DNA from: a virus
IMG/VR virus record: IMGVR_UViG_3300036851_000400
Coordinates: 4,028-68,027 of that record
Direction: 5' to 3' (one strand)
Length of the DNA: 64,000 bases
The position numbers and the translations under genes were made by a program. Below, in pieces: positions 1-64,000 of the stretch. The notes beneath the pieces were generated by a model. The model saw only the letters and a program-made list of their open reading frames with translations. It was not told where the DNA came from and did not search any database. How positions within the stretch are numbered: the first letter of the stretch is position 1; the number at the start of each line of letters is the position of its first letter.

Positions 1-137
1 TGATCGGCGAGGCCACCTTCGCGCTGCTTCCGGACGGCACGCAGCTTTCCTACAAGGCTGACAAAGCGGGGCATCGGCGTCTCCGGCAGATCGGCGAGGA
101 AGAGACCGCCGTTGACTCCGAATGGAAGGCCTTCTGA
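1..137 (+). CDS. Partial (3' end) probable YqaJ-like viral recombinase/exonuclease
   Basis: Open frame from nt 3 (IGEATFALLPDGTQLSYKADKAGHRRLR...AF*) ends in a TGATG overlap with the RecT start; this position upstream of recT is typical. Confidence 0.5.
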   Translation, partial: IGEATFALLPDGTQLSYKADKAGHRRLRQIGEEETAVDSEWKAF

Positions 138-1285
138 TGGCTACCACCGACGCCAATCAGATCGCCCCCGTGGACCGCGCCCTCCTAGACGTGCGAAAGA
201 TGCTGGCGCACGGTCCAAACATGGCTCGGCTGGAGTCGCTCCTCGGCCGCTACATGCCGATCGAAAGATTCTGCGGCTCCATCCTGGTGCTCTGCCGGCA
301 GAACCCCGACCTGCTTGACACGCAGAAGACGACTCGGGCCTCCCTGTTGCTCGGCGTCATGCGGATCGCGCAGTGGCAACTGTCTCCCGATCCGGCTCTC
401 GGGCAAGCTTGGCTGATTCCCCGGAAAGGCGTGGCCTGTGTGCAGTTGGGATGGAAAGGCTGTCTCGCCCTGGCCTACCGGCATCCGCTCATGGGGGCGG
501 TGCGGTACAACGTGGTTGCGAAACAAGATCGATTCGTTTGGGAGGATGGTCGTAATTGGCGTCTTGAGCACGAGCCGAGCCCGGAGGGATGGCCGGCTTC
601 CCTAAATGACATCGTGGCCTGCTGGACGATTCTTGAGCTTCGGACCGGCTTCTCCATACCGATGGTGAAGTATCTCCCGGACATCTTGCGGCACAAGGCT
701 CGCGGGCAGGGCCCGCAGGTTGCGTGGGCTACGGACCCGGCCGCGATGGCTCTGAAGACCACCATCGCCGACGCTTGCCGGCGCGGACCGTTTGAGGGCG
801 AAGCGGCGCGCCCGTTCGCCTTGGACGCCCAGGGTGAGGCCGGCAAGGGCCAGCCCGACGACGGCTCGATTGACATCGATTACAGCGTCACCGGAGAGAA
901 CGGGGACGAACCGAAGGGGCCGCTGGCGAAGTTCAAGGACGCGCACCGAGAGCCGAGCGCTGCCCCGCGCCCTGAGCCGCTCGATGATGAGTCGGCTGAC
1001 GATGAGCCGGACGTCTCCGACCCCATCAACGGCTCACCAGAGCACTTTGACGAGCTGCTGGACGAAGCCCTGCATGGCGAAGGTGCGCCGCCAGCAACCT
1101 CCCGCTTGAGCCCTGAAGCGAAGCGCCGCATCCGCGACGCAGCCGACCGACAGAAGCTCGATTCCGCCCAGCTCGAGGCCCTCGCTGGCGGGTCTCTGGA
1201 TCTGACCTCCAAACCAGAAACCGAGATCCTAGCAGCCATCCGGGACTACAAGGCTCCGAAATCGCCGGGGAGGAAGAGGTCGTGA
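137..1285 (+). CDS. recT: RecT-family ssDNA-annealing recombinase
   Basis: Motifs LSPDPALGQAWLIPR, QLGWKGCLALAYR and W..DP.AMALKT; ATG at 137 is coupled to the upstream TGA. Confidence 0.85.
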   Translation: MATTDANQIAPVDRALLDVRKMLAHGPNMARLESLLGRYMPIERFCGSILVLCRQNPDLLDTQKTTRASLLLGVMRIAQWQLSPDPALGQAWLIPRKGVACVQLGWKGCLALAYRHPLMGAVRYNVVAKQDRFVWEDGRNWRLEHEPSPEGWPASLNDIVACWTILELRTGFSIPMVKYLPDILRHKARGQGPQVAWATDPAAMALKTTIADACRRGPFEGEAARPFALDAQGEAGKGQPDDGSIDIDYSVTGENGDEPKGPLAKFKDAHREPSAAPRPEPLDDESADDEPDVSDPINGSPEHFDELLDEALHGEGAPPATSRLSPEAKRRIRDAADRQKLDSAQLEALAGGSLDLTSKPETEILAAIRDYKAPKSPGRKRS

Positions 1286-1545
1286 ACCGCTTCCGTATCG
1301 TCTGCCCTCGATGCCCCGATCAAAATGATCCTGGCGCGCACCTTGAGCTTGACCAGCTCGGGCCGTTGGTTCTCCATGAAGCCGTGGCGTCAGCGCTTAG
1401 ACAGCTAGAGCCCGAAGAAGACCTTGAGCAGATCGCCGCCGCAGACGAGATCAGGGTGCGAGACATTGCGGAGTTCGTCACCGACCAAGGATATCCGAGC
1501 CTTGCGAGAAAAATCCTCTCTTTCTTTGCGGGAGTGGAGCCGTGA
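1282..1545 (+). CDS. Hypothetical protein
   Basis: ORF with GTGA overlaps on both sides and a CxxC motif. Confidence 0.6.
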   Translation: MNRFRIVCPRCPDQNDPGAHLELDQLGPLVLHEAVASALRQLEPEEDLEQIAAADEIRVRDIAEFVTDQGYPSLARKILSFFAGVEP

Positions 1546-1994
1546 GCCGCGCCATCGGAGAGATCGGCGAGTACCTGGAGAAGCCCGTCTCCTTGAAGAA
1601 GGGTCCCCTCCCGATGAAAAAGGTCAACGAGGAGCGGCGGGCCAAGCTGGAGGAACGCAACTTCGGCCAGCACGGCGCCTGGATTCGGACCCGCCGCTGC
1701 GTCGTCGAGGAGCACGCCCATCCCACCCTGAAGATCCCCTGCATGGGGCGAATCGTGGCCTGTCACTTGATCCCAAGAGGCATGGGCGGCTGCAATGGCG
1801 ACAGGTTCAGCTTGTTCCCGGCCTGCGAGCTTCACCACTCCGAACAGGAGGGCAGGACGGCAGAGTTCCAGGGGCTCTATGCGCTGGATCTCGCATTGCT
1901 CGTTGAAGACTACAACCTGCTCGATCCCTCGCTGACAGACGACGAGCGCGAGGCTGCGAGGCGGCGGCGAGCGCTGCTCAAGGAGCCCCGATGA
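1542..1994 (+). CDS. DUF968/Ref-like HNH-type nuclease
   Basis: WIRTRRCVV...ACHLIPRGMGG...LFPACELHHSEQ pattern. Confidence 0.6.
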   Translation: MSRAIGEIGEYLEKPVSLKKGPLPMKKVNEERRAKLEERNFGQHGAWIRTRRCVVEEHAHPTLKIPCMGRIVACHLIPRGMGGCNGDRFSLFPACELHHSEQEGRTAEFQGLYALDLALLVEDYNLLDPSLTDDEREAARRRRALLKEPR

Positions 1995-2485
1995 GCGGCG
2001 AGGTTTGGATCCGCATTCCAGGGGAGCCCTGCGCTCAGGGGCGTACGAAATTCCGCATCTGGCGCGCAGGCGACGGGCGCCAGGGTGTTGCGGCCTACGA
2101 TCCCGCCAAGAGCCGGAACTGGAAGGCCGCTGCGCAAGAGCATATGCGCACGACTCTGGCCCGGTACGAGTTGACATCTCCTCTGGTTCCCGACGGCCCG
2201 GTCGAGCTCGCTGTCTTCGCCTACTTCACCTGCCCGAAGACGGACTGGCGGAAGCGAGATTCCCGCCCCCGCCGCTGGCACACGAAGAAGCCCGACGGCG
2301 ACAACATCCTAAAGGCCATCAAGGACGCCGCGAAGGGGGTCCTCTGGCTTGATGACTCACAAGTAGCGCGGGCTACCGTCGAAAAGATCATCGCTGCGCA
2401 GGGAGAGGCGCCGAGCGTCCAGGTTAGGGTGAGAAGGCTTGAGCCCCTGGCGGCATTGAGAGAGGAGGGGGCATGCCCGAGCTGA
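1991..2485 (+). CDS. rusA: RusA Holliday junction resolvase
   Basis: IPGEPCAQGR and KKPDGDNILKAIKDA...LWLDDSQV catalytic motif. Confidence 0.92.
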   Translation: MSGEVWIRIPGEPCAQGRTKFRIWRAGDGRQGVAAYDPAKSRNWKAAAQEHMRTTLARYELTSPLVPDGPVELAVFAYFTCPKTDWRKRDSRPRRWHTKKPDGDNILKAIKDAAKGVLWLDDSQVARATVEKIIAAQGEAPSVQVRVRRLEPLAALREEGACPS

Positions 2486-2611
2486 AGACGGCCTCCGCCA
2501 TCCTCTCTCCAAGCGTTGCGGCTCGGCTAGTGAGGTCCTTCATTCGCAACGAGATCCCGGTGAGCGTGACGCTCTGCGGGGCGAAGGTGTGCGTCACCCG
2601 GGAGGCTCCCC

Positions 2612-3127
2612 GTGGCTGAGCGACCGATCATCTTCAGCGGAGGAGGGGTGCTAATGCCTGCTCGTGATCCAGAGAAGCTACGTGCGACGCAGCATCGCTA
2701 CAAAGAGCGCAACCGAGCCTCGATCAACGCGCGGCGCCGAGCTACCTACGCCTCTGCCGCTGAGCTTCACCGAGATCGCCAGCGTCAGTACCGGCGAGCC
2801 AACGCGGAACACGTGAATCGGTACAACGCGGGTTGGTCGGCTCAGTATCGAGCCGCGCTGCGGGCCGAGTTCCTGGCCGTCTATGGTGGGCGTTGCTTCT
2901 GTTGCGGAGAATCTGAGCCACTCTTTCTGCAACTCGACCACACCGAAAACGACGGGGCTGCGCACAGGAGAGAGCACAAGACCGGAGCGAAATTACTGGC
3001 GGCCTTGAAGCGGCTTGGGTGGCCGAAAGAGAAATACCGAATCCTCTGCGCCAACTGCAATCACGGTAGGGCTCTGAATGGAGGCGTATGCCCGCATCAG
3101 CAGCGGCACCTGTCGAACGCCCAGTGA
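2612..3127 (+). CDS. HNH endonuclease with Arg-rich N-terminus (alternative start 2654)
   Basis: YGGRCFCCGE...LQLDH...YRILCANCNHGR; GGAGG upstream of both GTG 2612 and ATG 2654. Confidence 0.8.
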   Translation: MAERPIIFSGGGVLMPARDPEKLRATQHRYKERNRASINARRRATYASAAELHRDRQRQYRRANAEHVNRYNAGWSAQYRAALRAEFLAVYGGRCFCCGESEPLFLQLDHTENDGAAHRREHKTGAKLLAALKRLGWPKEKYRILCANCNHGRALNGGVCPHQQRHLSNAQ

Positions 3128-3882
3128 TCTTTTCCGGCCCCATGGTGCGGGCGATCTTGGCGGGTGAGAAGACGCAGACGCGGAGGATCGTCAAGCCTCA
3201 GCCGGTAGAGATGCCGGAAGAGAAAACAGGCGGGGTCACCATTATGCCGGCGCTCATGTGGGACAAGGGTGGCGCCTATGCGCGAGCGGTCGCCAAATAC
3301 GCGGCGGCGCATCCCGGAGAACACGTAAACCCGCCGCCCTATGGAGTGAATATTGCCATTCCTTTCGGGGTTCATTACGACAACCCCTATGGGCGGCCTG
3401 GAGATCGCCTCTGGGTGCGCGAGACATGGCGGGTCGCGAGCATCAACCACGGGCTGAAGAATGCTCAGTTTTGGACGATTCAGTTTCGTGAAGGCTTCGG
3501 TGTCTTGCCGCATCCGCAACCCCCCCGCCATCTGTTTGGGCCGCTCACCAGCCGCACGGTCCTCCACGATGGTGAAACGGGGAATTCGTTCGGCCCGTGG
3601 CGCACCCCGATTCACCTACCCCGCTGGGCCTCGCGCCTCACCCTGGAGGTGACCGGCGTCAGAGTCCAGAGGCTTCAGGAGATCCGCTGCTACGATATTC
3701 GGGCGGAAGGCGTCTCTTGCCCGGAGCACGACTTTCCCGGTGGCTTCTGCACGAGCGAGTGCGCCTACCTGCGGCAGGCGTGGGCTGAAGCCTGGAATCG
3801 GATCAACGGCAATCGCGCTCCCTTTGAATCAAACCCTTGGGTCTGGGGGATCGAGTTCAAGGTGGCGGAGGCTCGCTCATGA
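3088..3882 (+). CDS. ASCH/PUA-like phage protein
   Basis: ERPVIFSGPMVRAILAGEKTQTRR, PYGRPGDRLWVRETW, WRTPIHLPRWASRLTLEVTGVRVQRLQ and NPWVWGIEF. Confidence 0.85.
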   Translation: MPASAAAPVERPVIFSGPMVRAILAGEKTQTRRIVKPQPVEMPEEKTGGVTIMPALMWDKGGAYARAVAKYAAAHPGEHVNPPPYGVNIAIPFGVHYDNPYGRPGDRLWVRETWRVASINHGLKNAQFWTIQFREGFGVLPHPQPPRHLFGPLTSRTVLHDGETGNSFGPWRTPIHLPRWASRLTLEVTGVRVQRLQEIRCYDIRAEGVSCPEHDFPGGFCTSECAYLRQAWAEAWNRINGNRAPFESNPWVWGIEFKVAEARS

Positions 3883-4157
3883 TCCGCCGCCTGCTCCACT
3901 TCTTCGAGCCCGAGGAGGCGAGCCTGGAGGAGATCCAGGCCCGCTTGCGGACCTCGCCGGTCTCTCGGGAGTTCGTTCGCTGCTCCGGCTGCCAGAGCTT
4001 GGTGCGCGGAGCCCACGACTGCCCCACAACACCCGAGAAGCTGGCGCTCTTGCGGTTCCTTTTCGTGCGGCTCTCCCTTCGCAAGGAGAAGCGGCAGGCG
4101 CGCGAGCTGCGAAATGTCGTGCAACTTCAAACCGTCCGCCGGAAGGCAGGACGCTGA
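3879..4157 (+). CDS. Hypothetical protein
   Basis: ATGA overlap, GGAGG RBS, CxxC motif. Confidence 0.55.
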   Translation: MIRRLLHFFEPEEASLEEIQARLRTSPVSREFVRCSGCQSLVRGAHDCPTTPEKLALLRFLFVRLSLRKEKRQARELRNVVQLQTVRRKAGR

Positions 4158-4175
4158 AAGGAGAGGAGATCACCG

Positions 4176-4508
4176 ATGGCAAGAAACAAAGGATTGCCAA
4201 GGCCCGAGGGAGCCGCCAGCGCTGCGGCTTCTCAGCCCGCTGACAAGAAGCGCCGCCGTCCCAGCTTCGCCAAGCTCTTCAGCTTGAGCGCCAGCGACTT
4301 GGTGGCGCTCTACCTCATCACCTCCACGGCTAACGTGGAGACCGAGGACATCGAACGCATCGCCAAGGAGGTCAAGGCGGAAGCGATCGCGTCCTTCCGG
4401 GCGAAGCTGGTGGATGCCGCCCTGGGCGGCCTGGATGGTACGCGCGAGAAGCTGCTGGCTCTCAAGGAGTCACAGCCGGATGCTGTCGATTCTCCGGCGC
4501 AGGGATGA
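4176..4508 (+). CDS. Hypothetical protein
   Basis: RBS GAGGA upstream; typical codon usage. Confidence 0.6.
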   Translation: MARNKGLPRPEGAASAAASQPADKKRRRPSFAKLFSLSASDLVALYLITSTANVETEDIERIAKEVKAEAIASFRAKLVDAALGGLDGTREKLLALKESQPDAVDSPAQG

Positions 4509-4735
4509 CCCCTCACCGGTTCTTACACGAACGAAAGGAGAGCCCCCGCATGAATGAACAGACAACTACGACACCAGCCGCCGAATCCGAGGAGCCGAAG
4601 GAGCCCGAGTCCGGCAGCGGCAGCGAGGCTGGCCAGGAGTTCCTGATCTGAAGCCGAGCGCCGGAGGGAGGTCTTCCGCGGGTCCCCTCCGGCTCTCCCT
4701 TGAGAGCAGGAGCGACGTTTTGGAGGATCTTGATT

Positions 4736-6001
4736 TTGGGTGACCGCGAACATGGATGGATCGCGATCTCACGAAAGGTGTACGACAGCGATGACCCATT
4801 CTGGAAGGAAGCCCGAACGTTTTCCCGTCATGAAGCGAGGGAGGATCTGATTCAGATGGCCGCCTACTCTCGCCGGCGCAAAATGGTCGGCTCGACAGTT
4901 ATCGAGCTCGAGCGCGGAGAGCTGCTCGCCTCCCACCGATATCTGTCCGCTCGCTGGGGGTGGAGCACAAAGAAGGTCCGAGCCTTTCTCTTGCTGCTGC
5001 TCGAAATGGGCACACTGAGGACCCAGCGCGAGACCGTGGAAGGAATCATCTATCTCCTTGTTAACTATAGGCGTTACCAGCGCGAAGGAATCAGCGAGGA
5101 ATCACCTCCGGCTGTGGAAAGGGCGCAGCCAGGAATCACCGAGGAATCACCGAGGAATCACCGAGGAATCAAAGGAGAAGAAGGTAAAGAAGGTAAAGAA
5201 GGAGAAGAACCCCCACCCACCCAAGACGCGGGCGCGCGCGAGGAGCTCCGGGGTGACCCCGCTGTCTGGATGCAGGAAGCCTACGACCGCATTCTGGCGA
5301 TATACCCGCCCCACTCGGTGGAGACGCTAGAGGGGGAGCGAGCGTCGTTTGCAGCCATGCGCAGAAGCGAGATGCCCCAAGCGCAGCGTTTCGGCTTGCC
5401 GTCGATCCGGCGGGACGGCACAGACGATGCGGACCCTAAGAGCCTGACGGTCTCGGAGTTCTGCTCGGGCATCGTCGCCTGGTCGCTCTCGGGCCGCTGG
5501 CAGCGAGGCGTCATCCCCAATCTCGTCAACTACATCGAGAAGGGAAAGTGTCTGGATCCCGCTCCCCCGCCGGAGATCGGATCGCGCGAGCTGCAATTGC
5601 GCCGGGAAGTCCAAGCACCAGGAGCCCGCGCGGAAGCAGAGGCTTTCGACGTAGACGCCCGGCTCGCCGCCTTGGTCGAGTTGCTGCCTCCCGGCCTTCC
5701 GGGACGCGAGGCTGTAGCGGACCGCATTCGATCTCTCGGTGGCGAGCCCCAGGACGCGGAGGGAGTAGAAGCCGCGCTGGCCGATCTCGACAGCGAGACG
5801 CTCACCGGTTTGCTTGCCGGCCTCGAGGCGTCCGAAAGAGCAGACATCGACGCCCGCATCGAAAGGACCTTGTCGGCGATGAACGGGAGGCTCCCAAGAG
5901 CGGAGTTGGAGGCATCACGAGACCGGCTGACTCGGCAGATCCTTCGGGATCGCTTGAAGCTGCCGGTGCTGTCGCTGTTCACCCACCCGGAGGGCTCATG
6001 A
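4736..6001 (+). CDS. Phage replication initiator protein (N-terminal winged-helix type)
   Basis: GWIAISRK...W...DLIQMA...IELERGELLASHRYLSARWGWSTKKVRAFL; carries internal iterons; TTG start after GGAGG 4722-4726. Confidence 0.8.
   Translation: MGDREHGWIAISRKVYDSDDPFWKEARTFSRHEAREDLIQMAAYSRRRKMVGSTVIELERGELLASHRYLSARWGWSTKKVRAFLLLLLEMGTLRTQRETVEGIIYLLVNYRRYQREGISEESPPAVERAQPGITEESPRNHRGIKGEEGKEGKEGEEPPPTQDAGAREELRGDPAVWMQEAYDRILAIYPPHSVETLEGERASFAAMRRSEMPQAQRFGLPSIRRDGTDDADPKSLTVSEFCSGIVAWSLSGRWQRGVIPNLVNYIEKGKCLDPAPPPEIGSRELQLRREVQAPGARAEAEAFDVDARLAALVELLPPGLPGREAVADRIRSLGGEPQDAEGVEAALADLDSETLTGLLAGLEASERADIDARIERTLSAMNGRLPRAELEASRDRLTRQILRDRLKLPVLSLFTHPEGS
5041..5209 (+). repeat. Putative replication origin: AGGAATCA(CCG) iterons plus A-rich tract
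   Basis: AGGAATCA at 5041, 5086, 5097, 5131, 5142, 5153 and 5164 (11-bp period), followed by GAAGAAGGTAAAGAAGGTAAAGAAGG; lambda-O-like intragenic ori layout. Confidence 0.75.
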
Positions 6002-6339
6002 GAAAGCGAGAAGTCACATTGCACGAAGTCGTCATTCGCTTCCTAGTGCCGGAATACGAGATCGCGGGCGCCATCGAAAACGCGACCCCCCCGGAGATCC
6101 AGAAGGCTGTTGAGACGGGAACGATGTCCGAGCTGGACGCGCTCGCCTGGATGTTCGACGACGCGCTGAGCGGCAACGAGGTCGGCTCTCTGGCTCGGGA
6201 GGATCTTACCGTTGAGATCGACGGCGCGATCCTCTATGACGACAACAATCCGCGGTTTCGGATCGTGTACGGGAGCAAGACTGAGAACCCAGCCGAAGAC
6301 GACGTGGACCGCCGAGAGATCGGCGGGAAGGAGGAGTGA
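5998..6339 (+). CDS. Hypothetical protein
   Basis: ATGA overlap with the rep gene; acidic ORF. Confidence 0.6.
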   Translation: MRKREVTLHEVVIRFLVPEYEIAGAIENATPPEIQKAVETGTMSELDALAWMFDDALSGNEVGSLAREDLTVEIDGAILYDDNNPRFRIVYGSKTENPAEDDVDRREIGGKEE

Positions 6340-6343
6340 GCCG

Positions 6344-6775
6344 ATGGGATACGCCCTAGCCTACGAGCAAACACTGGTGACTGAATCCTGCGGAGGGTGC
6401 GGCATCGAGTTCGCCCTTCCCGCGTCGCTCGCCAAGCGGTTTCAGACCGAGGGTGCGTCAATCCGCTGCCCTAACCCTAACTGCCCCTGGCCCTCGATGT
6501 CCATCAAGGAGACGGAGGCTGCGCGCCTGAAGAAGGAGCTTGAGGCGGAGCGGAAGCGCCTGGAGTTCGCCCGCAACGCGGAACGCGTGCAGCGGGAGGA
6601 AGCGGAGCGCCTGGGCCACCAGTTGATCGCGGCCCGCGGGCAAATGACGAAGCTCCGCAATCGAGTCGGCAAGGGCGTCTGCCCCTGCTGCAACCGATCC
6701 TTCGAGAACCTGAAACGCCACATGGTGAGCAAGCACCCCGACTACGCGGCCGGCGAGCTGCCGGCGGAGGGCTGA
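6344..6775 (+). CDS. Zn-finger/coiled-coil phage protein
   Basis: CGGC...CPNPNC, a coiled coil, then CPCCNRSFENLKRHMVSKH. Confidence 0.7.
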   Translation: MGYALAYEQTLVTESCGGCGIEFALPASLAKRFQTEGASIRCPNPNCPWPSMSIKETEAARLKKELEAERKRLEFARNAERVQREEAERLGHQLIAARGQMTKLRNRVGKGVCPCCNRSFENLKRHMVSKHPDYAAGELPAEG

Positions 6776-6787
6776 AGAGAAACGCTC

Positions 6788-7405
6788 ATGGGTATCCTGA
6801 CGAAGGTCGCAGACCTGAATCACCCGGCCGCGGTAGGCGAACGCTATTTGGTGCTCGCGGTCTACACCCGAGACCTGTGCATGCATCACCTTCGCCGCCC
6901 ATCGTGGCTCCCGCTGCTTGGCGATCCTCACACGGACGCCGAGCTGCTGCCCGGGGCGGACCCTCATTGGCACATCGACATGCGCTTTGTGACGGACGCT
7001 CAGCTTGCCGCGCTCCGGCACGGCCATCACTACACGACAGTGGGACCGCCTCGGCCGGGGATCGAGTACTCAATGGTTTTCTATCACGGCGGCCGCGGAT
7101 TCACGAGCCCCAGACAGCCGACGATCTTACGAGGTCCCGAACTCCGCCCCATGATCTGCCGGCGCCAGTTCGATTTTCCCGAGTTCGGGAGCCGGTCCCT
7201 GACGCCCAAGCTGGCGCGCTATCTCCGCCCGCTGGGAAGCTGCTGGACCTGCCCGCACCGAGGCTTCAATCTGAAGCAAGTCCCGCCGAACGCCGAGGGC
7301 GTGATCGTCTGTCCAGGACACGGACTGAGGTTCCATCTCGACGGAACCCCGGCGCCGGCGCCCGCCGGAGTCCGGGAGATGCCCCGCCTGGAGGTTCCCC
7401 AGTGA
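6788..7405 (+). CDS. Protein with C-terminal Rieske-like [2Fe-2S] motif
   Basis: CPHRG...IVCPGHGLRF matches CxH-x(n)-CxxH. Confidence 0.65.
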   Translation: MGILTKVADLNHPAAVGERYLVLAVYTRDLCMHHLRRPSWLPLLGDPHTDAELLPGADPHWHIDMRFVTDAQLAALRHGHHYTTVGPPRPGIEYSMVFYHGGRGFTSPRQPTILRGPELRPMICRRQFDFPEFGSRSLTPKLARYLRPLGSCWTCPHRGFNLKQVPPNAEGVIVCPGHGLRFHLDGTPAPAPAGVREMPRLEVPQ

Positions 7406-7656
7406 GTGGCTTGACCTACATTCAGCAGCAAGTCATCCAACAGCTTTTCGAGGCCGGCTCGGAAGCGACCGTTTTGCGCAACGCCGCCTTCGGACGATTC
7501 AGGATCGCTCGCGGGAAGGGAGAGTTCGTTTGGGCCACGGTCCTGTCGCTCTGGCGCAAGCAACTCCTGATCGAGATCGTTCCGTTTCGCTTGTACCGGC
7601 TCTCTGAGGCGGGATGCCGCGAAGGGCTGCGGCTGACGGAGGCTCGGCATGCCTGA
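7402..7656 (+). CDS. Hypothetical protein
   Basis: GTGA overlap with GGAGG RBS. Confidence 0.5.
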   Translation: MSGLTYIQQQVIQQLFEAGSEATVLRNAAFGRFRIARGKGEFVWATVLSLWRKQLLIEIVPFRLYRLSEAGCREGLRLTEARHA

Positions 7657-8038
7657 CCGGCGCTGTGCCACCTGCGCCTTCCGTCCTGGGACGGAGGCCT
7701 CCAGGTCAGAGCTGACCCTGGTCAAGGCGCAGCTCTGCCTCATCTCGGGGACGGTCTTCCACTGCCACGAAGCTCCAGGATGGGAGCCCTGCGCTGGATA
7801 TCTGGCCGCCCTTCCTGCGCACCAGAATGAGCCCGAATGGCGCCAAGACTTCGCGCTCGAGATGTTGGATCTGATCGAAGAGGCGGAGCGAGCTGGAAGC
7901 GGCTGGACGGAGCAGCGAACCATCGAATTTATCCGGGCTGCGGTCGATCGCGTAGACGTTCGCCACGGGGGCGCCGCCGGCTCTCTGTCTACAGGGGGAG
8001 GGGAGCGTGGCTTACAGGGAGGAGGGCGCCATGGCTGA
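7649..8038 (+). CDS. Cys-rich hypothetical protein
   Basis: CATCAFRPG...FHCH...PCAGY. Confidence 0.6.
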   Translation: MPDRRCATCAFRPGTEASRSELTLVKAQLCLISGTVFHCHEAPGWEPCAGYLAALPAHQNEPEWRQDFALEMLDLIEEAERAGSGWTEQRTIEFIRAAVDRVDVRHGGAAGSLSTGGGERGLQGGGRHG

Positions 8039-8555
8039 GCCCATTCTATCCGAAGAGACGCTCGCGAGATTCTGGGCCAAGGTAGACAAAGTTCCGGGCG
8101 GTTGCTGGCTCTGGACAGCGTCCGTCCGCAACAAGGGATACGGCGCTTTCGCCTACGTTTCCAACGGTCGCACCGTACAAGAGCGAGCCCACCGCATCTC
8201 TTGGAAACTCCGGTTCGGGTTCATCCCGCAGGGCCTCTGCGTCCTGCATGACTGCCCAGGTGGCGATAACCCCCGTTGCGTCAACCCGGAGCATTTGTTC
8301 CTTGGAACCAAAGCCGACAACAACCGCGATATGCACCGCAAGGGCCGAAGCGTTCCGGGTGGGACCTACGGGCGGGCGGGATATGAGCGCGGCGATCGGC
8401 ACCACGCTGCCAAGCTGACGGCAGAGGGCGTGCGTTCGATCCGGGCTGCCCACTCTGCCGGCGAATCACTGGGAAGCATTTCGCGGCGCCTCAACCTGGC
8501 CATCGGCCACGTTCACCGAATCGTCCACCGGAAGGCATGGAAACATGTCGACTGA
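8031..8555 (+). CDS. HNH homing endonuclease with C-terminal HTH
   Basis: RFWAKVDK..GCWLWT...AHRISW...VLH.C...DNPRCVNPEHLFLGTKADNNRDM...AKLT. Confidence 0.9.
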   Translation: MAEPILSEETLARFWAKVDKVPGGCWLWTASVRNKGYGAFAYVSNGRTVQERAHRISWKLRFGFIPQGLCVLHDCPGGDNPRCVNPEHLFLGTKADNNRDMHRKGRSVPGGTYGRAGYERGDRHHAAKLTAEGVRSIRAAHSAGESLGSISRRLNLAIGHVHRIVHRKAWKHVD

Positions 8556-8856
8556 TCTCAGAAAGGAGGTGTCAGAACCATGGTAACGAAATCGCAAGCT
8601 CTACGCGCTCCGTTTCCATGGTTCTGACGGGCTCGGCGGTAAGTCCAGAGTCGCGCATCTCGTCTGGGAGCGGTTCGGGCCGGTCCGGAATTTCGTTGAG
8701 CCGTTCTTCGGGAGCGGGGCAGTCCTCCTGGGGCGGCCGGGCGAGCCGTCGATCGAGACGGTCAACGATGCGGACGCCTACTTAAGTTGCTTCTGGCGGT
8801 CTGTAGCTGCGGATCCCGATGCAGTTGCTCACTACGCTGACTGGCCAGTAAACGAG

Positions 8857-9912
8857 TGCATTCCGGCCGGAACGCTGATAGCAACGCCGTCCGGCTCAGT
8901 GCCGGTAGAGGACATCCGGGCCGGCATGACGGTTTTCGGATGGAGTGCCGGAGAAGGAATCGTTCCGACCAGCGTTGTCGAGATCCGCCAAAGCGTCGCC
9001 ACCGACTTCGTTCGGATAGGCTCGTTGCGGCTGACGGCGAACCACCCCGTGTGGACCACGGAGAGCGGCTATATAGAGGCTGGAAGCCTTTCGGGAGGAA
9101 TGCATGTTGCGACCCTGGGAAATCTACAGTCTGTCCGATCCGCGCACAGGGGAGATCCGATATATCGGGATCACATTCCGGGGCAGGCAGCGTTACAACG
9201 AGCATTTGTCGCGCGCCGCAACCGGCGGGCGAACGCATCGGGATTGCTGGGTTCGCTCGCTAGCCTCAGAGGGTTTGCGTCCGGCGTATTCGGTTCTCGA
9301 GGTTGGCAACGGCGAGGGATGGCAGGAGCGGGAGCGATCCTGGATTGCCAAGCACCGCGAGGATGGTCGACTCACGAACCGCACGGACGGCGGGGAAGGC
9401 CTGCCTGGTTACGTTCCATCGCCAGAGCTGCGGCGCAAATGGTCGAAAGCGCGCCGCGGCGTGCCGTACCGGCCCTGGCGAAAGCCGCCAATGCTCGGCA
9501 GGCGGCAATCGCCAGAGGCGCGGGAGAAGATTCGCCAAGCTGGCACCGGGCGAACGCACAGCGAAGCGACCAGAGCGAGGTTGTCAGCTCGCCGCAAAGG
9601 GCGACCGCTTCCGACATGGCAACGCGAGATGCTGGCCGCCTCACACCGCGGGAAACCCCTAACAGAGGCGCACCGTCAGAAGATCGCGGCCACGACGACC
9701 AACAGGAAGCCAGTTCGCTGCGTCGAGAGCGGGCAGATCTTTCCATCCATCACCGCCGCCTCGCGAGCCCTGGGTGTGACGGAGGCCTCAGTGAGTCAGG
9801 CGATCAGGAAGGGTTGCCGCTGCAAAGGGAATCACCTACAACTCCAGTAGCCGTATTCAATTTCCAGACGCTGAGCGGGAACTACTTCGCGGGCGGGATT
9901 TTGGTCCACAAC
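8857..9912 (+). mobile_element. Intein (352 aa) in the methyltransferase
   Basis: Block A CIPAGTLIATPSG, block B LRLTANHPVWT, blocks F/G VFNFQTLSGNYFAGGILVHN, +1 Cys; removal gives contiguous WPVNE-CDLHARH. Confidence 0.92.
9104..9850 (+). CDS. GIY-YIG homing endonuclease with NUMOD3-like repeats and C-terminal HTH, nested in the +1 frame of the intein
   Basis: EIYSLSDPRTGEIRYIGIT...RYNEH...ERERSWI...LTNRTDGGEG; HSEATRARLS/LTEAHRQKI repeats; KPVRCVESGQIFPSITAASRALG; own GGAGG RBS at 9094-9098. Confidence 0.88.
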   Translation: MLRPWEIYSLSDPRTGEIRYIGITFRGRQRYNEHLSRAATGGRTHRDCWVRSLASEGLRPAYSVLEVGNGEGWQERERSWIAKHREDGRLTNRTDGGEGLPGYVPSPELRRKWSKARRGVPYRPWRKPPMLGRRQSPEAREKIRQAGTGRTHSEATRARLSARRKGRPLPTWQREMLAASHRGKPLTEAHRQKIAATTTNRKPVRCVESGQIFPSITAASRALGVTEASVSQAIRKGCRCKGNHLQLQ

Positions 9913-11334
9913 TGCGACCTCCATGCCCGCCATCGCTGGCTCGTTGAGACAGCCCGAGAGCGCGTACAGCAGTGCAAGACAGACCCGGACTTCTACGACG
10001 CCAAGGTCGCGGGCTGGTGGGTGTGGGGGCAGTGCTTGTGGATCGGGTCGGGGTGGTGCGCGAGGCCGGAGTGGACCGGCCGGATGCCGGCGATTGCAGG
10101 CCGGGATGGCGGGAGAGGGGCCCACGCGAAATCCCGCAACGTCAACCCCCGAGCCGGCGACACGCTCAACAACGAGCACCGGCGCCTTGACCTCGGAAGC
10201 GATGGCGACGGGAACGGGATCATCCGGACGCAGCGCAAGAGCGACCCGGATTGGGAGCAGCGCCCCCATCTCGGGAGCGATGGCCAGGGACAGGGGATCA
10301 TCCGCAAGCGCCCGATGCTCACGCACCACGGCGGCAACGTGGGCGTCCACAAGCCGAGCCTCGCCATGGCCATAAAGCGGCCAGTACTGGCGCACAGCGA
10401 GGGAGGCCGCGGCGTCATGCGGCAGGCGCACCAAGTACCGAGCTTGCGCGGAGATTCTGGCGCAGCCGGGCAGGGAATCCACGCCCCTGGCTTCCAGAGG
10501 CGGTCGCAGCAGATCCCCGTCCTTGGCTGTGCGCACGGGAGTGGGCAAGGCGTATCGGCGCACGCAATTCATCGATCCTCTGGCGGCCTGCAGGCGTACA
10601 TGCGCGCCCTCTCGGATCGGCTCCGCAGAGTGCGGGTCTGCTGCGGAGACTTCGAACGCATCCTCGGGCCCGCGGTCACGACCTGCATCGGAATGACGGG
10701 CGTCTTCCTGGACCCGCCTTACGACACCGATGCTCGAGCCATCTGCTACTCCCATGATGGCGAGGAAGCCGACACGGGCAAGTCGGTCTGGTGGCGAGCT
10801 TACCGCTGGGCCGTCGAGCATGGCGAGGACCCGCTCCTCCGGATCGCTCTCTGTGGATACGAGCACCCGGACGCCATCTTCCCTGAATCCTGGGAATGCA
10901 TCCCCTGGAAGGCGTCTGGCGGCTACGGACGGAGCGCGAGAGGGAAGGCCAACGCTCGCAGGGAGAGGATTTGGTTCTCCCCGGGATGCTTGAAGCCCGC
11001 CCGCTTGCCTCTGTTCGATGAGTCTGCCCTCCCTCTTACCTCAGCAGTACAGGGGGGAGGCACAGGCGTCTCGGCGGCCGGGTCCGCGAGATCTCGATTG
11101 CGGGGGCCGCCGGCACCGTCTCCAAACGATGATTTGAAGCAGGCGGCCCACGAGGCTGCGGAGCTTCTGGCCGATCCCGAGGCCGGCGAAGTTGAGCGGC
11201 TGAATGCGGCGGACGCGCTGCGCCGAGCGGCCGGCCTGCCGGCGGAGCGAGAAGACGACGATGATGAGCCCTACGACGACGGCGAACCGGACTTCACCGC
11301 GGACCCTCTGGATGAAGAGTTCTGAGGAGCCACC

Positions 11335-11829
11335 GTGACCGAGCAGCTCTCCATGCCCTCCCAGGACCTCCGTTCCCTCTGGCCCTCCCTCTCTTCAAGG
11401 GAGAAGGATGCGCGAGTAGCGGAAGTACTCGGATGGCGGATTCGGAAAATACCGACCTTGGATAGCGAGTGGTGGGACTGCCATGCGCCGCCCCCGGAGC
11501 CGCCCGCGTTTCGCGTGACGCTTCGATTCGACCGGGAACGCACGCGCCTGATTTCGGAAGTGAGGCCCGATGGCCTTCTGCTGCCTCACTACTCCACGTC
11601 CTGGGAGCACGCCGGACCCCTCCTGGAAGCCCTCTCGGCCGAAGGCTGGGGTTGGACCCTCTGCGCGAAGGCCGACGGCCTCCAGCCTGACGTAGCGCTC
11701 TTCTCGCCAGGACCGGAGCAGGACGATCATCCGTGGGTCTTTGAAGACGCCTCGGTCCTTTCGGCGGTCTGCCTTGCGTTCGTGGTAGCAAAGACAGAGG
11801 GGCTGTCTCTGAATGGAGGGGAGGCGTGA
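11335..11829 (+). CDS. Phage ABA-sandwich-like protein
   Basis: DARVAEVLGW...PHYSTSWEHAGPLLEAL...AVCLAFV. Confidence 0.6.
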   Translation: MTEQLSMPSQDLRSLWPSLSSREKDARVAEVLGWRIRKIPTLDSEWWDCHAPPPEPPAFRVTLRFDRERTRLISEVRPDGLLLPHYSTSWEHAGPLLEALSAEGWGWTLCAKADGLQPDVALFSPGPEQDDHPWVFEDASVLSAVCLAFVVAKTEGLSLNGGEA

Positions 11830-12119
11830 AGTACACCCTCACCACCCCCTGCGACCAATGCCCGTTCCTACGCAAGATGGCGCACGGCTTCACCCTGCGC
11901 AGGCTTGAGGAGTTCGCCTCGGGCGAGTTTCACTGCCACAGGACCGGGAGACAAGACGACGAAGATGGCGACTTCGTCCCGACCGAGGATAGCCTCCACT
12001 GCGCCGGAGCGCTGATCTTTCTGGAGAAGCGCCAGCGCTCGCATCAGATGATGCGGATCTGCGAGCGCCTTGGCTTCTACGACCGGACGAAGCTACACAT
12101 GGAGGCGGACGTCCGGTGA
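11826..12119 (+). CDS. Cys/His-rich phage protein
   Basis: PCDQCPF...FHCH...HCAGALIF. Confidence 0.65.
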   Translation: MKYTLTTPCDQCPFLRKMAHGFTLRRLEEFASGEFHCHRTGRQDDEDGDFVPTEDSLHCAGALIFLEKRQRSHQMMRICERLGFYDRTKLHMEADVR

Positions 12120-12655
12120 GCGTCTCCCTCATCTCCAGAGTCTTCGTAGGCGGTCTCTGGGACCGCCGAGAGCTCCACGCCAGCGAAATCAGGCCAGAGC
12201 GCTATCGAGGCCCTGTCCCCGCCTGCCTGCGCCACGACTATGAGCCGCCGCCGGTCGTGCGCTACGTCGAATCCCTCAAGGTCAAGCCTCGCGTCCGGCT
12301 CACCCCGGAACAGCGCCGCGAGGTCGTAGATCGCTGGCTGGAGGGTAACCGTAAGTTCGCCGCCGGCGAGCGCCCTGAGACCATGGCGGACATCGGAAGC
12401 TCCTACGGTATCACCATGCAGGCGGTCAACTGGATCCTCCGCCGGGAGTTGGGGGACTGCGAGCGGCGACCAGGTCGGAAGCGCTACGGCAAATGCGCGG
12501 AGGATGGCTGCGACCGCAAAGCCCAGGTGCGCGGACGCTGCCGGCGGCATGAGGAGCTCAGACTTTGGAAAACCGACCCGGCCTGGAAGGCCCGGCGACT
12601 CGCCGAGCAGCGGGCCTATCGAAGGCGAAAGGCTTCGGAAAGGAATTCGAGATGA
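12116..12655 (+). CDS. Putative DNA-binding protein (HTH plus Cys motif)
   Basis: TMADIGSSYGITMQAVNWIL; CAEDGCDR...RCRRH. Confidence 0.55.
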   Translation: MSVSLISRVFVGGLWDRRELHASEIRPERYRGPVPACLRHDYEPPPVVRYVESLKVKPRVRLTPEQRREVVDRWLEGNRKFAAGERPETMADIGSSYGITMQAVNWILRRELGDCERRPGRKRYGKCAEDGCDRKAQVRGRCRRHEELRLWKTDPAWKARRLAEQRAYRRRKASERNSR

Positions 12656-14592
12656 ACGAACCCATAGAGCCCGAGGTCCTGCATGGACCTTGGACCGGAA
12701 GGCGCCACGACTATCGCGTGACGCGACGAGCCGGGGAGCCGACGCTTGAGCTTTCCTATCCCGGCGAGGAGGATCCCAGGCAGTGGATTCCCCAGGTTCT
12801 GGTACCTGAGCCCTTGCTGGAGGAGCTGCTGCGCGTCGTAGCCGAGAGGGACCGACTTAAGGCGCGACTCGGGGCCTCGTTCCCGACAGTTCCATTCTTC
12901 GTCTGGCTCGCCGAGTTGCCCGAGGAAGGCTCTGTGGTGATAGAAGCGCTCAATGAGGCCGACGCGCGAGAGAGGGCCGATTTTCTGCTCGGTGATGAGA
13001 GAGAAGAAGATGATCCGCCCGCATCCGAAGCCTTGATAGCTAAGGCGGTTACGGCGACGGACGTAATCGATTTACAGGAGGCCGCCGAGAAAGCCAAATG
13101 GTTGGAAGCCGAGAGGGACCGCCTACGAGCCCTCTCCGGGATGCAGCACAAGATGCTCTACCGCCTCGTGCGGGAGCGCGGGCACGTCGGGAACTGTAAG
13201 AGCATCTTCCTGGAATCTGATCCTCCTGAGGGCTGGGCGAGTCGCTGCACCTGCGGACTGAATGACGCCGCAACCCTCCTCCTCAATCCCGACGGCCAAC
13301 AAGCCGCCGCGGAGCTGGAGGAGCTGCACCGCCGAGAGACGGTAGGCCGGGAACAGATCAAGGAGGAGCTGCGGGAACACATCGGCACCCTGAACCGGCT
13401 GATGGCCGCGGAGGCCCGCCAGCACGCAATGGTGGAGAAGGTGCGAACGCTAGAGGGGCAATTCGATCCCGACGGACATCAGCTTAGGGCGACAACGGCA
13501 CGGTGGATTGCTCGCGCTCTGGAGTCCATGCTCGGAGAGCCCGCCCCTGCCGACGATACCTGCACCTGGCCCGGCTGCTCGAGCCCCGCCCTCTGCCAGA
13601 GCGGCAACTTCGGGAATCAGCTCGTCTGTGGCGAGCACTTCCTGATTACGAACGGGCCTTTCCTCTCCAGAGAAGACGCCGAGCGGCTCCTCCAGAAGGC
13701 GCACAAGGGCATGGCATACGAAGGCTATCCCGGCCGCGGAGACTGGCACCTGGACGACTCGGACGCCGCCTTCCTCTCCCGCGCCCGAGCCGCCCTCCTA
13801 CCAGAGGGAGAGCCCCACCGGCGCCACGGGGAGCCCAAGGAAGTACCCGCCAGCCCTCCAGGCGATCCACTTAAAGGCGCAGTCGAGAACTGGCGCCGGG
13901 AGATGGCGAACAATCGAGGCGACTTCCGGGAGGAGGAACCGGATCAATCGCCGCCCGCCAGCGGCTTCCGCGAGGTCTGCTTAGCCTGCAACGTCCCTTC
14001 TCCCTTGGGCTTCCAAGTCCCTGACTCGATATGGGCGGTCTCTATACCGGAGCGGCTTCAGGAGAAGAGCCTGTGCATCTGCTGCTTCGCCCGCTTCGCC
14101 GATGAAGCCGGAGTTGAGTGGGACCGTGAGATCCAGTTCTTCCCGGTGTCGTTGAGGACGCACCTTGGAGCCGCCCTTGCCGCTCCCCTCCGGGACGGAG
14201 AGGAGGCCCGAGATCCGCACGATGAGATTAAGGCGGCTGGAATTCCCGACCCAGAACTCTATAACCCTGTCTCTCAAGTCTACTTCCGCGCCGGTTTGCT
14301 GGCCTGCCGCGAGTACATGGCGCGATTCGTGGAGGCCGAGAGCCCAACCATTGCCAAGTCCATCAGGGCCAATTGGTGGCCGCATCTAGGGCAGGACTTC
14401 GGCGCGCCGCGCAAGTTGCGGTTTGACGAATTGACGGACGGCGAATACGGCGCCCCGGACTTCCGGTGTAAGGCAGCGACGGAGATTTCGCCGACGCTTG
14501 AAGCTCTGCCGATCGCGCTCGGCTTCCTGGAAATGATCGCAGCCGGACTGCCCATCCCGCCCGCAGGGGCAGGAGAAGGGAGCAAGCCGTGA
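12652..14592 (+). CDS. Large mosaic hypothetical phage protein
   Basis: 646-aa ORF with ATGA overlap, coiled coils and several Cys clusters. Confidence 0.65.
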   Translation: MNEPIEPEVLHGPWTGRRHDYRVTRRAGEPTLELSYPGEEDPRQWIPQVLVPEPLLEELLRVVAERDRLKARLGASFPTVPFFVWLAELPEEGSVVIEALNEADARERADFLLGDEREEDDPPASEALIAKAVTATDVIDLQEAAEKAKWLEAERDRLRALSGMQHKMLYRLVRERGHVGNCKSIFLESDPPEGWASRCTCGLNDAATLLLNPDGQQAAAELEELHRRETVGREQIKEELREHIGTLNRLMAAEARQHAMVEKVRTLEGQFDPDGHQLRATTARWIARALESMLGEPAPADDTCTWPGCSSPALCQSGNFGNQLVCGEHFLITNGPFLSREDAERLLQKAHKGMAYEGYPGRGDWHLDDSDAAFLSRARAALLPEGEPHRRHGEPKEVPASPPGDPLKGAVENWRREMANNRGDFREEEPDQSPPASGFREVCLACNVPSPLGFQVPDSIWAVSIPERLQEKSLCICCFARFADEAGVEWDREIQFFPVSLRTHLGAALAAPLRDGEEARDPHDEIKAAGIPDPELYNPVSQVYFRAGLLACREYMARFVEAESPTIAKSIRANWWPHLGQDFGAPRKLRFDELTDGEYGAPDFRCKAATEISPTLEALPIALGFLEMIAAGLPIPPAGAGEGSKP

Positions 14593-15044
14593 GCAACGCC
14601 CTTATCGTCCTCGCCGAGTTCGATGAAGAGGTGATTCCTTTCGAGTCTTGGGCGGGGCGGCACCGGATCATCGCCTGGCGAGATTCCAACGGAGCCGAGA
14701 GGCTTTCGGTGCAGCTCTGGCGAGAGGAAACCGGCGAGTGGAGGATCGAAGGGCTCGGCAGCTCAAGCGCGCAGGCCGTCCTCTACGCGTTCGGCCGCGT
14801 GCTCGGCTACCGCTTCGGCAAGGGCGAGCCCGAGGGGGCGCTTCCGCGAATTACGGCCCGCCCGCTTGCGGAATGGCACGAGGATGATGGCCCGGTCCTT
14901 TGGTGGAAGCTCCCGGTCGATGAGCCGCCTTGGGTGGGGACGCCTCTCGATGACGATTGGCCGATGCCGGGCGGTCCCTATTACACCCACTGGACTCCGC
15001 TCCCGATGCTGCCCGTTGCCCGCGGGGACTCCCCCGGAGCGTAG
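14589..15044 (+). CDS. Hypothetical protein with DUF551-like C-terminus
   Basis: EWHEDDGPVLWW...YYTHWTPLP. Confidence 0.6.
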   Translation: MSNALIVLAEFDEEVIPFESWAGRHRIIAWRDSNGAERLSVQLWREETGEWRIEGLGSSSAQAVLYAFGRVLGYRFGKGEPEGALPRITARPLAEWHEDDGPVLWWKLPVDEPPWVGTPLDDDWPMPGGPYYTHWTPLPMLPVARGDSPGA

Positions 15045-15048
15045 AGCC

Positions 15049-15264
15049 ATGGAGCAACAGGTCTACAGCCTCCCTCAGTTCGCCAAGGCGCACGGCATGT
15101 CCTTGCGGCGGCTCTACGATCTCCTCGAGCTGGACTGCGGCCCGGTGGTGACGCGCAACGGCCGCCGTCCGATCATCTTCCGGCGGGACGCCGAGAAATG
15201 GTGCGAAGAGTGGAGCGGCAAGGAGCTGCCGTCGCGGCCGAAGCGGCCGGAGGAGGCGGCGTGA
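15049..15264 (+). CDS. Excisionase-like (AlpA/Xis) winged-HTH protein
   Basis: YSLPQFAKAHGMSLRRLYDLL...GP...NGRRPIIFRRDAEKW; lies near the att site and integrase. Confidence 0.7.
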   Translation: MEQQVYSLPQFAKAHGMSLRRLYDLLELDCGPVVTRNGRRPIIFRRDAEKWCEEWSGKELPSRPKRPEEAA

Positions 15265-15473
15265 CGAAGCCCAGGCCCGATCATCTGCGCGCGATGCCGA
15301 TGATAGAGGAGGATGTTCTCAGGCGCACGGCGCGCATCCTCGGAGACTTCTCTGCGGCCGGCAAGGCGCTGGAGGACATTCAGCGCCGCCGCAACTTGGG
15401 CGAAGACCCGGTGTGCGTTTCGTACGGAGATTCGTTGCTCGTATTCAACGCGGCGGATCTAGGCGACGCCTGA
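15261..15473 (+). CDS. Hypothetical protein
   Basis: GTGA overlap with GGAGG RBS. Confidence 0.45.
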   Translation: MTKPRPDHLRAMPMIEEDVLRRTARILGDFSAAGKALEDIQRRRNLGEDPVCVSYGDSLLVFNAADLGDA

Positions 15474-15500
15474 TCCGCCCTGTTCGGAAAGGAGGAGGAG

Positions 15501-15746
15501 ATGTTGGTCTACGACAATGAAACCTGCAACCAGTTCGTCGAGGACATGGAGGCGTACGGCTACGAGGTAGAGCACTACCGGGGTCGCAACTTCTGGGAGG
15601 GGCCAAGCGTCGTAGCCTCTGATCCTGGAGAAGTAGCTGCTCAAACGAGCGTCACGCTTCAACACGACGGCATGGGAAAGGATTACGTGATCTACCCGCG
15701 CAGGAGCGGGAAGTTGATCGAGACGGCCGGAGGTAGGTCTTCATAG
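15501..15746 (+). CDS. Hypothetical protein
   Basis: Strong RBS AGGAGGAG. Confidence 0.65.
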   Translation: MLVYDNETCNQFVEDMEAYGYEVEHYRGRNFWEGPSVVASDPGEVAAQTSVTLQHDGMGKDYVIYPRRSGKLIETAGGRSS

Positions 15747-16193
15747 ATGAGCTACGGCTACAAGAAGATCAAGCTGAAGGATGGCACCACCAGGGACGAG
15801 CACCGGCTCGTCATGGAACAGCACCTAGGCCGACGCCTGGAGCGCTGGGAGCATGTCCACCATAAGAACGAGGACAAGCGCGACAACCGGCTGGAGAACC
15901 TGGAGCTGACCTCGCTGTCCGATCACAGCCGCCACCACGGCAAGAAGCGCCCACCACCGCGGCCAGAGCCGAAGCTGACCGAGGAAGACTGCCGCGCCAT
16001 CGTTGAGCGGGCCAGGGCCGGCGAGGTGAAGAGGAGGCTCGCCGAGGCCTTCGGGGTGTGGCCCCAGACCATCAGCAAGATAACCCTGGGGCGGTACCGG
16101 GGAGCTACGACAGAGCAGCCAAAGCGGATGAGCGGTTTTCGGTGCGGATTCGGTGCGCGGGGCTCCGAGACTCCAGGCGGTGGCTCTAAATGA
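15747..16193 (+). CDS. HNH endonuclease with C-terminal HTH
   Basis: [14 protein letters not shown]...[18 protein letters not shown]...H. Confidence 0.9.
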
Positions 16194-16377
16194 CTGATCT
16201 GATTGGCGTCCCCAGAGGAATTCGAATCCTCGTTGCTGCCTTGAAAGGGCAGAGTACAGTTGCGCAGCCTTGCGCAGGGCGTAAGTTTGCCCCTATGCGC
16301 AGGCGCGAAAACTTACGCCCGCTTGCGCTGTTGTGCGCAGCGTTAAGCCGGGTTATATTCGGTGCGGATTCGGTGCG
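16138..16377. repeat. Integrase arm-type repeats flanking the att core
   Basis: Perfect 20-bp direct repeat TTCGGTGCGGATTCGGTGCG at 16138-16157 and 16358-16377; 12-bp inverted repeat GGGCGTAAGTTT (16277)/AAACTTACGCCC (16309). Confidence 0.75.
16204..16252 (-). other. 3' half of tRNA-Glu(TTC), probable attP core
   Basis: Reverse complement reads CTGCC-CTTTCAA-GGCAG-CAAC-GAGGA-TTCGAAT-TCCTC-TGGGGAC-G-CCA; D arm and 5' acceptor strand are absent. Confidence 0.85.
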
Positions 16378-16413
16378 GGCCTTCCTCTTCAGGGCGGCCT
16401 CGGCGTGACTGTC

Positions 16414-17415
16414 ATGGAATCTGATAGCGCAGGACGGCGGCGAGCCTGGGTGCCGCGGCACCCGGAAGAGGCCCGGGAAATCGTCATGCAAGCGGTCGGG
16501 CGATTGCGGCGGCTCGCCTACAGAAGCGACGCGCAACTACGGTCGCACACGAGTCGCGGGTACTTGATCCTCGCCGCGCAAATTGAGGCCATCGCCCTGG
16601 AAGACTGCCACGATATCAAGTTGGCGGCGCCTGGCGCAGACGGCGGTTCCGACTTGTTGCCGCTCCAGGAGCCGAAGCGTCCACGCGGACCCAGCCCGCG
16701 GCGAGATACTGACCTGGAAACAGTGCTCATCTACGGCCGGGAAGAGTTGAAGATGACGAATGTCGCCATGGCCCGGGAGATCGGGTTGTCCGCCGAGCGC
16801 ATACGACAGATCCTCGCGAGGGCGGGCCATACCGGCCTCCTCTGCGCGTGCGGCAGGCGGCGTGCGGCCAACCGCGAGAGTTGCGGGAATTGTCTTCCGA
16901 AGTCGCCTCCACCCCCTCGGGGCACCCTGTGCGCCAAGGGCTGCGGCCGGAAGTCGCTGAAGGGCGATGTGTGCTTCAAATGCCGCCAGAAGACGCGCTA
17001 TCGGGACGATCCGGAGTGGCGGCGCGTCCGGGATCTTTGGACAAAGCGATGGAAGGATAAAGCGAGCCGCGACCCTGAAAAACTGAAACGTCTCCGGGCC
17101 TCGGCGCAACGCGCGCATAAGAAGTGGGCCGCGAAGCAGCCGAAGAGGCCCCACCGCTTTCCTCGTCGAGGGCATTACGAGATCCTGCGGAAGACAGCGC
17201 GGGATTGGCCGGTGGGTACCGAAATCACGACTCAGGCCCTCATTCAGGCCTGCCGGGAAAAGCGTCCGGATCTGGCCAGCCGCTTCAGTACGGCAGCGGC
17301 GTCCAGCGCCATCGGGCGGGAAAAGGCGGCGGGGCGCGTCGTCTTCGCACGGCGGCTTACGTCCGTCGGGACGCCAATAGTGTGGAAGCGGGTAGAGGAT
17401 TCGTGGCAGCCATGA
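16414..17415 (+). CDS. Putative DNA-binding protein (HTH, Zn-ribbon-like motifs)
   Basis: MTNVAMAREIGLSAERIRQIL; CACG, CGNC, CAKGC, CFKC; very basic. Confidence 0.55.
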   Translation: MESDSAGRRRAWVPRHPEEAREIVMQAVGRLRRLAYRSDAQLRSHTSRGYLILAAQIEAIALEDCHDIKLAAPGADGGSDLLPLQEPKRPRGPSPRRDTDLETVLIYGREELKMTNVAMAREIGLSAERIRQILARAGHTGLLCACGRRRAANRESCGNCLPKSPPPPRGTLCAKGCGRKSLKGDVCFKCRQKTRYRDDPEWRRVRDLWTKRWKDKASRDPEKLKRLRASAQRAHKKWAAKQPKRPHRFPRRGHYEILRKTARDWPVGTEITTQALIQACREKRPDLASRFSTAAASSAIGREKAAGRVVFARRLTSVGTPIVWKRVEDSWQP

Positions 17416-18704
17416 GCCCCCGCACACCCAAGGACTCCGACCTTTCCTCTCCCACGGCCCGCCGTCGGTTGAAGCCGAAGGCGAACCGCACCCCCTACTG
17501 GAGGAACATCGGGGGCGGTCGCTTCCTGGGATACCGGCCGGCGGCCTCAGGGGCCGGCGCCTGGATCGGCCGCGTCTACCGGGACGGGCGGTACATCGAG
17601 AGCCGACTCGCCGAGGCCGATGATGTGACGCCAGCAGACGGCCGCTCCGTCCTGGACTTCCGCCAGGCGGTGGACGCTGGAATCGCTTGGTGCGAGAAGG
17701 CCCTGAAACCGAAGCGGGAGGGCGGACCCTACACCGTGGCTGATGCCGTCTCCGAATACCTCGCCTGGTACAGAGGTCACCGGAAGGCCATCGGAGACGC
17801 CGAGCTCCGGGCGCGGACCTATCTGCTGCCGGCGCTCGGCGCGCTCGAGGTCGAGGCCTTGACGGCCGCTCACCTCAGACGCTGGCACCAGGCCCTCGCT
17901 GCGGCGCCGGCGCGATTCCGGCCAGGCAAGGAGCGCCAGATGATCCGCGAGGCCTCCGATGCCGATTCCAAGCGTCGGCGCAAGGCCTCGGCGAACCGGG
18001 TGCTCAGCTTCCTGCGAGCGGTGCTCAACTTCGCCGTAGCCGAGGGGCGGGTTAATCCGTCCGTTGCTGGCGTCCTCAAAGCGGTGCGGCCCTTTCGGCG
18101 AGTCGAGAAGCCGCGCATCCGCTACTTTGATGCGCTGGAGACCGCGCGGCTGTTGAACGCCTGCGAGCCGGACTTTCGCCGGCTGGTCACGGGAGCCCTG
18201 TTGACCGGCGCCCGCTACGGCGAGCTGATCTCCATCCAGGTCGCAGACTACGCCGCTGACTCCCACCTCCGCATCTCCGACAGTAAGAGCGGCGAGCCCC
18301 GGCTGATCTATCTGAACGCCGAGGGGTTCGCGTTCTTCGACCGGATCGCTGCCGGCCGCGCTCCCGAGGAGCCCATTTTCCTCCGCGCAGACGGCGGACG
18401 GTGGGCTCGGTCCCACCAGATCCGGCGCATGGCCGAAGCCGCGAAGATCGCGCAGCTCCCGGCTCCCAACAACTTCCACGTCCTGCGCCATACTTACGCG
18501 AGCCTCTATCTGATGAACGGCGGCTCGCTCGAAGGCTTGTCGGAACAGCTCGGCCACGCCGATACCAGGATGACCAAACGGAGCTATGCCCACCTCGCCG
18601 AAGCGTGGCGAGCGAAGGAAGCGCAACAGCACGCGCCTTCCTTTGGGCTGGCGAAAGAGGAAGGCGGCGAGGTCGTGCGGTTCAAGAACGGCGGAACCCC
18701 GTGA
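17412..18704 (+). CDS. int: Tyrosine integrase
   Basis: TGARYGEL, SK, FHVLRHTYAS, LGHADTRMT..YAH catalytic residues; N-terminal arm-binding-like region. Confidence 0.95.
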   Translation: MSPRTPKDSDLSSPTARRRLKPKANRTPYWRNIGGGRFLGYRPAASGAGAWIGRVYRDGRYIESRLAEADDVTPADGRSVLDFRQAVDAGIAWCEKALKPKREGGPYTVADAVSEYLAWYRGHRKAIGDAELRARTYLLPALGALEVEALTAAHLRRWHQALAAAPARFRPGKERQMIREASDADSKRRRKASANRVLSFLRAVLNFAVAEGRVNPSVAGVLKAVRPFRRVEKPRIRYFDALETARLLNACEPDFRRLVTGALLTGARYGELISIQVADYAADSHLRISDSKSGEPRLIYLNAEGFAFFDRIAAGRAPEEPIFLRADGGRWARSHQIRRMAEAAKIAQLPAPNNFHVLRHTYASLYLMNGGSLEGLSEQLGHADTRMTKRSYAHLAEAWRAKEAQQHAPSFGLAKEEGGEVVRFKNGGTP

Positions 18705-18732
18705 GGCCCGAGAAAGGAGATCCCCCGCAGCC

Positions 18733-19008
18733 ATGAGCGAGAAATCGAAGGCCTTCCAGGACGCGCCGCACTTCTGTCAGAACGGGCATCCACCGATCCG
18801 GCATTGGGATTCAGAACACGAGAGTTGCCCTCTTTGCGTGGGTCTAGGAGAGGCCGAAATGGCCTTACGCGAGTCCATCGCCAAGGGCATCGAGAAGCTT
18901 GCCATGGTGAAGGAAGAGGCCGCCCGAAAGCGCGGTCGCGGCTGGTCGGACCTCGCAATAACCCATCGGGATATTGCCCGCCGGATTCGAGAGGGAGAGT
19001 GGGGATGA
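18733..19008 (+). CDS. Hypothetical protein
   Basis: RBS AAAGGAG; CQNGH...CPLC. Confidence 0.55.
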   Translation: MSEKSKAFQDAPHFCQNGHPPIRHWDSEHESCPLCVGLGEAEMALRESIAKGIEKLAMVKEEAARKRGRGWSDLAITHRDIARRIREGEWG

Positions 19009-19155
19009 GCCCCGGGCGAGGTAGAATAGGGGAGCCATGGCAACCGCGAGGACGAGAGGGCGCCGAGGGGATCTTCACGCAGAATTGACAGATCTTCTGT
19101 GCAAGCTTCGACTCAACCCAATGATTACAAGCATCCGAGGAGAAGGGAGCCTGAG

Positions 19156-19518
19156 ATGCGCTACTCCCCCGGCACCGTCAAACTGGAGAAGCTCTCACTG
19201 GAGGATGCCCCGAGCAGCGTGCGAACCGTCTATCGCGTGCTGTGGAAAGGGTTGGACTTGGGCTACGTCTGGTCGCGGCGCGGATTCTCCTACCGGGGGG
19301 CCCAAGGGTGGAACGCGGGAGTCAGGCTTCGCGACTTCCGCCCCATTGAATGGCGGTATGGCGTGGATCTGCTGATGGGAGGCGCCTATTGCTCAAGCCG
19401 GCGGGTCGGAATCGCAAGACTGATCGAGGCCCGCTTGGCTTTGGCAGCCGCAATTGGCGCAACGCCGGAGGATCTGAGTAGCCAGATCCAGGCTCACCGC
19501 CCCGTAACCGCTCTGTAG
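19156..19518 (+). CDS. Hypothetical protein
   Basis: GGGAG RBS; last + strand gene before the convergent lysis genes. Confidence 0.55.
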   Translation: MRYSPGTVKLEKLSLEDAPSSVRTVYRVLWKGLDLGYVWSRRGFSYRGAQGWNAGVRLRDFRPIEWRYGVDLLMGGAYCSSRRVGIARLIEARLALAAAIGATPEDLSSQIQAHRPVTAL

Positions 19519-19606
19519 AGATCCCTCGCCCCGAGCACCACGACGGTCAGGCCAGCCGCCAGCCCCAGAATGATCGCCAGCGGCTGTCCCCACCAGGGCA
19601 CCCGGA

Positions 19607-20035
19607 TCAAGGCTCCCTCCCCCAGCCGTGCGTCAGCAGAGGAAGATCATGGCCTCCGAGGTAGCCCTGCATCGACACCTCGTTCTTCCGTCCAGGGACC
19701 GGGTAGAGGGTGACGCTCCATCCGGAGGCTCGATCGACCTGGCGGCCGTCGACGCGGATCGTCCACCTTGGCTTCATCTTGGAGGCGTCGAGTCCCTGGC
19801 TCTCGCAGTGGAGGGAGAGGTCCGGCCAGGTCCTGCAAGAGAAACCGTAGAAGCGCTCGCCGGCGCCTGCAACCGTAGCCAGGAGGAGCAGCACCAGTGG
19901 CAAGCACCGCCGCGGCGCTCTCCACCGGCAGGACCGCTCAGCTCGAGCCTTCCGCTCGCGCCGCATCGGTCGCTTACGGAGTTGGCGGTAGCGGACGGCC
20001 AGGGCGCTCCACAGCGGATCCCGGAGCTTGAGCAT
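19607..20035 (-). CDS. Hypothetical exported/membrane protein
   Basis: TGATG overlap with the endolysin stop; hydrophobic LPLVLLLLATVAGA. Confidence 0.45.
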   Translation of the reverse strand: MLKLRDPLWSALAVRYRQLRKRPMRRERKARAERSCRWRAPRRCLPLVLLLLATVAGAGERFYGFSCRTWPDLSLHCESQGLDASKMKPRWTIRVDGRQVDRASGWSVTLYPVPGRKNEVSMQGYLGGHDLPLLTHGWGREP

Positions 20036-20646
20036 CAGGCCACCTGGAGCTCCAGCTCGCCGGTCTCGAAGCGTCGACGCAGCTCCGAGATCGCAAGCCC
20101 CGTCGCAAGCTGGTAGTGCGGCCGATCTTTGAGCGATCGCCAGGAGCCGCCCCATTCGAGGCCTTTGACTCCTACAGAGATCTCGCCGGCGCGGTCGTAG
20201 AGCGGCGATTCCGAGAGGTACCTTCCACCCTGGAAGACGCCGAGGTCCACGGCCAGGCCGAAGTTGTGGAGGCTCTGCCCTGGGCGGGCGTTCGTGACGC
20301 GGGGTCCTGGACGGCCATCCCGTCCCTGTCGGTAGAGGGCGTCCTGCTCGGCATAGGAGCGGGTTCCAGAGATGACCCTTGCGTCGATGCCGGCGGCGTC
20401 CAGCCGCTCGAGCAGCTCGCGTACCAGCTCCTGCAGCCTGGGCACGACACCGTAGAGGAGGCGCTCGGTGCGGCCGTCGAGCTGGCCGTACCGGGATCTC
20501 GCAGCGCTGTATGCGGCCTCCCAATCCCTGGAGGCCCTCTCGGTTCGCGGTCCCCATATACCATCGAGCTTGCCGGCGTAGAACCCGGCGCACCGGTAGA
20601 GGCGCTGCCAGTGGAGGATCTCGGCTTGCGTGAGGGGAGCGCTCAC
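20035..20646 (-). CDS. Endolysin: peptidoglycan-binding domain plus M15 (L-Ala-D-Glu-type) peptidase
   Basis: LDGIWGPRT; RSYAEQDALY.QGR...VTNARPGQSLHNFGLAVD...EWGGSW...DRPHYQ. Confidence 0.92.
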   Translation of the reverse strand: MSAPLTQAEILHWQRLYRCAGFYAGKLDGIWGPRTERASRDWEAAYSAARSRYGQLDGRTERLLYGVVPRLQELVRELLERLDAAGIDARVISGTRSYAEQDALYRQGRDGRPGPRVTNARPGQSLHNFGLAVDLGVFQGGRYLSESPLYDRAGEISVGVKGLEWGGSWRSLKDRPHYQLATGLAISELRRRFETGELELQVA

Positions 20647-20855
20647 CGATCCTCCGCCCACTCCGGGATTGGCACCGTCTGACCCGCCAGGGCGTGGGCG
20701 GCCGTCAGCTCCATCATTCGTATCGCTCTTCAACGCCGTCGAGCTTCTTTACCCGCGCCTGCAACTCCCGCAGGAGGCTGAACAGACGTGCGACCTGTTC
20801 CTCCAAAACCGCAAGGCGCTTTTCCGTCATTTCCTTCGCCACGGTCGGCCTCCCT

Positions 20856-21161
20856 CTACGAGCTGGTGAACCACTTCGGAATGCGCGGCGGCGGATACCG
20901 GCCGTCCAGCACCTTACGGCATGTACGCGAGCAAGCGAAGATGTGATCCGTGCGCCTCGGTAGCTCATTCGTGGGAACGATGTCCCGGCAAGTCCAACCC
21001 TTGGGCATCGCGTGATGCGATCGCCAGCGGACGGAGACCGTTTCGCTCCCCCCGCACGATGTGCAGTAGTAGGTGATATCAACGCGGCCTACGGCCGGCA
21101 CTTCAAGGCTCGCATTGCGCTCGTCTCCACATCCCTGCGGCAGAAAATTAGGCTCTACCAT
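20856..21161 (-). CDS. Cys-rich hypothetical protein
   Basis: CTSCG...FACSRTC. Confidence 0.4.
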   Translation of the reverse strand: MVEPNFLPQGCGDERNASLEVPAVGRVDITYYCTSCGGSETVSVRWRSHHAMPKGWTCRDIVPTNELPRRTDHIFACSRTCRKVLDGRYPPPRIPKWFTSS

Positions 21162-21211
21162 TGCGCGACCTCCGTTTCCTGTTCACTGCTGTTCAAGCCT
21201 CCTCCGATCCC

Positions 21212-22177
21212 TCACCCCTCTGCCCTCGCAAAGCTCTCTTTGAGGGCCGGCAGATCCACCCGCACGGCGGTCTCATGGTCGGCCGCCAGCGGCGCCTCTC
21301 CCCAGAGAATCTTGCCCCCTCTGAAGCCTGCTAGGAGCGCTGGCTGGTTCTGTTCCCGGAGACCATCGGGCACGTCATACCAGGCCACATGTCCATCCTG
21401 GAACCTCCGGACGTGGAGGGGATAGGGAAGTGGGGGCGTCCAGTCTGAGGGGGGGCGGAGCGCCTGCACCTCGGCCGGCTCGAGCTCCCGGAGCAGCAAT
21501 GCCCCGAGGTAGTAGCGGTCCTGCCAGAGGCTCTTCCCGGCCGGGGGCGCCGGCTCTCCGAAGATCAGCCGGGCGCATACGTCCCGGCAAGCATTGGAGA
21601 GAACCGGAGGATCGCCCTTGCTTTTCGCCTTGGCCGACTCCCAGGCCCTCCAGCCCGGCATGATGGCGTAGGGGGTCCACCACTGGCCCCCCTGCCCCTG
21701 TCGCGTCTCAGAGGGCGGCAGACGGCAGAGCTCGGCCAGTCTCGTCTCGCTCCACCACCAGCGTTGTAGCACCGGATAGAGCCGGTCGTACCACGGCCCG
21801 GACACGGACCTGCGGCCGCTCAGCAACGCCCAGAGCGCGAGTGCTGCCCAAGCGACATGCAGTTGGCCGTGCGTTCCGCTGCCGGTCTCTATGGCGCCGC
21901 CGCGTTGGCAGCAGTGACCGACCGCCTCCTGCTCCTCTAGGAAATCGAGAAGATCGGCGGCCGCTCCTGTGATGCCGACTGCATCAAACAACAGGGCGGC
22001 CGCGAACCGGATGCTCAGCTTCAGCCCCCGCTTGTTGGGGGTATTGCCGCCGTCGGGCGCGTCCAGGCGGAAGGAGATCGCCGGCAGGGACTTCCTCGGC
22101 GACCGCCAGGCGCTGGCCACGGCGGCAGCATCCTGCATGAGGCGATGGGCTTCGCGCTGGTCAGGCGGATCAGTCAT
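21212..22177 (-). CDS. Hypothetical protein
   Basis: 321-aa ORF with GGAGGAG RBS. Confidence 0.65.
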   Translation of the reverse strand: MTDPPDQREAHRLMQDAAAVASAWRSPRKSLPAISFRLDAPDGGNTPNKRGLKLSIRFAAALLFDAVGITGAAADLLDFLEEQEAVGHCCQRGGAIETGSGTHGQLHVAWAALALWALLSGRRSVSGPWYDRLYPVLQRWWWSETRLAELCRLPPSETRQGQGGQWWTPYAIMPGWRAWESAKAKSKGDPPVLSNACRDVCARLIFGEPAPPAGKSLWQDRYYLGALLLRELEPAEVQALRPPSDWTPPLPYPLHVRRFQDGHVAWYDVPDGLREQNQPALLAGFRGGKILWGEAPLAADHETAVRVDLPALKESFARAEG

Positions 22178-22562
22178 TGCGGTTCTCCTCCGGTTTGGCG
22201 AAGGTGGTGTTCGGCCGGATCGTTTCGAGGTAGCGGACGAGCTCGCCGTCGCGCCTCAGCTCGGCCAAGCTGAGGGCCTGCGCATGAAGGACCGGATACA
22301 TCCGATCGTGCAGGTGGCGCCGACTCTCCCGGGCCTCGTGCAAGTCCGCCTCTACGGCGGCTTTCAACTCCACGAATTGCGGCTCCAGATCTTTGCCGCT
22401 CCCGTTGCCGCGGAGCGAGGCGATGATGGCCGGCAGATACTTGAGCGTTATGGCTAAGAAGGAAAGGAAGGCGATCCCCATGATGACGGAGGGCGTCTCC
22501 ACCTTGCCGACCGCCGGCAGTTGCAGGACCCAGGTGAGCGACCGGATGACGGCTTCGTGCAT
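22170..22562 (-). CDS. Membrane protein (holin-like)
   Basis: TM segment VIMGIAFLSFLAITL in the lysis region. Confidence 0.55.
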   Translation of the reverse strand: MHEAVIRSLTWVLQLPAVGKVETPSVIMGIAFLSFLAITLKYLPAIIASLRGNGSGKDLEPQFVELKAAVEADLHEARESRRHLHDRMYPVLHAQALSLAELRRDGELVRYLETIRPNTTFAKPEENRND

Positions 22563-22592
22563 GAACGCCTTGTCCCCTCTCTTCCAACGCCC

Positions 22593-23000
22593 TCAGCCTC
22601 CGAATTTCATCGCCAGCGCGATGAGCCCGGCTATCAGGCCATCTGCTCCGATGAGGTATCCCCATCCGGCGTTGAGCCCGGAGCCGCGACCTTCCTGCCG
22701 GTCAATCCTCGAAGCGAGTTCCTTGATCTGTTCCGTCAGGGCGGAGATCCTGCTGTCCGCCTCGGCTCGCGGCATCAACAGCCGCGCCTGGTCAGCCAGG
22801 GAACCCCGGAACTCATTCATCCCCTCAAGGCGCTTCTCGACGGCGGTCTCTGCCTTCTCCACCGCTCGCTGGGCGCCGTTCAGGGCCGTCTGAGTTGCCT
22901 TCTCCATGGCCGTAAAACGGACCTCGTTCTTGTCGCGCTCGGCATCCATGAGCGCGGTAAGGTGTAGCCGCAGGGTCTCTAGGGTCCATTCGTCAGCCAT
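22593..23000 (-). CDS. Coiled-coil protein with C-terminal TM
   Basis: Heptad repeats, then GWGYLIGA.GLIAGLIALA. Confidence 0.6.
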   Translation of the reverse strand: MADEWTLETLRLHLTALMDAERDKNEVRFTAMEKATQTALNGAQRAVEKAETAVEKRLEGMNEFRGSLADQARLLMPRAEADSRISALTEQIKELASRIDRQEGRGSGLNAGWGYLIGADGLIAGLIALAMKFGG

Positions 23001-23033
23001 GAGGCCACCCCTTGGGAACGCCCCCCCCAGATG

Positions 23034-23071
23034 AAAAAGGCGGCGGCCGAGGGGCAGGCCTCGGCGCCGCC
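23034..23071 (-). terminator. Intrinsic terminator
   Basis: Minus strand GGCGGCGCCGAGG-loop-CCTCGGCCGCCGCC-TTTTT. Confidence 0.7.
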
Positions 23072-23219
23072 AGCCGACCGAACAGGCCAAGAAGGAGCAA
23101 GACCCCGCCGGCCGGCTCCAGGATCGTTCATCGTTCCTTCCAAAGTTTCCCGAGAAAAAGGAGCGGTGGCCTGGGGTGCGCCACCGCTGCCAGAAAGGAG
23201 GCTGGGTGCGGCCACAGAT

Positions 23220-23519
23220 CTACCCCCCGCCCTTCCGGCTCCGGCGTGGCCGCGGAACCGGCTCCGGCAATCTCAGGCGTTTCTGATCATGCCGCTGCGC
23301 CGCTTTCGTCCCTTCCAGTGGCTCCCCCGTCGCCATCCGCAGGCCGACATTGCCCACTCCCAAGCCTGCCAGGACCGCCAAGAGGATCTTCACCAGTACG
23401 GGATTGAGTCCCGCCGTGATGTCTGGATCGGTGAGGACGGCCAGCAGCACTCCGCCGGCGAGCGTCGCCAGGGATCCATTGAGCCAGAGCGTCCGGGAGC
23501 GGGCCTTGCGCTTCGGCAT
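23220..23519 (-). CDS. Holin-like protein (2 TM)
   Basis: RSRTLWLNG...two hydrophobic helices...NVGLRMAT, basic tail. Confidence 0.6.
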   Translation of the reverse strand: MPKRKARSRTLWLNGSLATLAGGVLLAVLTDPDITAGLNPVLVKILLAVLAGLGVGNVGLRMATGEPLEGTKAAQRHDQKRLRLPEPVPRPRRSRKGGG

Positions 23520-23521
23520 CT

Positions 23522-23791
23522 TCAGCTCCCGGTGCGAACGTACTCTTCGATCTCGCTGGCGACGGCGGCAAGCGACTCCGCATGCTGCTCAAAGGCTGTA
23601 CCGAGCGCTCCCGTCAGTTTGAGGAACCGGTCCCGCTGCTCGTAGGTCGGCTGCTCGTTCTGCAAGTACACGTTCATCGAGTTCTGCATGCAGTCGAGCG
23701 CCTTGTCTAGAGCCGCTTGAGCTTTCGCGAGCCGAGCCTTCAGCGCCGCTCGGTTGTCGTGGATCTCCTTCGCACAGGGAAGTCCGCCCAT
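23522..23791 (-). CDS. Hypothetical helical protein
   Basis: AAAGGAGGAG RBS. Confidence 0.55.
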   Translation of the reverse strand: MGGLPCAKEIHDNRAALKARLAKAQAALDKALDCMQNSMNVYLQNEQPTYEQRDRFLKLTGALGTAFEQHAESLAAVASEIEEYVRTGS

Positions 23792-23793
23792 GG

Positions 23794-24153
23794 CTACTCC
23801 TCCTTTCGGGACCTCACGCGGAGGTATCCCCAATCGTCAAGGATTTCCCGGACCTTGGCGCGGACTTTCTCGTCAAAGCCGGTTTCGATCTTCTCGTTCT
23901 TGAGCTTCAGGACCTCGTTCTGCTGCCAGAGTTTCATGTTCTCGCCCTGGAGATAGCGGACATCGCTCTGTAGGGTGGCGGCCCACCAGATGCCGCCGGC
24001 GAGTTGACCGATGAGGTAGATGACCAGGGTGACTACGACGCCAAGCGGCACCTGCACGCGCGGTGCAGCTGGAGCCGGCAGATCATCCCACCGCCTCCGC
24101 TGAAAGCCGCCCGTCCCGTCTAGATCGCGCTCCCGCTCGCCTTCGCCGCTCAT
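23794..24153 (-). CDS. Membrane protein (holin-like)
   Basis: VPLGVVVTLVIYLIGQLAGGIWWAA followed by a coiled coil. Confidence 0.6.
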   Translation of the reverse strand: MSGEGERERDLDGTGGFQRRRWDDLPAPAAPRVQVPLGVVVTLVIYLIGQLAGGIWWAATLQSDVRYLQGENMKLWQQNEVLKLKNEKIETGFDEKVRAKVREILDDWGYLRVRSRKEE

Positions 24154-24262
24154 GAGGAGCCAAGACTGCGGGAGGCGATGCCACCACGGCCGGCGCGGGG
24201 CGTCCGCTACGGCCACCGGATCCCCAATGGCTGGAGAAGGATGGAGAGGGCGCGCGAGCGGG

Positions 24263-24439
24263 CTACTTCTTGGGGCGGGACTCTCGCTCGAGGAAGCGCG
24301 CCACGGCTTCGCGGTAGAGCTCGGATTCCGATGCTCGGCGCTGCGCAGCGAGGGCGGCCATGGCGTCGCGATCCTCTGGAGGGAGATAGAAGACCGTCCG
24401 CACCAGGCCTTCCGCCTTGGCCGGTTTCTTGGAGACCAT
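24263..24439 (-). CDS. Small ribbon-helix-helix (CopG-like) regulator, 58 aa, below the ORF-track cut-off
   Basis: Manual translation MVSKKPAKAEGLVRTVFYLPPEDRDAMAALAAQRRASESELYREAVARFLERESRPKK; TAGACT -10 box 6 nt upstream. Confidence 0.7.
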   Translation of the reverse strand: MVSKKPAKAEGLVRTVFYLPPEDRDAMAALAAQRRASESELYREAVARFLERESRPKK

Positions 24440-24716
24440 GCCGGGAGTCTACCGTCAGTGAGGTGTGCACATGTGCATGGTGCCTGAGAAGAGCCACCCG
24501 CACAAGGGCTGGGCGTTCCACAGCTACGCCACTCCCTCATGGTGGAGACGCTCCAAGGCCAAGCCGGTGCTCCTCACCTCTTACTCCTCCACTCCAGGAG
24601 ATCCGAGGACAACCAAGCCACGATCATCACCGGCGCACAGAGGGCAAGGCCCAGGTACCGCAACGCCTTCTCGGGCCATCGGGCCGGCAGCCCCTCCTCA
24701 GCTACCAGACGGTCGC

Positions 24717-25868
24717 TCATAGTCCCCCGGCCGGACAGATGTAGACAGCGCACGCCGCCCGGATGGCTCGCCCTGCGCGAGCCCGTTGACCGGCACCCCG
24801 AGCCCGCGCCCGCTCTTCTCTCAGGATCGCAGCGAGCTCAGCCGGCAAGGGAGCTCTCACCTGGGGCCTACAGAGCGCCAGGCTCGCCTTGCAGCCGTCC
24901 CGCTCGACGGTGAGCGCCTTGACTTCGATGTTTCTGGCCGCCAGGGATCGGCTGGCGTTGGACAACTTGCCCTCGACCTCCCGGAGCGAGCTCAGAACGA
25001 CGACGGATTCGCGGTCGCAGGCCGCCGCTCGAGCGCCACAACCGGCGAGCTCGCCCTGGATGGGAGCCATGAATGGAGCGCACGCGGCCGCGTCGACGGC
25101 CGGGCACTGCGGAGCCGGCGGCGCTTCCGGGGCCGGGCATGGCGCCTCGCAATCCTCAGGGCATCGGCCTCCGGTGACCCTGCCTCCCTCGCAGATCTTG
25201 TCTGCGGCGTGGCAGAGGCCATCGCAGGCAGGATTCCCCGGCGTCACCGGTCGCGGACAGTCCACCGGGCACGTCTCCCAGGACTCTCCGGCCTCACAGC
25301 CTCCCTGGCCGCAGACAGGCCCCTCCCTCCCGACCTTCCTCCAGTACTCCGCCTCCAGGCTTTTAAGGAGCGTCGGATGGTACCAAGTATCCAGATGCTC
25401 GATGCTGCCGAAAACCAGCGGCCTTCCATAGACCACCTGCCAGTACATATCCGGGAAGGATTCGGCGTCCCTCCCGTGCCAGTAGTATTGCGAGAGGCCA
25501 CGCCCGTACCGATGGTAGAGGTTCGCGAAGTAAGTGTGCGTAGCGTTCGCCGGATCATAAGGGACCCAGTAGTAGCCTGCGTCGCTGCCGCCGACGAACA
25601 TGATCTCCCAGCAGTTGCCGCCGCCTTGACGCAGGGCTCCGGCGTCGAGAGGCTTCGGCACCGTGGCGAGCGAGGCCTCCGCGTTGCTCCTGAATTTCGG
25701 CGTGAAGGGTGTCCACGACATGCCGGGAGTCGCCACAGAGGTAGGCGGCCATAGTCCCGGGCTCGGATCTTGTGTGACGCAGGGCGCCGCGACCGCTGCG
25801 CTGCCGACGAACAGCAGGGCTGGCATGAAGAAACGGATGAGGGCAAAGGATCTTCGCTCAGTGAACAT
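24717..25868 (-). CDS. Secreted Cys-rich protein with coiled-coil C-terminus
   Basis: Signal-peptide-like N-terminus; [19 protein letters not shown] repeat type. Confidence 0.6.
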
Positions 25869-28800
25869 ATTCAGCCTGTGCCTCCTCTATGCGCTTTTGA
25901 TTGAGATCCAACCAGTGCTCGAGAAGCGCTTGGTGGTCACCGTCGATGAGGCGCTGCGCTTCCTTCTTCCCGACCTGGGCCTCGCGTAGCGCCGCCTTGA
26001 TCTGGTCATCGGTAAGCCCGAGAGTCCGTGCCGCCTGAATGTCGCCGTCCATCTGCAATAGAAGTTCCTTGATGCGGATAGTAGCTTTTTCTTCAGATCT
26101 CGCCAAATCCGAGGAGGAAACCTTTCGCTTCTTTGCAGGCGCGGCCTCCAGCTTGCGAGCGTGGTCGATGGCGTCCTTAAAGACGTATGCCTTGAAGGTA
26201 ATGGCCCGATCCAGTTTGTAAGTGGAGACGCGCGGGCCAGCCACCGCCATCGCTTCCTGCCAGAGGACACGCCGCTGGCCCTCGGGAAGCTGCTCGGACT
26301 TCAGAGCATCGTAAATCTTCTGAGCGGTGAGGACAGTCCCCGGACCGCCTACTTTCCAGAGGTACTTTGCCTTGTCAATCTGGCGCGGAAGCCAGAAGTC
26401 CTGCGGATTGTAAATCTCGCTCCCGGTCGGCTTCTTGTTCTCCTTGATGTCCAGGAGGGCACCAACCAAGATCTCCTCGCCGACTGGAGTCATCAGTTCC
26501 TTCCATGCGCCGTCGGGATCGCCGCGCAGGGCCGTCAACACTGGATCCTTGATCTGGGCGAAGGTGTCCATGAACGAGAGATCCACTACCATGATCTCGC
26601 CGTTGCCCTTGTTGCGGGCGATGATGGTGCCGTTCTTCGTCCAGGGAGGCAGGAAGTGGCGCGTCGCTTCCTCTTCCTCGTCGTCCGTATTCCACAACCA
26701 ATGCCCGAGCATGGCGATGATCGTAGGGATGGAATAGGCGACGGCGAGGCCGAGAAGCTTCCGGCGACCCAGGTTCTCGAGTGCCTTGTTGCCCGTGGTG
26801 CGCCCCTCCCGCACTTCCTGGACGCCGATGATCGCCGCGTTCTTAGTGTTGCGGACGATCTCCTCGGTGAAGGACAGGAACGGCGCGATCAGCGGGAACC
26901 GACCGGAGAGCGCCTGGACGCCACGCGGGACCTGCGAATAATTCTGCATCGTGTCACGCAGAACGGACGCGAGCTTCGCCTTGACTTCGGCCTCCGAGCG
27001 ATTCGGATACGCTTTGTGGTACTCGGGAAGCAAGGACTCGAAAACGTAGGCTTTCGAAAAGTTGTCAGGTGCTTGGTAAAACTCCTGGAAGCCTCGCACG
27101 ACGCGGGCGCCCGTGCGGCCGGCACCAACCATCTGACCTCGAAAGATCTGTGCCTCGCGTTCCTGCCGCTTGAGGTCGCCAAGGTCGGTTCCTTGGTCAA
27201 AAAGACCGAGGCGCTGATACTCCTCGACGCGATCCATCATCTGGCGGTCGGTATTGCCGAAGACGCGCGGGTACGACACCCTACCGGCCTGGATGAACTG
27301 CTTCGGGTTTACGGGATTGGCCCCTTGCATGGTGACGTAGAGGAAGTTCGAAATGAAATTCCGCATCGTCGCCTGGATGCTCCCTACGGTTTTGAACGCC
27401 TTCACAGAATAGTTGGCTGCCATGTAGTACCGGAGCCACGCCGGGAAGGACTCGTGCTCGAAAATCCGCTGAAGCTCCTGATTGATCTCGGCCGTCGCGT
27501 AGAGGCCGCCGAGGGGATCGGCCTTCTTCGTGCTCTCAGTCGCCTTCGTCCGACCGTGGCTGCGCTTGACGACGAGTCGATCCAGGCCCGGCGGCTCCCC
27601 GATCTCGGGCTGGACGCCCGTCGCTTTCTCGATCGCCTTCGCGTACATGCCGGGGTCGATCTGCTTCTTCGTCGCCTCGCCAGACGGCAGGACATCGGGG
27701 CGAGCGGTGAGGACGCCGAGCCGCCGGCCGGTCTTGGAGAACTCATCCAGGAACTTCTGCTGTTCGAGGAGCGTCGCCATTTTGGTGGCGGTGGTGAAGA
27801 AGTTCGAACCGGCCTCCCGTACCTCGCCGAGCAACAGGCGCCGGAAGTCGTCCTGGTCGGTACGCTCGCGAAGGATCGAGAGATCTTTCGCGCCCTCGGG
27901 CGTACCGCCCGGTAAGATCGCCCTTCCCGGCCCGCCGGCCCGGTCGATGTATGCCTCCAAGATGCCCCAGATCTCGGAGTCTGGCTTGTTGGGAAACTTC
28001 GCCTTGGTGAGTTCGAACGCGCGATTCCAAAGCGGCTGCCGCTTGGTTCGTTCCGCCCACTTCTCATTGCGGACGGCCTCGTATTGGCGGTGAACATAGA
28101 GCCCAAAACTGCGCTCCAACTCGCGGGCTACGGCGTCATCGAGGAGTCCAGCGCGCCGCAGCGAACGAGTGAGGGCATCGGTATGCTGGCGCATCTCCCG
28201 GATGATCGGGATGAACTGCGGCGCCTCGCGCAGACCGGCCACCGCTTCCGGCACAACGGCACGCTCCACTTCCTGGCGCACCACCTCTTCCGAGAGCCCC
28301 CGCTGGCGAGCAATCCGCTGGATCTGCACCTCATCGAGCGCTTCTCCGCCAGTGCGCAGGTTTATGCCGCGGTAGGCATCATCCAGGTAGCGGGCGAGCT
28401 GCTCGCGAGTGAGCGGCCCGCGATAGCGCCGCATCTGATGAGCGAGGTCGCGGGCGAGGGCGTCAACGCGATTGAGCCGAGCGGCAATTCTGCCATCCCG
28501 CGCCACCTTCGTCTCGAAGAGCGCCTTGGGGAGCGCGCCAGCACTCGCGAAGTAGCGGCGCAGCCAGCGGCGCACCGGCCCACTGCTCGGCGACGTTGGC
28601 ACCGCTAGTGAGCCAGCTTCTCCCTGGCGGGCGATGATGCGGCCGGGAAGCGCTCGGTCGCTGTTTCCGAAGAGATCTCCCTGTCCGGCCTTGTCGCGCG
28701 TCTGGACGGCCTCTCGGATGAGATCGAGCCGCGATGGCGCCTCGGAAGCACCGAGCAGATTGGTCTGCCGGGGATCGCCCGCGCCCTCCGCGAGGTCCAC

Positions 28801-31800
28801 ATATCGGCGCAGAATGTCCGCCACCTGCCGGCTGCTCCGAGAGTGGGTATCGAAGGCGGCGAGAAGTTCCCGAGCCTCCGGGGTAAGCTCCGCGTCGAAC
28901 ATGCCCTGTTGCGCCAAGTAGGTGTCGACTCGGGTGCCGGCCTCGCGCAGGGCAGACAGCTTGCGCACGGCGGCGGCGATGTCTTCCGAGATATCCAGGG
29001 GATGCAGGGCCTGCCGGGCGATATCGGCTTGGAGGCGGGCAATCCTCGGAGCGGCACGCAGCATCCCGGTCCCGATGTTGCGGACATTGTTGTCCGCGTT
29101 CTCAATCAGGCGAGCGACAGCATCAGCGTCGCCGTAGGCTTTCGCCAGGATGGCGTTGCGGAGCCGCTGCTGGCCCTCGATGGAAAGCTGGCCGCGAGCG
29201 TCGAACATCATCCCCTGTTCGTTAGGCGCGACGACGTTCCGCGAGAACGCCTGGACAAAGTCCCGGTTCTGGTTCCAGTTGATGTCGCCGATATCCGGGA
29301 AGCGAAGACCCTCCATCATCTCGGGAGTCAAGCGCTCGGCATCGGCACCGGCCCGCTCCGTAGCGCTCATGGCAGCGACGGTCCCCTCGTTGGCCTCGCG
29401 GGCAAACTCGGCACGATCCACGGGCGTGGTCCGGACGCGCACCAGTACCGGCTGCTCGATGCCGGCGATGGTCTCTGGATCAATCCCGAACTGCGCCGCG
29501 TGGTCACGAATCCATCCCGAGTACCCCTCAGCGGGCTCGCCGCCATCTCGGTAGGCGCGCCGGATGCCGATGGTTCTCGCATTCCCGGACTCGACGACGC
29601 GATCTTCTCCGACGATTGGAGCGCCATCAGCTACGCGCGGGGACGCCGCTAACAGTTCTGGGTTGAGCGATTTCTGGATGCGGGAGACTTGCGCCTCTGA
29701 TGTGGCCCGCGTCCGGTCCCGCGGCTGGACATCCTGCGGGTAAGCAGGATTCGGACGCAAGGTGTCGTCGTTCGAGGCGATGAGATCGCGCGCGTCCACA
29801 ACCGCGTAGGCGAAGTCGATTCGCTTGCCGCGTTCGGTTACGGCCGATCCGGAAGAGCCGAGAGCAACCGGGCTGCGAGGTGGCGGAGACGCTTTAGCCG
29901 CGCCTTCAATTCGCTGTACGGCTCCAGGAGCCCCGATCTCGGCTCCCCGCGTGGTAAGAGGCGCGCCGGGGGCCGGTTCTGCGACTGGCGGGGCAGCCTG
30001 AGCGACGGTAGGCACCTCTGGCTGAGGCTTCCAATCTTTAACCTCCCGCCAGAGCGTTCGCGCCTGCTCGTAACTGACGCCAAGCTCCCGCTGAATCTCG
30101 GGAACCTTCGGGCGGCGACCGAGGCGTTCGGCGAGGTCCTGGACGGTTAATCGTTCTGGTGGTGGAGAAAGAGCAAGCTCCTGCGTCGCCCGTTCTTCAG
30201 CACGCCCGCGCATCCAAGCGGCCGCCCGCGGCGAGATATCGATGTTGGCCGATTTAATCTCCGCATCGGATGGGGGATGTCCAAGGCGCTCGCTCAGCCA
30301 TTCCCAATTGCGCTGCTGGGGCTGAGTGACGTAGGCAGGGAACGCGGGTACCTTCGCCTCGGTGACGGGCAGGGCTTCTTCCTCTCGCGCCACCTTGAGC
30401 CATGGCGGCTCGATCAACGGCTTCAGCTCTACGCCGACAGGTGGCCCGGCATGGGTTCCTTGCTCTCGCTCGAAGGCCTCCCGCTCGATGGCGATCTCCA
30501 TCGCTGGAGAGGGGTTCTGCGCCATGCGGTCCTTCAACTCTTCCAGAGACAGGTCCTTCATTTCCGCGCGGGCGGCGTCAACCTGGGCGCGAAAGGCAAG
30601 GTTGGAGCGCTTCTCCTGCGGCACCTCGCCGGGCATGGCGGGGACTGCCCCGGCTTCCGAGGCGCGCTGGGACGCCTCTACGCTCTCCTCGATAGCGGCG
30701 ATCGGCACTCCCTCTTCCGTCGACGCGCCCGCGACAGTAACTCCGGCGGCGCTCCCGAGCAGAGCTCCAGCGATCCCCGCTTCACCAACTCGCTTGAGCA
30801 CATTCTCCAGCGAGAGGCCCTGCTGCTTCGCGGAAACCAGTGCGCCAGTAAGAATCTGGTTTAGCTCCTGGACGCTCTCGGTGCCGCCCTCTTCAGCCGC
30901 TTGCACCAGGAGCGCCCGCATCGCCCCCTTCGCGCCCTCTCTCTCAGCGCCGCCCTTGAGTGCCTTCACTGCCTTACCGGCCGGCAGATACTCCAGGAAC
31001 ATGTTGGTGGCGCCGACCCAACCCGAAATGGTCTGCGCTTCTTCCTCAGTGGCACCGGACTGTTTCGCTTCCTGGTAGGCGCCGCCGGTCTCCTGCGCCC
31101 AGGCCGCCGTCACGCCGAGGACCGGATCGACCGCCGAAGCGCCCATCGTCACCAGAAGGTTTGGAAGGTTCTCCGCGCCGACAACGGCCAGGGTCTTGAA
31201 GGGGTCAGATCGCATTCCCTTCCAGAAATCCTTGGCGTACTCCGGGCGGGGGTACTTGAGCGCTGCGGTGCCCATCACTTCTTGGATCTTCTGTCCCTTG
31301 GCGATGAGCGGCTTCGCGATCGGCTCCTCGATCGCAACCCGATAGGGAGTCTCTGCGGCCTGGGCGATCGCGCCAGACGCCACGCCGGGCACTCCCACCG
31401 AGTAGAGCGACTTCAACCTCTCCATCGCCTGCTGTTCAGCGGCGGGAAGCATCTGCTCCTCGGGCGGCAATTCCAGCTTGCGGCCCTGGCGCTCAGCGAG
31501 GGCGCCAAGGGCGCCAGCGGTGTTGGCGGCGCCGCGAACGAGGCTTCTGCCAACATCGCCGATGCCGCGTGCCACCTCCCCGCCCATCTCCAGGCCAGCG
31601 GCGACCGGTAGGGGGGGGCGATACGGAGCCTCGCCGATGTCCCCGGCCTGGCGGATGTTTTCCAGCTCGGCACGCTTGGCGAGGAGCCGCTCTTGATCGG
31701 CGTGAAGCTTCTCCGCGTAGGTGGTGGCGGCCTCTGGAGTCTTGAAGATGCCGAGGTGCTTGCCGGTGCGGCGGAACGTTGCGATCGCTTCTACTTCCGG

Positions 31801-32061
31801 CATGATCCTGCCATCGTCACTAACGGTCGGGATCAAGACTTCGCCGCGGTCGGTGCCGACGGAGATGGAACGGACTGTGGATACCGAGCCCTCCTGATTC
31901 TTCACCATCGGCCGATGCTTGAGGTCGATGTTGCCCGGCTCGATCGGCTTCTCGTCGTCTTCTTCCCACGGAGGCTTGACGAGAGGTGAGAGGCTCGATG
32001 GCGGCGGAGCGGCGCCCGCTTCCCACGGAGGCCGCACGAAGGGTCGCAGCGGTTCCGTCAT
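25858..32061 (-). CDS. Giant virion/ejection (polyvalent) protein with ddrB-like ParB domain
   Basis: 2067 aa; [12 protein letters not shown]...QPRDR...LNPELL...[18 protein letters not shown]; last gene of the ejection block. Confidence 0.75.
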
Positions 32062-33554
32062 CAGCGCTTTCCGTACTTCTTCAGGAGGGCATCCACGGCG
32101 GCCTTGGCTTCGTCCGGCGCAGCACCGGCAGCAATGCGAGCGGCATACTCCGCGCTCGCCCACTGCCGGGCCTGCTGATCCTTGACCTCGGAGAAGAGCT
32201 GCTGCGGCTTCTCACCACCAGGAGGAGGCGGCTTGACCTGCGGCTGCGGCACCGTGCCGACAGCCTTCTTGATGGCGGCGGCATCAGGCGTTCCCTTGGC
32301 ACGCTCCACCATGTAGGCACTAGACATTGAGACGATTGCCTCGTCGGCGTCGGCTCCGGTGAGCTTGCGCTCCCGAACTGTGCGGGCGATACGGCGCGCT
32401 GCGACTTCCCCAATGGCCGTTGGACGCCTGCCGTTGGCTTTCAAGAAGGCGTCTTCGGCCTTCTTCCTCTCGCTACCCTCCAGGCCGCTTAGCGCGGTCT
32501 TGTGGCGCTCATCCCAATCATCGACCGCTGCTTTGCTGTCGGAAACGACGGCCTTCCAGGGAACGCCGGCATCTTCCTTGTCGCGCGTTGGCCTTTTTGA
32601 GGTTCGGTAGTCGATCAACTCTTTCTGGCCGGCGAGGTTCCTGCGATCAGCCGCAGCGCGTAGATCATCGGCAAATCGGAGCCGCTCTTTCGCCAACCGG
32701 TCGATCTCCTCGCGCTGCGTCTTTTGGGCGGCCTCTCTGCCCATCCTCTCCTGGACTTCAAAGTCTTGCTTCGCCTTCTCCTCTGGCGTCAGCTCGAGTC
32801 CGCCTTCGCCGCGGATGATCTGCGCCGTCTTGGACTCGGCAGGAATCAAGCCCTCCTCGACGGCGAGCATGCCGCGCGACTTCTCCGAAAGATGGCCGAA
32901 TGGATCGAATAGCGTCTGCTCGGGCAGCTGATACCCCTTGTTTTTCAGGTAAGGGAGGGCCGCGAGCCGCTCGTGTGGCGTCAGGCCCTGCCAGGCGTCG
33001 CGAGGAAACAGCTCCGGGCGGACCTGTGAAAGTGCGCGCTGAGCTGCGGCCTTATCCGGGTTTGGAAGCTGAATCGTCGGATTGGCAGCGCCAAGCAGGG
33101 GCGCGTGCTGTGGGGCTTGCAGAAGCGGCCCGATCGCGAAAGGATCGAAGGGTGCCGGCGCCTCGAGGGTATCCGGCATGCGGGCCACGCGCTCGTTCTG
33201 CGCGGCGTAGTCGGCTTCCTTTTGGCCCCAGAGATCCTCGAAACGCTTGCCTGCCGCGGGCACCTCCTGTTGCAATCGGTAGCGATCCCGGATCGCGGCG
33301 AGAATCGGCCCGATTTCGGGATGCTTCTGGCCATGCCTCCTAGCGAGATCCGCGCCGAGCGTATCGGCCAGCTCCGGCATCGACTGGATCGCCTCGAAAG
33401 CGCTCGCGATCTCTTGCTGGTCGCGCGCCTCTTTCTCGGCGCGCCGCTGGTGCAGCGAGTCCACGAACATGCGGAGCGCCTGACCGGCCTGCTCTGCCTT
33501 CCGGCCATAGAAGTCGCTCCCGCCGCCATAGCTCGAGCCGAGATACGTAGGCAT
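32061..33554 (-). CDS. Probable internal virion/DNA-ejection protein
   Basis: Helical, charged 497-aa ORF located before the giant protein. Confidence 0.55.
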
Positions 33555-33558
33555 CGCC

Positions 33559-34527
33559 TCAGATCAGTCCCCCGAGGCCACCGAACAGCCCCAACCAGTC
33601 TGCGAGGCCCGGCTTGCCGGGATCGCTCTGCGTCTGATAGATCTGGCCAGGAGTCCCGCTGCCCTGGCTCATGGCGAGTTGCATCATCATCGGGAACCAA
33701 CCGAGCTTGTCTTGGTTCCAAGCGTCATAATTCTGGCGGGCCATCTGATCGCCTCGCCCCTGCTCCCATGCGCCCATCTGGAACGGCAGCTTCAGTCGGT
33801 CTTGCATCATTTGGTCGAGCGAATTTCCGGCCTGCAAGCCGAGGCCGGTGGCGGCCAAGGCGCGATCCTCCGCGCGGTTCGCGTAGTCGCCGAGCGTGCT
33901 CAGCAGGAGCTGGTTTTGGGCCAGCGCGTTCTGACCGCCGATCTCAGCAGCCTTCCCCGCCGCAAAGCTCCCGAAACGGTTCCCGCCGAACCCGGCTGTC
34001 GCCATCGCGTCGCTGATCTGCTGGTCGCGATTGAGGTTCATCAGAGGCACAGCAGACAGGAACGCCTGGAAGGGATCGTTGTAGGCGTAGGGCTGCGGCA
34101 CCTCGCCGGCGCCGCCGCCACCGAACGGGCCTGGAGGCGGCACGGCCGGCATTGACCATCCGCCGCTCGGCGTAGGAGGGGGCGCAGGCGAAGTCGGAGT
34201 TGGCGGAGCAACGGGTCCGGGAGCGGGTGGCTGCACCGCAGGCTTGGGCGGTGCCAGAGCATTCCAGCGGGCGAGAGCGTTCGGTCCCAAGTTGCCAACA
34301 AGAGCCGGATTGCCGCGAAGCTGCTCCTCGGTATACCCGCCGTAGAGGGTGCCGGTGGGAAGTGCGGCACGGCTCTGGCGGGGCTTCGTCGAAGCGGCGG
34401 GTGGCGCACCGCCGATTCCTGGCTTAGAGCCAGGAGGGGCTAGAGTGAGGCCGCCGGAGGGTGGCGGCGGAGTGCGCGGCACGAAGTTGCCGAACCTCCC
34501 ACCAAGTGATTCAAAATCCAATGGCAT
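33559..34527 (-). CDS. Probable DNA-ejection/pilot protein
   Basis: Gly/Gln/Ala-rich, GFGGNRFGS, ends with amphipathic LADWLGLFGGLGGLI. Confidence 0.6.
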   Translation of the reverse strand: MPLDFESLGGRFGNFVPRTPPPPSGGLTLAPPGSKPGIGGAPPAASTKPRQSRAALPTGTLYGGYTEEQLRGNPALVGNLGPNALARWNALAPPKPAVQPPAPGPVAPPTPTSPAPPPTPSGGWSMPAVPPPGPFGGGGAGEVPQPYAYNDPFQAFLSAVPLMNLNRDQQISDAMATAGFGGNRFGSFAAGKAAEIGGQNALAQNQLLLSTLGDYANRAEDRALAATGLGLQAGNSLDQMMQDRLKLPFQMGAWEQGRGDQMARQNYDAWNQDKLGWFPMMMQLAMSQGSGTPGQIYQTQSDPGKPGLADWLGLFGGLGGLI

Positions 34528-34536
34528 CGCTCACCT

Positions 34537-35907
34537 CTACATGTATGGACTGTGATACCAGTCGGCCGCCGAGGCGAGATCAGTTGCGCCACGGGCGCCG
34601 CCACCGCTTCGGCCTTCGCTTGATCCCGGCCCACTAGCGCCGAGCTGTCGCCCGCTGAAGTCTCGAGCGAAGCCGTACGCGCCGGTGACTGGATCACGCA
34701 TCACCGGGCCAGTGCCCCATCCCCACTGCCAATTGCCCTGATCGTCCTGGCGGTAACCATACGGCCCCAAGAGCGAGAGAATGTCCTCGGAGTTGTAGCC
34801 GGCGTCGTGGAGGGCCGTCGCGTAGTCGTCGAAGTTCTGACCCGGAATCAACTGGCCCATGCTCGTGCGGTAGCCTCCGCTTGTCGGCGCAAACGGCGTC
34901 GCGTTCGGGAAGCCGCTCGTGTTCATGATCCCGGTCGTCGGATCCCGAAGCCATCCCGGCGTCCGGTGGTCGAGATTGTTGGTGTCCACGCCACCGAAAA
35001 TGTTCTCCCGCATCGTCGTCCCGAGATTAATCTGTGCGCCGCGCGGAACTGATCCATCGCCACTCCCAGGCACCTGGCCGAGGGGGACCGGAGTCCCACC
35101 GCCACCGGGACGGGCGCCAGCGATCGGCTTCGTGCCCGCGCCGGCGCCAGTTCGGCTGCCACCGTCCCCGCCGCCTGCGCCAGCCCTGCCCGCCCTTGGC
35201 TGTTTCCCGCGCCCTGCAGCGGCTGGTGCCGACGCCTGGGTCTGGATCGGCGTGGACGAGCCAAGCCCAGGAATGAAGCGCGTCGCCTCGGTCGAGGTCG
35301 TTCCTGGCGTGATCGGCTGCCAGTCCACGAACTGACTCTGGTGCTGGATGCCGTTGACGGGCGTGAACGTGTAATGGCCTTTGCCGCCCCCATTGCCCTT
35401 TTTCTTGGCGGGGGAGTTCACTTCGATCTCGCCAGGAGGCCGATGTTCCGGGGAATCCCACGCAGTATCGGGAGGACGTCCGAGATCAAAGAGCCCGCGA
35501 GTCGGAGAATTGCCGCCAGGCCCATATGCGGCGCCTGGTCCTGATGCGCCTTGCCAAGGATAACCGCCCGGTAGCGTAGGCGCTTGCCCCGGCCCGCCGG
35601 CCTGATTCGCGATGTGGCCCCTCATCAACATGCCGAGTAGGCTGTGGCGGCCGGAAAGCCACTCCTGGGCGCGGTTGGGATCGTAGTTCGGATCGCCGCC
35701 GGCGGTACCGTTGGCCAGCGCCGCCTGGTATTCCCGCCAGAAGTACTCATCGCCGGGAAAGCGCCCGCCAGGGGCAAGAGCCCAGGCGTATGAGGGATCC
35801 GTTCCAGGACCCGACATGTCGATCGGTGCGCCAGGCGTAAAGCCACCAAAAGGGTCGAAGCCGGTCTCAGGCACCAGCAACCCTCCACTGCTTGATGTCG
35901 GGCCCAT
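34537..35907 (-). CDS. Gly/Pro-rich probable virion protein
   Basis: 456-aa low-complexity ORF in the virion operon. Confidence 0.55.
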   Translation of the reverse strand: MGPTSSSGGLLVPETGFDPFGGFTPGAPIDMSGPGTDPSYAWALAPGGRFPGDEYFWREYQAALANGTAGGDPNYDPNRAQEWLSGRHSLLGMLMRGHIANQAGGPGQAPTLPGGYPWQGASGPGAAYGPGGNSPTRGLFDLGRPPDTAWDSPEHRPPGEIEVNSPAKKKGNGGGKGHYTFTPVNGIQHQSQFVDWQPITPGTTSTEATRFIPGLGSSTPIQTQASAPAAAGRGKQPRAGRAGAGGGDGGSRTGAGAGTKPIAGARPGGGGTPVPLGQVPGSGDGSVPRGAQINLGTTMRENIFGGVDTNNLDHRTPGWLRDPTTGIMNTSGFPNATPFAPTSGGYRTSMGQLIPGQNFDDYATALHDAGYNSEDILSLLGPYGYRQDDQGNWQWGWGTGPVMRDPVTGAYGFARDFSGRQLGASGPGSSEGRSGGGARGATDLASAADWYHSPYM

Positions 35908-36223
35908 AGCGCTTTGCGCCCGTCAGCAGCACCACGTAGTCACGCTCGGCCTGAGCCGTTGCCAGATCCTTGAAGAGGGCCTGCGCCCGCTCCTCGGCTT
36001 CCTGGCGCAGATAGCGAAGCTCCCTTGCCTCCTCTTCCAGCCGCGTCGCTGCAGAAGCTTGCACGATCACTTCGGCCTCGAGGTTCTTGTAGTGCATGGC
36101 CGGCGTGACTTTGGCGTCCACCCACTGCCCGCTCGCGTCCAGAAATTGCACGAAAGGCGGACCGCTGTCCTCTTGGACGATGCGGTAATTCCCCGTCGAG
36201 AGCTTCTGGATTTCCTTCAGCAT
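35867..36223 (-). CDS. Hypothetical coiled-coil protein
   Basis: ORF within the operon. Confidence 0.5.
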   Translation of the reverse strand: MLKEIQKLSTGNYRIVQEDSGPPFVQFLDASGQWVDAKVTPAMHYKNLEAEVIVQASAATRLEEEARELRYLRQEAEERAQALFKDLATAQAERDYVVLLTGAKRYGPDIKQWRVAGA

Positions 36224-36226
36224 GGC

Positions 36227-37420
36227 TCAGCTCGTCCAGGTGTCCCCGGTCGGCGGCGGCGGAGCGGTTGGAGGCGCCTGCCCGAGACGCCCTAGCCGGG
36301 CCTGCCAGAGCCCAGGGAGGTCCTGCGGGTTCGTTCCGCGAGCGTTATGGAGGCTGGTGAACCAATGGGGGATGCCGGCGAGGCTTCCAGCTAGGGTGCG
36401 GTTGGCGGCGGCGCTGCCCTGGCCACCGATGCCGAGATCGTGGAGCTGCATCCAAGCAGGCGGAGCAGCCTGCGCCGAGGGGTTCTGCGCGTTCCAGCGC
36501 TCCATTGCGTGACCGCCGAGGCGTTGCACAAGGCTCGGATCAAGGCGAAGCTGGTCGCCGGTGTAACCCCCGAACATCGTGTTGCGCAGGCCGCCTGCGA
36601 TGCCGCTGGGTGGCATCTGGCCGGTCCACGGGACATCTGTTACGCCGCCCCGCGGTCTCGGTCCCTCAGGTCCGCCGGTCCAGGTGGTGGGGAGGGTGTT
36701 GGCTGTAGGATCCCAGCCATTCATCGCCGGGCCCCAGGCGCCGAGCATGTCGTTGCTGAGGTTGTTACCGGTCGCCGTCCCACCAGAGCCCCCAGGCATA
36801 CCGTAGCCTCCAGGCATTCTTGGGTAGCCCCCCATGGTGGCATTCCACATCTGGTGCCCGCCCGCGGCAGGGTTATTGGGGTCGAGTGGTTGGTAGCCCG
36901 GCATCATCCCGCCCTTCGCCATTCCTGGGGGAGGCGTCGGCGGTGCACCGAACGAGCCGAAGCTGGGGGTCGAGGGACCGCCGCCGAACGGTTTCGGCGT
37001 CATGTCGGGTCCTCGTGCGCCGATCGCTCCGAAGGCGTTCCCCATGTTGTTGACCGTCTGCCCACCGAAAATCCGCTGATTCGGGTTCTGGCCCATGTAA
37101 TCGGAGACGCCCATCGGGATACGCGTCTGCGGGTTCTGGAAGCTTGGGTTCATGAAGCGTCCGAGCGAGCCCTGGACGCCAGCCATGATCTCGGGAGGTC
37201 CGGCCTGCGAGTAGCCCTGCGCGTTGCGCAACAGCATCGCCATCGTCGGCGAAAGCCCCGGATCGAGCTGGCCCTGGTAGGTCGGGAACGGCGAGTTCGC
37301 CACGCCTCCGAGCGAGTTGAAGAAGTCTCGCGCCCAGGAGTAGCCGGGAGGCTTCATCGCCGGCGTCTGCATGATCTGTGTCTGCGGCGGAGTACCAAAA
37401 ACGGTATCGGTGACGCCCAT
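36227..37420 (-). CDS. Gly/Pro/Met-rich probable ejection protein
   Basis: GGAGAAG RBS; shares a motif with 33559-34527. Confidence 0.55.
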   Translation of the reverse strand: MGVTDTVFGTPPQTQIMQTPAMKPPGYSWARDFFNSLGGVANSPFPTYQGQLDPGLSPTMAMLLRNAQGYSQAGPPEIMAGVQGSLGRFMNPSFQNPQTRIPMGVSDYMGQNPNQRIFGGQTVNNMGNAFGAIGARGPDMTPKPFGGGPSTPSFGSFGAPPTPPPGMAKGGMMPGYQPLDPNNPAAGGHQMWNATMGGYPRMPGGYGMPGGSGGTATGNNLSNDMLGAWGPAMNGWDPTANTLPTTWTGGPEGPRPRGGVTDVPWTGQMPPSGIAGGLRNTMFGGYTGDQLRLDPSLVQRLGGHAMERWNAQNPSAQAAPPAWMQLHDLGIGGQGSAAANRTLAGSLAGIPHWFTSLHNARGTNPQDLPGLWQARLGRLGQAPPTAPPPPTGDTWTS

Positions 37421-37429
37421 AGTCTTCTC

Positions 37430-38008
37430 CTACCCTGGAACTTGGTAAGCGTTTGGCAGCTGCAGCCAGGAAATCGTCGTGTTGCCCCGCAAGGCGAGGA
37501 AGGTAGTCGCGACATTCGTCGTCTTCGCTGCCAGCTCGACCGTGTACTGCGTCCCGGAAACTACCGGCAGGATCCAGGACTGCGATGCCTGCCGTCGGTC
37601 ATTGAGGGCCGAGCATGAACAGTTGGCGAACTGGTCACTCGTGAGAACCGCGCCGTTGACCGAGAGGTAGCCCTCGAAGTACTGATTCACCGCGCCAAAA
37701 AGATTGCACTGAATCGAGAAGCTCCCGGTAACGAGCAGAGACATGTCCACTTCCGGCGTCAGGGTGAAGGACGCGCCAGCGATGGCGGTCGGCGTGGTCG
37801 AGTTGATCGTAGTATCGGTGCCGCTGGTGGGCTCGAAGGCGATGCCGGCCAGTGGCGCTGCTGGATATTCGACGGCACCGTGCAAGACGTTGAGTACCCG
37901 CTCGAGGTTTCGGAAAACGCGCCAGAGATACTCCCGGCTGCGCTCCCATCCCTCGCGCGGCGATGGATTTCCGAAGTACCAGCGGTCAACCAACGTCCGC
38001 AGGCTCAT
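37430..38008 (-). CDS. Probable tail/virion protein (beta-rich C-terminus)
   Basis: Composition and position in the operon. Confidence 0.55.
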   Translation of the reverse strand: MSLRTLVDRWYFGNPSPREGWERSREYLWRVFRNLERVLNVLHGAVEYPAAPLAGIAFEPTSGTDTTINSTTPTAIAGASFTLTPEVDMSLLVTGSFSIQCNLFGAVNQYFEGYLSVNGAVLTSDQFANCSCSALNDRRQASQSWILPVVSGTQYTVELAAKTTNVATTFLALRGNTTISWLQLPNAYQVPG

Positions 38009-38706
38009 CGGCGCCCCCTGGATCGCGGCGACAGCCGGTAGCCCGAGAGCCGCATCGACTCGCGGCGACCCTTATCCTCTGCGGTCGGTGAAGCCTTTAC
38101 TTGCGCAAGCCCTTCGAGCTTCGCCGACTGGAACTGCTTCGCGAAGATGAGCGCAGCCGAGCCGTCGCCTTCCTTCCTCGGGTGCAGGTTAAAGAACGTC
38201 TCGGCGGCCGAGAGGACGATCTTCATGTGGTATTGCACCGGCAGGATCGGCGATTCGTTGAGCATCGTCTCGGTCACGTCCGGTACCTGCTGGCGCACTC
38301 TGAAGCGGAGGGCGGAATCGACGCGTGGAGTATTACGCAGATAGATTCGCGTCCCGTCCCGCTGGTAGTTCGTGATGTCACCAACGACGGGCTTCCCTGT
38401 CGTATCCAGGAAGCGGTTTCGCCCCGTCATGCCGCCGGGCTCGGGGAAGATCTCATAGCCTTGCGTGACGTTAAAGCCATCGAGGATTGCGTAGGCTTCG
38501 AGGTCAAAGGTGCTCACTTCAAGGAAGTCGTTGCCAGCGGTCGCGGTGAGGTCGGCTGGGAACGCATTCAACTCTGGCACTTCGATCTCCGGACGCGAGG
38601 TCATGTCCCGGTAGCCTTCCGAAAGGCACGGGTACGTGTCGGCTCGCGCCGCCTCGGAGTCGCCCACGGCGGACAGGAATAGCATCCGGATCTGCGCCCA
38701 GGTCAC
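38005..38706 (-). CDS. Head-tail adaptor-like protein
   Basis: MTWAQIR...IYLRNTP...SPILPVQYHMKIV pattern. Confidence 0.55.
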   Translation of the reverse strand: MTWAQIRMLFLSAVGDSEAARADTYPCLSEGYRDMTSRPEIEVPELNAFPADLTATAGNDFLEVSTFDLEAYAILDGFNVTQGYEIFPEPGGMTGRNRFLDTTGKPVVGDITNYQRDGTRIYLRNTPRVDSALRFRVRQQVPDVTETMLNESPILPVQYHMKIVLSAAETFFNLHPRKEGDGSAALIFAKQFQSAKLEGLAQVKASPTAEDKGRRESMRLSGYRLSPRSRGRR

Positions 38707-39374
38707 TGCGCCGGCCCTCCGAGCTTGCGATCGGTCTCCATCCGCTCACGCAGCTCCAGCGGCTCATCCACGAAATGGCCGCGCACGTTGTCGGACAGCC
38801 ACTCGACGAGCAACTGGCGATTCACGTCGCCAAGCTCACTCCGCCCGATGGCGGGATTCAGGTAGCGGAGCGCACCGGAGATGATCGCCTCGTCGCAATC
38901 GACGCCGGTCTCTGGAGTCCCGGAAGAAAAGTCCGGCGCGTCGGGATATTTGTAGTAGTAGAGGTCCACCGCGTATGCAATATCCGGCTTTTTGTCTAAA
39001 TAGATCGTCGCCTTGCCGCGCGTCCGGCGGGTGGGCTTACCGGACTCGGCGGTGTACGCCCCAAGCAGGGCGCTGCCGCTGTAGACGGCCACCTCTCCAG
39101 AGTAGGCCGTGCCGTTGCGCAGCGCCATCGCGATCAGAATGAAAACGCCGGTCGGCAGCGTCAAAGTGTTCGTCGAAGTGGAGAGCGTTTTCGTGGCGTC
39201 CAGAACGAACAGTTCGTGGTGATACCACTTCGTACAGATCTCCAGGTAGCTCGCCCACAGGAAATACTGGACGCGCGTCAGAAACGAGGGCGGGCCGGCG
39301 TAGTTGATGCCGCCGGCCCGCCGCTGCGTCTCGGTTGCCAGCTCAGCCCAACTGCGTCGTGCGATAGCAGCCAT
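38703..39374 (-). CDS. Head-tail adaptor-like protein
   Basis: SWAEL...LTLPT...GKPT...IYLDKKPDIAYAVDLYYYKYP...DEAIISGAL. Confidence 0.6.
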   Translation of the reverse strand: MAAIARRSWAELATETQRRAGGINYAGPPSFLTRVQYFLWASYLEICTKWYHHELFVLDATKTLSTSTNTLTLPTGVFILIAMALRNGTAYSGEVAVYSGSALLGAYTAESGKPTRRTRGKATIYLDKKPDIAYAVDLYYYKYPDAPDFSSGTPETGVDCDEAIISGALRYLNPAIGRSELGDVNRQLLVEWLSDNVRGHFVDEPLELRERMETDRKLGGPAQ

Positions 39375-39381
39375 GTCATGC

Positions 39382-40959
39382 TCACTTCACGAGATAGCTT
39401 CCGGTGATCCAACGGTTGACGGGCGTGGTGCCGGTCGAAATGTGGCCGTGCTCTCCGCGATCATTTGTCGGATCGGCATAGACTGCGCCGGCGACACTGC
39501 CCTGCGAACAGCTCGTGCCTGCGAGATCGTCAATGCTCGCGAAGTTTGAAGCCACCGGTAGCGAAAACCCGACTTGGGTAAAGGTGCTCCCGGCGGTGGG
39601 GTCAATCGTCATGCGGCCCGAGAAATCGACTCGATTTCCGCGGCGACTCCACCACCAAGTCCCGACCGTCGCCGAATCGGCATTGGTCACAAGGAATGTC
39701 GTTGGCGTGTAAGTGCCGCTGTCGCCAGCTTCAATGAGCGCCTTCGAAACAGTAGCTTTGGTCGCGTCATTGATGGTAACAGCGCCGGCGATGTGGCATG
39801 GCACGATCACCGCATCATGCACGGTGCCGTCCACCTTCACGGCTTGCGTCGGACCGCTGAGATCGCTCCCCATCACTCGCACTATGGTGCAAGTGTTCTT
39901 GAGGGAGAGGTCCGCGCAAGCACCGGTATTCGTGAACATCCGGCCGCCCACTACATGAATGCTCGCAACACCGTCGCATTCCAGGGCCGCCTTGGCGCTC
40001 CCGTGAGAGAGCAAGAAGCAGTTGCACAAATCGAAGATGCCGACATTCTTGAGCGTCATCGCGTTGCCACTCAATGGGGAGCCACCATCGTCGATTTCGC
40101 AACTCGTCATGTTGACGTAGAGATTCGTGAGCGACGGAGCTTCAAAGTGAAAGCCGTCCGCGCCGGTACCGTTGAGCGTGATATTCGTAAATTTCGGGCC
40201 CGCGACGACGGCCGTGGTAGTGCGGGTGTAATCGACGATGTGCGAAGTGGCCACTGTCGAAAGAATGTAGCCATGCGAGTAGTTGTTGTCGGAGAACAGT
40301 TCACCAATGATCTTGAGGCCTGTTACTCCGAACTGCCGGAAAAGAAAGCGCGATAAGTAGCCAAGCCGGCATTCTGAAACCGTGAGAGCGACTGAGCCAC
40401 CCTGGATGATTACGTTGTAGATCTCGAATTGCTCCAGATTGCTCAAGCGGAGCACGGCCGTTGAAGTGCCGGCCTGAATGGAAAGATGGCGCAAACCGGA
40501 ACCGATGTTGAGTCCCGATCCCATGGTGCTCTGTGACGAGAGGAGAATCGCCTCTGGATTGGTGATCCCACCGAGGATCAAGCGGGAGGCAAGAGGACCT
40601 GCGCCTTCCAGCACAATCGGAGCTATCACGCCGTTGGCCGGATTGTTCACGAACCCGTCGCCTTCCAGTTTGTAAGCGCCGGAAGGAAAGAAGAGCCGCC
40701 CGCCGCCGACTGCGATTGCCGCATCACGAGCCGCTTTGACGGCCGCTAGATCGTTGGCGATACCGTTGCCAACGGCGTTGAAAGGCGAGGCCTTGACATT
40801 AAAGGACGGACTTCCCAGGAAGGTGCGAATGCCAGCGAGCGTCGTGCGCTCGTTACTGAAGCCAGTCCCCGCCGGCGTCAGGACCGGAACAGCCGTTCCG
40901 TCGACCAACGTCGCAAGCGGATCACTGGAGATCTGCGCGCCGAAAAGATCCTGGGACAA
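39382..40959 (-). CDS. Tailspike/depolymerase (pectate-lyase-like beta-helix)
   Basis: FNVKASPFNAVGNGIANDLAAVKAA...GGRLFFPSGAYKL...LEGAG followed by beta-helix repeats. Confidence 0.8.
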   Translation of the reverse strand: MSQDLFGAQISSDPLATLVDGTAVPVLTPAGTGFSNERTTLAGIRTFLGSPSFNVKASPFNAVGNGIANDLAAVKAARDAAIAVGGGRLFFPSGAYKLEGDGFVNNPANGVIAPIVLEGAGPLASRLILGGITNPEAILLSSQSTMGSGLNIGSGLRHLSIQAGTSTAVLRLSNLEQFEIYNVIIQGGSVALTVSECRLGYLSRFLFRQFGVTGLKIIGELFSDNNYSHGYILSTVATSHIVDYTRTTTAVVAGPKFTNITLNGTGADGFHFEAPSLTNLYVNMTSCEIDDGGSPLSGNAMTLKNVGIFDLCNCFLLSHGSAKAALECDGVASIHVVGGRMFTNTGACADLSLKNTCTIVRVMGSDLSGPTQAVKVDGTVHDAVIVPCHIAGAVTINDATKATVSKALIEAGDSGTYTPTTFLVTNADSATVGTWWWSRRGNRVDFSGRMTIDPTAGSTFTQVGFSLPVASNFASIDDLAGTSCSQGSVAGAVYADPTNDRGEHGHISTGTTPVNRWITGSYLVK

Positions 40960-41337
40960 TCAGGCTCCCTCCCTGAAGAAGAAGCTGCCGTCCTGGCGCA
41001 AGAGATAGCTACCGTCCTCGCGTAAGACCACGCCTACATCCTGATACCAAAGCGCTCCGCCATGCGGCTCCAACCGCTGGCCCGCGTAGGGCGCTGAAGG
41101 AAGCCGAGAGAGCGCCCGGATATCCATGTAGCTCGGCGTCATCCGCGCCCGACGCTCGAACTGGTGCAGATCACAGATGCGAAAGCCGCGCAGGCCTTGG
41201 ACCGGCGACTCCAAAAGGTGCTGATGCCCGACGAGGTTTCCACAGAGATCGCATGTCTCTGGCTGGATATCATCGGGGTTGCGGTGAGATGGTCGAAAGC
41301 CCATCTTCCTCCCCCGCTTAGGTCTCCACCCCGCCAA
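40960..41337 (-). CDS. Hypothetical protein
   Basis: CDLCG...ICD; C-terminal LREDGSYLLRQDG repeat. Confidence 0.5.
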   Translation of the reverse strand: MAGWRPKRGRKMGFRPSHRNPDDIQPETCDLCGNLVGHQHLLESPVQGLRGFRICDLHQFERRARMTPSYMDIRALSRLPSAPYAGQRLEPHGGALWYQDVGVVLREDGSYLLRQDGSFFFREGA

Positions 41338-41450
41338 TTGAAATGAGCGCGATCGTCACCGGCAAGTCGCAAGTCCCGAGCGGATACTCCCGGCCGTCTG
41401 CCTTGCGGAAAAAGGGGGCGGCGGTGACAGTGATCTCGGAGGCCAAGGAG

Positions 41451-41816
41451 TCACCCCGAATAGTTGTCGGTAAATGTTGCCGTGAGGTGCCCGATCCAGT
41501 TTGAGGTCCCGGAGATACCGGCAACGGTGAAGTCCAATGTCGCACCACCAGAGAGCGCGAGCGAACATCCTGGGAGGGTGGGCGATTCGAGCCGCCAGCC
41601 ATCGCTCTCTTCGGCCGGTTGCTTCATGAGGCCAAGGCCGCCGATGCGGCGTTCCTCACCTTGATCGGAAATCGCGTAAGCCTCGAAGCGAGCTGCGCGC
41701 TCGGCCGCGGTGAGGGTCATGCGGCACAACGTCACGCTGCCGTCGCCTACCGTCTGCCCGGAGCCAATCCCCGATGCCTCCGGAAGCCCCGCAGACGCAA
41801 TCATTATCATCCCCAT
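41451..41816 (-). CDS. Hypothetical virion protein
   Basis: GAGGGG RBS; within the operon. Confidence 0.5.
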   Translation of the reverse strand: MGMIMIASAGLPEASGIGSGQTVGDGSVTLCRMTLTAAERAARFEAYAISDQGEERRIGGLGLMKQPAEESDGWRLESPTLPGCSLALSGGATLDFTVAGISGTSNWIGHLTATFTDNYSG

Positions 41817-41829
41817 TGGCTACCCCCTC

Positions 41830-42351
41830 TCACGTGGTTCTGTGTTGATACGTGGATGCGGTTCCAGCTTGTTCGAGTTGCGCTCCCCAGGCCCTGACCG
41901 TTGCCGGTGCGCTAGCGTTTTCGATCAGGAAACATTTCAAGAAGCCGCCGGCCCTCGAAAGGTTAAGGCGAACCTCCTCTCCTCCCGATGCGCCGCGCAG
42001 GTAGACTGAAAAGACGTAGGAAAGTCCATCGAAGGTGCTCGTCACCTCGTAACGCACCCAAGAGGTGGTGAGAATCACCCCGTTGTTGCCGGACACTCCA
42101 GTAGTGGCGGCGGTGCTGCTCACCTGGCTTACGAAGCCGTCCGCGAGGAATGAGATGGTGTCTGCCGTGCTGCCGCTAAGCGGATCTATCGCATTGTCCG
42201 GGGTGATCGCCGAGTCGGTTTGCCAGATGGCGTTATCGAGCTCCTCCGTCCAGAGCAGGAGGTTGGGATTGGTTGTGGGGTCTTGGCCCTCAGCCCCGCT
42301 GGAAACCGAATGCATGGCGATGACCGCGCTACTTACCGGATGACAGCTCAC
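41830..42351 (-). CDS. Head spike/fibre-like domain protein
   Basis: NLLLWTEELDNAIW...YVFSVYLRG...WGAQLEQ. Confidence 0.6.
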   Translation of the reverse strand: MSCHPVSSAVIAMHSVSSGAEGQDPTTNPNLLLWTEELDNAIWQTDSAITPDNAIDPLSGSTADTISFLADGFVSQVSSTAATTGVSGNNGVILTTSWVRYEVTSTFDGLSYVFSVYLRGASGGEEVRLNLSRAGGFLKCFLIENASAPATVRAWGAQLEQAGTASTYQHRTT

Positions 42352-42606
42352 CTACTTGCACCCCACGAGATCCACGCCCCCGGTCGTACCGGTGCTCTTC
42401 GCGCGAGCCCACCGACCTCCGGAGACAAAGGAGTACTGAGCGATTGGGATGGAGACGGTGGTTCCGTCCTGCCAGATGATATTGACGACGCCGCTCGTTC
42501 CGCGATTGGCGAGATGGCGAAACGGCCGACCGTTGACGAGCAAGTTGTCGGCCGAGTCGCTCAGCGTGATGGCGACCGGAGTCCACTGGTCGAGGGTTTC
42601 GATCAC
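42352..42606 (-). CDS. Small spike-base/decoration-like protein
   Basis: PVAITLSDS...R.L...G.V...AKSTGTT. Confidence 0.5.
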   Translation of the reverse strand: MIETLDQWTPVAITLSDSADNLLVNGRPFRHLANRGTSGVVNIIWQDGTTVSIPIAQYSFVSGGRWARAKSTGTTGGVDLVGCK

Positions 42607-42612
42607 GGCCCG

Positions 42613-43593
42613 TTAGACCCCCAGGTAGATCCCTACGGCGTCACCCTGCGCCGCGGCTGCGGTCAGGATGGCGCCGAGGCGAAGATTCTCGCTGTCGGCG
42701 GCGCCGGTCGCGATGGTCGTGGTGCGGTTGGTTTCGAGGTCTCCTGTGTAGACCTCGGTGACGCGCTTGAACGCGCTGTTGAACGTCACCGCCGTCGTCC
42801 CATTGAGGGCTTTCGAGTCGTAGATGACGGTGCCGGCCGAGTTGGTGCCCTGGAGTCCGACCTGCTTCGTCGTGGCGCCAGAGCCGACGCCGGTCGGAGC
42901 CACGTTGTACGCCTGCTGCGAACCTGCCGCCACGGTCTCGACTCCCTTAGACAGGTTGCCGGTCGTGACGGTCGTGATCGTGGCGTCGGCGGACGCCTCG
43001 CGGAAGGTGATGGTGCCGGCGCACAAAGCCGACAGCTTCACGGCCAGGATGATGCCCCAATCCACCTTCACGGTGGCAACGGGCGTCGTGCCGTTGAGGG
43101 CCACGGTCTCGACCACCACCGTGTTGACGCCGTTGGTAGTGCCGATGATGGTCACCGTCTGTGTGGTGTCGCCGGCGTTCGATGACAGCACTTCAACACC
43201 GTCGTTGGCCGGCTGGTTGCCGAACCCCAACCCGTTGCCAGTCGTCTTGATTGTGGTGCCCGCCTGGGAGGGACCGTTGAAGCCGATGATGCGGCCGCTG
43301 TCGCCGGCCTTGAAGCTCGTACCGGGAGTCAAGGCGTCGTCGGCGACGCCGGCCGTAAAGCCGCGAGCGAGCGGCACCCGCTTGCCCGCGACCACGTCCG
43401 GACCGTCGTTGATGCCAATGCACTTCGACTTCGAGTCGTTGGCCGCCGACACCCCGAGGGTGCCGGAGGTATCGAGGGAGCACAGGCGATGAGCCGTGAT
43501 GGTGCTCGCCGCCTTGAGCTGATCGCACCCGCCCTGAAGGTGCGGCAGATAGGTAGAGCCGCGCTTGACTATGCTGAGGTCGTTGAGGGCCAT
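42613..43593 (-). CDS. Capsid cement/decoration protein (DUF2190-like ends, Thr/Gly-rich insert)
   Basis: Directly after the MCP; KAASTITAHR...GDSGRII and LGAILTAAAAQGDAV. Confidence 0.6.
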   Translation of the reverse strand: MALNDLSIVKRGSTYLPHLQGGCDQLKAASTITAHRLCSLDTSGTLGVSAANDSKSKCIGINDGPDVVAGKRVPLARGFTAGVADDALTPGTSFKAGDSGRIIGFNGPSQAGTTIKTTGNGLGFGNQPANDGVEVLSSNAGDTTQTVTIIGTTNGVNTVVVETVALNGTTPVATVKVDWGIILAVKLSALCAGTITFREASADATITTVTTGNLSKGVETVAAGSQQAYNVAPTGVGSGATTKQVGLQGTNSAGTVIYDSKALNGTTAVTFNSAFKRVTEVYTGDLETNRTTTIATGAADSENLRLGAILTAAAAQGDAVGIYLGV

Positions 43594-43607
43594 TAGTTAA
43601 GCACCTC

Positions 43608-44534
43608 CTACGCTCCGCTGTCGCCGAACATGCCCCGGCTCTCGCGAACCCGGATACGGCAGGACATGTAGCTGGTGAAGATCCGGTTGCGCGTGTTCGG
43701 CTCGTAATCCTTGAGCAGGTCCGGGCTGTCGCCGAGGTCCATCGTGATGTCATAGTCGTTCTTGTCGCACAGCAGGAACCAGGCCGTGGTGCTGGTGATG
43801 TACGGCGAGGCCATCACGTCGAGGTTCATGCGACGAGCATTGTTGTACTGCTGGTTGGCGTTGTCCGGGTTGGTGCTGCTCATGATGAGCGTGTTCGCCA
43901 GCCATTCGATCTCGACGGCGACGATGAGCTGCTTCGGCGTCAGATCCTGAGTGAAGATGCCCCGGTGGTTGACGGTCTTCCGCAGCGTCGTGTTGCCGGT
44001 CTCGAGCCCGAGCATGGAAAGGCCTGTCGGCGAGGCGGGGCGGTTCGACCAGGTGCCGCCATCATGCCGAGTATGCGTAGCGGAGAAGAGCGCTTGGTTG
44101 TAGGCGTCGGTGTAGGTGCTGTCGGTGGTGACGAAGCCCGAGTTGAAAACTCCGTAGGCGATGATGTCGTAGCGGGTGTTGGCCGTCTTCGCTAGCTCTC
44201 TGCTGATGCCAGGGAAGACTTCGTACTCGTCCCACCGCATGGCCTCGTACTGGATGACCAGAGCGGCGCCGTACGCTTTGCCGGTGTAGGACTTCTGCGG
44301 ACCGTAGTAGATACGGTCCGTCGGAAATCGGCCGCCGATCTCTTTCTCGCCCATGACGCCGAGACCGCTGGTCGCCATGTCGAACTCGATCCACCGCTTC
44401 ATGTTCTTTTCGCGAAGCCACTTCTTGTAGGTGATGGGCTCTGTCTTGAGCGTGTCGGAGTAGACCTTCTCAAGTCCCAACTCGAAGAGGGCTACCTTCT
44501 CCAGAAATCGGATGACGTTGGTTGGTTCGGCCAT
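43608..44534 (-). CDS. Major capsid protein (Mu gpT-like/HK97 fold)
   Basis: E...SGLG...KEIGG...ALFSATH...PKQLIV...SPYITSTTAWFL...RGMFG. Confidence 0.85.
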   Translation of the reverse strand: MAEPTNVIRFLEKVALFELGLEKVYSDTLKTEPITYKKWLREKNMKRWIEFDMATSGLGVMGEKEIGGRFPTDRIYYGPQKSYTGKAYGAALVIQYEAMRWDEYEVFPGISRELAKTANTRYDIIAYGVFNSGFVTTDSTYTDAYNQALFSATHTRHDGGTWSNRPASPTGLSMLGLETGNTTLRKTVNHRGIFTQDLTPKQLIVAVEIEWLANTLIMSSTNPDNANQQYNNARRMNLDVMASPYITSTTAWFLLCDKNDYDITMDLGDSPDLLKDYEPNTRNRIFTSYMSCRIRVRESRGMFGDSGA

Positions 44535-44543
44535 GGCGATCTC

Positions 44544-45077
44544 CTAAGTCCACCAGCTCTTGCCGGCGATGATGCTGGCGAAGACGCGGGCGTTGGTGTC
44601 GCCCGTGGCCGGGTTGGTTTGGGTGACATTGGGAAGGACGAGATCAGCCCTGAACTGGCTGATCTGGATGGCGACATCAGACGACGTGTCGGCGAAGTAC
44701 CAACCTGGGTTGGTGGCGTTGTCCACTAGCGTCGTGCTCTTCGCGAGGTCGCGCGTCAGCCCCATGTCGGCGGCGGCGAGCACGTTGTCGGCGGCGGCGG
44801 AGCCGAGGAAGTTGGCGCACAACTCCAGCTCCGGCTTGGCGACGATGGTCTTCACGGTCGCGCCGGTCGTGTTCTGGCCGGCGGTAACGCTGATGGCGAA
44901 GATGTCCGCATCGGTGGGGTTCACCCACTCGATGAGGAGACCCGAGGAGAGCTTGAGCGGCGCTCCGGCGGGAAAGGTCTGAGATGCCCCCTCCAGATAG
45001 TCGCGCTCCAGCAGGCTCAGGTACGAGTTGCTGGGCACGATCGGCTTGAGGGGAAACTTGGGCCAGGTGTTTGCCAT
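44544..45077 (-). CDS. Auxiliary capsid/decoration protein
   Basis: EGASQTFPAGAPLKLSSG; located upstream of the MCP. Confidence 0.6.
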   Translation of the reverse strand: MANTWPKFPLKPIVPSNSYLSLLERDYLEGASQTFPAGAPLKLSSGLLIEWVNPTDADIFAISVTAGQNTTGATVKTIVAKPELELCANFLGSAAADNVLAAADMGLTRDLAKSTTLVDNATNPGWYFADTSSDVAIQISQFRADLVLPNVTQTNPATGDTNARVFASIIAGKSWWT

Positions 45078-45095
45078 AGTGGCTTGGTTTCCTTG

Positions 45096-45584
45096 CTAAA
45101 AGCCGCGCACGCTGTCATCAATGCGCACCCGTCCAGCGCCCGGATTCTCCCTGGCGATCTGTTCGTTCATGCGCTCGATGAACGCCTCGCGCTCGGCGTT
45201 GCTATTGTGGATATGGAATTTCTCCCAGGCGGCCGAGTCCGCCGCCTGCCAAGCCTCTTCGGACTGGCAGTAAAGCAGGCAGTCGCCGCGCAGGATGCTT
45301 CCGTCGTCAGCGATGCGCGAGCCGTACTCGCGCAGGGACTTGCGGATGGCCTCACGGACCTCCGGCTTGTCGATGTCCGTCTCGATGTTGACCGGATACC
45401 TGAAGTCGATCGAGGCCTTGGTGACCACGGTGTCGTAGCGAGCACCCCAGGAAACCCGGAGACCCTTGCCCAGGAAGTACTCGACCACCTCGGGCGGAAT
45501 GGAGGTCGTATCTCGGGGGACGGGAATCTCCGTCACCTCGATCTCTTGCTTGCGGATTGCGGCGGCGCGGCTTGGAATGGGCAT
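45096..45584 (-). CDS. Hypothetical head-module protein
   Basis: GAGGAG RBS; LRGDCLLYC. Confidence 0.55.
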   Translation of the reverse strand: MPIPSRAAAIRKQEIEVTEIPVPRDTTSIPPEVVEYFLGKGLRVSWGARYDTVVTKASIDFRYPVNIETDIDKPEVREAIRKSLREYGSRIADDGSILRGDCLLYCQSEEAWQAADSAAWEKFHIHNSNAEREAFIERMNEQIARENPGAGRVRIDDSVRGF

Positions 45585-45598
45585 CGGCGTCTCTCCTC

Positions 45599-46492
45599 TC
45601 AGGCCCGCAGGGGCCGCTCTCTGGCGAGTTCCTTGGTTCGATCCTTGAGACGCGCCAGATCCTCGTCGGAGAACTTGACGCCGAATGTCTTCTCCATCGA
45701 CTCGACATCGCTTGACCGAGCCGGGACTTCGGGCGCCCGACGTCGGTCGCCTTGACCGATCGTCGGCGGCGGAGTCTGCCGCTGGACCGGAACGCCGTTG
45801 TCGCTCCGCACCATCGTGATGGCCATCGTGATGGCCTTGGGATTGAGGGTCATGAGGTCGAAAGCGGTCTTGTCGCCTCGCGCGGCAGTCCACATGGCCT
45901 GCCAGGCGGGCTCAAGGCTGCGGTCAAACTCGGCGTCGTCGAGACCGAGCGTCTGCTTCGCGTGCGTCCTGGCCCGTTCGACGGAGATTCCAGAGAGCTG
46001 CTCCAGCATCGGCTCGGACAGCGCGTTGAGGCGACCTGCCATAGCCAGCGCTCCGCCGTACCGCTTCTCGACCGCCCCGTAGGTGTAGCGGGCGGCGTAG
46101 TCGGCGACGTTGCGAGAGTAGGCTGCGACTTCCCTCATCTTGTTCCAGAGCAGGGCAGGATCGTCCAAGAGGCGCTCGCGCTCCTCCTGGGTGAGATCCG
46201 GCTCTGTCGGGGCTTCGGGAAGCTGCGGCTCGTTGTCGGGCTGCTGCGGCCGGAATCCGCTCAGTAACCGCTCTGCGGCTGCCGCCCGGATGTTGGCTTC
46301 ATTGCCCCAGGCGTGCGTCTGCCTGTATCTCTCGTTGAGCGTCTCGTTTTCCTGGCGCGTCCGCTGGAGATCCGCTTCCAGGGCGGCTAGGCGCTCCTCG
46401 GCGGTCGGCTGCGGTGCAACGGGCGCCTCTTCGGAGGGAAGCCCAGCGCCGGCCTCAGGAGCTTCTACGGCGGTTTCCTCAAGTAGTGCCAT
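45599..46492 (-). CDS. Probable scaffolding protein
   Basis: Acidic N-terminus and coiled coil; lies between portal and MCP. Confidence 0.6.
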   Translation of the reverse strand: MALLEETAVEAPEAGAGLPSEEAPVAPQPTAEERLAALEADLQRTRQENETLNERYRQTHAWGNEANIRAAAAERLLSGFRPQQPDNEPQLPEAPTEPDLTQEERERLLDDPALLWNKMREVAAYSRNVADYAARYTYGAVEKRYGGALAMAGRLNALSEPMLEQLSGISVERARTHAKQTLGLDDAEFDRSLEPAWQAMWTAARGDKTAFDLMTLNPKAITMAITMVRSDNGVPVQRQTPPPTIGQGDRRRAPEVPARSSDVESMEKTFGVKFSDEDLARLKDRTKELARERPLRA

Positions 46493-46543
46493 CGTGCATC
46501 CTCGCGGTATCTCCGCCCGAAGAAGCTCGGGGAAGGAGCCCTG

Positions 46544-46843
46544 CTATCCCAACGGCCGGGGAAGAAGAGGGCTTGAGAAAGTCCCGATCACCCGGCGCCA
46601 TCGGCGTTTTGGTTCCTGCGCAGGCACCGGCTCCGGCGGTCTCTCGACCGTCTGCCGCAGCCATGCGTAGGCGTTCAACTCGGCTTTGATCGCCGCGACC
46701 TCGACCGGCTCAGTCACCTGCGGGTCGCGGAGTTTTTTTTCCAAGGCCTCGATCCGTTCCCGGATCGGTCCTTCGCCCCAGACCAGGAGGAAGTCCGGGT
46801 TCGCCGCGAGGCGCTGGTACAGCTCACGCCACGGCGTTTCCAT
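46544..46843 (-). CDS. Small protein downstream of the portal
   Basis: GGAGG RBS; overlaps the portal end. Confidence 0.55.
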   Translation of the reverse strand: METPWRELYQRLAANPDFLLVWGEGPIRERIEALEKKLRDPQVTEPVEVAAIKAELNAYAWLRQTVERPPEPVPAQEPKRRWRRVIGTFSSPLLPRPLG

Positions 46844-49034
46844 ATCCTCCCCCTCCGTTGGGCGGCATCTGATCCATGCTCATGCCGCCGCCCATGCCGC
46901 CCACCATGTCCATCATCCCGGCCGGTGGCTGAGTGGCCTGTTCACCGCCCGGCTGCGTCATCTGCATGCCCTGCTGCGCATAGGCGGCGAGCATCTGCTG
47001 CGCCTGCTGAAGCTGCTGCTGGAGCGTACCGTTTTCCTGGGCGAGTCGGTTGATCTGCGCATCCTGCGGCGTCATATCGGGGATTTCGGGGACGAGCCGC
47101 GCCGCCCCCGGCAGCTCCACGAATTCGGCGATTTTCTTGGTGATGTGCGACAGGAAGACGGCGGTCTCGCGGTACCAACGCGGTAGCGCGGCCGGGTTCT
47201 CGGCGGCGAGCACTCTTTCGACGTAAGCCGAGACGACCTTCGAGTGCTCCAGGGCGAAGTTCCACAACAGCATGTACGCCTGCTTGCGCGCCTCGTCGCT
47301 GCTTGCGGCGGAGGGTGCCTGCGCCCGGAAGCGGAACATGCGGGAGATGTTTCCCCGCGGCGGCTGATAGAGGTAGACCTTGAGGCGAGCGGCGGTCTCT
47401 TCGTCCACCTTGCGGTAGTAGATGCCATCCTGCCCGTATTGGACGACCTGCTCCAGGATGTATTCGTAGATGGCCGTCAAGTCCACCCTGAGGTTGGAGT
47501 CGATCTGCTGGAGCTTCTTGTTGCCCTGCTCGATGAGGGCGAGCGTTGAGCCGGTACCGGCGCCCGACTTCATGGTCGGATCGCCCTGGCCGAACATCAC
47601 CGAGGAGAGCCCAGAGGCCGCCGCCGCAGAGGATCGGTTCGCCGCGCGAGAGGTGCCGATCTCGGGGGCCTCGCCGCCAAGCTTGACGGACTTGAAGTCC
47701 TTCTCGACATCGTCCACGACGATCTCGCCGCCCGGGCGCAGATCGTTCGTCTGGGTGTTGTACAGGGAGCCCGCGCGGCGCAGGATCGCCCAATAGGCGC
47801 CGGCCATGAGATTGTCGAGCTCCAGGTTCCACAGCACAGTGTCGGCGCTCTGATTCTGGAAGACTTCGTGGCCGATTCCGAGCGCCCAGGCGAAGTTGTC
47901 GCTCCACTTATAGCGGAGCGGGTGGTACGGGTGCTTCTGGGTATGATTCGCGTTGTAGCCGACCCAAATGCATGTCCGAGTGGGGCGGTGGAAGAGGATC
48001 TGGAACTTGTCCGGTTCGATCTTGCCGGGCAGCGCCATATGGCACCACGCCTCGGCGATCGTCACCGGACGCAGAAGCTTCCTGTCGGGCAGGGATCCGG
48101 CTGCTACGCCGTGGCGCTCAGCCTCCCGGTTTTCTGGAGAATCGCTCTCAGGTGGCGTGCTCTCGATGATCCGCACCACGTCGTCACTGATCTTGTAGGT
48201 CGCTACGAGGGCGCGCCAGGCGGCTGGCGTCAGGGTCTCCTCATGGCCGACGATCTGGTAGCCGCGCTGCCAGTTGGGGATCGTCGGCGGCCACAGGAAA
48301 ACGTTCTGGTTGTCGAGGAGTTTTGCCGTGACATTGCCGATCCGGTCTTCCTTGCGCACTGGCGTCGAGCTGTCGCGAGCCCACTCGTAGCGCACGCGTC
48401 GCTCCTCTTCCCAGCGGAGATAGAAAACGGCGTTCCCCACCTTGGCCGTCCGCAGGAGTGCGGTCGGCAGCAGGTGCTCGAAGTCCATCTCTTCCATCAC
48501 GTATGGGTTGAGGAACGCTTGGGCGTCCTTCGCGAGCTGATCGATGCTCTGTGGCGAGATACCGTAGGAAGCGGCCACGGGGTCCACGACGATCAGCGGA
48601 TCGGCGCCGAGGATATTGGTGGTGAGGCGGGCAGCGGCCTGATCAATCTGGGAGAAACTCAACTCGGAGACCTGCTCGGCCGAGCCCATGCCCGCGCCGC
48701 TTTGCTGGTTATCCGGCCGCTGTAGGTAGCTGTCGCGGATTTCCTGTTCGGTCTCGTCCTTCTCGCGAGCCGCCGAGCGATACTCCTCTACCAAGTCGCA
48801 ACACTCCCTCACCAGGATCTTTTTTTCGTCGTCGGAGAGGTGGATCTCGGAGGGGCTGCCTGAGGCGGAGAGTGGCTGGCCGGGTTTGGTGCCGACTTCC
48901 GGCTGGCGATCCGCGTCGGTCAGATCCTCCAGCAGGGCGAGAACGTCTGTCTGCTCGGCGAGCGAGAGGAGGCCGTCGAAGGCGGCCTGCGGCGGGTTGG
49001 GTGCCGTGGTCAGCGGCTCTGGCACGGCACCCAA
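46824..49034 (-). CDS. Portal protein
   Basis: 736 aa; KVGNAVFYLRW, FAWALGIGHEV, LRPGGEIVV, ASGLSSVMFG...TGSTLALIEQG, Gln/Met-rich tail. Confidence 0.85.
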   Translation of the reverse strand: MGAVPEPLTTAPNPPQAAFDGLLSLAEQTDVLALLEDLTDADRQPEVGTKPGQPLSASGSPSEIHLSDDEKKILVRECCDLVEEYRSAAREKDETEQEIRDSYLQRPDNQQSGAGMGSAEQVSELSFSQIDQAAARLTTNILGADPLIVVDPVAASYGISPQSIDQLAKDAQAFLNPYVMEEMDFEHLLPTALLRTAKVGNAVFYLRWEEERRVRYEWARDSSTPVRKEDRIGNVTAKLLDNQNVFLWPPTIPNWQRGYQIVGHEETLTPAAWRALVATYKISDDVVRIIESTPPESDSPENREAERHGVAAGSLPDRKLLRPVTIAEAWCHMALPGKIEPDKFQILFHRPTRTCIWVGYNANHTQKHPYHPLRYKWSDNFAWALGIGHEVFQNQSADTVLWNLELDNLMAGAYWAILRRAGSLYNTQTNDLRPGGEIVVDDVEKDFKSVKLGGEAPEIGTSRAANRSSAAAASGLSSVMFGQGDPTMKSGAGTGSTLALIEQGNKKLQQIDSNLRVDLTAIYEYILEQVVQYGQDGIYYRKVDEETAARLKVYLYQPPRGNISRMFRFRAQAPSAASSDEARKQAYMLLWNFALEHSKVVSAYVERVLAAENPAALPRWYRETAVFLSHITKKIAEFVELPGAARLVPEIPDMTPQDAQINRLAQENGTLQQQLQQAQQMLAAYAQQGMQMTQPGGEQATQPPAGMMDMVGGMGGGMSMDQMPPNGGGGYGNAVA

Positions 49035-49098
49035 CCCAAGCGTAGAGGACTGAGAGGGACCTTCACAAGTCTTAGAGAATGGGACCGAAACCTTGAGA

Positions 49099-49128
49099 TT
49101 GCAATACTGGCAGCAGTCGTGATATGCT
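49099..49128 (+). promoter_or_regulatory. Sigma70-like promoter (near-leaderless) for the HTH gene
   Basis: TTGCAA-18 nt-TATGCT with extended TGn; ATG 9 nt downstream with no SD. Confidence 0.5.
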
Positions 49129-49137
49129 CAATACAAC

Positions 49138-49476
49138 ATGGCCCCCGACCTCACCGCGGACCCTGCCGTTCGGTCTGTTTCAGATCTCCTGAGGAGCCTT
49201 TGGTGCCCTACCGTCTGGGAAATCCTGCGCCTGGGGGCGGGAAAATCCTGGTATGTGTCGCAGCTTGCAAGAGAGCTGGGGATCACCCAGCCGGCGATGA
49301 CTCGCCATGTCGCGAGGCTGGAATCACTCGGCCTTGGAAAGAAGAGCCAGCGTAAGGATGAGGTCCACTTCCGAACGGATGTGCCGGCCCTGGAGGAACG
49401 TCTGGGAGAGGCGCTCCAGATAGTTCATCCCTGGGGCGTGGAAGGAATAGTCTTTCTGAAGAGGCCGCCGAGGTGA
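49138..49476 (+). CDS. Winged-HTH (ArsR/MarR-like) regulator
   Basis: YVSQLARELGITQPAMTRHVARLESLGL. Confidence 0.8.
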   Translation: MAPDLTADPAVRSVSDLLRSLWCPTVWEILRLGAGKSWYVSQLARELGITQPAMTRHVARLESLGLGKKSQRKDEVHFRTDVPALEERLGEALQIVHPWGVEGIVFLKRPPR

Positions 49477-49674
49477 CCGAGTGAGAAACGAAGGGCAGAC
49501 CCCCTATCCTCCCCGCTCCGGCGGCTACTACCGCATGCCGGATGGAGCGTGGTCTAGTTTCGCTCTCAATCGCTTAGGGGGAGCACCTCGCCGCCGACAA
49601 GCCTACTCCGTTGACCGTCGGCGGCACCAAGACATGAGCCTGCGCATCCGACCAACGCGCCGGAGGATTCACGA

Positions 49675-49908
49675 GTGACCGAGTCCCCGGTGATCATCCT
49701 GGGGCAGGAGCCTCAGGTCTGGGCTTGTCTCGCACACCGGGCCGGCAAGTGGATTCCCCTCACGCCTCGGCACTTCCCGATCGCCTCTTCCCATGACGAG
49801 GTGATCGAGCGGGCGAGGATCAAGGCGAAAATCGACCCCGACTTCGCTCAGCGGTGGAGCGGCTGGCATTTGTGCGCAGCTCGCGTAGATCAGCAGGTGG
49901 ACCTATGA
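49675..49908 (+). CDS. Hypothetical protein
   Basis: GGAGG RBS; GTGA overlap. Confidence 0.45.
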   Translation: MTESPVIILGQEPQVWACLAHRAGKWIPLTPRHFPIASSHDEVIERARIKAKIDPDFAQRWSGWHLCAARVDQQVDL

Positions 49909-50080
49909 GGACGATAATTTCCGAGGAGTGGATGGTGCAACGCCGGGCTTTCATGATCCTCAGTCGTCTGGCGAGAATCGCTCTGGCACTACGGCTGCAG
50001 AGACTCCACCGGCTTTTCTGCTTTGCGGCGACCGATTGTTTCAATCGAGCGGATAGAGAGTTCGACCACTGGAGGCTACA

Positions 50081-50596
50081 GTGCCCACCTTTTGGGAATT
50101 CCTGACCCGCGATGAGCTCCGCCTCTGCTTCGTCATCGGCTTCCTTGAGAACGCGCAGGGCTTCGGCGGCGCGTACCCGACCGAGAAGTACGCCTCCCCC
50201 GGCGCCGAGGGCAGAACGAGCTACTGGATTGAGCTGTTCCGGAGAGCGATTCGCTACCTGGCGCTGGACTGCGGCTTCACGTTCACAGGCTTGCAGGTCC
50301 AGAGGGATGGATCGATCCTCGCCAAACCAGTTGAGCCGCGAAACCGGGTCTATCAGGTGCTCTTCGATGCTGGAGACATCCCCGACCTCGAGGGGGCGCT
50401 GCGGGACTCCATCGTCTTCGCCGAGCGTGAAATCACAGGGTTCCATGTGGAACCTCTGCGCGAGGCCCTAGCGAAGGTTGAGGCCGACATCAAGGCGCTG
50501 CCGAAGGGGATTGACCGGGAGAAGATGGCAGGCATTCGGAAACTGCGACGGGATGCGGTGCGGGAATTCATGAACGACCGAGTAAAGGAGGTGTAA
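50081..50596 (+). CDS. Hypothetical protein
   Basis: GGAGG RBS before GTG. Confidence 0.55.
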   Translation: MPTFWEFLTRDELRLCFVIGFLENAQGFGGAYPTEKYASPGAEGRTSYWIELFRRAIRYLALDCGFTFTGLQVQRDGSILAKPVEPRNRVYQVLFDAGDIPDLEGALRDSIVFAEREITGFHVEPLREALAKVEADIKALPKGIDREKMAGIRKLRRDAVREFMNDRVKEV

Positions 50597-50812
50597 CGTG
50601 CCACGTGGGAGCCGAGTCGAAAAGGTATATCAGGCCATCGTCCGTGAGACCGGCGACAAGGGCAAGGCCGCCCGGATCGCGCAATCCCAGACCCACCAAT
50701 CACTACAGACCGGCAAGAAACTTCCGCCGAAGGGAGGCAAGAAAAGGTGAGCGATGTGAGGGCGCCGTGGTGCATCTACGAACGGATCGAATGGGACAAG
50801 GGGGAGATACCA

Positions 50813-51013
50813 ATGAGCGACAGAGCAGAACGGATGAAGGAAGCCTTTGCGCACAGCTCGACCGCGACAAGCGAGCTGCGTGTTTTAGAGGTTGTTTCGG
50901 CCGAGATCGATGATCTGGAGGCCCGAATCTCTGGCAAGGGCGCCAGGATACCGACGGGGCGCACACGGGTCATCCCCAAGCAACCGCTGAAGAAGGGAGG
51001 AAAGAAGCGATGA
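50813..51013 (+). CDS. Small coiled-coil protein (paralog 1)
   Basis: MSDRAERMK...LRVLEVVSAEIDDLEARIS. Confidence 0.55.
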   Translation: MSDRAERMKEAFAHSSTATSELRVLEVVSAEIDDLEARISGKGARIPTGRTRVIPKQPLKKGGKKR

Positions 51014-51222
51014 GCGATCGAGCCGGACGGATGAAGTACGAGTTGCTGAAGAAGACGGGCGGGGCGGTCGACGCCGAGATGCGCCTGCTTGAGGTGGTAG
51101 CCGCAGAAATGGATGATCTCGAAGCGCGCACTTCCGCCGTGCGCGCCCGCGAAGAGGACGTGGCGAAGTGGACCGGCGGCGCTGGAATCATCGAGGAAGA
51201 GGTGAAGGGAGAGCCGGCGTGA
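51010..51222 (+). CDS. Small coiled-coil protein (paralog 2)
   Basis: MSDRAGRMK...MRLLEVVAAEMDDLEARTS. Confidence 0.6.
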   Translation: MSDRAGRMKYELLKKTGGAVDAEMRLLEVVAAEMDDLEARTSAVRAREEDVAKWTGGAGIIEEEVKGEPA

Positions 51223-51953
51223 GCGAGGCGGCGCGGCTGGAAAGCGAGGCGAGGGCGAGATCCATCTTCGTCCCCGCCTTCGGTTATCTTCTTGTCCACC
51301 GGGACGAGCAGTCGGAAGTCGTCGGGCGGAGCGGTTTGATTGCTCCACAGGCCAGCCTCGAAGCGATCAAGCCCAACACGGGAAAGATCATCGCCGCCGG
51401 CCCTGAGGCGCCGTCGTGCTATGCCCCTGGTGTCCGCGTTGCCTTCTCGCTCTACTCTGGTTCGAAGCTCACCCTGGCTGGCGATCCCGACTACGTGCTC
51501 CTGCCATCCTCCGAGGTCATGGCCTACGCCGTCGAGTGGAACGGATCCATGGCCGACGAAGATGCGCTGGCCTACCTCCTGCCGCCACCGGGCCAGATGT
51601 TTGCCGAGCGCCTCCAGGATGACGAAGGGCTGATCGCGCTCACCGACAACGCCCGCACGAGCACTCGGTCTCCAGTCGCCGAGGTCCTGAAGAAATCTCC
51701 GAGTTGTGGCGGTCCGTTCGACGAGGGGGATCGCGTCCTCCTCTCGCCCGCTGTCTCGAAGGGCTTCGGGCTCGGCTTCACGGGTGAACGACCAATCCAT
51801 ACGATCGTGCCGGCGCAGGCTCTCGGCTGGTACAACAGCCCCGGCGCCGAGGTAGGCATGGCGCCGGATCCCCGAGAGGCTATCCGCTCCATCAGAGCAG
51901 AGACTGCGTTGGATGACCGATTCGATGAAGGGGATCGCCGGGCGCCGCGATGA
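51219..51953 (+). CDS. GroES/Cpn10-like protein, apparently two tandem domains
   Basis: PAFGYLLVHRD...SGLIAP...TGKIIAAGP...PGVRVAFSLYSG...YVLLPSSEVMA; second PPPGQMFAER...GLIALT...EVL...EGDRVLL. Confidence 0.65.
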   Translation: MSEAARLESEARARSIFVPAFGYLLVHRDEQSEVVGRSGLIAPQASLEAIKPNTGKIIAAGPEAPSCYAPGVRVAFSLYSGSKLTLAGDPDYVLLPSSEVMAYAVEWNGSMADEDALAYLLPPPGQMFAERLQDDEGLIALTDNARTSTRSPVAEVLKKSPSCGGPFDEGDRVLLSPAVSKGFGLGFTGERPIHTIVPAQALGWYNSPGAEVGMAPDPREAIRSIRAETALDDRFDEGDRRAPR

Positions 51954-52684
51954 TTGAAGATCTTACAAGCGAGCAGGCTCAGAACTGCAAGAATGTTCTA
52001 GGATCGCCAATACTAGGCTACAAAGATCGTAGATTCGCGGCGAAGCGGATCGAGGCGCATTTGGACAAGCACCCGGACATCGTAGAGAGCTGCGTGGTCT
52101 ACAGACCAGGCCGCGGTGAAATCACGGCGTTCCTGGTACCGGTCTCGCCGCGAGCGGCTGCGGTAGATCGCTCCCATCGCGTGCGGAACTTGCGGCGGTA
52201 TCTCCTGAAGTGTGGCCTCCCTGAATACATGGTGCCTCGCCACTACCGGATCGCGGAGAAGCTGCCGCGGCGGCGCGGCCACTTGGACCGTGCTCGCCTC
52301 GCCAAGTTCGGAGCTCCGAAGCCGGCCAAGCCGCCGAAGCAAGCGCCCCTGATCTGGTCTCCGTTGTCGGTCTTCGCCTTCGAGGGATTCTTGTGGGACA
52401 GGATCGGCTACAACGGCCATGGGACGCAGACCTTCATCGTGGCCCATTGCCGGGCGGGCGATTCTAGGACGCGGGTCCACCTACCTGTCCAGTTCCCGAA
52501 AAGATTGACCGCCGGCCTGCGGCTTGGCCTTCATGTTGCCGTCGAAGGCGAGATCAGGGGCATTCCAAGAAGGAAACCTGGCGCGCTCTTTCGCGCGACC
52601 AGTTGGACGAAAACCGAGCAGCGGACCCGGATCCCGCTCGACAGGACTGATCTGCTCATAGGAGTCCTCGGTGCCAATCCCTGA
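51950..52684 (+). CDS. Protein with AMP-binding-enzyme C-terminal-like subdomain
   Basis: IEAHLDKHPDIVESCVV...ITAFLVP...LRRYL...LPEYMVPRHYRIAEKLP...GHLDRARL. Confidence 0.55.
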   Translation: MIEDLTSEQAQNCKNVLGSPILGYKDRRFAAKRIEAHLDKHPDIVESCVVYRPGRGEITAFLVPVSPRAAAVDRSHRVRNLRRYLLKCGLPEYMVPRHYRIAEKLPRRRGHLDRARLAKFGAPKPAKPPKQAPLIWSPLSVFAFEGFLWDRIGYNGHGTQTFIVAHCRAGDSRTRVHLPVQFPKRLTAGLRLGLHVAVEGEIRGIPRRKPGALFRATSWTKTEQRTRIPLDRTDLLIGVLGANP

Positions 52685-53336
52685 GTCTCGGCCGCCAGCG
52701 CCGAAGAAGGCGCAACTCCCGGCGCGACGGAGAAAGGCGCCGAAACCCGGCCCGCTGGAGGATCACGAGAGCGAAAACTTCATTCTGCTGCTGGCGGAGC
52801 ATTTGCGCTTTTCAGACTTCATCGGGCTTCGGCCGCCACTGACCATTCGCGTCTTTCTGGCGCTACGGAACCTCGCCATCCTGGACCGCTTCTACGGTCT
52901 CACAGATGTCGAGCTCGAGGAGCGCACCGGCAACTCTCCCGAAGAGTTGGCACGGCTTCGCGGACATCTCCACTACACGACGATTCTTGCGGCGACAGAA
53001 GAGAAGGCAGATTATCTCGCTAGACCGCGGACATTCGATAAGTGGGCGGAGGATGTGGAAGACCGCGTGGCCGGCGAGACTCTCGCGGTGGCGCTGACAG
53101 AGGGTAGGCCCAAGGAGAAGCTCGCCGCGCTGGCGGAGTTCTCGGGGCGGAGATCGGCCAAGAAGTCCCGCGATGATGAGACGGGGCCTGTCTTCTACTT
53201 CCCGCCCGACGCGTTGAAACTCATGGGCCTCGCGATCAAGATGCAGCCTCTCTCCGACGAGGGAGGTCCTGACGGTACACGGCTCAACGTGCCGGCGCGG
53301 GAGGCGAAACGAATTGGAGAGGGTGGGCGGGACTGA
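52671..53336 (+). CDS. Possible terminase small subunit
   Basis: Helical protein with HTH-like LTDVELEERTG upstream of terL; call is positional. Confidence 0.4.
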   Translation: MPIPESRPPAPKKAQLPARRRKAPKPGPLEDHESENFILLLAEHLRFSDFIGLRPPLTIRVFLALRNLAILDRFYGLTDVELEERTGNSPEELARLRGHLHYTTILAATEEKADYLARPRTFDKWAEDVEDRVAGETLAVALTEGRPKEKLAALAEFSGRRSAKKSRDDETGPVFYFPPDALKLMGLAIKMQPLSDEGGPDGTRLNVPAREAKRIGEGGRD

Positions 53337-53368
53337 GGGGGCGATGCCCATTCATGGGAGAGGCAAGT

Positions 53369-54337
53369 ATGTCCGGCAATGATCCATTCTTCGAAACCGT
53401 CGGCACGAAACTCCGAAGAGGGGGCGGCCAGGCGGGGATTGCTCCTCAGCAACCGTTCGATTGCATTTTCCGGCCCGCCGGTACGGCCATGTCCGCCTGT
53501 TGGGCGCAAGCTGATAACGCATTTTACGGTGTAGCGAAGGCCCATGAAACGATTCCGCCGGGGCTCTACCGTTGCGAGTTAAGCGATCGGATTGGTCCGG
53601 TTTTCCTGCGGCAGTCAATCGAACTCGACGGCGTCGTGGCCCTTCCGGACTCGGCCAGCGAGGATGTCCTACTGGAAGTACGGTCCTTCCGAGCGATGAA
53701 GTCCGAGTTCGCTGCGCACGGCTTCCTCCATAAGCGTGGAGTCATGCTATGGGGGCCGGCTGGCAGCGGCAAAACGGTGACTGTCCACCAGATCTGCCAG
53801 CTCGTCGTAATGGAGGAGCAGGGTGTGGCTATTCTAGTCGATGCGCCACACCCTGCCGCCGAATGCCTCCAGCTTCTTCGGCGCGTCGAGCCAGAGCGAC
53901 CCGTAGTCGCCATCTTCGAAGATCTCGACGCCCTAGTCCAGCGCTTCGGCGAGAACGAGTATCTCGCGCTGCTCGATGGCGAGGCACAGATCAACAACAT
54001 CGTCTTCGTGGCCACGACGAACTACCCAGAAGATCTCGACGCCCGTTTCGTAGATCGTCCGTCGCGCTTCGACACGGTGAAATACATCGGGATGCCGAAC
54101 CGAGCGGCAAGGGAGATCTTCCTGCGTGCGAAGGCTCCAGCTCTGGTCAACGGCTGCCTGGAAGCCTACGTGGAGGCAAGTGAAGGCTTCAGCATTGCAC
54201 ACCTCAAGGAATTGGTGATTCTGACGCAGTGCTTCGGATATCCCCTTGCCGAGGCTGCGGCGCGCCTCACGAAGATGCGCGTCAAGCCGCGAAGCAGCAG
54301 GAGTCCTGCCGGAGATGCCGCAGGATTTCTCGCCTGA
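53369..54337 (+). CDS. AAA+ ATPase
   Basis: HKRGVMLWGPAGSGKT, IFEDLD, ATTNYPEDLDARFVDRPSRFD. Confidence 0.92.
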   Translation: MSGNDPFFETVGTKLRRGGGQAGIAPQQPFDCIFRPAGTAMSACWAQADNAFYGVAKAHETIPPGLYRCELSDRIGPVFLRQSIELDGVVALPDSASEDVLLEVRSFRAMKSEFAAHGFLHKRGVMLWGPAGSGKTVTVHQICQLVVMEEQGVAILVDAPHPAAECLQLLRRVEPERPVVAIFEDLDALVQRFGENEYLALLDGEAQINNIVFVATTNYPEDLDARFVDRPSRFDTVKYIGMPNRAAREIFLRAKAPALVNGCLEAYVEASEGFSIAHLKELVILTQCFGYPLAEAAARLTKMRVKPRSSRSPAGDAAGFLA

Positions 54338-56064
54338 TGGACATCATCCCCGCCTCGGTCCTGACCGAAGACTATCGCCAGCAAGAGCTGGCAAAGTCCC
54401 GCCGCTCCTTGTTCTACTTCGGCGTCGGCATCTGCGGCCTCGCCGCTGAAGACGAGGATGGCAACCCGACCGTAGGCGAGATCCATCGAGATCTCTGCGC
54501 CTTTCTTGAGGGTCGAGCACCCCATCACCCCTACCTGCGCGCCCTGATCTGCATGGCCCGCGGCACAGCGAAGTCCTTTTGGGTGCGTCTCTACCTCCTA
54601 TGGCGCTGCCTCAACATCGTCAATCTGGCGACGCTCATCCTCTCGAACTCGGCCGAGAACGCGAAGAACCTCCACTTCACCAAGATCATGGACCTCCTCA
54701 CCAACTCGGCGCGGTCAGAATACATCCGCTGGCTTTACCGCCACCGCTTTCCCGCCGGAATGGAGGGCAGCAACAGCGAGCGCCTGAAACTCATCAAGAC
54801 CGATCCGATGGTAGACGACGCGATCACCTACGGTGGAGTTGAAACAAAATTAGAGGGCAAGCATCCAGACATCATAGATGTTGATGACGCCGAGGGTGCT
54901 GATGCCAAAAAATCAACACTGCCGAACCAGCAATCCTTCGAGTTGGTGCAGCGGGCGATTCCCCTTCTCCGCTACCCCGCCCAAAGCCAGCTTATCGTGG
55001 TGGGTACACCGTGGGGGCGCAAGCCGCTCGTCTACCAGATCCGCGAGAGCTCCCGTTGGCGAACGGAGGCCGACAACGAGAGCAGCTCGTGGAAGATTTT
55101 CTGGCGGCCAATCTGGGATAGGGAAGGCAAGTCCATATGGCCGGAGCGCTTTCCTGAGTGGTACATCTCCGAGGTCCTGTCGAAGGATCCGATCTTCGGC
55201 ACGCAGTATCTGCTCCTGCGCGAGGACAACGAAAATCCACTCTTCGACATGTCGGCCGTTACTGCGGCCGCCTATCGGTGGGCCAATCCGGCGCGCACGC
55301 TCATCAAATACAGCTCCTTCAAATTCGATCCTGACGACTTGACGGAGGATGGCTACGTTCGCCCGGTCCCGATTGAGTCCGTGGTTCCTCTCTCCAAGTT
55401 GACGATCTACCTCCATTTCGATCCGCTCCACCGGCTGAAGGCGCATCGCCGGGCTTCAACCACGACCGAGCGCCCCACTACGGCGGCGATCGTCGTCGTC
55501 GGCGTAGCTCCAGACGGCCACGCATTCGTCCTGGACCGCTGGACCGGAGATGCAGACCTCCACGGCCAGGCGTCGGAATTACTGCGCTTGTACCGTCTCT
55601 GGCCGGCGAAGCTCATAACCTGGGAGAGCATCGGTGCGCAGCACTGGTTGCTTTCCTTCGTCGAGTCCCAGGAGCGCAATAATCCGAACTGGATGTCTCC
55701 GGTCTCCAATGGTCGGATCAGCCGCGGCGTAAAGCTGCCTCGCCTTTCTCATCGCATGCAAGAGGGCGAGAAGACGACTGAGAGCAAGCTGTGGGTCTTC
55801 CGCGAGATCCTGAGCCCCTGGCTCAACAACGGGGCTTTGCATATCGGCCCGGAGGATCAGAGGGGCGAGCTGTTCCGTCAGCTCGAGGGCGCGATGAATG
55901 AGGACGTAGCGTGCGACCTGGCGGACGCCCTAGCGCAGGGGCCAGCCCACTGGAAGCCGTCGCTCGCCGAGGTGGCGGGGCGGGAGTTCGAGAGCCGGCG
56001 CCGGTATGTCGATGCGTTTGCGCGGAGAACCCTGGAGCGAGTGCGACCGAAGTGGCGGGGTTGA
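54337..56064 (+). CDS. terL: Terminase large subunit
   Basis: MARGTAKS Walker A, GKHPDIIDVDD Walker B, VVGTPW, IWPERF, FDP...TAAIVVVG, WES, DLADALA nuclease motifs. Confidence 0.9.
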   Translation: MDIIPASVLTEDYRQQELAKSRRSLFYFGVGICGLAAEDEDGNPTVGEIHRDLCAFLEGRAPHHPYLRALICMARGTAKSFWVRLYLLWRCLNIVNLATLILSNSAENAKNLHFTKIMDLLTNSARSEYIRWLYRHRFPAGMEGSNSERLKLIKTDPMVDDAITYGGVETKLEGKHPDIIDVDDAEGADAKKSTLPNQQSFELVQRAIPLLRYPAQSQLIVVGTPWGRKPLVYQIRESSRWRTEADNESSSWKIFWRPIWDREGKSIWPERFPEWYISEVLSKDPIFGTQYLLLREDNENPLFDMSAVTAAAYRWANPARTLIKYSSFKFDPDDLTEDGYVRPVPIESVVPLSKLTIYLHFDPLHRLKAHRRASTTTERPTTAAIVVVGVAPDGHAFVLDRWTGDADLHGQASELLRLYRLWPAKLITWESIGAQHWLLSFVESQERNNPNWMSPVSNGRISRGVKLPRLSHRMQEGEKTTESKLWVFREILSPWLNNGALHIGPEDQRGELFRQLEGAMNEDVACDLADALAQGPAHWKPSLAEVAGREFESRRRYVDAFARRTLERVRPKWRG

Positions 56065-56089
56065 ACGGCTGTCGTAGTACACTTTCCCC

Positions 56090-56494
56090 ATGGCAAAACC
56101 AGAAGACGAGATCCCAGCAGTCGACCGCGGAACGCCGGAACTAGATCCGCCTCCGCTTCCGCTCTCTGATGAGGCGGTCCACGCCGCTCGGAAGGGGCGC
56201 GCCGAGAAGAGCCACCCCCGCAAAGTGGACATCACGCCGGCCGTCAAGCTGGACTTCGAGAGGCTGAAACCGGGGATCGAGGGCGCGCTCGACGAGTTCC
56301 TGGCCGAGCGCAAGGCCGCAGACCTTCCCCTCCCCGACCGCCAGGAGATGCTGGACCGGGCTGAGCATCTGCTAAGCCAGGTCGACCCGACACGCCTCGT
56401 CGGTATCAACTCCCTCGGGAGGAATCGACGGCTGGTGCTTCACCACAAGAACACGCCGCCCTACTTCGGGATGGGCACAGAGGGTGAATCGTGA
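56090..56494 (+). CDS. Hypothetical protein
   Basis: TACACT -10 box 6 nt before ATG. Confidence 0.55.
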   Translation: MAKPEDEIPAVDRGTPELDPPPLPLSDEAVHAARKGRAEKSHPRKVDITPAVKLDFERLKPGIEGALDEFLAERKAADLPLPDRQEMLDRAEHLLSQVDPTRLVGINSLGRNRRLVLHHKNTPPYFGMGTEGES

Positions 56495-56865
56495 ACGAGC
56501 GGATGACGGTACAACGCCTTTCGGAGATCCTCGCTGCCGAGGCCGCTGAGGGCCATGGTGACCACCTCGTGACATTCGGTCCGGACAAGCGCAACTGGTG
56601 CTATATTGGTTCACAGATCGGTTATTCGGGCATATCGGCCGGATACGTGCTTGAGCTTGAGCCCGAAAGCGCCTGCTCTGACCCTTGGACGAAATCCGCG
56701 TGGCGCTTCGAGCCCCTTCCGTTGCCGCAACTCCTTCTGGTCTTCGAGTCGCGCGTTGAGCTTCTGGATTTCCTGAAGTCCGACGCCTACACGGCCTGGA
56801 TGCCATGGGAAGATAAGCTCACCTACTTCGGCATTCCGGCGGATTTCTTCGGCGACGAGTCCTGA
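56491..56865 (+). CDS. Hypothetical protein
   Basis: GTGA overlap. Confidence 0.5.
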   Translation: MNERMTVQRLSEILAAEAAEGHGDHLVTFGPDKRNWCYIGSQIGYSGISAGYVLELEPESACSDPWTKSAWRFEPLPLPQLLLVFESRVELLDFLKSDAYTAWMPWEDKLTYFGIPADFFGDES

Positions 56866-56868
56866 CCT

Positions 56869-58779
56869 ATGCCAGCACAGATTCGCAGGTTTTACCGCAA
56901 CCTCGCGCTCGGCTACCACCAGACCCTCCCCCCGCGCTCTATGGATCCGGAGGCGGGATCGCCGTACATCTTCCGAGATGCCCTGAACCTCGTTGAGCGC
57001 GACGGCGAGCTCCAGCCGCGACCGGCTTTCATTCCGCCCGGTCCCGGCCTCACGCCGGACTACAACTTCCTGCCCGGCACTGGTGACGACAGCGAGACGC
57101 CAGTTCAGGTGATCATGGTTCCCTTTGTGACTGCGGCTGGAGCGAGCGACATCTGCTTCATCTACGTCACCAACCGGAATATCTGGGTGCGACCCGGCCT
57201 CTCAGGGGCTAAATTCCTCGCTACGCCAATCTACACCACCGGAACCATCACCGCCACCAACGGCAGCGCGAGCATCTCGGGGGCCGGCGGCATGCTCTGG
57301 CAGACGCATGGCATCACGGCCAATGCCCTCATTCTCATCTCCGGCACATACTACAAGATCGCCTCGATCACGGGCGAGACGACGGCAACGCTCAGCTCGA
57401 ATTTCACCGGCACGACCGGCGGCGGTTTGGCCTACAAGATCGTACGCGTCTTTCCAGGCGGCGGAGCAAAAGGCTCGCCGGCCGACGTGAACAACGTCTT
57501 TGGGGTAGTGGCGACAGGCCCCGGCAACGGGACTCTCTACGTCGCCGGCAGCTACTGCGGCACGTCATCTTCGGCGGCGGCGGTCCCTGCCGTCATCAAG
57601 GTCGAGAACATCTTCGGTGGACCCGGAGCCGGGGTCTATATTTTCGCGAAGAATCTCCTAGCGGCAGGCCTGGACAACGCTTCCGAGTTCAACCGCTGCT
57701 GCGGCCTGCGGGTCTTGCAGGACGGCCGGGTGATCGTGGCCGGCCAGCAGAACTTGGTCTTCGACTCGTCGCATCTGAACGATGCGGTCTGGACCGTCTC
57801 GCCGGGGGGGGTGTCAATCATCAACTTATCGGCGCCGCGGATCAACGCCATGGGCTCAATCGGTAACACGATCACGCTTCATGACGACAACGGAGTGGTG
57901 CTCGGCTACCCGACCGGCCTTTCGGACCCGCCGTTGCGCTATCAGCGCTCCCTCGCCTCGATCGGCGTGCGCGCCCCCAGGACGCTCAGGGAGATGGATG
58001 GCGCCGAGTACGGAATGGCCTCGACCGGCAGTGTCATCCAATTCGACCTCAACCGCAGCGTCGTCATCAGCGACCCCATCAAGCCGAGCCTCGAGGCCGT
58101 CTCCGCACCCGACTTCGACACCTGGCACGCATCCGTAGACGTGGCGTGGAAGTGGTACGCGCTCTACGCCCCGTCCACCGCTACGACTCTCGGGTGGTTG
58201 TACCAGACCGAAAGCGGACGCTGGTGGCCTCAGGGCTACGCAGTGCCGATCGGAGCCGTCTCCGACCACTCCTACGCGCTTGCCATCAGCGCGAACGTCC
58301 TGCGCGGCCTGGCCGGCCTCTGGAATCTCGACGCTTCGGTAGAACAAACCGACGCCTTCAGAGTCTTTGAGTTCGATGCCGCACCGGACAGCGGGCGCTA
58401 TGCAGGCGTCACCACGACGACATACCGCTTCACGACGGAGGATCTGGACTTCGGGGCTCCGGAGGTCTTCAAGTGCGCCCATCGGCTGGTTCTGTGGGGC
58501 TACCGAGCGACTACCTCGTTCGGGGGCACCGGCACGATCGCCATCACCGTCAGCGTCTCCCGCGACGGGGGCAAGAACTGGACTGCCCTGCCCGCCCAGA
58601 ACTGGCCGACCACGACTGACGCTGAAGACGTTCTCCAGTTCTCCTTCGACGAACTGGCGCCGGGGGCGGGGACGGCCCTGCGCTTCCGAGTGGAGGTGAC
58701 AGACGCCAGATTGCTGCGATTCCGGCGGATGTTGATCGTGGCGCTTGAGTCGGGACCGGAAGAGCAGGTCTCGCTCTAA
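56869..58779 (+). CDS. Tail nozzle/DNA-stabilisation protein (P22 gp10/T7 gp12-like beta-propeller)
   Basis: DALNLVERDGELQPRP, SIGVRAPRT, LYQTESGRWW, TEDLDFGAP..FK, SVSRDGGKNW, LRFRVE. Confidence 0.65.
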   Translation: MPAQIRRFYRNLALGYHQTLPPRSMDPEAGSPYIFRDALNLVERDGELQPRPAFIPPGPGLTPDYNFLPGTGDDSETPVQVIMVPFVTAAGASDICFIYVTNRNIWVRPGLSGAKFLATPIYTTGTITATNGSASISGAGGMLWQTHGITANALILISGTYYKIASITGETTATLSSNFTGTTGGGLAYKIVRVFPGGGAKGSPADVNNVFGVVATGPGNGTLYVAGSYCGTSSSAAAVPAVIKVENIFGGPGAGVYIFAKNLLAAGLDNASEFNRCCGLRVLQDGRVIVAGQQNLVFDSSHLNDAVWTVSPGGVSIINLSAPRINAMGSIGNTITLHDDNGVVLGYPTGLSDPPLRYQRSLASIGVRAPRTLREMDGAEYGMASTGSVIQFDLNRSVVISDPIKPSLEAVSAPDFDTWHASVDVAWKWYALYAPSTATTLGWLYQTESGRWWPQGYAVPIGAVSDHSYALAISANVLRGLAGLWNLDASVEQTDAFRVFEFDAAPDSGRYAGVTTTTYRFTTEDLDFGAPEVFKCAHRLVLWGYRATTSFGGTGTIAITVSVSRDGGKNWTALPAQNWPTTTDAEDVLQFSFDELAPGAGTALRFRVEVTDARLLRFRRMLIVALESGPEEQVSL

Positions 58780-58800
58780 GGTGGCACAGGGCGAAGTGGG

Positions 58801-59181
58801 TTACGGCGCGTGGGGATCGGTCCAACATCTGGGCTCCTCCTGCCATCCCAAGCCCTCTTGCCAGCATTGCAGCACCCCAATTGCCACGCGCTGAATTGGC
58901 AGGCCGCGCTCATCGAATGCGTAAATCCAGCCGCGCTCCATGTTCTCCAGGCGTGGCAAGAGATCCCTGAGTCGCGCGGCGGCTTCCTGCCAATTCTCCG
59001 GCTTAGCGTAAACCTCCCACGTACCGCCAAGGCCCCACAGCACGCGGAGCGGAATTCCCGGACTCTCCGTAGGGGTCGTGTTGGTGATCTCTAGGCGGAA
59101 TTCTTTCGGCGCCGCTTGAAAGATCATCTCTTCGGCCTCCCGGTAAACCACGGGTGGATCACACCTATCTCCTACTCTCAT
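58801..59181 (-). CDS. Hypothetical protein
   Basis: ATGA overlap with the upstream ORF. Confidence 0.45.
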   Translation of the reverse strand: MRVGDRCDPPVVYREAEEMIFQAAPKEFRLEITNTTPTESPGIPLRVLWGLGGTWEVYAKPENWQEAAARLRDLLPRLENMERGWIYAFDERGLPIQRVAIGVLQCWQEGLGWQEEPRCWTDPHAP

Positions 59182-59735
59182 CTGCCTTCAGGATAGCATG
59201 GATGTTGGGGACGGGTGGTTCCCGGAGCCCGCGGCGGTCCACCATGGTGATCCTCAAAGACGTCTGGCAGATCAGTCTGTCCGCGCCCGCGCCAGTAATT
59301 CTCGCGAGAAATGGCGTCCTCCAAGGCATAGGCCGGCCTGCAGATCAGCTTACGGTCAAGATCGAGACGCTGAGCCCAATCGTGCAGCCTTGCGGTGAGC
59401 TGCTGACCGTAATAGAAGTTGTGCCCGGCCAAGGCGACCGCGCGGCCCTGAGCCATTGCGACGAGTGCGCGGAGTAGCATTCGGGTCGTGCGGCCAGAAG
59501 CGCGGCGCCATGGACCGCCAGCCCTCCTCTCGAACTCGTCGGGGTTCATCAAGCCGCCGCTGGTCCCCTTCCTCGAAGTGGCCCAGTGCATATCATGCCC
59601 GAGGGCGTGGCACCCGGCGCGCGGGCCGAAGAGCGCCACCAGGATCCAGCGCAGAATCCGGGCGAGTCGCGTTTGGTCGAGGCGGATGTCGGACGCGCTC
59701 ATTCGTGCGAACTCCTCGATAGCCGTTCCTTTCAT
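59178..59735 (-). CDS. Hypothetical protein with degenerate P-loop-like RASGRTT
   Basis: RRASGRTTRML...VFEDHH; TATTAT -10 box 7 nt upstream. Confidence 0.5.
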   Translation of the reverse strand: MKGTAIEEFARMSASDIRLDQTRLARILRWILVALFGPRAGCHALGHDMHWATSRKGTSGGLMNPDEFERRAGGPWRRASGRTTRMLLRALVAMAQGRAVALAGHNFYYGQQLTARLHDWAQRLDLDRKLICRPAYALEDAISRENYWRGRGQTDLPDVFEDHHGGPPRAPGTTRPQHPCYPEGR

Positions 59736-60243
59736 GGCCCTGATAATAGCGCAAGGTGAGGCGGCATGCTCAGGCCGGCATGAGCGAACCTAAAAGCTCT
59801 GCCCGACTGGAGAGAGGGGTAGATTTCTAGCGTGGCGCGTTCAACTTCCAACCGGGGGTGGCTTCAATCCCGAGCTCTGCAACTCCAAGCGCCGTTAGCA
59901 GACCGCAGATTCAGCGGGAGGACGGTGGATAGAGGGCAACCCTTTCGCATAGCAACGTGTTGGCGCCAAGAGCAGCGCGCCGGCGAAGAGTTGTCGCGGC
60001 CGCAAGTCCACTCGAATCAGCAGCTTACGACGGCGCGCAGCCCTGCCTTTCAGGTTGACATAATGCCTATTATCCGCCGCTATGCACATTTCGACTTTTC
60101 TAGAAGGGTCGTAGCGACAGGCTCGGGATGGGCGGTCGGAGGCGAAGCTGCATAACTTTTTCCAGAGCAGCTCTCCTGCTTCACGGCTGCCGGGGCTCCC
60201 GAGGTGGCGGGCTGCGCGCCGGGACTTCCTCGGCGTAAAGTGC

Positions 60244-60495
60244 TTATCTCGTCTCTGTGGTGGGTTCCCCGCTCCCTCGCGGGTTGCGGCCCCAGGATAC
60301 ACCCGGTGTCAAGGTCCGTCCACCGCCGGGCAGCACCCACTCCACCGGCGGCAACCGATCCCTGTGCCGGTGAAACTCGATGAGCGCGTCCATGACGGGT
60401 AGGGAGCCGAGGTCGATGATGGGCCGGATCAGGAAGCAGGCGGGCACCACAAAGGCGGCGCCGGGGGCATGTAGCTCGTTCGCGTAGTGGATCAT
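60244..60495 (-). CDS. Hypothetical protein
   Basis: ATGA overlap; WVLPGGGRT. Confidence 0.45.
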   Translation of the reverse strand: MIHYANELHAPGAAFVVPACFLIRPIIDLGSLPVMDALIEFHRHRDRLPPVEWVLPGGGRTLTPGVSWGRNPRGSGEPTTETR

Positions 60496-60893
60496 CGCTT
60501 CCTTCCTTCCCGCTTCATCCGAGCACGGACGGCGCGGAGGGTAGGCAGGTCTGCGGTCTGCTCGACCATCGCGCACTCTGGCCAGGTCGCCAGCGTGGCG
60601 TCCAGGAGCCGCAGCAGCGCGGCGCGCTCCTTGGCTGAGAGGCTGAGGGAGTAGCCGATCACCCCACCCCTTCGCTTGGCTGGCTCGACAACCCTCCAGG
60701 CCATCGGCACCCCTTCGACGCGCGCGAGGTCGCCGCGGGTCTCGAGGCCTTCCAGGAGGGAGCAGGCGCGGTTGAAGCCGATGCGGTACTGGCGCATGAG
60801 GTCGGAGGGAGCGACGGGGCGACCGAGCTGGATACAGAACCGCCGCACGTCCACCTCAACCGCCGCTGTATGACTTCCAGCTTCAGCATCCAT
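60492..60893 (-). CDS. Small protein with FtsK-gamma-like winged helix
   Basis: PSDLMRQYRIGFNRACSLLEGLETRG. Confidence 0.55.
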   Translation of the reverse strand: MDAEAGSHTAAVEVDVRRFCIQLGRPVAPSDLMRQYRIGFNRACSLLEGLETRGDLARVEGVPMAWRVVEPAKRRGGVIGYSLSLSAKERAALLRLLDATLATWPECAMVEQTADLPTLRAVRARMKREGRKR

Positions 60894-60998
60894 CGGGCGC
60901 CTCGCGGTACAGCTTGAGGGCGCCCGTTTTTCGGATCGCCTCACGCAGCAGCTCTCTAACCGGCGCGTCTTCTGGGAGCTTCAGATACACATCGACTT

Positions 60999-61211
60999 TC
61001 ACCCGCGCCCTCCTTCCGGCCGCAGGGCTTCCGCTCTCTTCCGGCGAAGAACCCGGCGAGCCTCGCGGACGAGGACCGCTCGAACCCATGCCGAGAGCAC
61101 CCGCTCGCCGCATTCCTCTTTCCCCTCTTGCTGGGCAGATGCGGCGGCCGCTGCCTTCATCGTTTCGTAATCCTCGTCGGAGATGCGGAAGTGGCGGACC
61201 TTGGTAGGCAC
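60999..61211 (-). CDS. Ribbon-helix-helix repressor-like protein (leaderless)
   Basis: MPTKVRHFRISDEDYETMKAAAA...LSAWVRAVL; TGcTATCGT -10 box 6 nt upstream of GTG. Confidence 0.65.
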   Translation of the reverse strand: MPTKVRHFRISDEDYETMKAAAAASAQQEGKEECGERVLSAWVRAVLVREARRVLRRKRAEALRPEGGRG

Positions 61212-61232
61212 ACGAAGACGATAGCACGAGTC

Positions 61233-61350
61233 TGTACCCACATGCAAGCATCGTCTAAGTGCCGTGTTTGTGGGTACATGCACGCGGTTGCGCAGTTTGT
61301 GAGCAGGGCACCTGTTGTACCCACAGTTCGGCTGGCGTACTGTACCCACA
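61233..61350. promoter_or_regulatory. Operator array TGTACCCACA x4 between divergent genes
   Basis: Copies at 61233, 61269 (inverted), 61316 and 61341. Confidence 0.75.
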
Positions 61351-61386
61351 GACGACGGAACCGGGCGCACCGCCCAGGAGGATGCC

Positions 61387-61761
61387 ATGACCGAGAACTT
61401 CGATGTCCGCCGCTCCTTGAAGCACGCCGCGCTGCTACTCGCCCTGGAAGGCCTGGCGCTCGCCGGCATGAGCGCGGCGCACGCAGCCGACAAGGCTCCC
61501 CGCCACGTGACCAAGCCCGTCTCTACCATCACGGTCAAGGTTGTCGGCGCTGAGGACTACCAGCGCAAAGCGAAGGGCGCCGATCCGACCCGCACCGCAG
61601 ACGGCAGGCCGGCGCAGTGGATCCTTACCACCCTCGACGCTGACTCGTGCGTCGCCTGGGTGTCGAAGGCAGCCAAGCCCAACGTCGCCACGGTGCAACT
61701 CGATGCGTTCGTGGCGTGTCAGGTGGCGATCGGGCGGGCCGGGAAAGGCGGTGCCAAGTGA
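61387..61761 (+). CDS. Hypothetical exported protein
   Basis: AGGAGG RBS; signal-peptide-like ...AAHA. Confidence 0.6.
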   Translation: MTENFDVRRSLKHAALLLALEGLALAGMSAAHAADKAPRHVTKPVSTITVKVVGAEDYQRKAKGADPTRTADGRPAQWILTTLDADSCVAWVSKAAKPNVATVQLDAFVACQVAIGRAGKGGAK

Positions 61762-62057
61762 GTGCCGCGCTGAAGACGATTCCGAAGGATGCGCGCCTCG
61801 TCGAGCTGGTGGCCGGAACGATCAACGCGCCGGGCGAGCCAAACCACGGCGCGCCGGCCTCCTTCGAGGTGCGCGAGGCATACTGCGCCGGCACTATCAC
61901 CCGCTGGCTTATCATCCGCGTCGCACCAAGCGGGAAGCCTGAGCGGTTTGGTTGGGCAAAGCGGTCTTACTGGTGCAAGCGCGCCACCGGCCGCAACATC
62001 GCCAAGCTCAACGCTCAACTCCCGGAACTCCGAGCCTTGATTCAGGCTCCCGCCTGA
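61758..62057 (+). CDS. Hypothetical protein
   Basis: GTGA overlap. Confidence 0.5.
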   Translation: MSAALKTIPKDARLVELVAGTINAPGEPNHGAPASFEVREAYCAGTITRWLIIRVAPSGKPERFGWAKRSYWCKRATGRNIAKLNAQLPELRALIQAPA

Positions 62058-62135
62058 GCTTTCACGGCGACGGCATCTCCCCCGAGGTGCCGCCCCGCGA
62101 GCGCTCATGCTCGACCTCAGCTCTGGAGGGTTACG

Positions 62136-62387
62136 ATGACGACTCAAGAACAGCGCGAAACGATCCGCGGCATGATGGAAGATTGGGACCGGCTCAGCAC
62201 GGCGGCTCTGCGGCAGCTCGGCGCCAAGGCCGAAGAAGAGCGCCGGTTCGGGACCGCCGCGGTGCTTTTCGAGGAAGCCGCCCGCCGCTATCCCATCGCG
62301 GCCGGGGAACTCGCGAAGCGCGACATCGCTGCCCTGAAGCAACGCGCAGAGGACTGCCGCCGAGGTGCGAGCACCATCATCAAGTAA
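62136..62387 (+). CDS. Hypothetical helical protein
   Basis: GGAGG RBS. Confidence 0.6.
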   Translation: MTTQEQRETIRGMMEDWDRLSTAALRQLGAKAEEERRFGTAAVLFEEAARRYPIAAGELAKRDIAALKQRAEDCRRGASTIIK

Positions 62388-62396
62388 ACTGGTGCT

Positions 62397-62450
62397 GGTG
62401 AGGGCAGGGCTGCAGCCCTGTAAACCACACGCCCCGTCCCAAGTCGGGGC
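62397..62450 (+). ncRNA. Twister ribozyme-like motif 1 (permuted, P1 closed by a hairpin)
   Basis: GGT-GAGGG-CAGGGC/GCCCTG(P1)-TAA-ACC(P2)-AC-..-GCCCCG-TCCCAAGT-CGGGGC(P4); pseudoknots GGG:CCC and AC:GT. Confidence 0.8.
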
Positions 62451-62470
62451 AAACCTAGGAGGAACGGCAC

Positions 62471-63046
62471 ATGAACGCCAAAACTCTCCGTCCTGGACTT
62501 ATCGCTGTCCGCGTCGGCTCGCGATGGGCCGCCGTCGTGGACTACACCGCGCTCGCCATCGAGGCGGATCGCCTGCCGGGTTCGGTTGGGCACCGAACTG
62601 GCTGCTGGTGCTCTGATCGAGCGGGCGGCTGGGGCACCGGCCGCGCCCCGGAGCGCGCCGTCCAGGAATGCGCGAACCCTGTGACCTATGCGAGCATCCG
62701 GGAGCTGTTGGTGGAGATGGGGGCACCACAGCCCACCGTCTATACCGTCATCGTCAAGGATGGAGAGGTCGTGGACCGGGATCTGCATCCGATCGCCCCC
62801 TCGATCCGCAGGAGTTGCGGCCACAACCACCGGACCCGCGAAGCGGCCGAGCGCTGCCAGCAGCACCTTCGCAACCGGCATCGCGAGGCTACCGGGTCCT
62901 GGATCGAGTCGGCCGTCTGGTACAACAGCCAGATCCATGAGCATGCTGGAGACAGCATGGACTACCTCCCGCAGCCGCATTGGTCAGAGTGGGCCGAAGC
63001 TGAAAAGGCGGCCATCGACGCCGCGCTGGCCGAACCAGAACGATAG
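62471..63046 (+). CDS. Hypothetical protein flanked by the twister motifs
   Basis: AGGAGG RBS; CGHNHRTREAAERC motif. Confidence 0.7.
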   Translation: MNAKTLRPGLIAVRVGSRWAAVVDYTALAIEADRLPGSVGHRTGCWCSDRAGGWGTGRAPERAVQECANPVTYASIRELLVEMGAPQPTVYTVIVKDGEVVDRDLHPIAPSIRRSCGHNHRTREAAERCQQHLRNRHREATGSWIESAVWYNSQIHEHAGDSMDYLPQPHWSEWAEAEKAAIDAALAEPER

Positions 63047-63106
63047 GGTGAGGGGCGGCGCGCTTCAGCGCCGCTAAACCACAAGGGCGGTCCCAAGTCC
63101 GGCCCT
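63047..63106 (+). ncRNA. Twister ribozyme-like motif 2
   Basis: GGT-GAGGG-GCGGCGC/GCGCCGC(P1)-TAA-ACC-AC-A-AGGGCGG-TCCCAAGT-CC(G)GCCCT(P4); core identical to motif 1, stems covary. Confidence 0.8.
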
Positions 63107-63146
63107 CCAGAAGGCGCTCGAGCCCCTAGCCATTGTAAATCCGGCC

Positions 63147-63422
63147 CTACTCGGGAATTCGGATGTCGGTTACACGGCCCCACCCCGAGGCCAAGCTTGA
63201 GCTGATGTACAGCTTCGTTTCTCCAGTCGCCGTGTCCAATAGAAAGACCCCTACCTGTTGCTCCCTGCTCGCGACCTTCCGGTCGGCTGTGAAGACATGG
63301 TGGTAGTAGGTCCCCTGGAATAGCTGAAAACGGCCCACGGGCAAGCTGTTTTCGCCAGCGCCGAGGAGAAACAAGAGCGAGAACGCTACGAGAATGCTTA
63401 GCCAGAAGTGGCGGCGGCGCAC
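63147..63422 (-). CDS. Hypothetical exported protein
   Basis: Signal-like N-terminus; GRFQLF...VFLLDTATGET. Confidence 0.6.
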   Translation of the reverse strand: MRRRHFWLSILVAFSLLFLLGAGENSLPVGRFQLFQGTYYHHVFTADRKVASREQQVGVFLLDTATGETKLYISSSLASGWGRVTDIRIPE

Positions 63423-63443
63423 GGAGCCTCCTCTAGGTCGGCG

Positions 63444-64000
63444 CTAGCGAACCAATCCTGGGCGAAACGCAGAAGTGATCTGGATCATCCGCACTACTTG
63501 CCCCACCGTGAAGTGATTCCAACACTTATCCTCCGCATAGTTCATAAAGTTGAAGGTGTCATCCCTCCCAGGCTCTGGGCAAGTATCGAAGCTATCGCAG
63601 GAGTAAGTGGGGCTATCCTGCGGGGGCGTGTCATCAACCTCGTCCCCGCCGGCACAGCCTCCGTTGAAGGTGTGCCATAGACCAAGGTAGTGGCCGACCT
63701 CGTGAACCGCTGTCAAGCCGTAATAGCTATAGCGCTCGTCACCCAATCCGTGGGGAAGTGCTCCCGGGTGCAGAAGCACGCTCTGCCGCTTGTCGTTAGC
63801 GGGAAACGGGAAGCCGGGCAGGCTTCCGTATCCAAGCCGATCAGTCTGACAGACATAGATATTCAGGTAGTAGCGCGGGTCCAAAGCCAACTTCTTGGTC
63901 ATAGCTGTGTGATTGGCGGTGAAGAAACGACAATCCTGAAACCACTTCTTGTTGTTCACTCGCCGGAACTTGGTTAGCCTGAACTGGAACGGCGTTCCCG
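63444..64000 (-). CDS. Partial (3' part) M43 pappalysin/ulilysin-like zinc metalloprotease
   Basis: HEVGHYLGLWHTF zinc motif, GDEVDDTP, NFMNY Met-turn. Confidence 0.88.
   Translation of the reverse strand, partial: GTPFQFRLTKFRRVNNKKWFQDCRFFTANHTAMTKKLALDPRYYLNIYVCQTDRLGYGSLPGFPFPANDKRQSVLLHPGALPHGLGDERYSYYGLTAVHEVGHYLGLWHTFNGGCAGGDEVDDTPPQDSPTYSCDSFDTCPEPGRDDTFNFMNYAEDKCWNHFTVGQVVRMIQITSAFRPGLVR

What the first reader, a model, noticed from the sequence alone, without database searches (positions are those of the whole stretch)
8857..9912. Intein whose homing endonuclease is a separate gene overprinted in the +1 frame
Seen: a canonical intein (Cys1, TANH block B, HN/Cys+1) whose central ~250 codons have no LAGLIDADG or HNH motif and read as Arg/Ala-rich filler, yet have no stop. 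The +1 frame of the same DNA (9104-9850) encodes a complete GIY-YIG nuclease with NUMOD3-like repeats and an HTH, with its own GGAGG RBS and a stop just before block F. Established: intein endonucleases are normally in-frame, mostly LAGLIDADG. Inference: a dual-coding selfish element in which splicing removes the filler while the nuclease is made independently, uncoupling homing from host-gene expression. I recall reports of hidden out-of-frame nucleases in phage methylase insertions, so novelty needs a literature check.
Basis: partly seen in the sequence, partly recalled or inferred. Interest (0 to 1): 0.88.

Follow-up and report, generated by a model that had tools for sequence, protein, structure and literature searches.

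The report
Intein hiding an out-of-frame nuclease gene

Summary
Window 8857-9912 is a 352-codon class-1 intein (Cys1, T60/H63 block B, HN/Cys+1) in a D12 adenine methyltransferase gene. Residues 91-318 are Ala/Arg-rich and predicted disordered. The +1 frame (9104-9850) encodes an I-TevI-like GIY-YIG/NUMOD3 nuclease.

This is not an error. In 22 of 23 loci with a full-length or near-full-length relative of the nuclease, the intein frame is open across the nuclease ORF. The third frame is open in none. This includes genomes of 36-42% GC.

In 18 of 18 non-redundant nested loci, no nuclease codon ends in T where that would make a stop in the intein frame. Elsewhere 19-43% do. The nuclease frame is under purifying selection. 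The filler is no more conserved than the closed frame.

Twelve of 18 relatives carry an extended -10 promoter motif exactly 6 nt before the nuclease ATG, which suggests a leaderless mRNA. The window has a Shine-Dalgarno site instead.

At the same methylase site there are empty alleles, mini-inteins, and one intein with a +1-frame DUF559 nuclease.

Out-of-frame intein nucleases are already published for other nuclease families. My searches found no GIY-YIG case. This is a new variant of a known kind. Splicing, expression and cleavage are untested.

The parts
8580..8627 (+). Start of the methyltransferase gene. An AAGGAGG site precedes the ATG at 8580. The gene is read in frame 3 for 15 codons and then hits TGA at 8625-8627. 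The rest of the gene continues in frame 1, so there is a frame break here.
   Evidence: Sequence. Relatives read PFPWFGGKS without a break. An independent assembly of what is probably the same sample has a contig break at 8615-8623, so the break may be an assembly artefact.
8587..8856 (+). N-extein of a D12-class N6-adenine DNA methyltransferase, in frame 1. It ends ...ADWPVNE.
   Evidence: Pfam PF02086, 29.1 bits against a cut-off of 22. Alignment by eye with intein-less relatives.
8857..9126 (+). N-terminal splicing half of the intein, residues 1-90. It holds Cys1 and block B (T60, H63).
   Evidence: Invariant columns C1, T60 and H63 in 14 inteins. AlphaFold2 pLDDT 72-92 with beta strands. 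Foldseek matches Mtu RecA, DnaB and gp41-1 inteins at probability 1.00.
9127..9810 (+). Intein-frame filler, residues 91-318. It is Ala/Arg/Ser/Gly-rich, predicted disordered, unconserved and free of stops.
   Evidence: pLDDT 24-33 and no secondary structure. Composition. 26% identity among relatives, equal to the closed frame. Stop avoidance.
9811..9912 (+). C-terminal splicing half of the intein, residues 319-352 (blocks F and G). It ends HN and is followed by Cys+1 at 9913-9915.
   Evidence: Invariant N335, T338, N342, Y343, H351 and N352. pLDDT 75-91.
9093..9099 (+). Shine-Dalgarno-like GGGAGGA, 4 nt before the nuclease ATG. It is made of the intein's Gly-Gly codons.
   Evidence: Sequence. 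No sigma-70-like promoter was found in 8400-10000.
9104..9850 (+). Nuclease gene in the +1 frame, 248 aa plus TAG. Layout: GIY-YIG catalytic domain (aa 5-86, 9116-9361); four helical NUMOD3-like repeats (about aa 105-197, 9416-9694); C-terminal DNA-binding module (aa 197-247, 9692-9844).
   Evidence: Pfam. 73 further protein clusters at 45-68% identity. AlphaFold2 mean pLDDT 84. Foldseek matches the I-TevI catalytic domain 1LN0/1MK0 at TM 0.70-0.73, plus I-HmuI and the I-TevI DNA-binding domain. The profile hits 8B6E at E=1.3e-6 for aa 197-247.
9913..11325 (+). C-extein of the methyltransferase. It starts CDLHARH, holds the DPPY motif, and includes the stop codon.
   Evidence: Translation. 7521 homologues, mostly 350-480 aa and carrying PF02086.

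Best explanation
This is a mobile intein whose homing endonuclease is a separate gene nested in the +1 frame.

1. The methyltransferase mRNA is translated straight through the insert. The two halves of the Hint domain fold around a roughly 228-residue disordered loop. They splice the methyltransferase together (inferred).

2. The loop sequence has no function of its own. It is whatever the +1-frame gene dictates. Selection only forbids nuclease codons that end in T before AAN, AGN or GAN codons, because these would stop the methylase precursor (shown comparatively).

3. The GIY-YIG/NUMOD3 nuclease is made independently from its own start codon. In the window this would use an internal Shine-Dalgarno site on the methylase mRNA. 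In most relatives it would use an internal sigma-70-type promoter whose -10 box ends 6 nt before the ATG, giving a leaderless mRNA (inferred from motifs).

4. The nuclease cuts methylase alleles that lack the intein. In the six intein-less relatives read, the empty site reads WPV(N/S)E-(A/P/T)-DLHARH or a close variant. Repair copies in the intein together with the nuclease gene and flanking extein (inferred). This is supported by a patchy distribution and one recent-transfer footprint.

5. The element most likely arose when a free-standing nuclease gene invaded a mini-intein at the usual endonuclease insertion point.
For: Conserved architecture:
- In 22 of 23 loci with a full-length or near-full-length nuclease relative, the intein frame is open over the whole nuclease ORF. 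The third frame is open in 0 of 23. The exception is L108, a free-standing gene.
- All 22 sit at the same methylase site...P(V/C/A)(N/S/L)(E/H)/C ... HN/CDL.
- They include L102 (36% GC) and L104, L105 and L107 (38-42% GC).
- 0 of 67 more distant nuclease relatives are nested.

Stop avoidance:
- 0 T-ending codons at 37-57 risk sites in 18 of 18 non-redundant nested loci, against 19-43% T elsewhere.
- The intein frame stays open in 0-7 of 5000 codon shuffles.
- L108 has 6 such stops.

Selection: (position entropy, pN/pS, 53% versus 26% identity).

Folds:
- Nuclease model pLDDT 84, matching the I-TevI catalytic domain.
- In the intein-frame model, residues 1-90 and 320-352 are confident and match solved inteins. 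Residues 91-319 have pLDDT around 25.

Expression signals:
- TGnTAnnnT followed by exactly 6 nt and an ATG in the nuclease frame occurs in 12 of 18 loci. Background is 0.64 motifs per kb.
- The bases are conserved while the intein-frame amino acids vary.
- The promoter scan calls the same sites in all 3 loci tried: 11/12, 9/12 and 9/12 matches, each with TG.

Mobility:
- The window's C-extein is 59-63% identical to the six best intein-less alleles (P0103-P0106, P0108, P0112). It is 30-44% identical to the C-exteins of intein-bearing alleles where the alignment is comparable.
- L097 and L098 share a block of about 1450 nt at 99-100% identity. It covers the N-extein, the intein and about 60 nt beyond. 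The flanks are 51-81% identical.
- Splicing-domain and nuclease divergences correlate (Mantel r=0.46; 38 of 5000 permutations reach it).

Alleles at the same site:
- Empty alleles.
- Mini-inteins of 135-137 aa, P0239 and P0246.
- An intein with a +1-frame DUF559 nuclease, with 0 of 48 risk sites T-ending.
Against: - There is no expression, splicing or cleavage data. No RNA run holds the stretch.
- In the window itself the methylase gene is broken 15 codons after its ATG. Frame 1 has no ATG, GTG or TTG before 8899. If that break is real, this copy makes no precursor at all.
- An independent assembly has a contig break at exactly that place, so the break cannot be settled either way.
- Pfam Hint hits are below their cut-offs (23.8 against 28.4; 19.9 against 27). 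The GIY-YIG hit is only 1 bit above its cut-off.
- The promoter reading rests on consensus motifs in uncultured phages of unknown hosts. The window, L102, L104 and L105 lack the motif. L103 and L106 have only a TATTAT hexamer 6 nt before a GTG.
- The loci are related, so counts of loci are not independent events. L002 and L003 are identical. L097, L098 and L099 share an identical intein. L104 and L107 are 99% identical.
- The L097/L098 block could reflect general phage mosaicism rather than homing.
Confidence: 0.8

Rival explanations
1. Artefact. The nuclease is really fused in frame with the intein, and two compensating indel errors in this assembly create the apparent +1 ORF.
For: The window is a metagenome assembly. 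It has one suspicious frame break nearby at 8625, which coincides with a contig break in another assembly.
Against: - The same +1 offset is seen in 22 of 22 nested loci from many samples and assemblers.
- Each has its own start codon a few codons after a stop in that frame.
- The Logan contig covering 8615-10050 is identical to the window, though it is probably the same sample.
- No longer fused protein was found (weak evidence).
Confidence: 0.01
2. The nuclease is not made independently. It is made by programmed +1 ribosomal frameshifting from the methylase-intein precursor, giving an N-extein/N-intein/nuclease fusion.
For: Both ORFs are on one strand, and the window has no internal promoter. 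Rfam gives a frameshift-element hit at 9472-9506, but at E=0.64 and 18.7 bits against a cut-off of 50. That is chance level, and it lies in the middle of the ORF.
Against: - The nuclease frame is closed 9 codons upstream of its ATG in the window.
- In the 12 relatives with the -10 motif it is closed 2-16 codons upstream of the chosen ATG, and further upstream in L102-L107.
- A start codon is conserved 4-5 codons (11 in L096) before the W-x-I/V-Y motif where that motif is present, with a Shine-Dalgarno or -10 motif in front.
- I saw no slippery site by eye.
Confidence: 0.04
3. The nuclease gene is a separate parasite of the intein. It homes into mini-intein alleles, cutting mini-intein DNA rather than the empty methylase site. 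It does not serve intein mobility.
For: - Mini-inteins of 135-137 aa exist at the same site.
- Two unrelated nuclease genes (GIY-YIG and DUF559) occupy the same point of the same intein lineage in the same frame.
- Most cassettes bring their own promoter.
Against: - Nuclease and splicing-domain divergences correlate.
- The identical L097/L098 block spans the whole intein plus the N-extein, not just the nuclease cassette.
- P0239 keeps a remnant resembling the 3' end of the nuclease overlap, by eye. This suggests deletion from a full element.
Confidence: 0.12
4. The insert is a group I intron carrying a GIY-YIG ORF, as in T4 td/I-TevI. The intein-like features are coincidental.
For: GIY-YIG/NUMOD3 nucleases are typical of phage group I introns and free-standing genes (phage hits). 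One relative is named 'group I intron endonuclease' by its source.
Against: - No Rfam intron match at E<=1 in 8400-10200.
- The host frame is kept open by selection, which an intron does not need.
- Hint-fold halves with all splicing residues are conserved.
Confidence: 0.01
5. In this particular phage the element is a recent relic. The methylase is a pseudogene because of the N-terminal frame break, and the intein is never translated. Only the nuclease gene, if anything, is still expressed.
For: - Frame break at 8625, with no start codon in frame 1 before 8899.
- The window has lost the promoter segment that 12 of 18 loci (all of them relatives) carry.
Against: - 912 codons stay open in frame 1.
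- The break coincides with a contig break in a second assembly, so it may be a joining error.
- All nuclease catalytic columns are intact in the window.
Confidence: 0.15

Closest known systems
Actinobacteriophage inteins with out-of-frame or antisense homing endonucleases (Gosselin, Arsenault and Gogarten, bioRxiv 10.1101/2025.01.02.630785). [quoted passage not shown]
   Same: - A contiguous intein whose in-frame middle part forms no recognisable structure.
- A nuclease encoded in another frame between the splicing blocks.
- A proposed origin by invasion of an intein by a free-standing nuclease gene.
- Signs of continuing horizontal transfer.
   Different: - Their nucleases are an EndoVII-like enzyme in 'frame 3', antisense LAGLIDADG and antisense VSR-like.
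- Their hosts are DNA polymerase, minor capsid, terminase and thymidylate synthase.
- Here the nuclease is GIY-YIG/NUMOD3 in frame +1, the host is a D12 methylase, and most relatives carry a promoter-like motif placed for a leaderless start.
- Their supplementary tables were not open to me.
Cyanobacterial dnaX intein with a +2-frame LAGLIDADG nuclease (Phillips, DeSimone and Gogarten, bioRxiv 10.64898/2026.09.14.751524, search passages read). It traces the idea back to Gorbalenya 1998, which I did not see.
   Same: - Overlapping frames, with low omega in the nuclease frame and raised omega in the intein frame.
- A disordered in-frame middle.
- Co-existing mini-intein and intein-free alleles.
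- A secondary-invasion hypothesis.
   Different: It is a cellular gene, with a LAGLIDADG nuclease at the other frame offset.
ShiLan domain: a hidden out-of-frame HNH endonuclease inserted in a mycobacteriophage DNA methylase (Arsenault et al., Genes 2025, PMC11855218). I read the abstract, the Discussion and search passages.
   Same: - A phage methylase host gene.
- An insertion read through in frame without stops.
- A nuclease in another frame.
- Leaderless initiation proposed for its translation.
   Different: ShiLan has no detectable splicing domain and is thought to stay in the protein. Here the nuclease gene is flanked by a complete Hint domain. The nuclease family also differs (HNH versus GIY-YIG).
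Fractured genes: split inteins with a free-standing GIY-YIG or Vsr-like nuclease gene between the halves (Dassa et al., NAR 2009, PMC2677866, search passages read).
   Same: GIY-YIG/NUMOD and Vsr-like nuclease genes sit at the endonuclease insertion point of an intein. The 3' end of the nuclease gene overlaps the downstream intein part. The model is a free-standing nuclease invading a mini-intein.
   Different: There the host gene is broken into two genes and trans-spliced. Here the intein ORF stays contiguous through stop avoidance. [quoted passage not shown]
I-TevI and the Seg-type free-standing GIY-YIG endonucleases of phages
   Same: - An N-terminal GIY-YIG catalytic domain. Foldseek TM is 0.70-0.73 to 1LN0/1MK0.
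- A linker with NUMOD3 repeats and a C-terminal helix-turn-helix-like DNA-binding module.
- tblastn hits at 27-34% identity to annotated phage homing endonucleases.
   Different: Those genes lie in group I introns or between genes, not inside a protein-coding frame that must stay open.

Membership tests
Intein (Hint domain, class 1) | Cys/Ser at position 1, block B Thr-x-x-His, C-terminal His-Asn, and Cys/Ser/Thr at +1 | tested here: met
   C1, T60, H63, H351 and N352 are invariant in 14 aligned inteins. Cys+1 is at 9913-9915.
Intein (Hint domain, class 1) | Hint fold formed by the N- and C-terminal parts | tested here: met
   AlphaFold2 pLDDT 72-92 for residues 1-90 and 75-91 for residues 320-352. 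Foldseek probability 1.00 to Mtu RecA, DnaB, gp41-1 and BIL domains, E from 3e-7 to 1e-3. Pfam Hint_2 and Vint are only below cut-off.
Intein (Hint domain, class 1) | In frame with the host gene, and absent from some alleles at a conserved site | tested here: met
   The frame is open from 8587 to 11322. Intein-less alleles read WPVNE-A-DLHARH or a close variant.
Intein (Hint domain, class 1) | Protein splicing activity | not testable with these tools
   This needs expression of the precursor.
GIY-YIG homing endonuclease (I-TevI-like) | GIY and YIG motifs plus conserved Arg, His, Glu and Asn of the catalytic domain | tested here: met
   - Pfam PF01541 scores 23.6 bits against a cut-off of 22.6.
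- Columns E77 and N92 are invariant. Y8, Y20, R26, R30 and H34 are at least 90% conserved in 25 sequences.
- The mapping of these columns to the I-TevI catalytic residues is from recall, not from a residue-level alignment.
GIY-YIG homing endonuclease (I-TevI-like) | Catalytic-domain fold plus modular DNA-binding tail (NUMOD, helix-turn-helix) | tested here: met
   Foldseek to 1LN0/1MK0 at TM 0.70-0.73 over about 90 residues, and to 1U3E and 1I3J. NUMOD3 at E=1.6e-10. The C-terminal module matches 8B6E at E=1.3e-6.
GIY-YIG homing endonuclease (I-TevI-like) | Site-specific cleavage of the element-free allele | not testable with these tools
   This needs a cleavage assay.
Non-canonical intein with out-of-frame nuclease (as in 10.1101/2025.01.02.630785) | Nuclease ORF in another frame between the splicing blocks, while the intein frame stays open | tested here: met
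   22 of 23 loci. Stop avoidance in 18 of 18.
Non-canonical intein with out-of-frame nuclease (as in 10.1101/2025.01.02.630785) | Purifying selection on the nuclease frame and none on the in-frame middle | tested here: met
   pN/pS 0.45 against 1.28, and identity 53% against 26% (the closed frame is 25.6%).
Non-canonical intein with out-of-frame nuclease (as in 10.1101/2025.01.02.630785) | Distribution that indicates horizontal spread | tested here: inconclusive
   Extein and intein identities disagree, and L097 and L098 share an identical block. No rooted tree test was made.
Group I intron with a nuclease ORF | Group I ribozyme core | tested here: not met
   No Rfam intron family at E<=1 in 8400-10200.
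Fractured gene / split intein (Dassa 2009) | Host gene divided into two ORFs by the nuclease gene | tested here: not met
   A single open frame runs through the insert in the window and in 21 relatives.

The most novel reading that the evidence does not exclude
One Hint scaffold at one methylase site acts as a reusable landing pad. Unrelated free-standing nuclease cassettes (GIY-YIG in about 20 loci, DUF559/Vsr-like in L170) have entered at the same point and in the same +1 frame. Most bring a promoter positioned to start a leaderless mRNA at their own ATG.

The +1 offset may be favoured because every stop in the host frame then has the form NNT|AA, NNT|AG or NNT|GA. Such stops can be removed by synonymous changes in the nuclease gene alone. 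A newly arrived cassette could therefore be 'opened' for read-through without harming the nuclease.

If so, this would be a general and predictable route from mini-intein to full intein. It would also be the first contiguous intein served by a GIY-YIG enzyme.
Probability: 0.45. Interest if true: 0.72.

Novelty: new variant of a known kind. Interest (0 to 1): 0.62.

Why it matters
- It adds GIY-YIG to the short list of nucleases that serve contiguous inteins. A 2009 survey stated that this pairing was not known.

- The evidence for dual coding does not depend on high GC. The host frame stays open even in genomes of 36-42% GC.

- One site shows the whole proposed life cycle: empty site, mini-intein, and intein with either of two unrelated nested nuclease genes. 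This makes the 'splicing first, nuclease invades later' model directly testable.

- The promoter-like motif placed 6 nt before the nuclease ATG gives a concrete answer, testable by 5'-end mapping, to the open question of how hidden nucleases are expressed.

- Gene callers split this locus into a 248-aa ORF and a 474-aa C-extein fragment. Such inteins are therefore systematically missed in annotation.

Tried and rejected
Searches that found nothing useful:
- A blastn search of 8500-11400 against phage records gave one short hit in a methylase gene. No isolated phage carries this element.
- A single-protein scan of viral contigs found no relative. The profile scan did.
- A search for longer proteins holding the nuclease in frame found none. 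The tool itself calls this weak evidence.
- No sigma-70-like promoter was found in window 8400-10000.
- The Rfam scan gave only a chance-level frameshift-element hit (E=0.64).

Sequencing runs:
- No RNA holder was listed for the stretch, so nothing can be said on expression.
- The only run is a DNA run that may be the source sample. Its contigs agree with the window from 8615 to 10050, but this is not independent support.

Ideas rejected, as set out under rival explanations:
- Compensating sequencing errors.
- A group I intron.
- A function for the filler peptide.

Not done:
- A rooted phylogenetic test of transfer.
- Site-wise codon models for overlapping genes. I used only Nei-Gojobori proportions, which are biased in overlaps and saturated at this divergence.
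- Any analysis of the DNA behind the mini-intein proteins.
- Reading the supplementary tables of the cited preprints.

Literature searches behind the statement 'no GIY-YIG nuclease nested in a contiguous intein in print'. These cover the Creative Commons part of PubMed Central and bioRxiv only.
Full report
WHAT IS THERE

The window is most of a 68-kb virus record that is estimated 94% complete, with about 64% GC.

A D12-class N6-adenine DNA methyltransferase gene starts at ATG 8580 behind an AAGGAGG site. It ends at 11325. After the codons for ...ADWPVNE, a 352-codon intein runs from 8857 to 9912:
- Cys1 is at 8857.
- Block B reads LTANHPVWT.
- The C-terminus reads ...ILVHN.
- Cys+1 is at 9913-9915.

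The intein frame has no stop. Pfam sees only weak Hint matches at its first 68 residues and nothing in the middle. The middle, residues 91-318, is 17% Ala, 15% Arg, 10.5% Ser and 10% Gly.

The +1 frame holds an ORF from 9104 to 9850 (248 aa). It matches NUMOD3 (E=1.6e-10) and GIY-YIG (23.6 bits, cut-off 22.6). It matches annotated phage homing endonucleases at 27-34% identity. GGGAGGA lies 4 nt before its ATG. Its TAG lies 5 nt before the first block F codon.

IS IT REAL OR AN ERROR?

The nuclease has 73 further protein clusters at 45-68% identity. Nearly all are 232-272 aa, and all were called as separate proteins. A search for longer fused forms found none, which is weak evidence.

I fetched DNA for relatives from viral, genome and metagenome contig collections. 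I examined 23 loci holding a full-length or near-full-length relative, the window included:
- In 22 of 23, the frame one base behind the nuclease frame is open across the whole nuclease ORF.
- The other frame is open in 0 of 23.
- The exception, L108 (42% identity), is a free-standing gene among phage structural genes.

In all 22, the long ORF is the same methylase, interrupted at the same place by a homologous intein.

Four of the loci have only 36-42% GC (L102, L104, L105, L107). A 250-codon open alternative frame cannot be a by-product of base composition there.

Among 67 more distant relatives of the nuclease, none is nested in a spanning ORF.

The loci are not all independent. L002 and L003 are identical. 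L097, L098 and L099 share an identical intein. L104 and L107 are 99% identical. I dropped these duplicates before the counts below.

SELECTION

A stop in the intein frame arises only where a nuclease codon ending in T precedes a codon starting AA, AG or GA.
- In 18 of 18 non-redundant nested loci, none of the 37-57 such sites has a T. At other sites 19-43% of comparable codons end in T.
- Shuffling synonymous codons within each ORF leaves the intein frame open in 0-7 of 5000 trials.
- L108 has 6 stops.

Across 19 aligned sequences:
- Variability is concentrated at the third position of the nuclease frame (0.87, 0.77 and 1.54 bits).
- Mean amino-acid identity is 53% in the nuclease frame.
- It is 26% in the intein-frame filler and 25.6% in the closed third frame.
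- Mean pN/pS is 0.45 in the nuclease frame and 1.28 in the intein frame.

These simple estimators are biased for overlapping genes and saturated at this divergence. The contrast between frames is still unambiguous.

Within the window alone, the GC-by-position profile of the exteins is carried by the nuclease frame in the overlap.

STRUCTURES

The nuclease model has mean pLDDT 84. Its layout is a GIY-YIG-type beta/alpha domain, four helical repeats and a small C-terminal module.

Foldseek matches:
- The I-TevI catalytic domain, at TM 0.70-0.73 relative to the target.
- I-HmuI.
- The I-TevI DNA-binding domain.

The C-terminal 50 residues match a small DNA-binding protein, 8B6E, by profile at E=1.3e-6. 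The columns that I take, from recall, to correspond to the I-TevI catalytic residues are conserved. E77 and N92 are invariant. Y8, Y20, R26, R30 and H34 are at least 90% conserved.

The intein-frame product was folded with 14 relatives:
- It is confident only at residues 1-90 and 320-352.
- Residues 91-319 have pLDDT around 25 and no secondary structure.
- The confident parts match solved inteins at probability 1.00: Mtu RecA, DnaB, gp41-1 and a bacterial intein-like domain.

The last ten or so nuclease codons overlap a modelled beta strand of the intein (GLPLQRE). Both frames are conserved there.

HOW THE NUCLEASE MAY BE EXPRESSED

In 12 of 18 non-redundant loci, TGnTAnnnT is followed by exactly 6 nt and then the nuclease ATG. 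The same motif occurs at 0.64 per kb elsewhere in these loci.
- L103 and L106 have a TATTAT hexamer 6 nt before a GTG.
- L104 and L105 have GGAG before the start.
- L102 and the window have no -10 motif.

Aligned on the start codon, the bases T, G, T, A and the final T are conserved. The intein-frame amino acids they encode vary (L/V, Q/Y/K/E, Y/S/L/C). A TTGAC-like -35 sits 17-18 nt upstream.

The promoter scanner calls these sites in all three loci I tried, each with the TG:
- L093: 11 of 12 matches.
- L002: 9 of 12 matches.
- L096: 9 of 12 matches.

A -10 box ending 6 nt before the ATG would place the transcript start at or next to the A. That would give a leaderless mRNA. This is inference from motifs, and the hosts are unknown.

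The window lacks the roughly 19-codon segment that holds this promoter. Its ATG follows the intein's Gly-Gly-Met codons directly, and those codons supply the Shine-Dalgarno-like GGGAGGA.

MOBILITY AND LIFE CYCLE

The C-extein has 7521 homologues. The best 120 listed are mostly 350-480 aa. Of eight that I read:
- Six are intein-less. Their site reads WPV(N/S)E-(A/P/T)-DLHARH or a close variant.
- Two are empty at this site but carry a different in-frame intein elsewhere.

The window's C-extein is 59-63% identical to its six closest intein-less alleles. Where the alignment is comparable, it is 30-44% identical to the C-exteins of other intein-bearing alleles. The nucleases, by contrast, are 46-64% identical.

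L097 and L098 share about 1450 nt at 99-100% identity. The block covers the N-extein, the intein and about 60 nt of C-extein. The flanks are 51-81% identical. This is the footprint expected of recent homing with co-conversion, though general mosaicism is not excluded.

Divergence of the splicing domain and of the nuclease are correlated (Mantel r=0.46; 38 of 5000 permutations reach it). This fits travel as a unit.

An exhaustive HMMER search with the intein-frame product found 459 representatives. Of the 150 listed, 25 carry the methylase junction motifs. Among those where both junctions matched my patterns:
- Nine have inteins of 359-378 aa.
- Two (P0239 and P0246) have mini-inteins of 135-137 aa.

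One further member, P0249 (locus L170), has a 346-aa intein with a different filler. Its +1 frame holds a 253-aa ORF that matches DUF559, the Vsr-like PD-(D/E)xK domain, at E=1.2e-12. It shows the same stop avoidance: 0 of 48 risk sites end in T, against 51 of 153 elsewhere, and 0 of 5000 shuffles stay open. Both cassettes begin just after the same strand of the Hint domain.

COMPARISON WITH WHAT IS KNOWN

The general architecture is published.
- The 2025 preprint on actinobacteriophage inteins describes antisense LAGLIDADG, antisense VSR-like and 'frame 3' EndoVII-like nucleases. They occur in inteins of four host proteins, none of them a methylase.
- A 2026 preprint describes a +2-frame LAGLIDADG gene in the cyanobacterial dnaX intein, with the same frame-dependent selection.
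- A 2025 paper describes a hidden HNH gene in a phage methylase without any splicing domain.
- Dassa et al. 2009 found GIY-YIG and Vsr-like genes between the halves of split inteins. They stated that these two types were not known in inteins.

Six full-text searches found no report of a GIY-YIG gene nested in a contiguous intein.

I therefore rate this a new variant of a known kind. The new features are:
- A new nuclease family for inteins.
- A new host gene.
- A sense +1-frame DUF559 sister element.
- A specific, testable expression signal.

CAVEATS

- Nothing here shows splicing, translation or cleavage.
- In the window itself the methylase reads in frame 3 for 15 codons and then meets TGA at 8625. 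The rest is in frame 1 with no start codon before 8899.
- Relatives have no break there.
- A second assembly of what is probably the same sample ends one contig at 8623 and starts the next at 8615.
- The break may therefore be a joining error, or it may be a real recent lesion. If it is real, this copy makes no precursor.

Noticed in passing
window 8580-8660: The methyltransferase gene changes frame 15 codons after its ATG. TGA at 8625-8627 stops frame 3, and the gene continues in frame 1. Relatives read PFPWFGGKS without a break. An independent assembly of the probable source sample has a contig break at 8615-8623, with only 9 nt of overlap between the two contigs. This may be an assembly error or a real frameshift.
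   Followed up: partly
window 8007-8555 (+): A 182-aa ORF with an HNH_3 endonuclease domain (Pfam E=1.8e-8) ends 25 nt before the methylase start. It is a second, free-standing putative homing endonuclease next to the same gene.
   Followed up: no
L170 1696-2733 (intein) and 1964-2725 (nested ORF): The same methylase site and intein lineage (55% identity over the N-terminal splicing part) carries a DUF559/Vsr-like nuclease ORF instead of GIY-YIG. It is also in the +1 frame, with full stop avoidance. Its TAG lies 8 nt before the intein's end, so it overlaps the whole C-terminal splicing region.
   Followed up: yes
L101 (first intein, upstream of 2197); proteins P0194 and P0201: Some methylases of this family carry another intein at a different site (...VND..(D/N)G?/C ... 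SHN/C(Y/N)...). It has an in-frame middle holding a LAGLIDADG-like motif, by eye. L101 has both inteins in one gene.
   Followed up: no
window about 10100-10650, and the C-exteins of L002, L082, L097-L099: The middle of the methylase is a variable-number array of short Gly-rich repeats, of the type (L)PHLG-x-x-G-x-G-(I/V)-x-R-(K/Q). Copy number differs greatly between relatives. The window's C-extein gets no Pfam hit by itself.
   Followed up: no
window 9901-11325: The public protein collection holds this locus as a 248-aa ORF (P0002) and a 474-aa ORF starting at TTG 9901 (P0102). The gene caller cut off the C-extein and missed the intein. Many relatives of the nuclease lie on contigs of only 1-2 kb.
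   Followed up: partly
proteins P0239, P0246, P0248: These are mini-inteins of about 135-140 aa at the same methylase site. P0239 keeps a short stretch resembling the 3' end of the nuclease/intein overlap (...SLQQR...), by eye. This suggests it arose by deletion of the nuclease gene.
   Followed up: partly
L108 2492-3118: The closest non-nested relative of the nuclease (42% identity) is a free-standing gene between phage structural-type genes. It has 6 stops in the frame that is open in the nested clade.
   Followed up: partly

What the first reader, a model, noticed from the sequence alone, without database searches (positions are those of the whole stretch)
62397..63106. Two twister-ribozyme motifs bracket a single phage ORF: a candidate self-excising, circularisable mRNA cassette
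Seen: both intergenic flanks of ORF 62471-63046 share the core GGT-GAGGG-[hairpin]-TAA-ACC-AC-[stem]-TCCCAAGT-[stem]. The stems differ in sequence but keep pairing; motif 1 starts 10 nt after the upstream stop and motif 2 directly after the ORF stop. Established: this matches the twister consensus (U^AA cleavage site, GA-GGG pairing with loop CCC, 2-bp pseudoknot, here AC:GU) in a permuted form, and twister cleavage leaves 5'-OH and 2',3'-cyclic phosphate ends, which RtcB ligates. Inference: cuts at 62421^62422 and 63075^63076 release a 654-nt RNA carrying the RBS and whole ORF. Its two ends are complementary halves of a hybrid twister, so they would be held together for ligation into a circular mRNA, like the engineered Tornado system; otherwise it is a 5'-OH-stabilised monocistron. 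Caveat: a closing P5 stem is weak or absent.
Basis: partly seen in the sequence, partly recalled or inferred. Interest (0 to 1): 0.92.

Follow-up and report, generated by a model that had tools for sequence, protein, structure and literature searches.

The report
Twister ribozyme pair flanking phage gene
Two genuine self-cutting twister RNAs sit on either side of one small gene of unknown function in a soil phage, an arrangement that recurs in related phages and most likely cuts long phage messages into single-gene pieces, not RNA circles.

Summary
Rfam's type-P5 twister model hits 62397-62448 (52.1 bits) and 63047-63102 (50.2 bits; cut-off 37.6). They are the only two in the 68-kb phage contig.

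The unit is not special. In a small survey of environmental phage contigs, the same twister subtype forms same-strand arrays of 2-9 copies. In 29 of 42 inter-twister gaps a single ORF fills at least 80% of the gap, and an ORF ends within 15 nt of the next twister in 39 of 41. Stems and both pseudoknots covary.

The best reading is intercistronic self-cleavage, which releases single-gene mRNAs with a hairpin at each end. This was proposed for prophage hammerheads in 2011 (PMC3088659).

The circular-mRNA idea is untested. There is no flank complementarity beyond the invariant core, no RtcB in 5 of 5 phage records and no RNA run. Cargo relatives occur without ribozymes.

This scan has noted twister-bounded phage cassettes before on other DNA. 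Verdict: new member of a known kind, moderate interest.

The parts
62136..62387 (+). Upstream small ORF (83 aa, no family hit). Its mRNA would end at the first twister.
   Evidence: ORF list; no Pfam or PHROG match. The stop is at 62385-62387, 9 nt before twister 1.
62397..62448 (+). Twister ribozyme 1, type P5. P2 is GGU/ACC, P1 is CAGGGC/GCCCUG, and the P4 stem extends to 62450.
   Evidence: RF02684 at 52.1 bits, E 5.9e-08; own model R1 at 65 bits; pair counts.
62421..62422 (+). Predicted cleavage site 1 (U^A of UAA).
   Evidence: Position of the UAA in the model alignment. The U-A cleavage dinucleotide is taken from passages of PMC5408937. Cleavage itself is inferred.
62457..62462 (+). Shine-Dalgarno AGGAGG, 8 nt after the Rfam twister match and 8 nt before the ATG.
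   Evidence: lead of 22 nt between the twister end and the start codon.
62471..63046 (+). Cargo ORF, 191 aa, function unknown. Its C-terminal domain carries a conserved SCGHNH..C motif.
   Evidence: Five homologues, best 67% identity. Invariant C116 G117 H118 N119 H120 C129 in alignment A2. No Pfam or PHROG hit. AlphaFold model pLDDT 77.8 with no PDB fold match at E<=0.001.
63047..63102 (+). Twister ribozyme 2, type P5, starting on the base after the stop codon. P1 is GCGGCGC/GCGCCGC.
   Evidence: RF02684 at 50.2 bits, E 1.9e-07; R1 at 69.1 bits.
63075..63076 (+). Predicted cleavage site 2 (U^A of UAA).
   Evidence: Model alignment; inferred as for site 1.
62422..63075 (+). Predicted excised 654-nt RNA. 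It would run 5'-OH, P4 hairpin, SD, ORF, P1 hairpin, 2',3'-cyclic phosphate.
   Evidence: Arithmetic. The MFE fold keeps the P4 hairpin at the 5' end and the P1 hairpin at the 3' end. The end chemistry is that of the ribozyme class, from the abstract of PMC8782182 (listing).
63147..63998 (-). Convergent minus-strand genes: an M43-type metallopeptidase (63444-63998, cut by the contig end) and a 91-aa ORF (63147-63422). Twister 2 lies 45 nt from their end.
   Evidence: ORFs; Peptidase_M43 at E 1.5e-17. No plus-strand terminator-like site was found in 59000-64000.

Best explanation
Both elements are active type-P5 twister ribozymes that cut the plus-strand phage transcript as it is made. They act as gene punctuation.

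- Twister 1 cuts between the 83-aa ORF and the 191-aa ORF. Twister 2 cuts directly after the 191-aa ORF, just before transcription would run antisense into the convergent genes.
- The P5 permutation splits each ribozyme in half. The upstream message keeps stop codon, GGUGAGGG, the G+C-rich P1 hairpin and U with a 2',3'-cyclic phosphate. The downstream message starts with a 5'-OH, AAACCAC and the P4 hairpin a few bases before its Shine-Dalgarno sequence.
- Each cistron therefore becomes its own mRNA, hairpin-capped at both ends. Its stability and translation are uncoupled from its neighbours.
- The pair here is a two-copy instance of a system that punctuates runs of small accessory genes in related phages.

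Shown: family membership, structural covariation, and the regular stop-twister-SD-ORF layout.
Inferred: cleavage, end chemistry, stabilisation and insulation.
For: 1. Curated-model hits for both copies.

2. Structure under selection. Twenty-five copies were aligned, 24 of them distinct. Of their pair cells, 97.7% form standard pairs against 77.3% after shuffling. Eleven of 18 pairs show changes on both sides, and 0 of 500 shuffles reach the observed values. There is one compensatory change in each pseudoknot: T1 GC to UA, T2 AU to GC.

3. Placement. Of the 27 twisters examined, 23 have a same-strand ORF of at least 60 aa ending within 10 nt upstream. The figure is 5% for 2356 random positions.

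4. Arrays. All multi-copy sources are strand-consistent. In 29 of 42 inter-twister gaps one ORF fills at least 80% of the gap. An ORF ends within 15 nt of the next twister in 39 of 41 gaps. The median lead to the start codon is 19 nt. The window unit (gap 598 nt, lead 22, trail 0, cover 0.96) is typical. Upstream 15-mers show SD-like AGGAGG or GGAG in most of the 15 units printed.

5. The ribozyme class is interchangeable. In L013 a twister and a type II hammerhead lie on the same strand, and the hammerhead starts where a 294-aa ORF ends.

6. No plus-strand terminator-like site follows twister 2.

7. Precedent. Passages of PMC3088659 report multiple hammerheads flanking single genes in prophages. 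All ribozymes of three such arrangements cleaved during in vitro transcription, and single-gene mRNA processing was proposed. Section 13 of PMC6765202 says the same has been suggested for twisters.
Against: - No RNA data exist for this phage. No RNA holder was listed, so cleavage in vivo is unshown.
- The benefit (stability, insulation) is inference from general knowledge of bacterial mRNA decay, which I recalled and did not test.
- This phage has only two copies around one gene. A general operon-punctuation role is therefore less obvious here than in the arrays.
- The stop codon abuts or overlaps the ribozyme, so a terminating ribosome would unfold it. Cleavage may be conditional rather than constitutive.
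- In a secondary-structure ensemble of the excised RNA the SD is mostly paired (unpaired probability 0.01-0.29). This does not fit simple activation of translation, though such folds of G+C-rich RNA are unreliable.
- The survey was seeded with patterns taken from this subfamily and covers only parts of contigs. L024 and L035 are near duplicates. ORFs were called by a simple longest-ORF rule. Trail values of -5 can be artefacts of the TGA inside GGTGAGGG.
Confidence: 0.65

Rival explanations
1. Natural Tornado. After both cuts the 654-nt RNA is closed by a host RtcB-type ligase, or by the reverse reaction of a re-formed hybrid twister. The result is a circular, exonuclease-resistant mRNA, and this is the selected product.
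For: - Any twister pair leaves the 5'-OH and 2',3'-cyclic phosphate ends that RtcB joins. This is class chemistry, from the abstract of PMC8782182 in the listing.
- A passage of PMC12628768 says the engineered Tornado system makes circular mRNA in E. coli with the native RtcB.
- The 5' part of twister 2 and the 3' part of twister 1 keep all six inter-part pairs (P2 and T1), because those columns are invariant.
- The thermodynamic ensemble of the excised RNA predicts about 4.8 base pairs between its first and last 30 nt.
- One of two Chloroflexota MAGs carrying this twister subtype encodes RtcB.
Against: - The end complementarity is a by-product of the shared core, not a matched design. Flanks that would form a ligation stem pair no better than controls (15 hybrid pairs, p = 0.33; window -2.2 against a control mean of -4.0 kcal/mol).
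- RtcB is absent from 5 of 5 phage records examined, and the host is unknown.
- A mixed twister and hammerhead unit exists.
- Perreault et al. looked for circular or spliced products of flanking prophage hammerheads and did not detect them (data not shown; passage of PMC3088659).
Confidence: 0.08
2. Cassette joint. The twisters matter mainly at the DNA level, as conserved 50-60-bp boundaries at which phages swap or insert small genes by recombination. The pair here marks an inserted gene, and RNA cleavage is secondary.
For: - L010 and L012 share 94% identity that resumes exactly at the first base of a twister (L010 6434 = L012 909). About 800 nt upstream of that point are replaced, and L010 carries an extra twister-plus-ORF unit there.
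- L009 and L011 arrays are only partly syntenic.
- Two twisters in L005 are identical over 51 nt although the ORFs beside them differ.
- Relatives of the cargo's C-terminal domain lie in 6 metagenome loci with 0 Rfam matches.
- Cargo is diverse. None of 15 cassette ORFs reaches a Pfam cut-off.
Against: - Mosaic joints at gene boundaries are usual in phages, and I have one clean example only.
- Recombination needs sequence identity, not conservation of pairing. The compensatory changes in stems and pseudoknots show selection on the RNA fold.
- This reading explains origin and spread, not function, and it is compatible with the best explanation.
- Four of the six cargo-relative loci are short or lack an upstream flank.
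Confidence: 0.1
3. Conditional switch. Cleavage is regulated, for example blocked when ribosomes terminate on the stop codon that abuts or overlaps the ribozyme. It would set the level of the downstream gene or the fate of the upstream message rather than acting constitutively.
For: - The stop codon lies 0-10 nt before, or inside, the ribozyme in most units. Trail values of -5, -1 or 0 occur in 21 of 41 gaps, counted from the rows. A terminating ribosome would therefore cover P2, T1 and part of P1 (inference).
- In the folded excised RNA the SD is mostly paired.
- Perreault et al. raise regulated cleavage for phage hammerheads (Discussion passage of PMC3088659).
Against: - No ligand-binding or alternative-fold element was seen.
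- The ribozymes are minimal, at 52-58 nt.
- Nothing here measures cleavage.
- The -5 cases may be ORF-calling artefacts, because GGTGAGGG contains TGA.
Confidence: 0.12
4. The motifs are inactive relics or simple structural hairpins with no catalytic role.
For: Activity was not measured. The outer P4 pair of copy 2 is non-canonical in the Rfam alignment.
Against: Both copies score 12-15 bits above the gathering cut-off with every invariant core base present. Pseudoknot covariation in relatives is not expected of hairpins or relics.
Confidence: 0.03

Closest known systems
Type-P5 twister ribozyme (Rfam RF02684; class described by Roth et al. 2014, which was not held and is known to me only through reviews PMC5408937 and PMC6765202)
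   Same: Same fold elements, conserved core, UAA cleavage site and permutation. Both copies pass the curated cut-off. The genomic setting near phage genes and near other ribozymes is as stated for the class (section 13 of PMC6765202; passage of PMC5408937).
   Different: This is a G+C-rich soil-phage subtype with a 3-bp P2 (GGU/ACC), an AC:GU T2 and no P5 stem at all. It is placed directly on or after a stop codon.
Clustered hammerhead ribozymes flanking single genes in prophages (Perreault et al. 2011, PMC3088659, passages read)
   Same: Multiple self-cleaving ribozymes flank individual genes or short gene blocks of varying identity in phage DNA. Processing of long phage transcripts into single-gene mRNAs was proposed. 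Circular products were considered there too.
   Different: A different ribozyme class. Here the arrays reach nine copies and keep a very regular layout of stop, ribozyme and SD. No cleavage assay exists for these.
Tornado circular-RNA expression system (engineered; passage of PMC12628768; design details recalled)
   Same: An RNA of interest flanked by two twister ribozymes whose cleavage leaves ends that RtcB can ligate.
   Different: Tornado uses designed end complementarity, whereas none is seen here beyond the ribozyme core. Both natural copies are type P5 and leave half a ribozyme on each end. No ligase is encoded by the phage. No circular product has been observed.
Ribozyme insulators of synthetic biology (RiboJ-type) and tRNA punctuation of mitochondrial transcripts (both recalled, not checked in any call)
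   Same: Cleavage between cistrons standardises or separates the messages.
   Different: These are analogies of logic only. Neither is related in sequence or origin.

Membership tests
Twister ribozyme, type P5 (RF02684) | Score at or above the curated gathering score of the covariance model, over the full model length | tested here: met
   52.1 and 50.2 bits against 37.6, model positions 1-58 of 58 for both.
Twister ribozyme, type P5 (RF02684) | [quoted passage not shown] | tested here: met
   All three pair in both copies. Across 24 distinct relatives, 6 of 6 P1 pairs and 3 of 4 P4 pairs show changes on both sides. P2 is 95.8% paired but nearly invariant.
Twister ribozyme, type P5 (RF02684) | Two pseudoknots, T1 and T2 | tested here: met
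   GGG with the loop CCC, and AC with GU, are complementary in both copies. They are 100% paired in relatives, with one compensatory change each: columns 6-58 GC to UA, and columns 44-62 AU to GC.
Twister ribozyme, type P5 (RF02684) | Strongly conserved nucleotides of loops L1 and L4, and a U-A cleavage dinucleotide | tested here: met
   Twenty invariant columns include GAGGG-side bases, UAA and the CCCAAG-side loop bases. UAA is at 62421-62423 and 63075-63077.
Twister ribozyme, type P5 (RF02684) | Termini located where P5 would lie (order: P2 3' strand, L1, P1 hairpin, cleavage site, P2 5' strand, P4 hairpin) | tested here: met
   The order of elements in the alignment fits, and clan competition kept Twister-P5 as the best family. 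A P5 helix is not formed: flank duplex energies equal those of controls (p = 0.50). P5 is listed as optional in PMC5408937.
Twister ribozyme, type P5 (RF02684) | Site-specific self-cleavage giving 5'-OH and 2',3'-cyclic phosphate ends | not testable with these tools
   No RNA run was listed, and biochemistry is not available here.
Ribozyme-flanked circular RNA (Tornado-like or retrozyme-like) | Two self-cleaving ribozymes flank the unit on one strand | tested here: met
Ribozyme-flanked circular RNA (Tornado-like or retrozyme-like) | Ends of the excised RNA carry complementarity that holds them together for ligation | tested here: inconclusive
   Only the invariant core contacts (3-bp P2 plus 3-bp T1) are available. 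The ensemble predicts about 4.8 bp between the termini. The flanks add nothing over controls (p = 0.33; window -2.2 kcal/mol).
Ribozyme-flanked circular RNA (Tornado-like or retrozyme-like) | A ligase for 5'-OH and 2',3'-cyclic phosphate ends is available | tested here: inconclusive
   RtcB (PF01139) is in 0 of 5 phage records. The host is unknown. One of two Chloroflexota MAGs holding the subtype has RtcB.
Ribozyme-flanked circular RNA (Tornado-like or retrozyme-like) | Back-joined junction molecules observed | not testable with these tools
   No RNA holder was listed.

The most novel reading that the evidence does not exclude
Phage cistrons excised by pairs of type-P5 twisters re-form a hybrid twister from their two half-ribozyme ends. 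They are then sealed into translatable circular mRNAs, by host RtcB or by the ribozyme's own reverse reaction. This would be a natural counterpart of the Tornado system and the first protein-coding circular mRNA class of a DNA phage. The evidence does not exclude it, because the core contacts between ends exist in every unit and no RNA data were available.
Probability: 0.08. Interest if true: 0.85.

Novelty: new member of a known kind. Interest (0 to 1): 0.35.

Why it matters
What bacterial and phage self-cleaving ribozymes are for is still described as largely elusive (section 13 of PMC6765202). These soil-phage loci give an unusually clean system for that question.

- The ribozymes are minimal, at 52-58 nt.
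- They sit exactly between a stop codon and the next ribosome-binding site.
- They occur in arrays of up to nine, with diverse orphan cargo.

The window holds the simplest case: one gene between two ribozymes, with no other copy in the genome. That makes it a convenient construct for testing whether cleavage stabilises, insulates, regulates or circularises a phage message. As a discovery it is incremental. The family is catalogued, the flanking arrangement was published for hammerheads in 2011, and this scan has noted similar twister cassettes on other DNA.

Tried and rejected
- RNA evidence. The look-up of sequencing runs listed no RNA holder. It listed one DNA run, from a soil metagenome, which may be the source sample.
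- Cargo relatives in viral contigs and genome contigs. None was found. Six metagenome loci were found, and none has an Rfam match.
- Cargo function. There was no Pfam or PHROG hit. Foldseek against the PDB gave no match at E<=0.001. The ESM Atlas gave no usable feature hit, only weak structural leads to small viral hypothetical proteins for residues 85-165.
- Prophage-end idea. I suspected that twister 2 marks a prophage-host junction because G+C drops after 63100. However, no end repeats longer than 14 nt were found. The only integrase match lies mid-contig, at contig 22156-22629, next to an attP-like site noted earlier (e1-6193792). I dropped this idea.
- Promoter scan of 59000-64000. It found 0 promoter-like sites, so the start of the transcript is unknown.
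- Other ribozyme classes or decayed twisters in the window. None was found.
- Literature. Searches found no paper describing twister arrays that punctuate phage ORFs or natural circular phage mRNAs. Roth 2014, Weinberg 2015 and Felletti 2017 are not held and supplements are closed. Such a description may therefore exist there, or in the supplementary figures of PMC3088659.
- Which G is catalytic. I could not confirm from any paper read that this is the active-site guanine. My own recollection agrees, but it is only recalled.
Full report
WHAT IS THERE. The window is the last 64 kb of a 68,027-bp IMG/VR virus record, rated 94% complete by CheckV. Rfam cmscan over the whole window returns two matches above a curated cut-off, both to Twister-P5 (RF02684, cut-off 37.6 bits). 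They are 62397-62448 at 52.1 bits (E 5.9e-08) and 63047-63102 at 50.2 bits (E 1.9e-07). Both are on the plus strand and cover the full model.

A permissive search of 30000-64000 adds only a chance-level tfoR row. A subfamily model I built from 25 related copies (R1), run without filters over all 64 kb, gives 69.1 and 65 bits for these two sites. Nothing else exceeds 11.9 bits. This phage therefore has exactly two twisters.

They bracket one ORF, 62471-63046 (191 aa), which has AGGAGG at 62457-62462. Twister 1 begins 9 nt after the stop of an 83-aa ORF (62136-62387). Twister 2 begins on the base after the TAG of the 191-aa ORF. The UAA cleavage triplets put the predicted cuts at 62421^62422 and 63075^63076, which gives a 654-nt product.

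ARE THEY REAL TWISTERS. I collected the same subtype from environmental phage contigs with two short gapped patterns and confirmed the copies with Rfam and R1. An alignment of 25 copies, 24 of them distinct, has 20 invariant columns. These cover the L1 and L4 core and the UAA.

I tested a structure that I wrote out with P2, P1, P4 and both pseudoknots. With it, 97.7% of pair cells form standard pairs, against 77.3% after shuffling and at most 53.5% when partners are slid. Eleven of 18 pairs show changes on both sides, and 0 of 500 shuffles reach any observed measure. All six P1 pairs and three of four P4 pairs covary. T1 and T2 each show one compensatory change: GC to UA in L010 copy 2, and AU to GC in L011 copy 3.

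The defining features listed in the Gebetsberger and Micura review are all met. These are the essential stems P1, P2 and P4, the optional P5, two pseudoknots, conserved L1 and L4 bases, and a U-A cleavage site (passages read). The closing P5 helix is absent. Duplex energies between the 14 nt before and after each twister equal those between unrelated contigs (26 copies, p = 0.50). Self-cleavage itself could not be tested.

THE UNIT IS GENERIC, NOT SPECIAL. In the fetched loci the subtype forms same-strand arrays:
- nine copies in L038
- seven in L037
- six in L011 and in L009
- four in L004, L023, L024 and L035
- three in L005, and three across L029 and L039, which are one contig
- two in L010

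Of 26 viral contigs with at least one confirmed copy, counting the window, 12 hold two or more. This is a lower bound, because loci cover only parts of contigs. Three pattern matches (L025, L026, L036) were not confirmed by R1 and were left out.

Across 42 inter-twister gaps, of which three are duplicated between the near-identical L024 and L035:
- every array is strand-consistent
- the median gap is 358 nt
- a single ORF fills at least 80% of the gap in 29 of 42
- an ORF ends within 15 nt of the next twister in 39 of 41
- the median distance from twister end to start codon is 19 nt

The window unit (gap 598 nt, lead 22, trail 0, cover 0.96) is an ordinary member. In the first sample, 23 of 27 twisters had an ORF of at least 60 aa ending within 10 nt upstream, against 5% of random positions. 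Six of those 23 are cases where the TGA inside GGTGAGGG is the stop, and these may include artefacts.

Cargo is diverse. Fifteen cassette ORFs gave no Pfam match above cut-off. Large genes are also bracketed: an SNF2-family helicase in L004 and a 705-aa ORF in L038. In L013 a twister and a type II hammerhead lie on one strand, and the hammerhead starts where a 294-aa ORF ends. The same subtype occurs twice among 185,579 species genomes, both times in Chloroflexota MAGs and again directly after an ORF.

HOW IT MOST LIKELY WORKS. The layout is stop codon, a 52-58-nt ribozyme, Shine-Dalgarno, next ORF, repeated along one strand. This is what one expects of intercistronic processing. The P5 permutation divides the ribozyme between the two products. 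The upstream mRNA ends in the G+C-rich P1 hairpin with a cyclic phosphate. The downstream mRNA starts with a 5'-OH and the P4 hairpin just ahead of its ribosome-binding site. The minimum-energy fold of the excised 654-nt RNA keeps both terminal hairpins.

From general knowledge of bacterial mRNA decay, which I recalled and did not test, such ends should resist 5'-end-dependent and 3'-exonucleolytic decay.

In the window, twister 2 also lies 45 nt from the end of a convergent minus-strand gene pair. No plus-strand terminator-like site follows it. It may therefore act as the 3'-end-forming signal.

This is the reading Perreault et al. proposed for clustered prophage hammerheads, which cleaved in vitro in three tested arrangements (passages of PMC3088659). 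The 2019 review repeats it for twisters while calling the biology largely elusive (section 13 of PMC6765202). I give it 0.65. Cleavage, end chemistry and benefit are all inferred.

THE CIRCULAR-mRNA IDEA. The chemistry is permissive. Tornado-type constructs are reported to work in E. coli with the native RtcB (passage of PMC12628768). The two ends of the excised RNA can re-form P2 and T1, and the ensemble predicts about 4.8 bp between the termini.

Several observations argue against a design for circularisation:
- The end contacts use columns that are invariant in all copies, so any two twisters would do the same.
- The flanks add no ligation stem (15 pairs, p = 0.33; window -2.2 against a control mean of -4.0 kcal/mol).
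- RtcB is in none of five phage records, including this one. Only one of the two MAGs carrying the subtype has it, and the host is unknown.
- A mixed twister and hammerhead unit cannot form a hybrid twister.
- Perreault et al. report not detecting circular or spliced products (data not shown).
- The twister 3' fragment's 5' end is said to be buried in the fold (passage of PMC8782182).

No RNA run was available. Some incidental circles in an RtcB-bearing host are plausible. Circularisation as the selected function gets 0.08.

CASSETTE BEHAVIOUR. L010 and L012 are 94-98% identical on both sides of a replaced segment of about 800 nt. Identity resumes on the first base of a twister, and L010 has one twister-plus-ORF unit more than L012. 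L009 and L011 share only part of their arrays. Two L005 twisters are identical although their neighbouring ORFs differ.

Relatives of the cargo's C-terminal domain occur in six metagenome loci without any ribozyme. Four of those loci are short or lack the upstream flank. This fits the view that twisters travel with, or mark the joints of, small accessory genes. The view concerns origin and is compatible with RNA processing. The covariation shows that the RNA fold itself is selected.

THE CARGO. The 191-aa protein has five homologues, the best at 67% identity. Its conserved C-terminal domain carries SCGHNH and a later Cys. It has no family, no fold match and no usable Atlas hit. Its function is unknown.

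VERDICT. This is a new member of a catalogued ribozyme family in an arrangement already published for another ribozyme class, and this scan has noted it repeatedly on other DNA (866 notes hold the three words). What the analysis adds is the regularity and size of the type-P5 arrays, and the exact abutment to stop codons. It also identifies a minimal one-gene instance that would be convenient for experiments. Interest 0.35.

LIMITS.
- Roth 2014, Weinberg 2015 and Felletti 2017 were not held and supplements are closed, so published descriptions of twister arrays may exist that I could not see.
- The survey is seeded by subtype-specific patterns.
- ORFs were called mechanically.

Noticed in passing
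L004 429-2589; L038 3828-6084: Large genes are also bracketed by two twisters on the same strand: a roughly 670-aa SNF2-family helicase in L004 and a 705-aa ORF in L038. The system is therefore not limited to tiny accessory genes.
   Followed up: partly
L013 3862-3930 (-) and 5254-5306 (-): A type II hammerhead (42.6 bits) and a type-P5 twister lie on one strand about 1.3 kb apart, with two ORFs between them. The hammerhead starts where a 294-aa ORF ends, making this a mixed-class ribozyme unit.
   Followed up: partly
L010 5631-6433 versus L012 332-908: A replaced segment lies between two otherwise 94-98% identical phages. Its right-hand breakpoint is the first base of a twister.
   Followed up: partly
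Many loci, e.g. L004 2534, L007 1063, L011, L029, L038: The upstream ORF often uses the UGA inside the twister's GGUGAGGG as its stop codon, or a stop codon whose last base is the twister's first G. Translation termination and ribozyme folding would then compete for the same bases.
   Followed up: partly
L003 6260-6330 (-): A skipping-rope RNA (RF02924, 45.2 bits, cut-off 36.7) lies about 3 kb from a twister in a low-G+C phage contig.
   Followed up: no
The record therefore looks like the excised phage form, not a prophage with host flanks.
   Followed up: partly
window 63103-64000: G+C falls to 0.56-0.61 in the last 900 bases. This stretch holds a convergent minus-strand M43-type metallopeptidase gene (E 1.5e-17, cut by the contig end) followed by a 91-aa ORF with a hydrophobic N-terminus. 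Whether this is phage or foreign DNA is open.
   Followed up: no
L005 9774-9824 and 10171-10221 (-): Two twisters of one array are identical over all 51 nt while the ORFs next to them are unrelated. This suggests recent duplication or gene conversion.
   Followed up: no
L021 1108-1166; L022 3950-4009 and 4235-4281: The only two matches to this twister subtype among species-representative genomes are in Chloroflexota MAGs. The L022 region also holds an ORF that I read by eye (not checked in any call) as a C-5 DNA methyltransferase, so it may be a prophage and may hint at the host group.
   Followed up: partly
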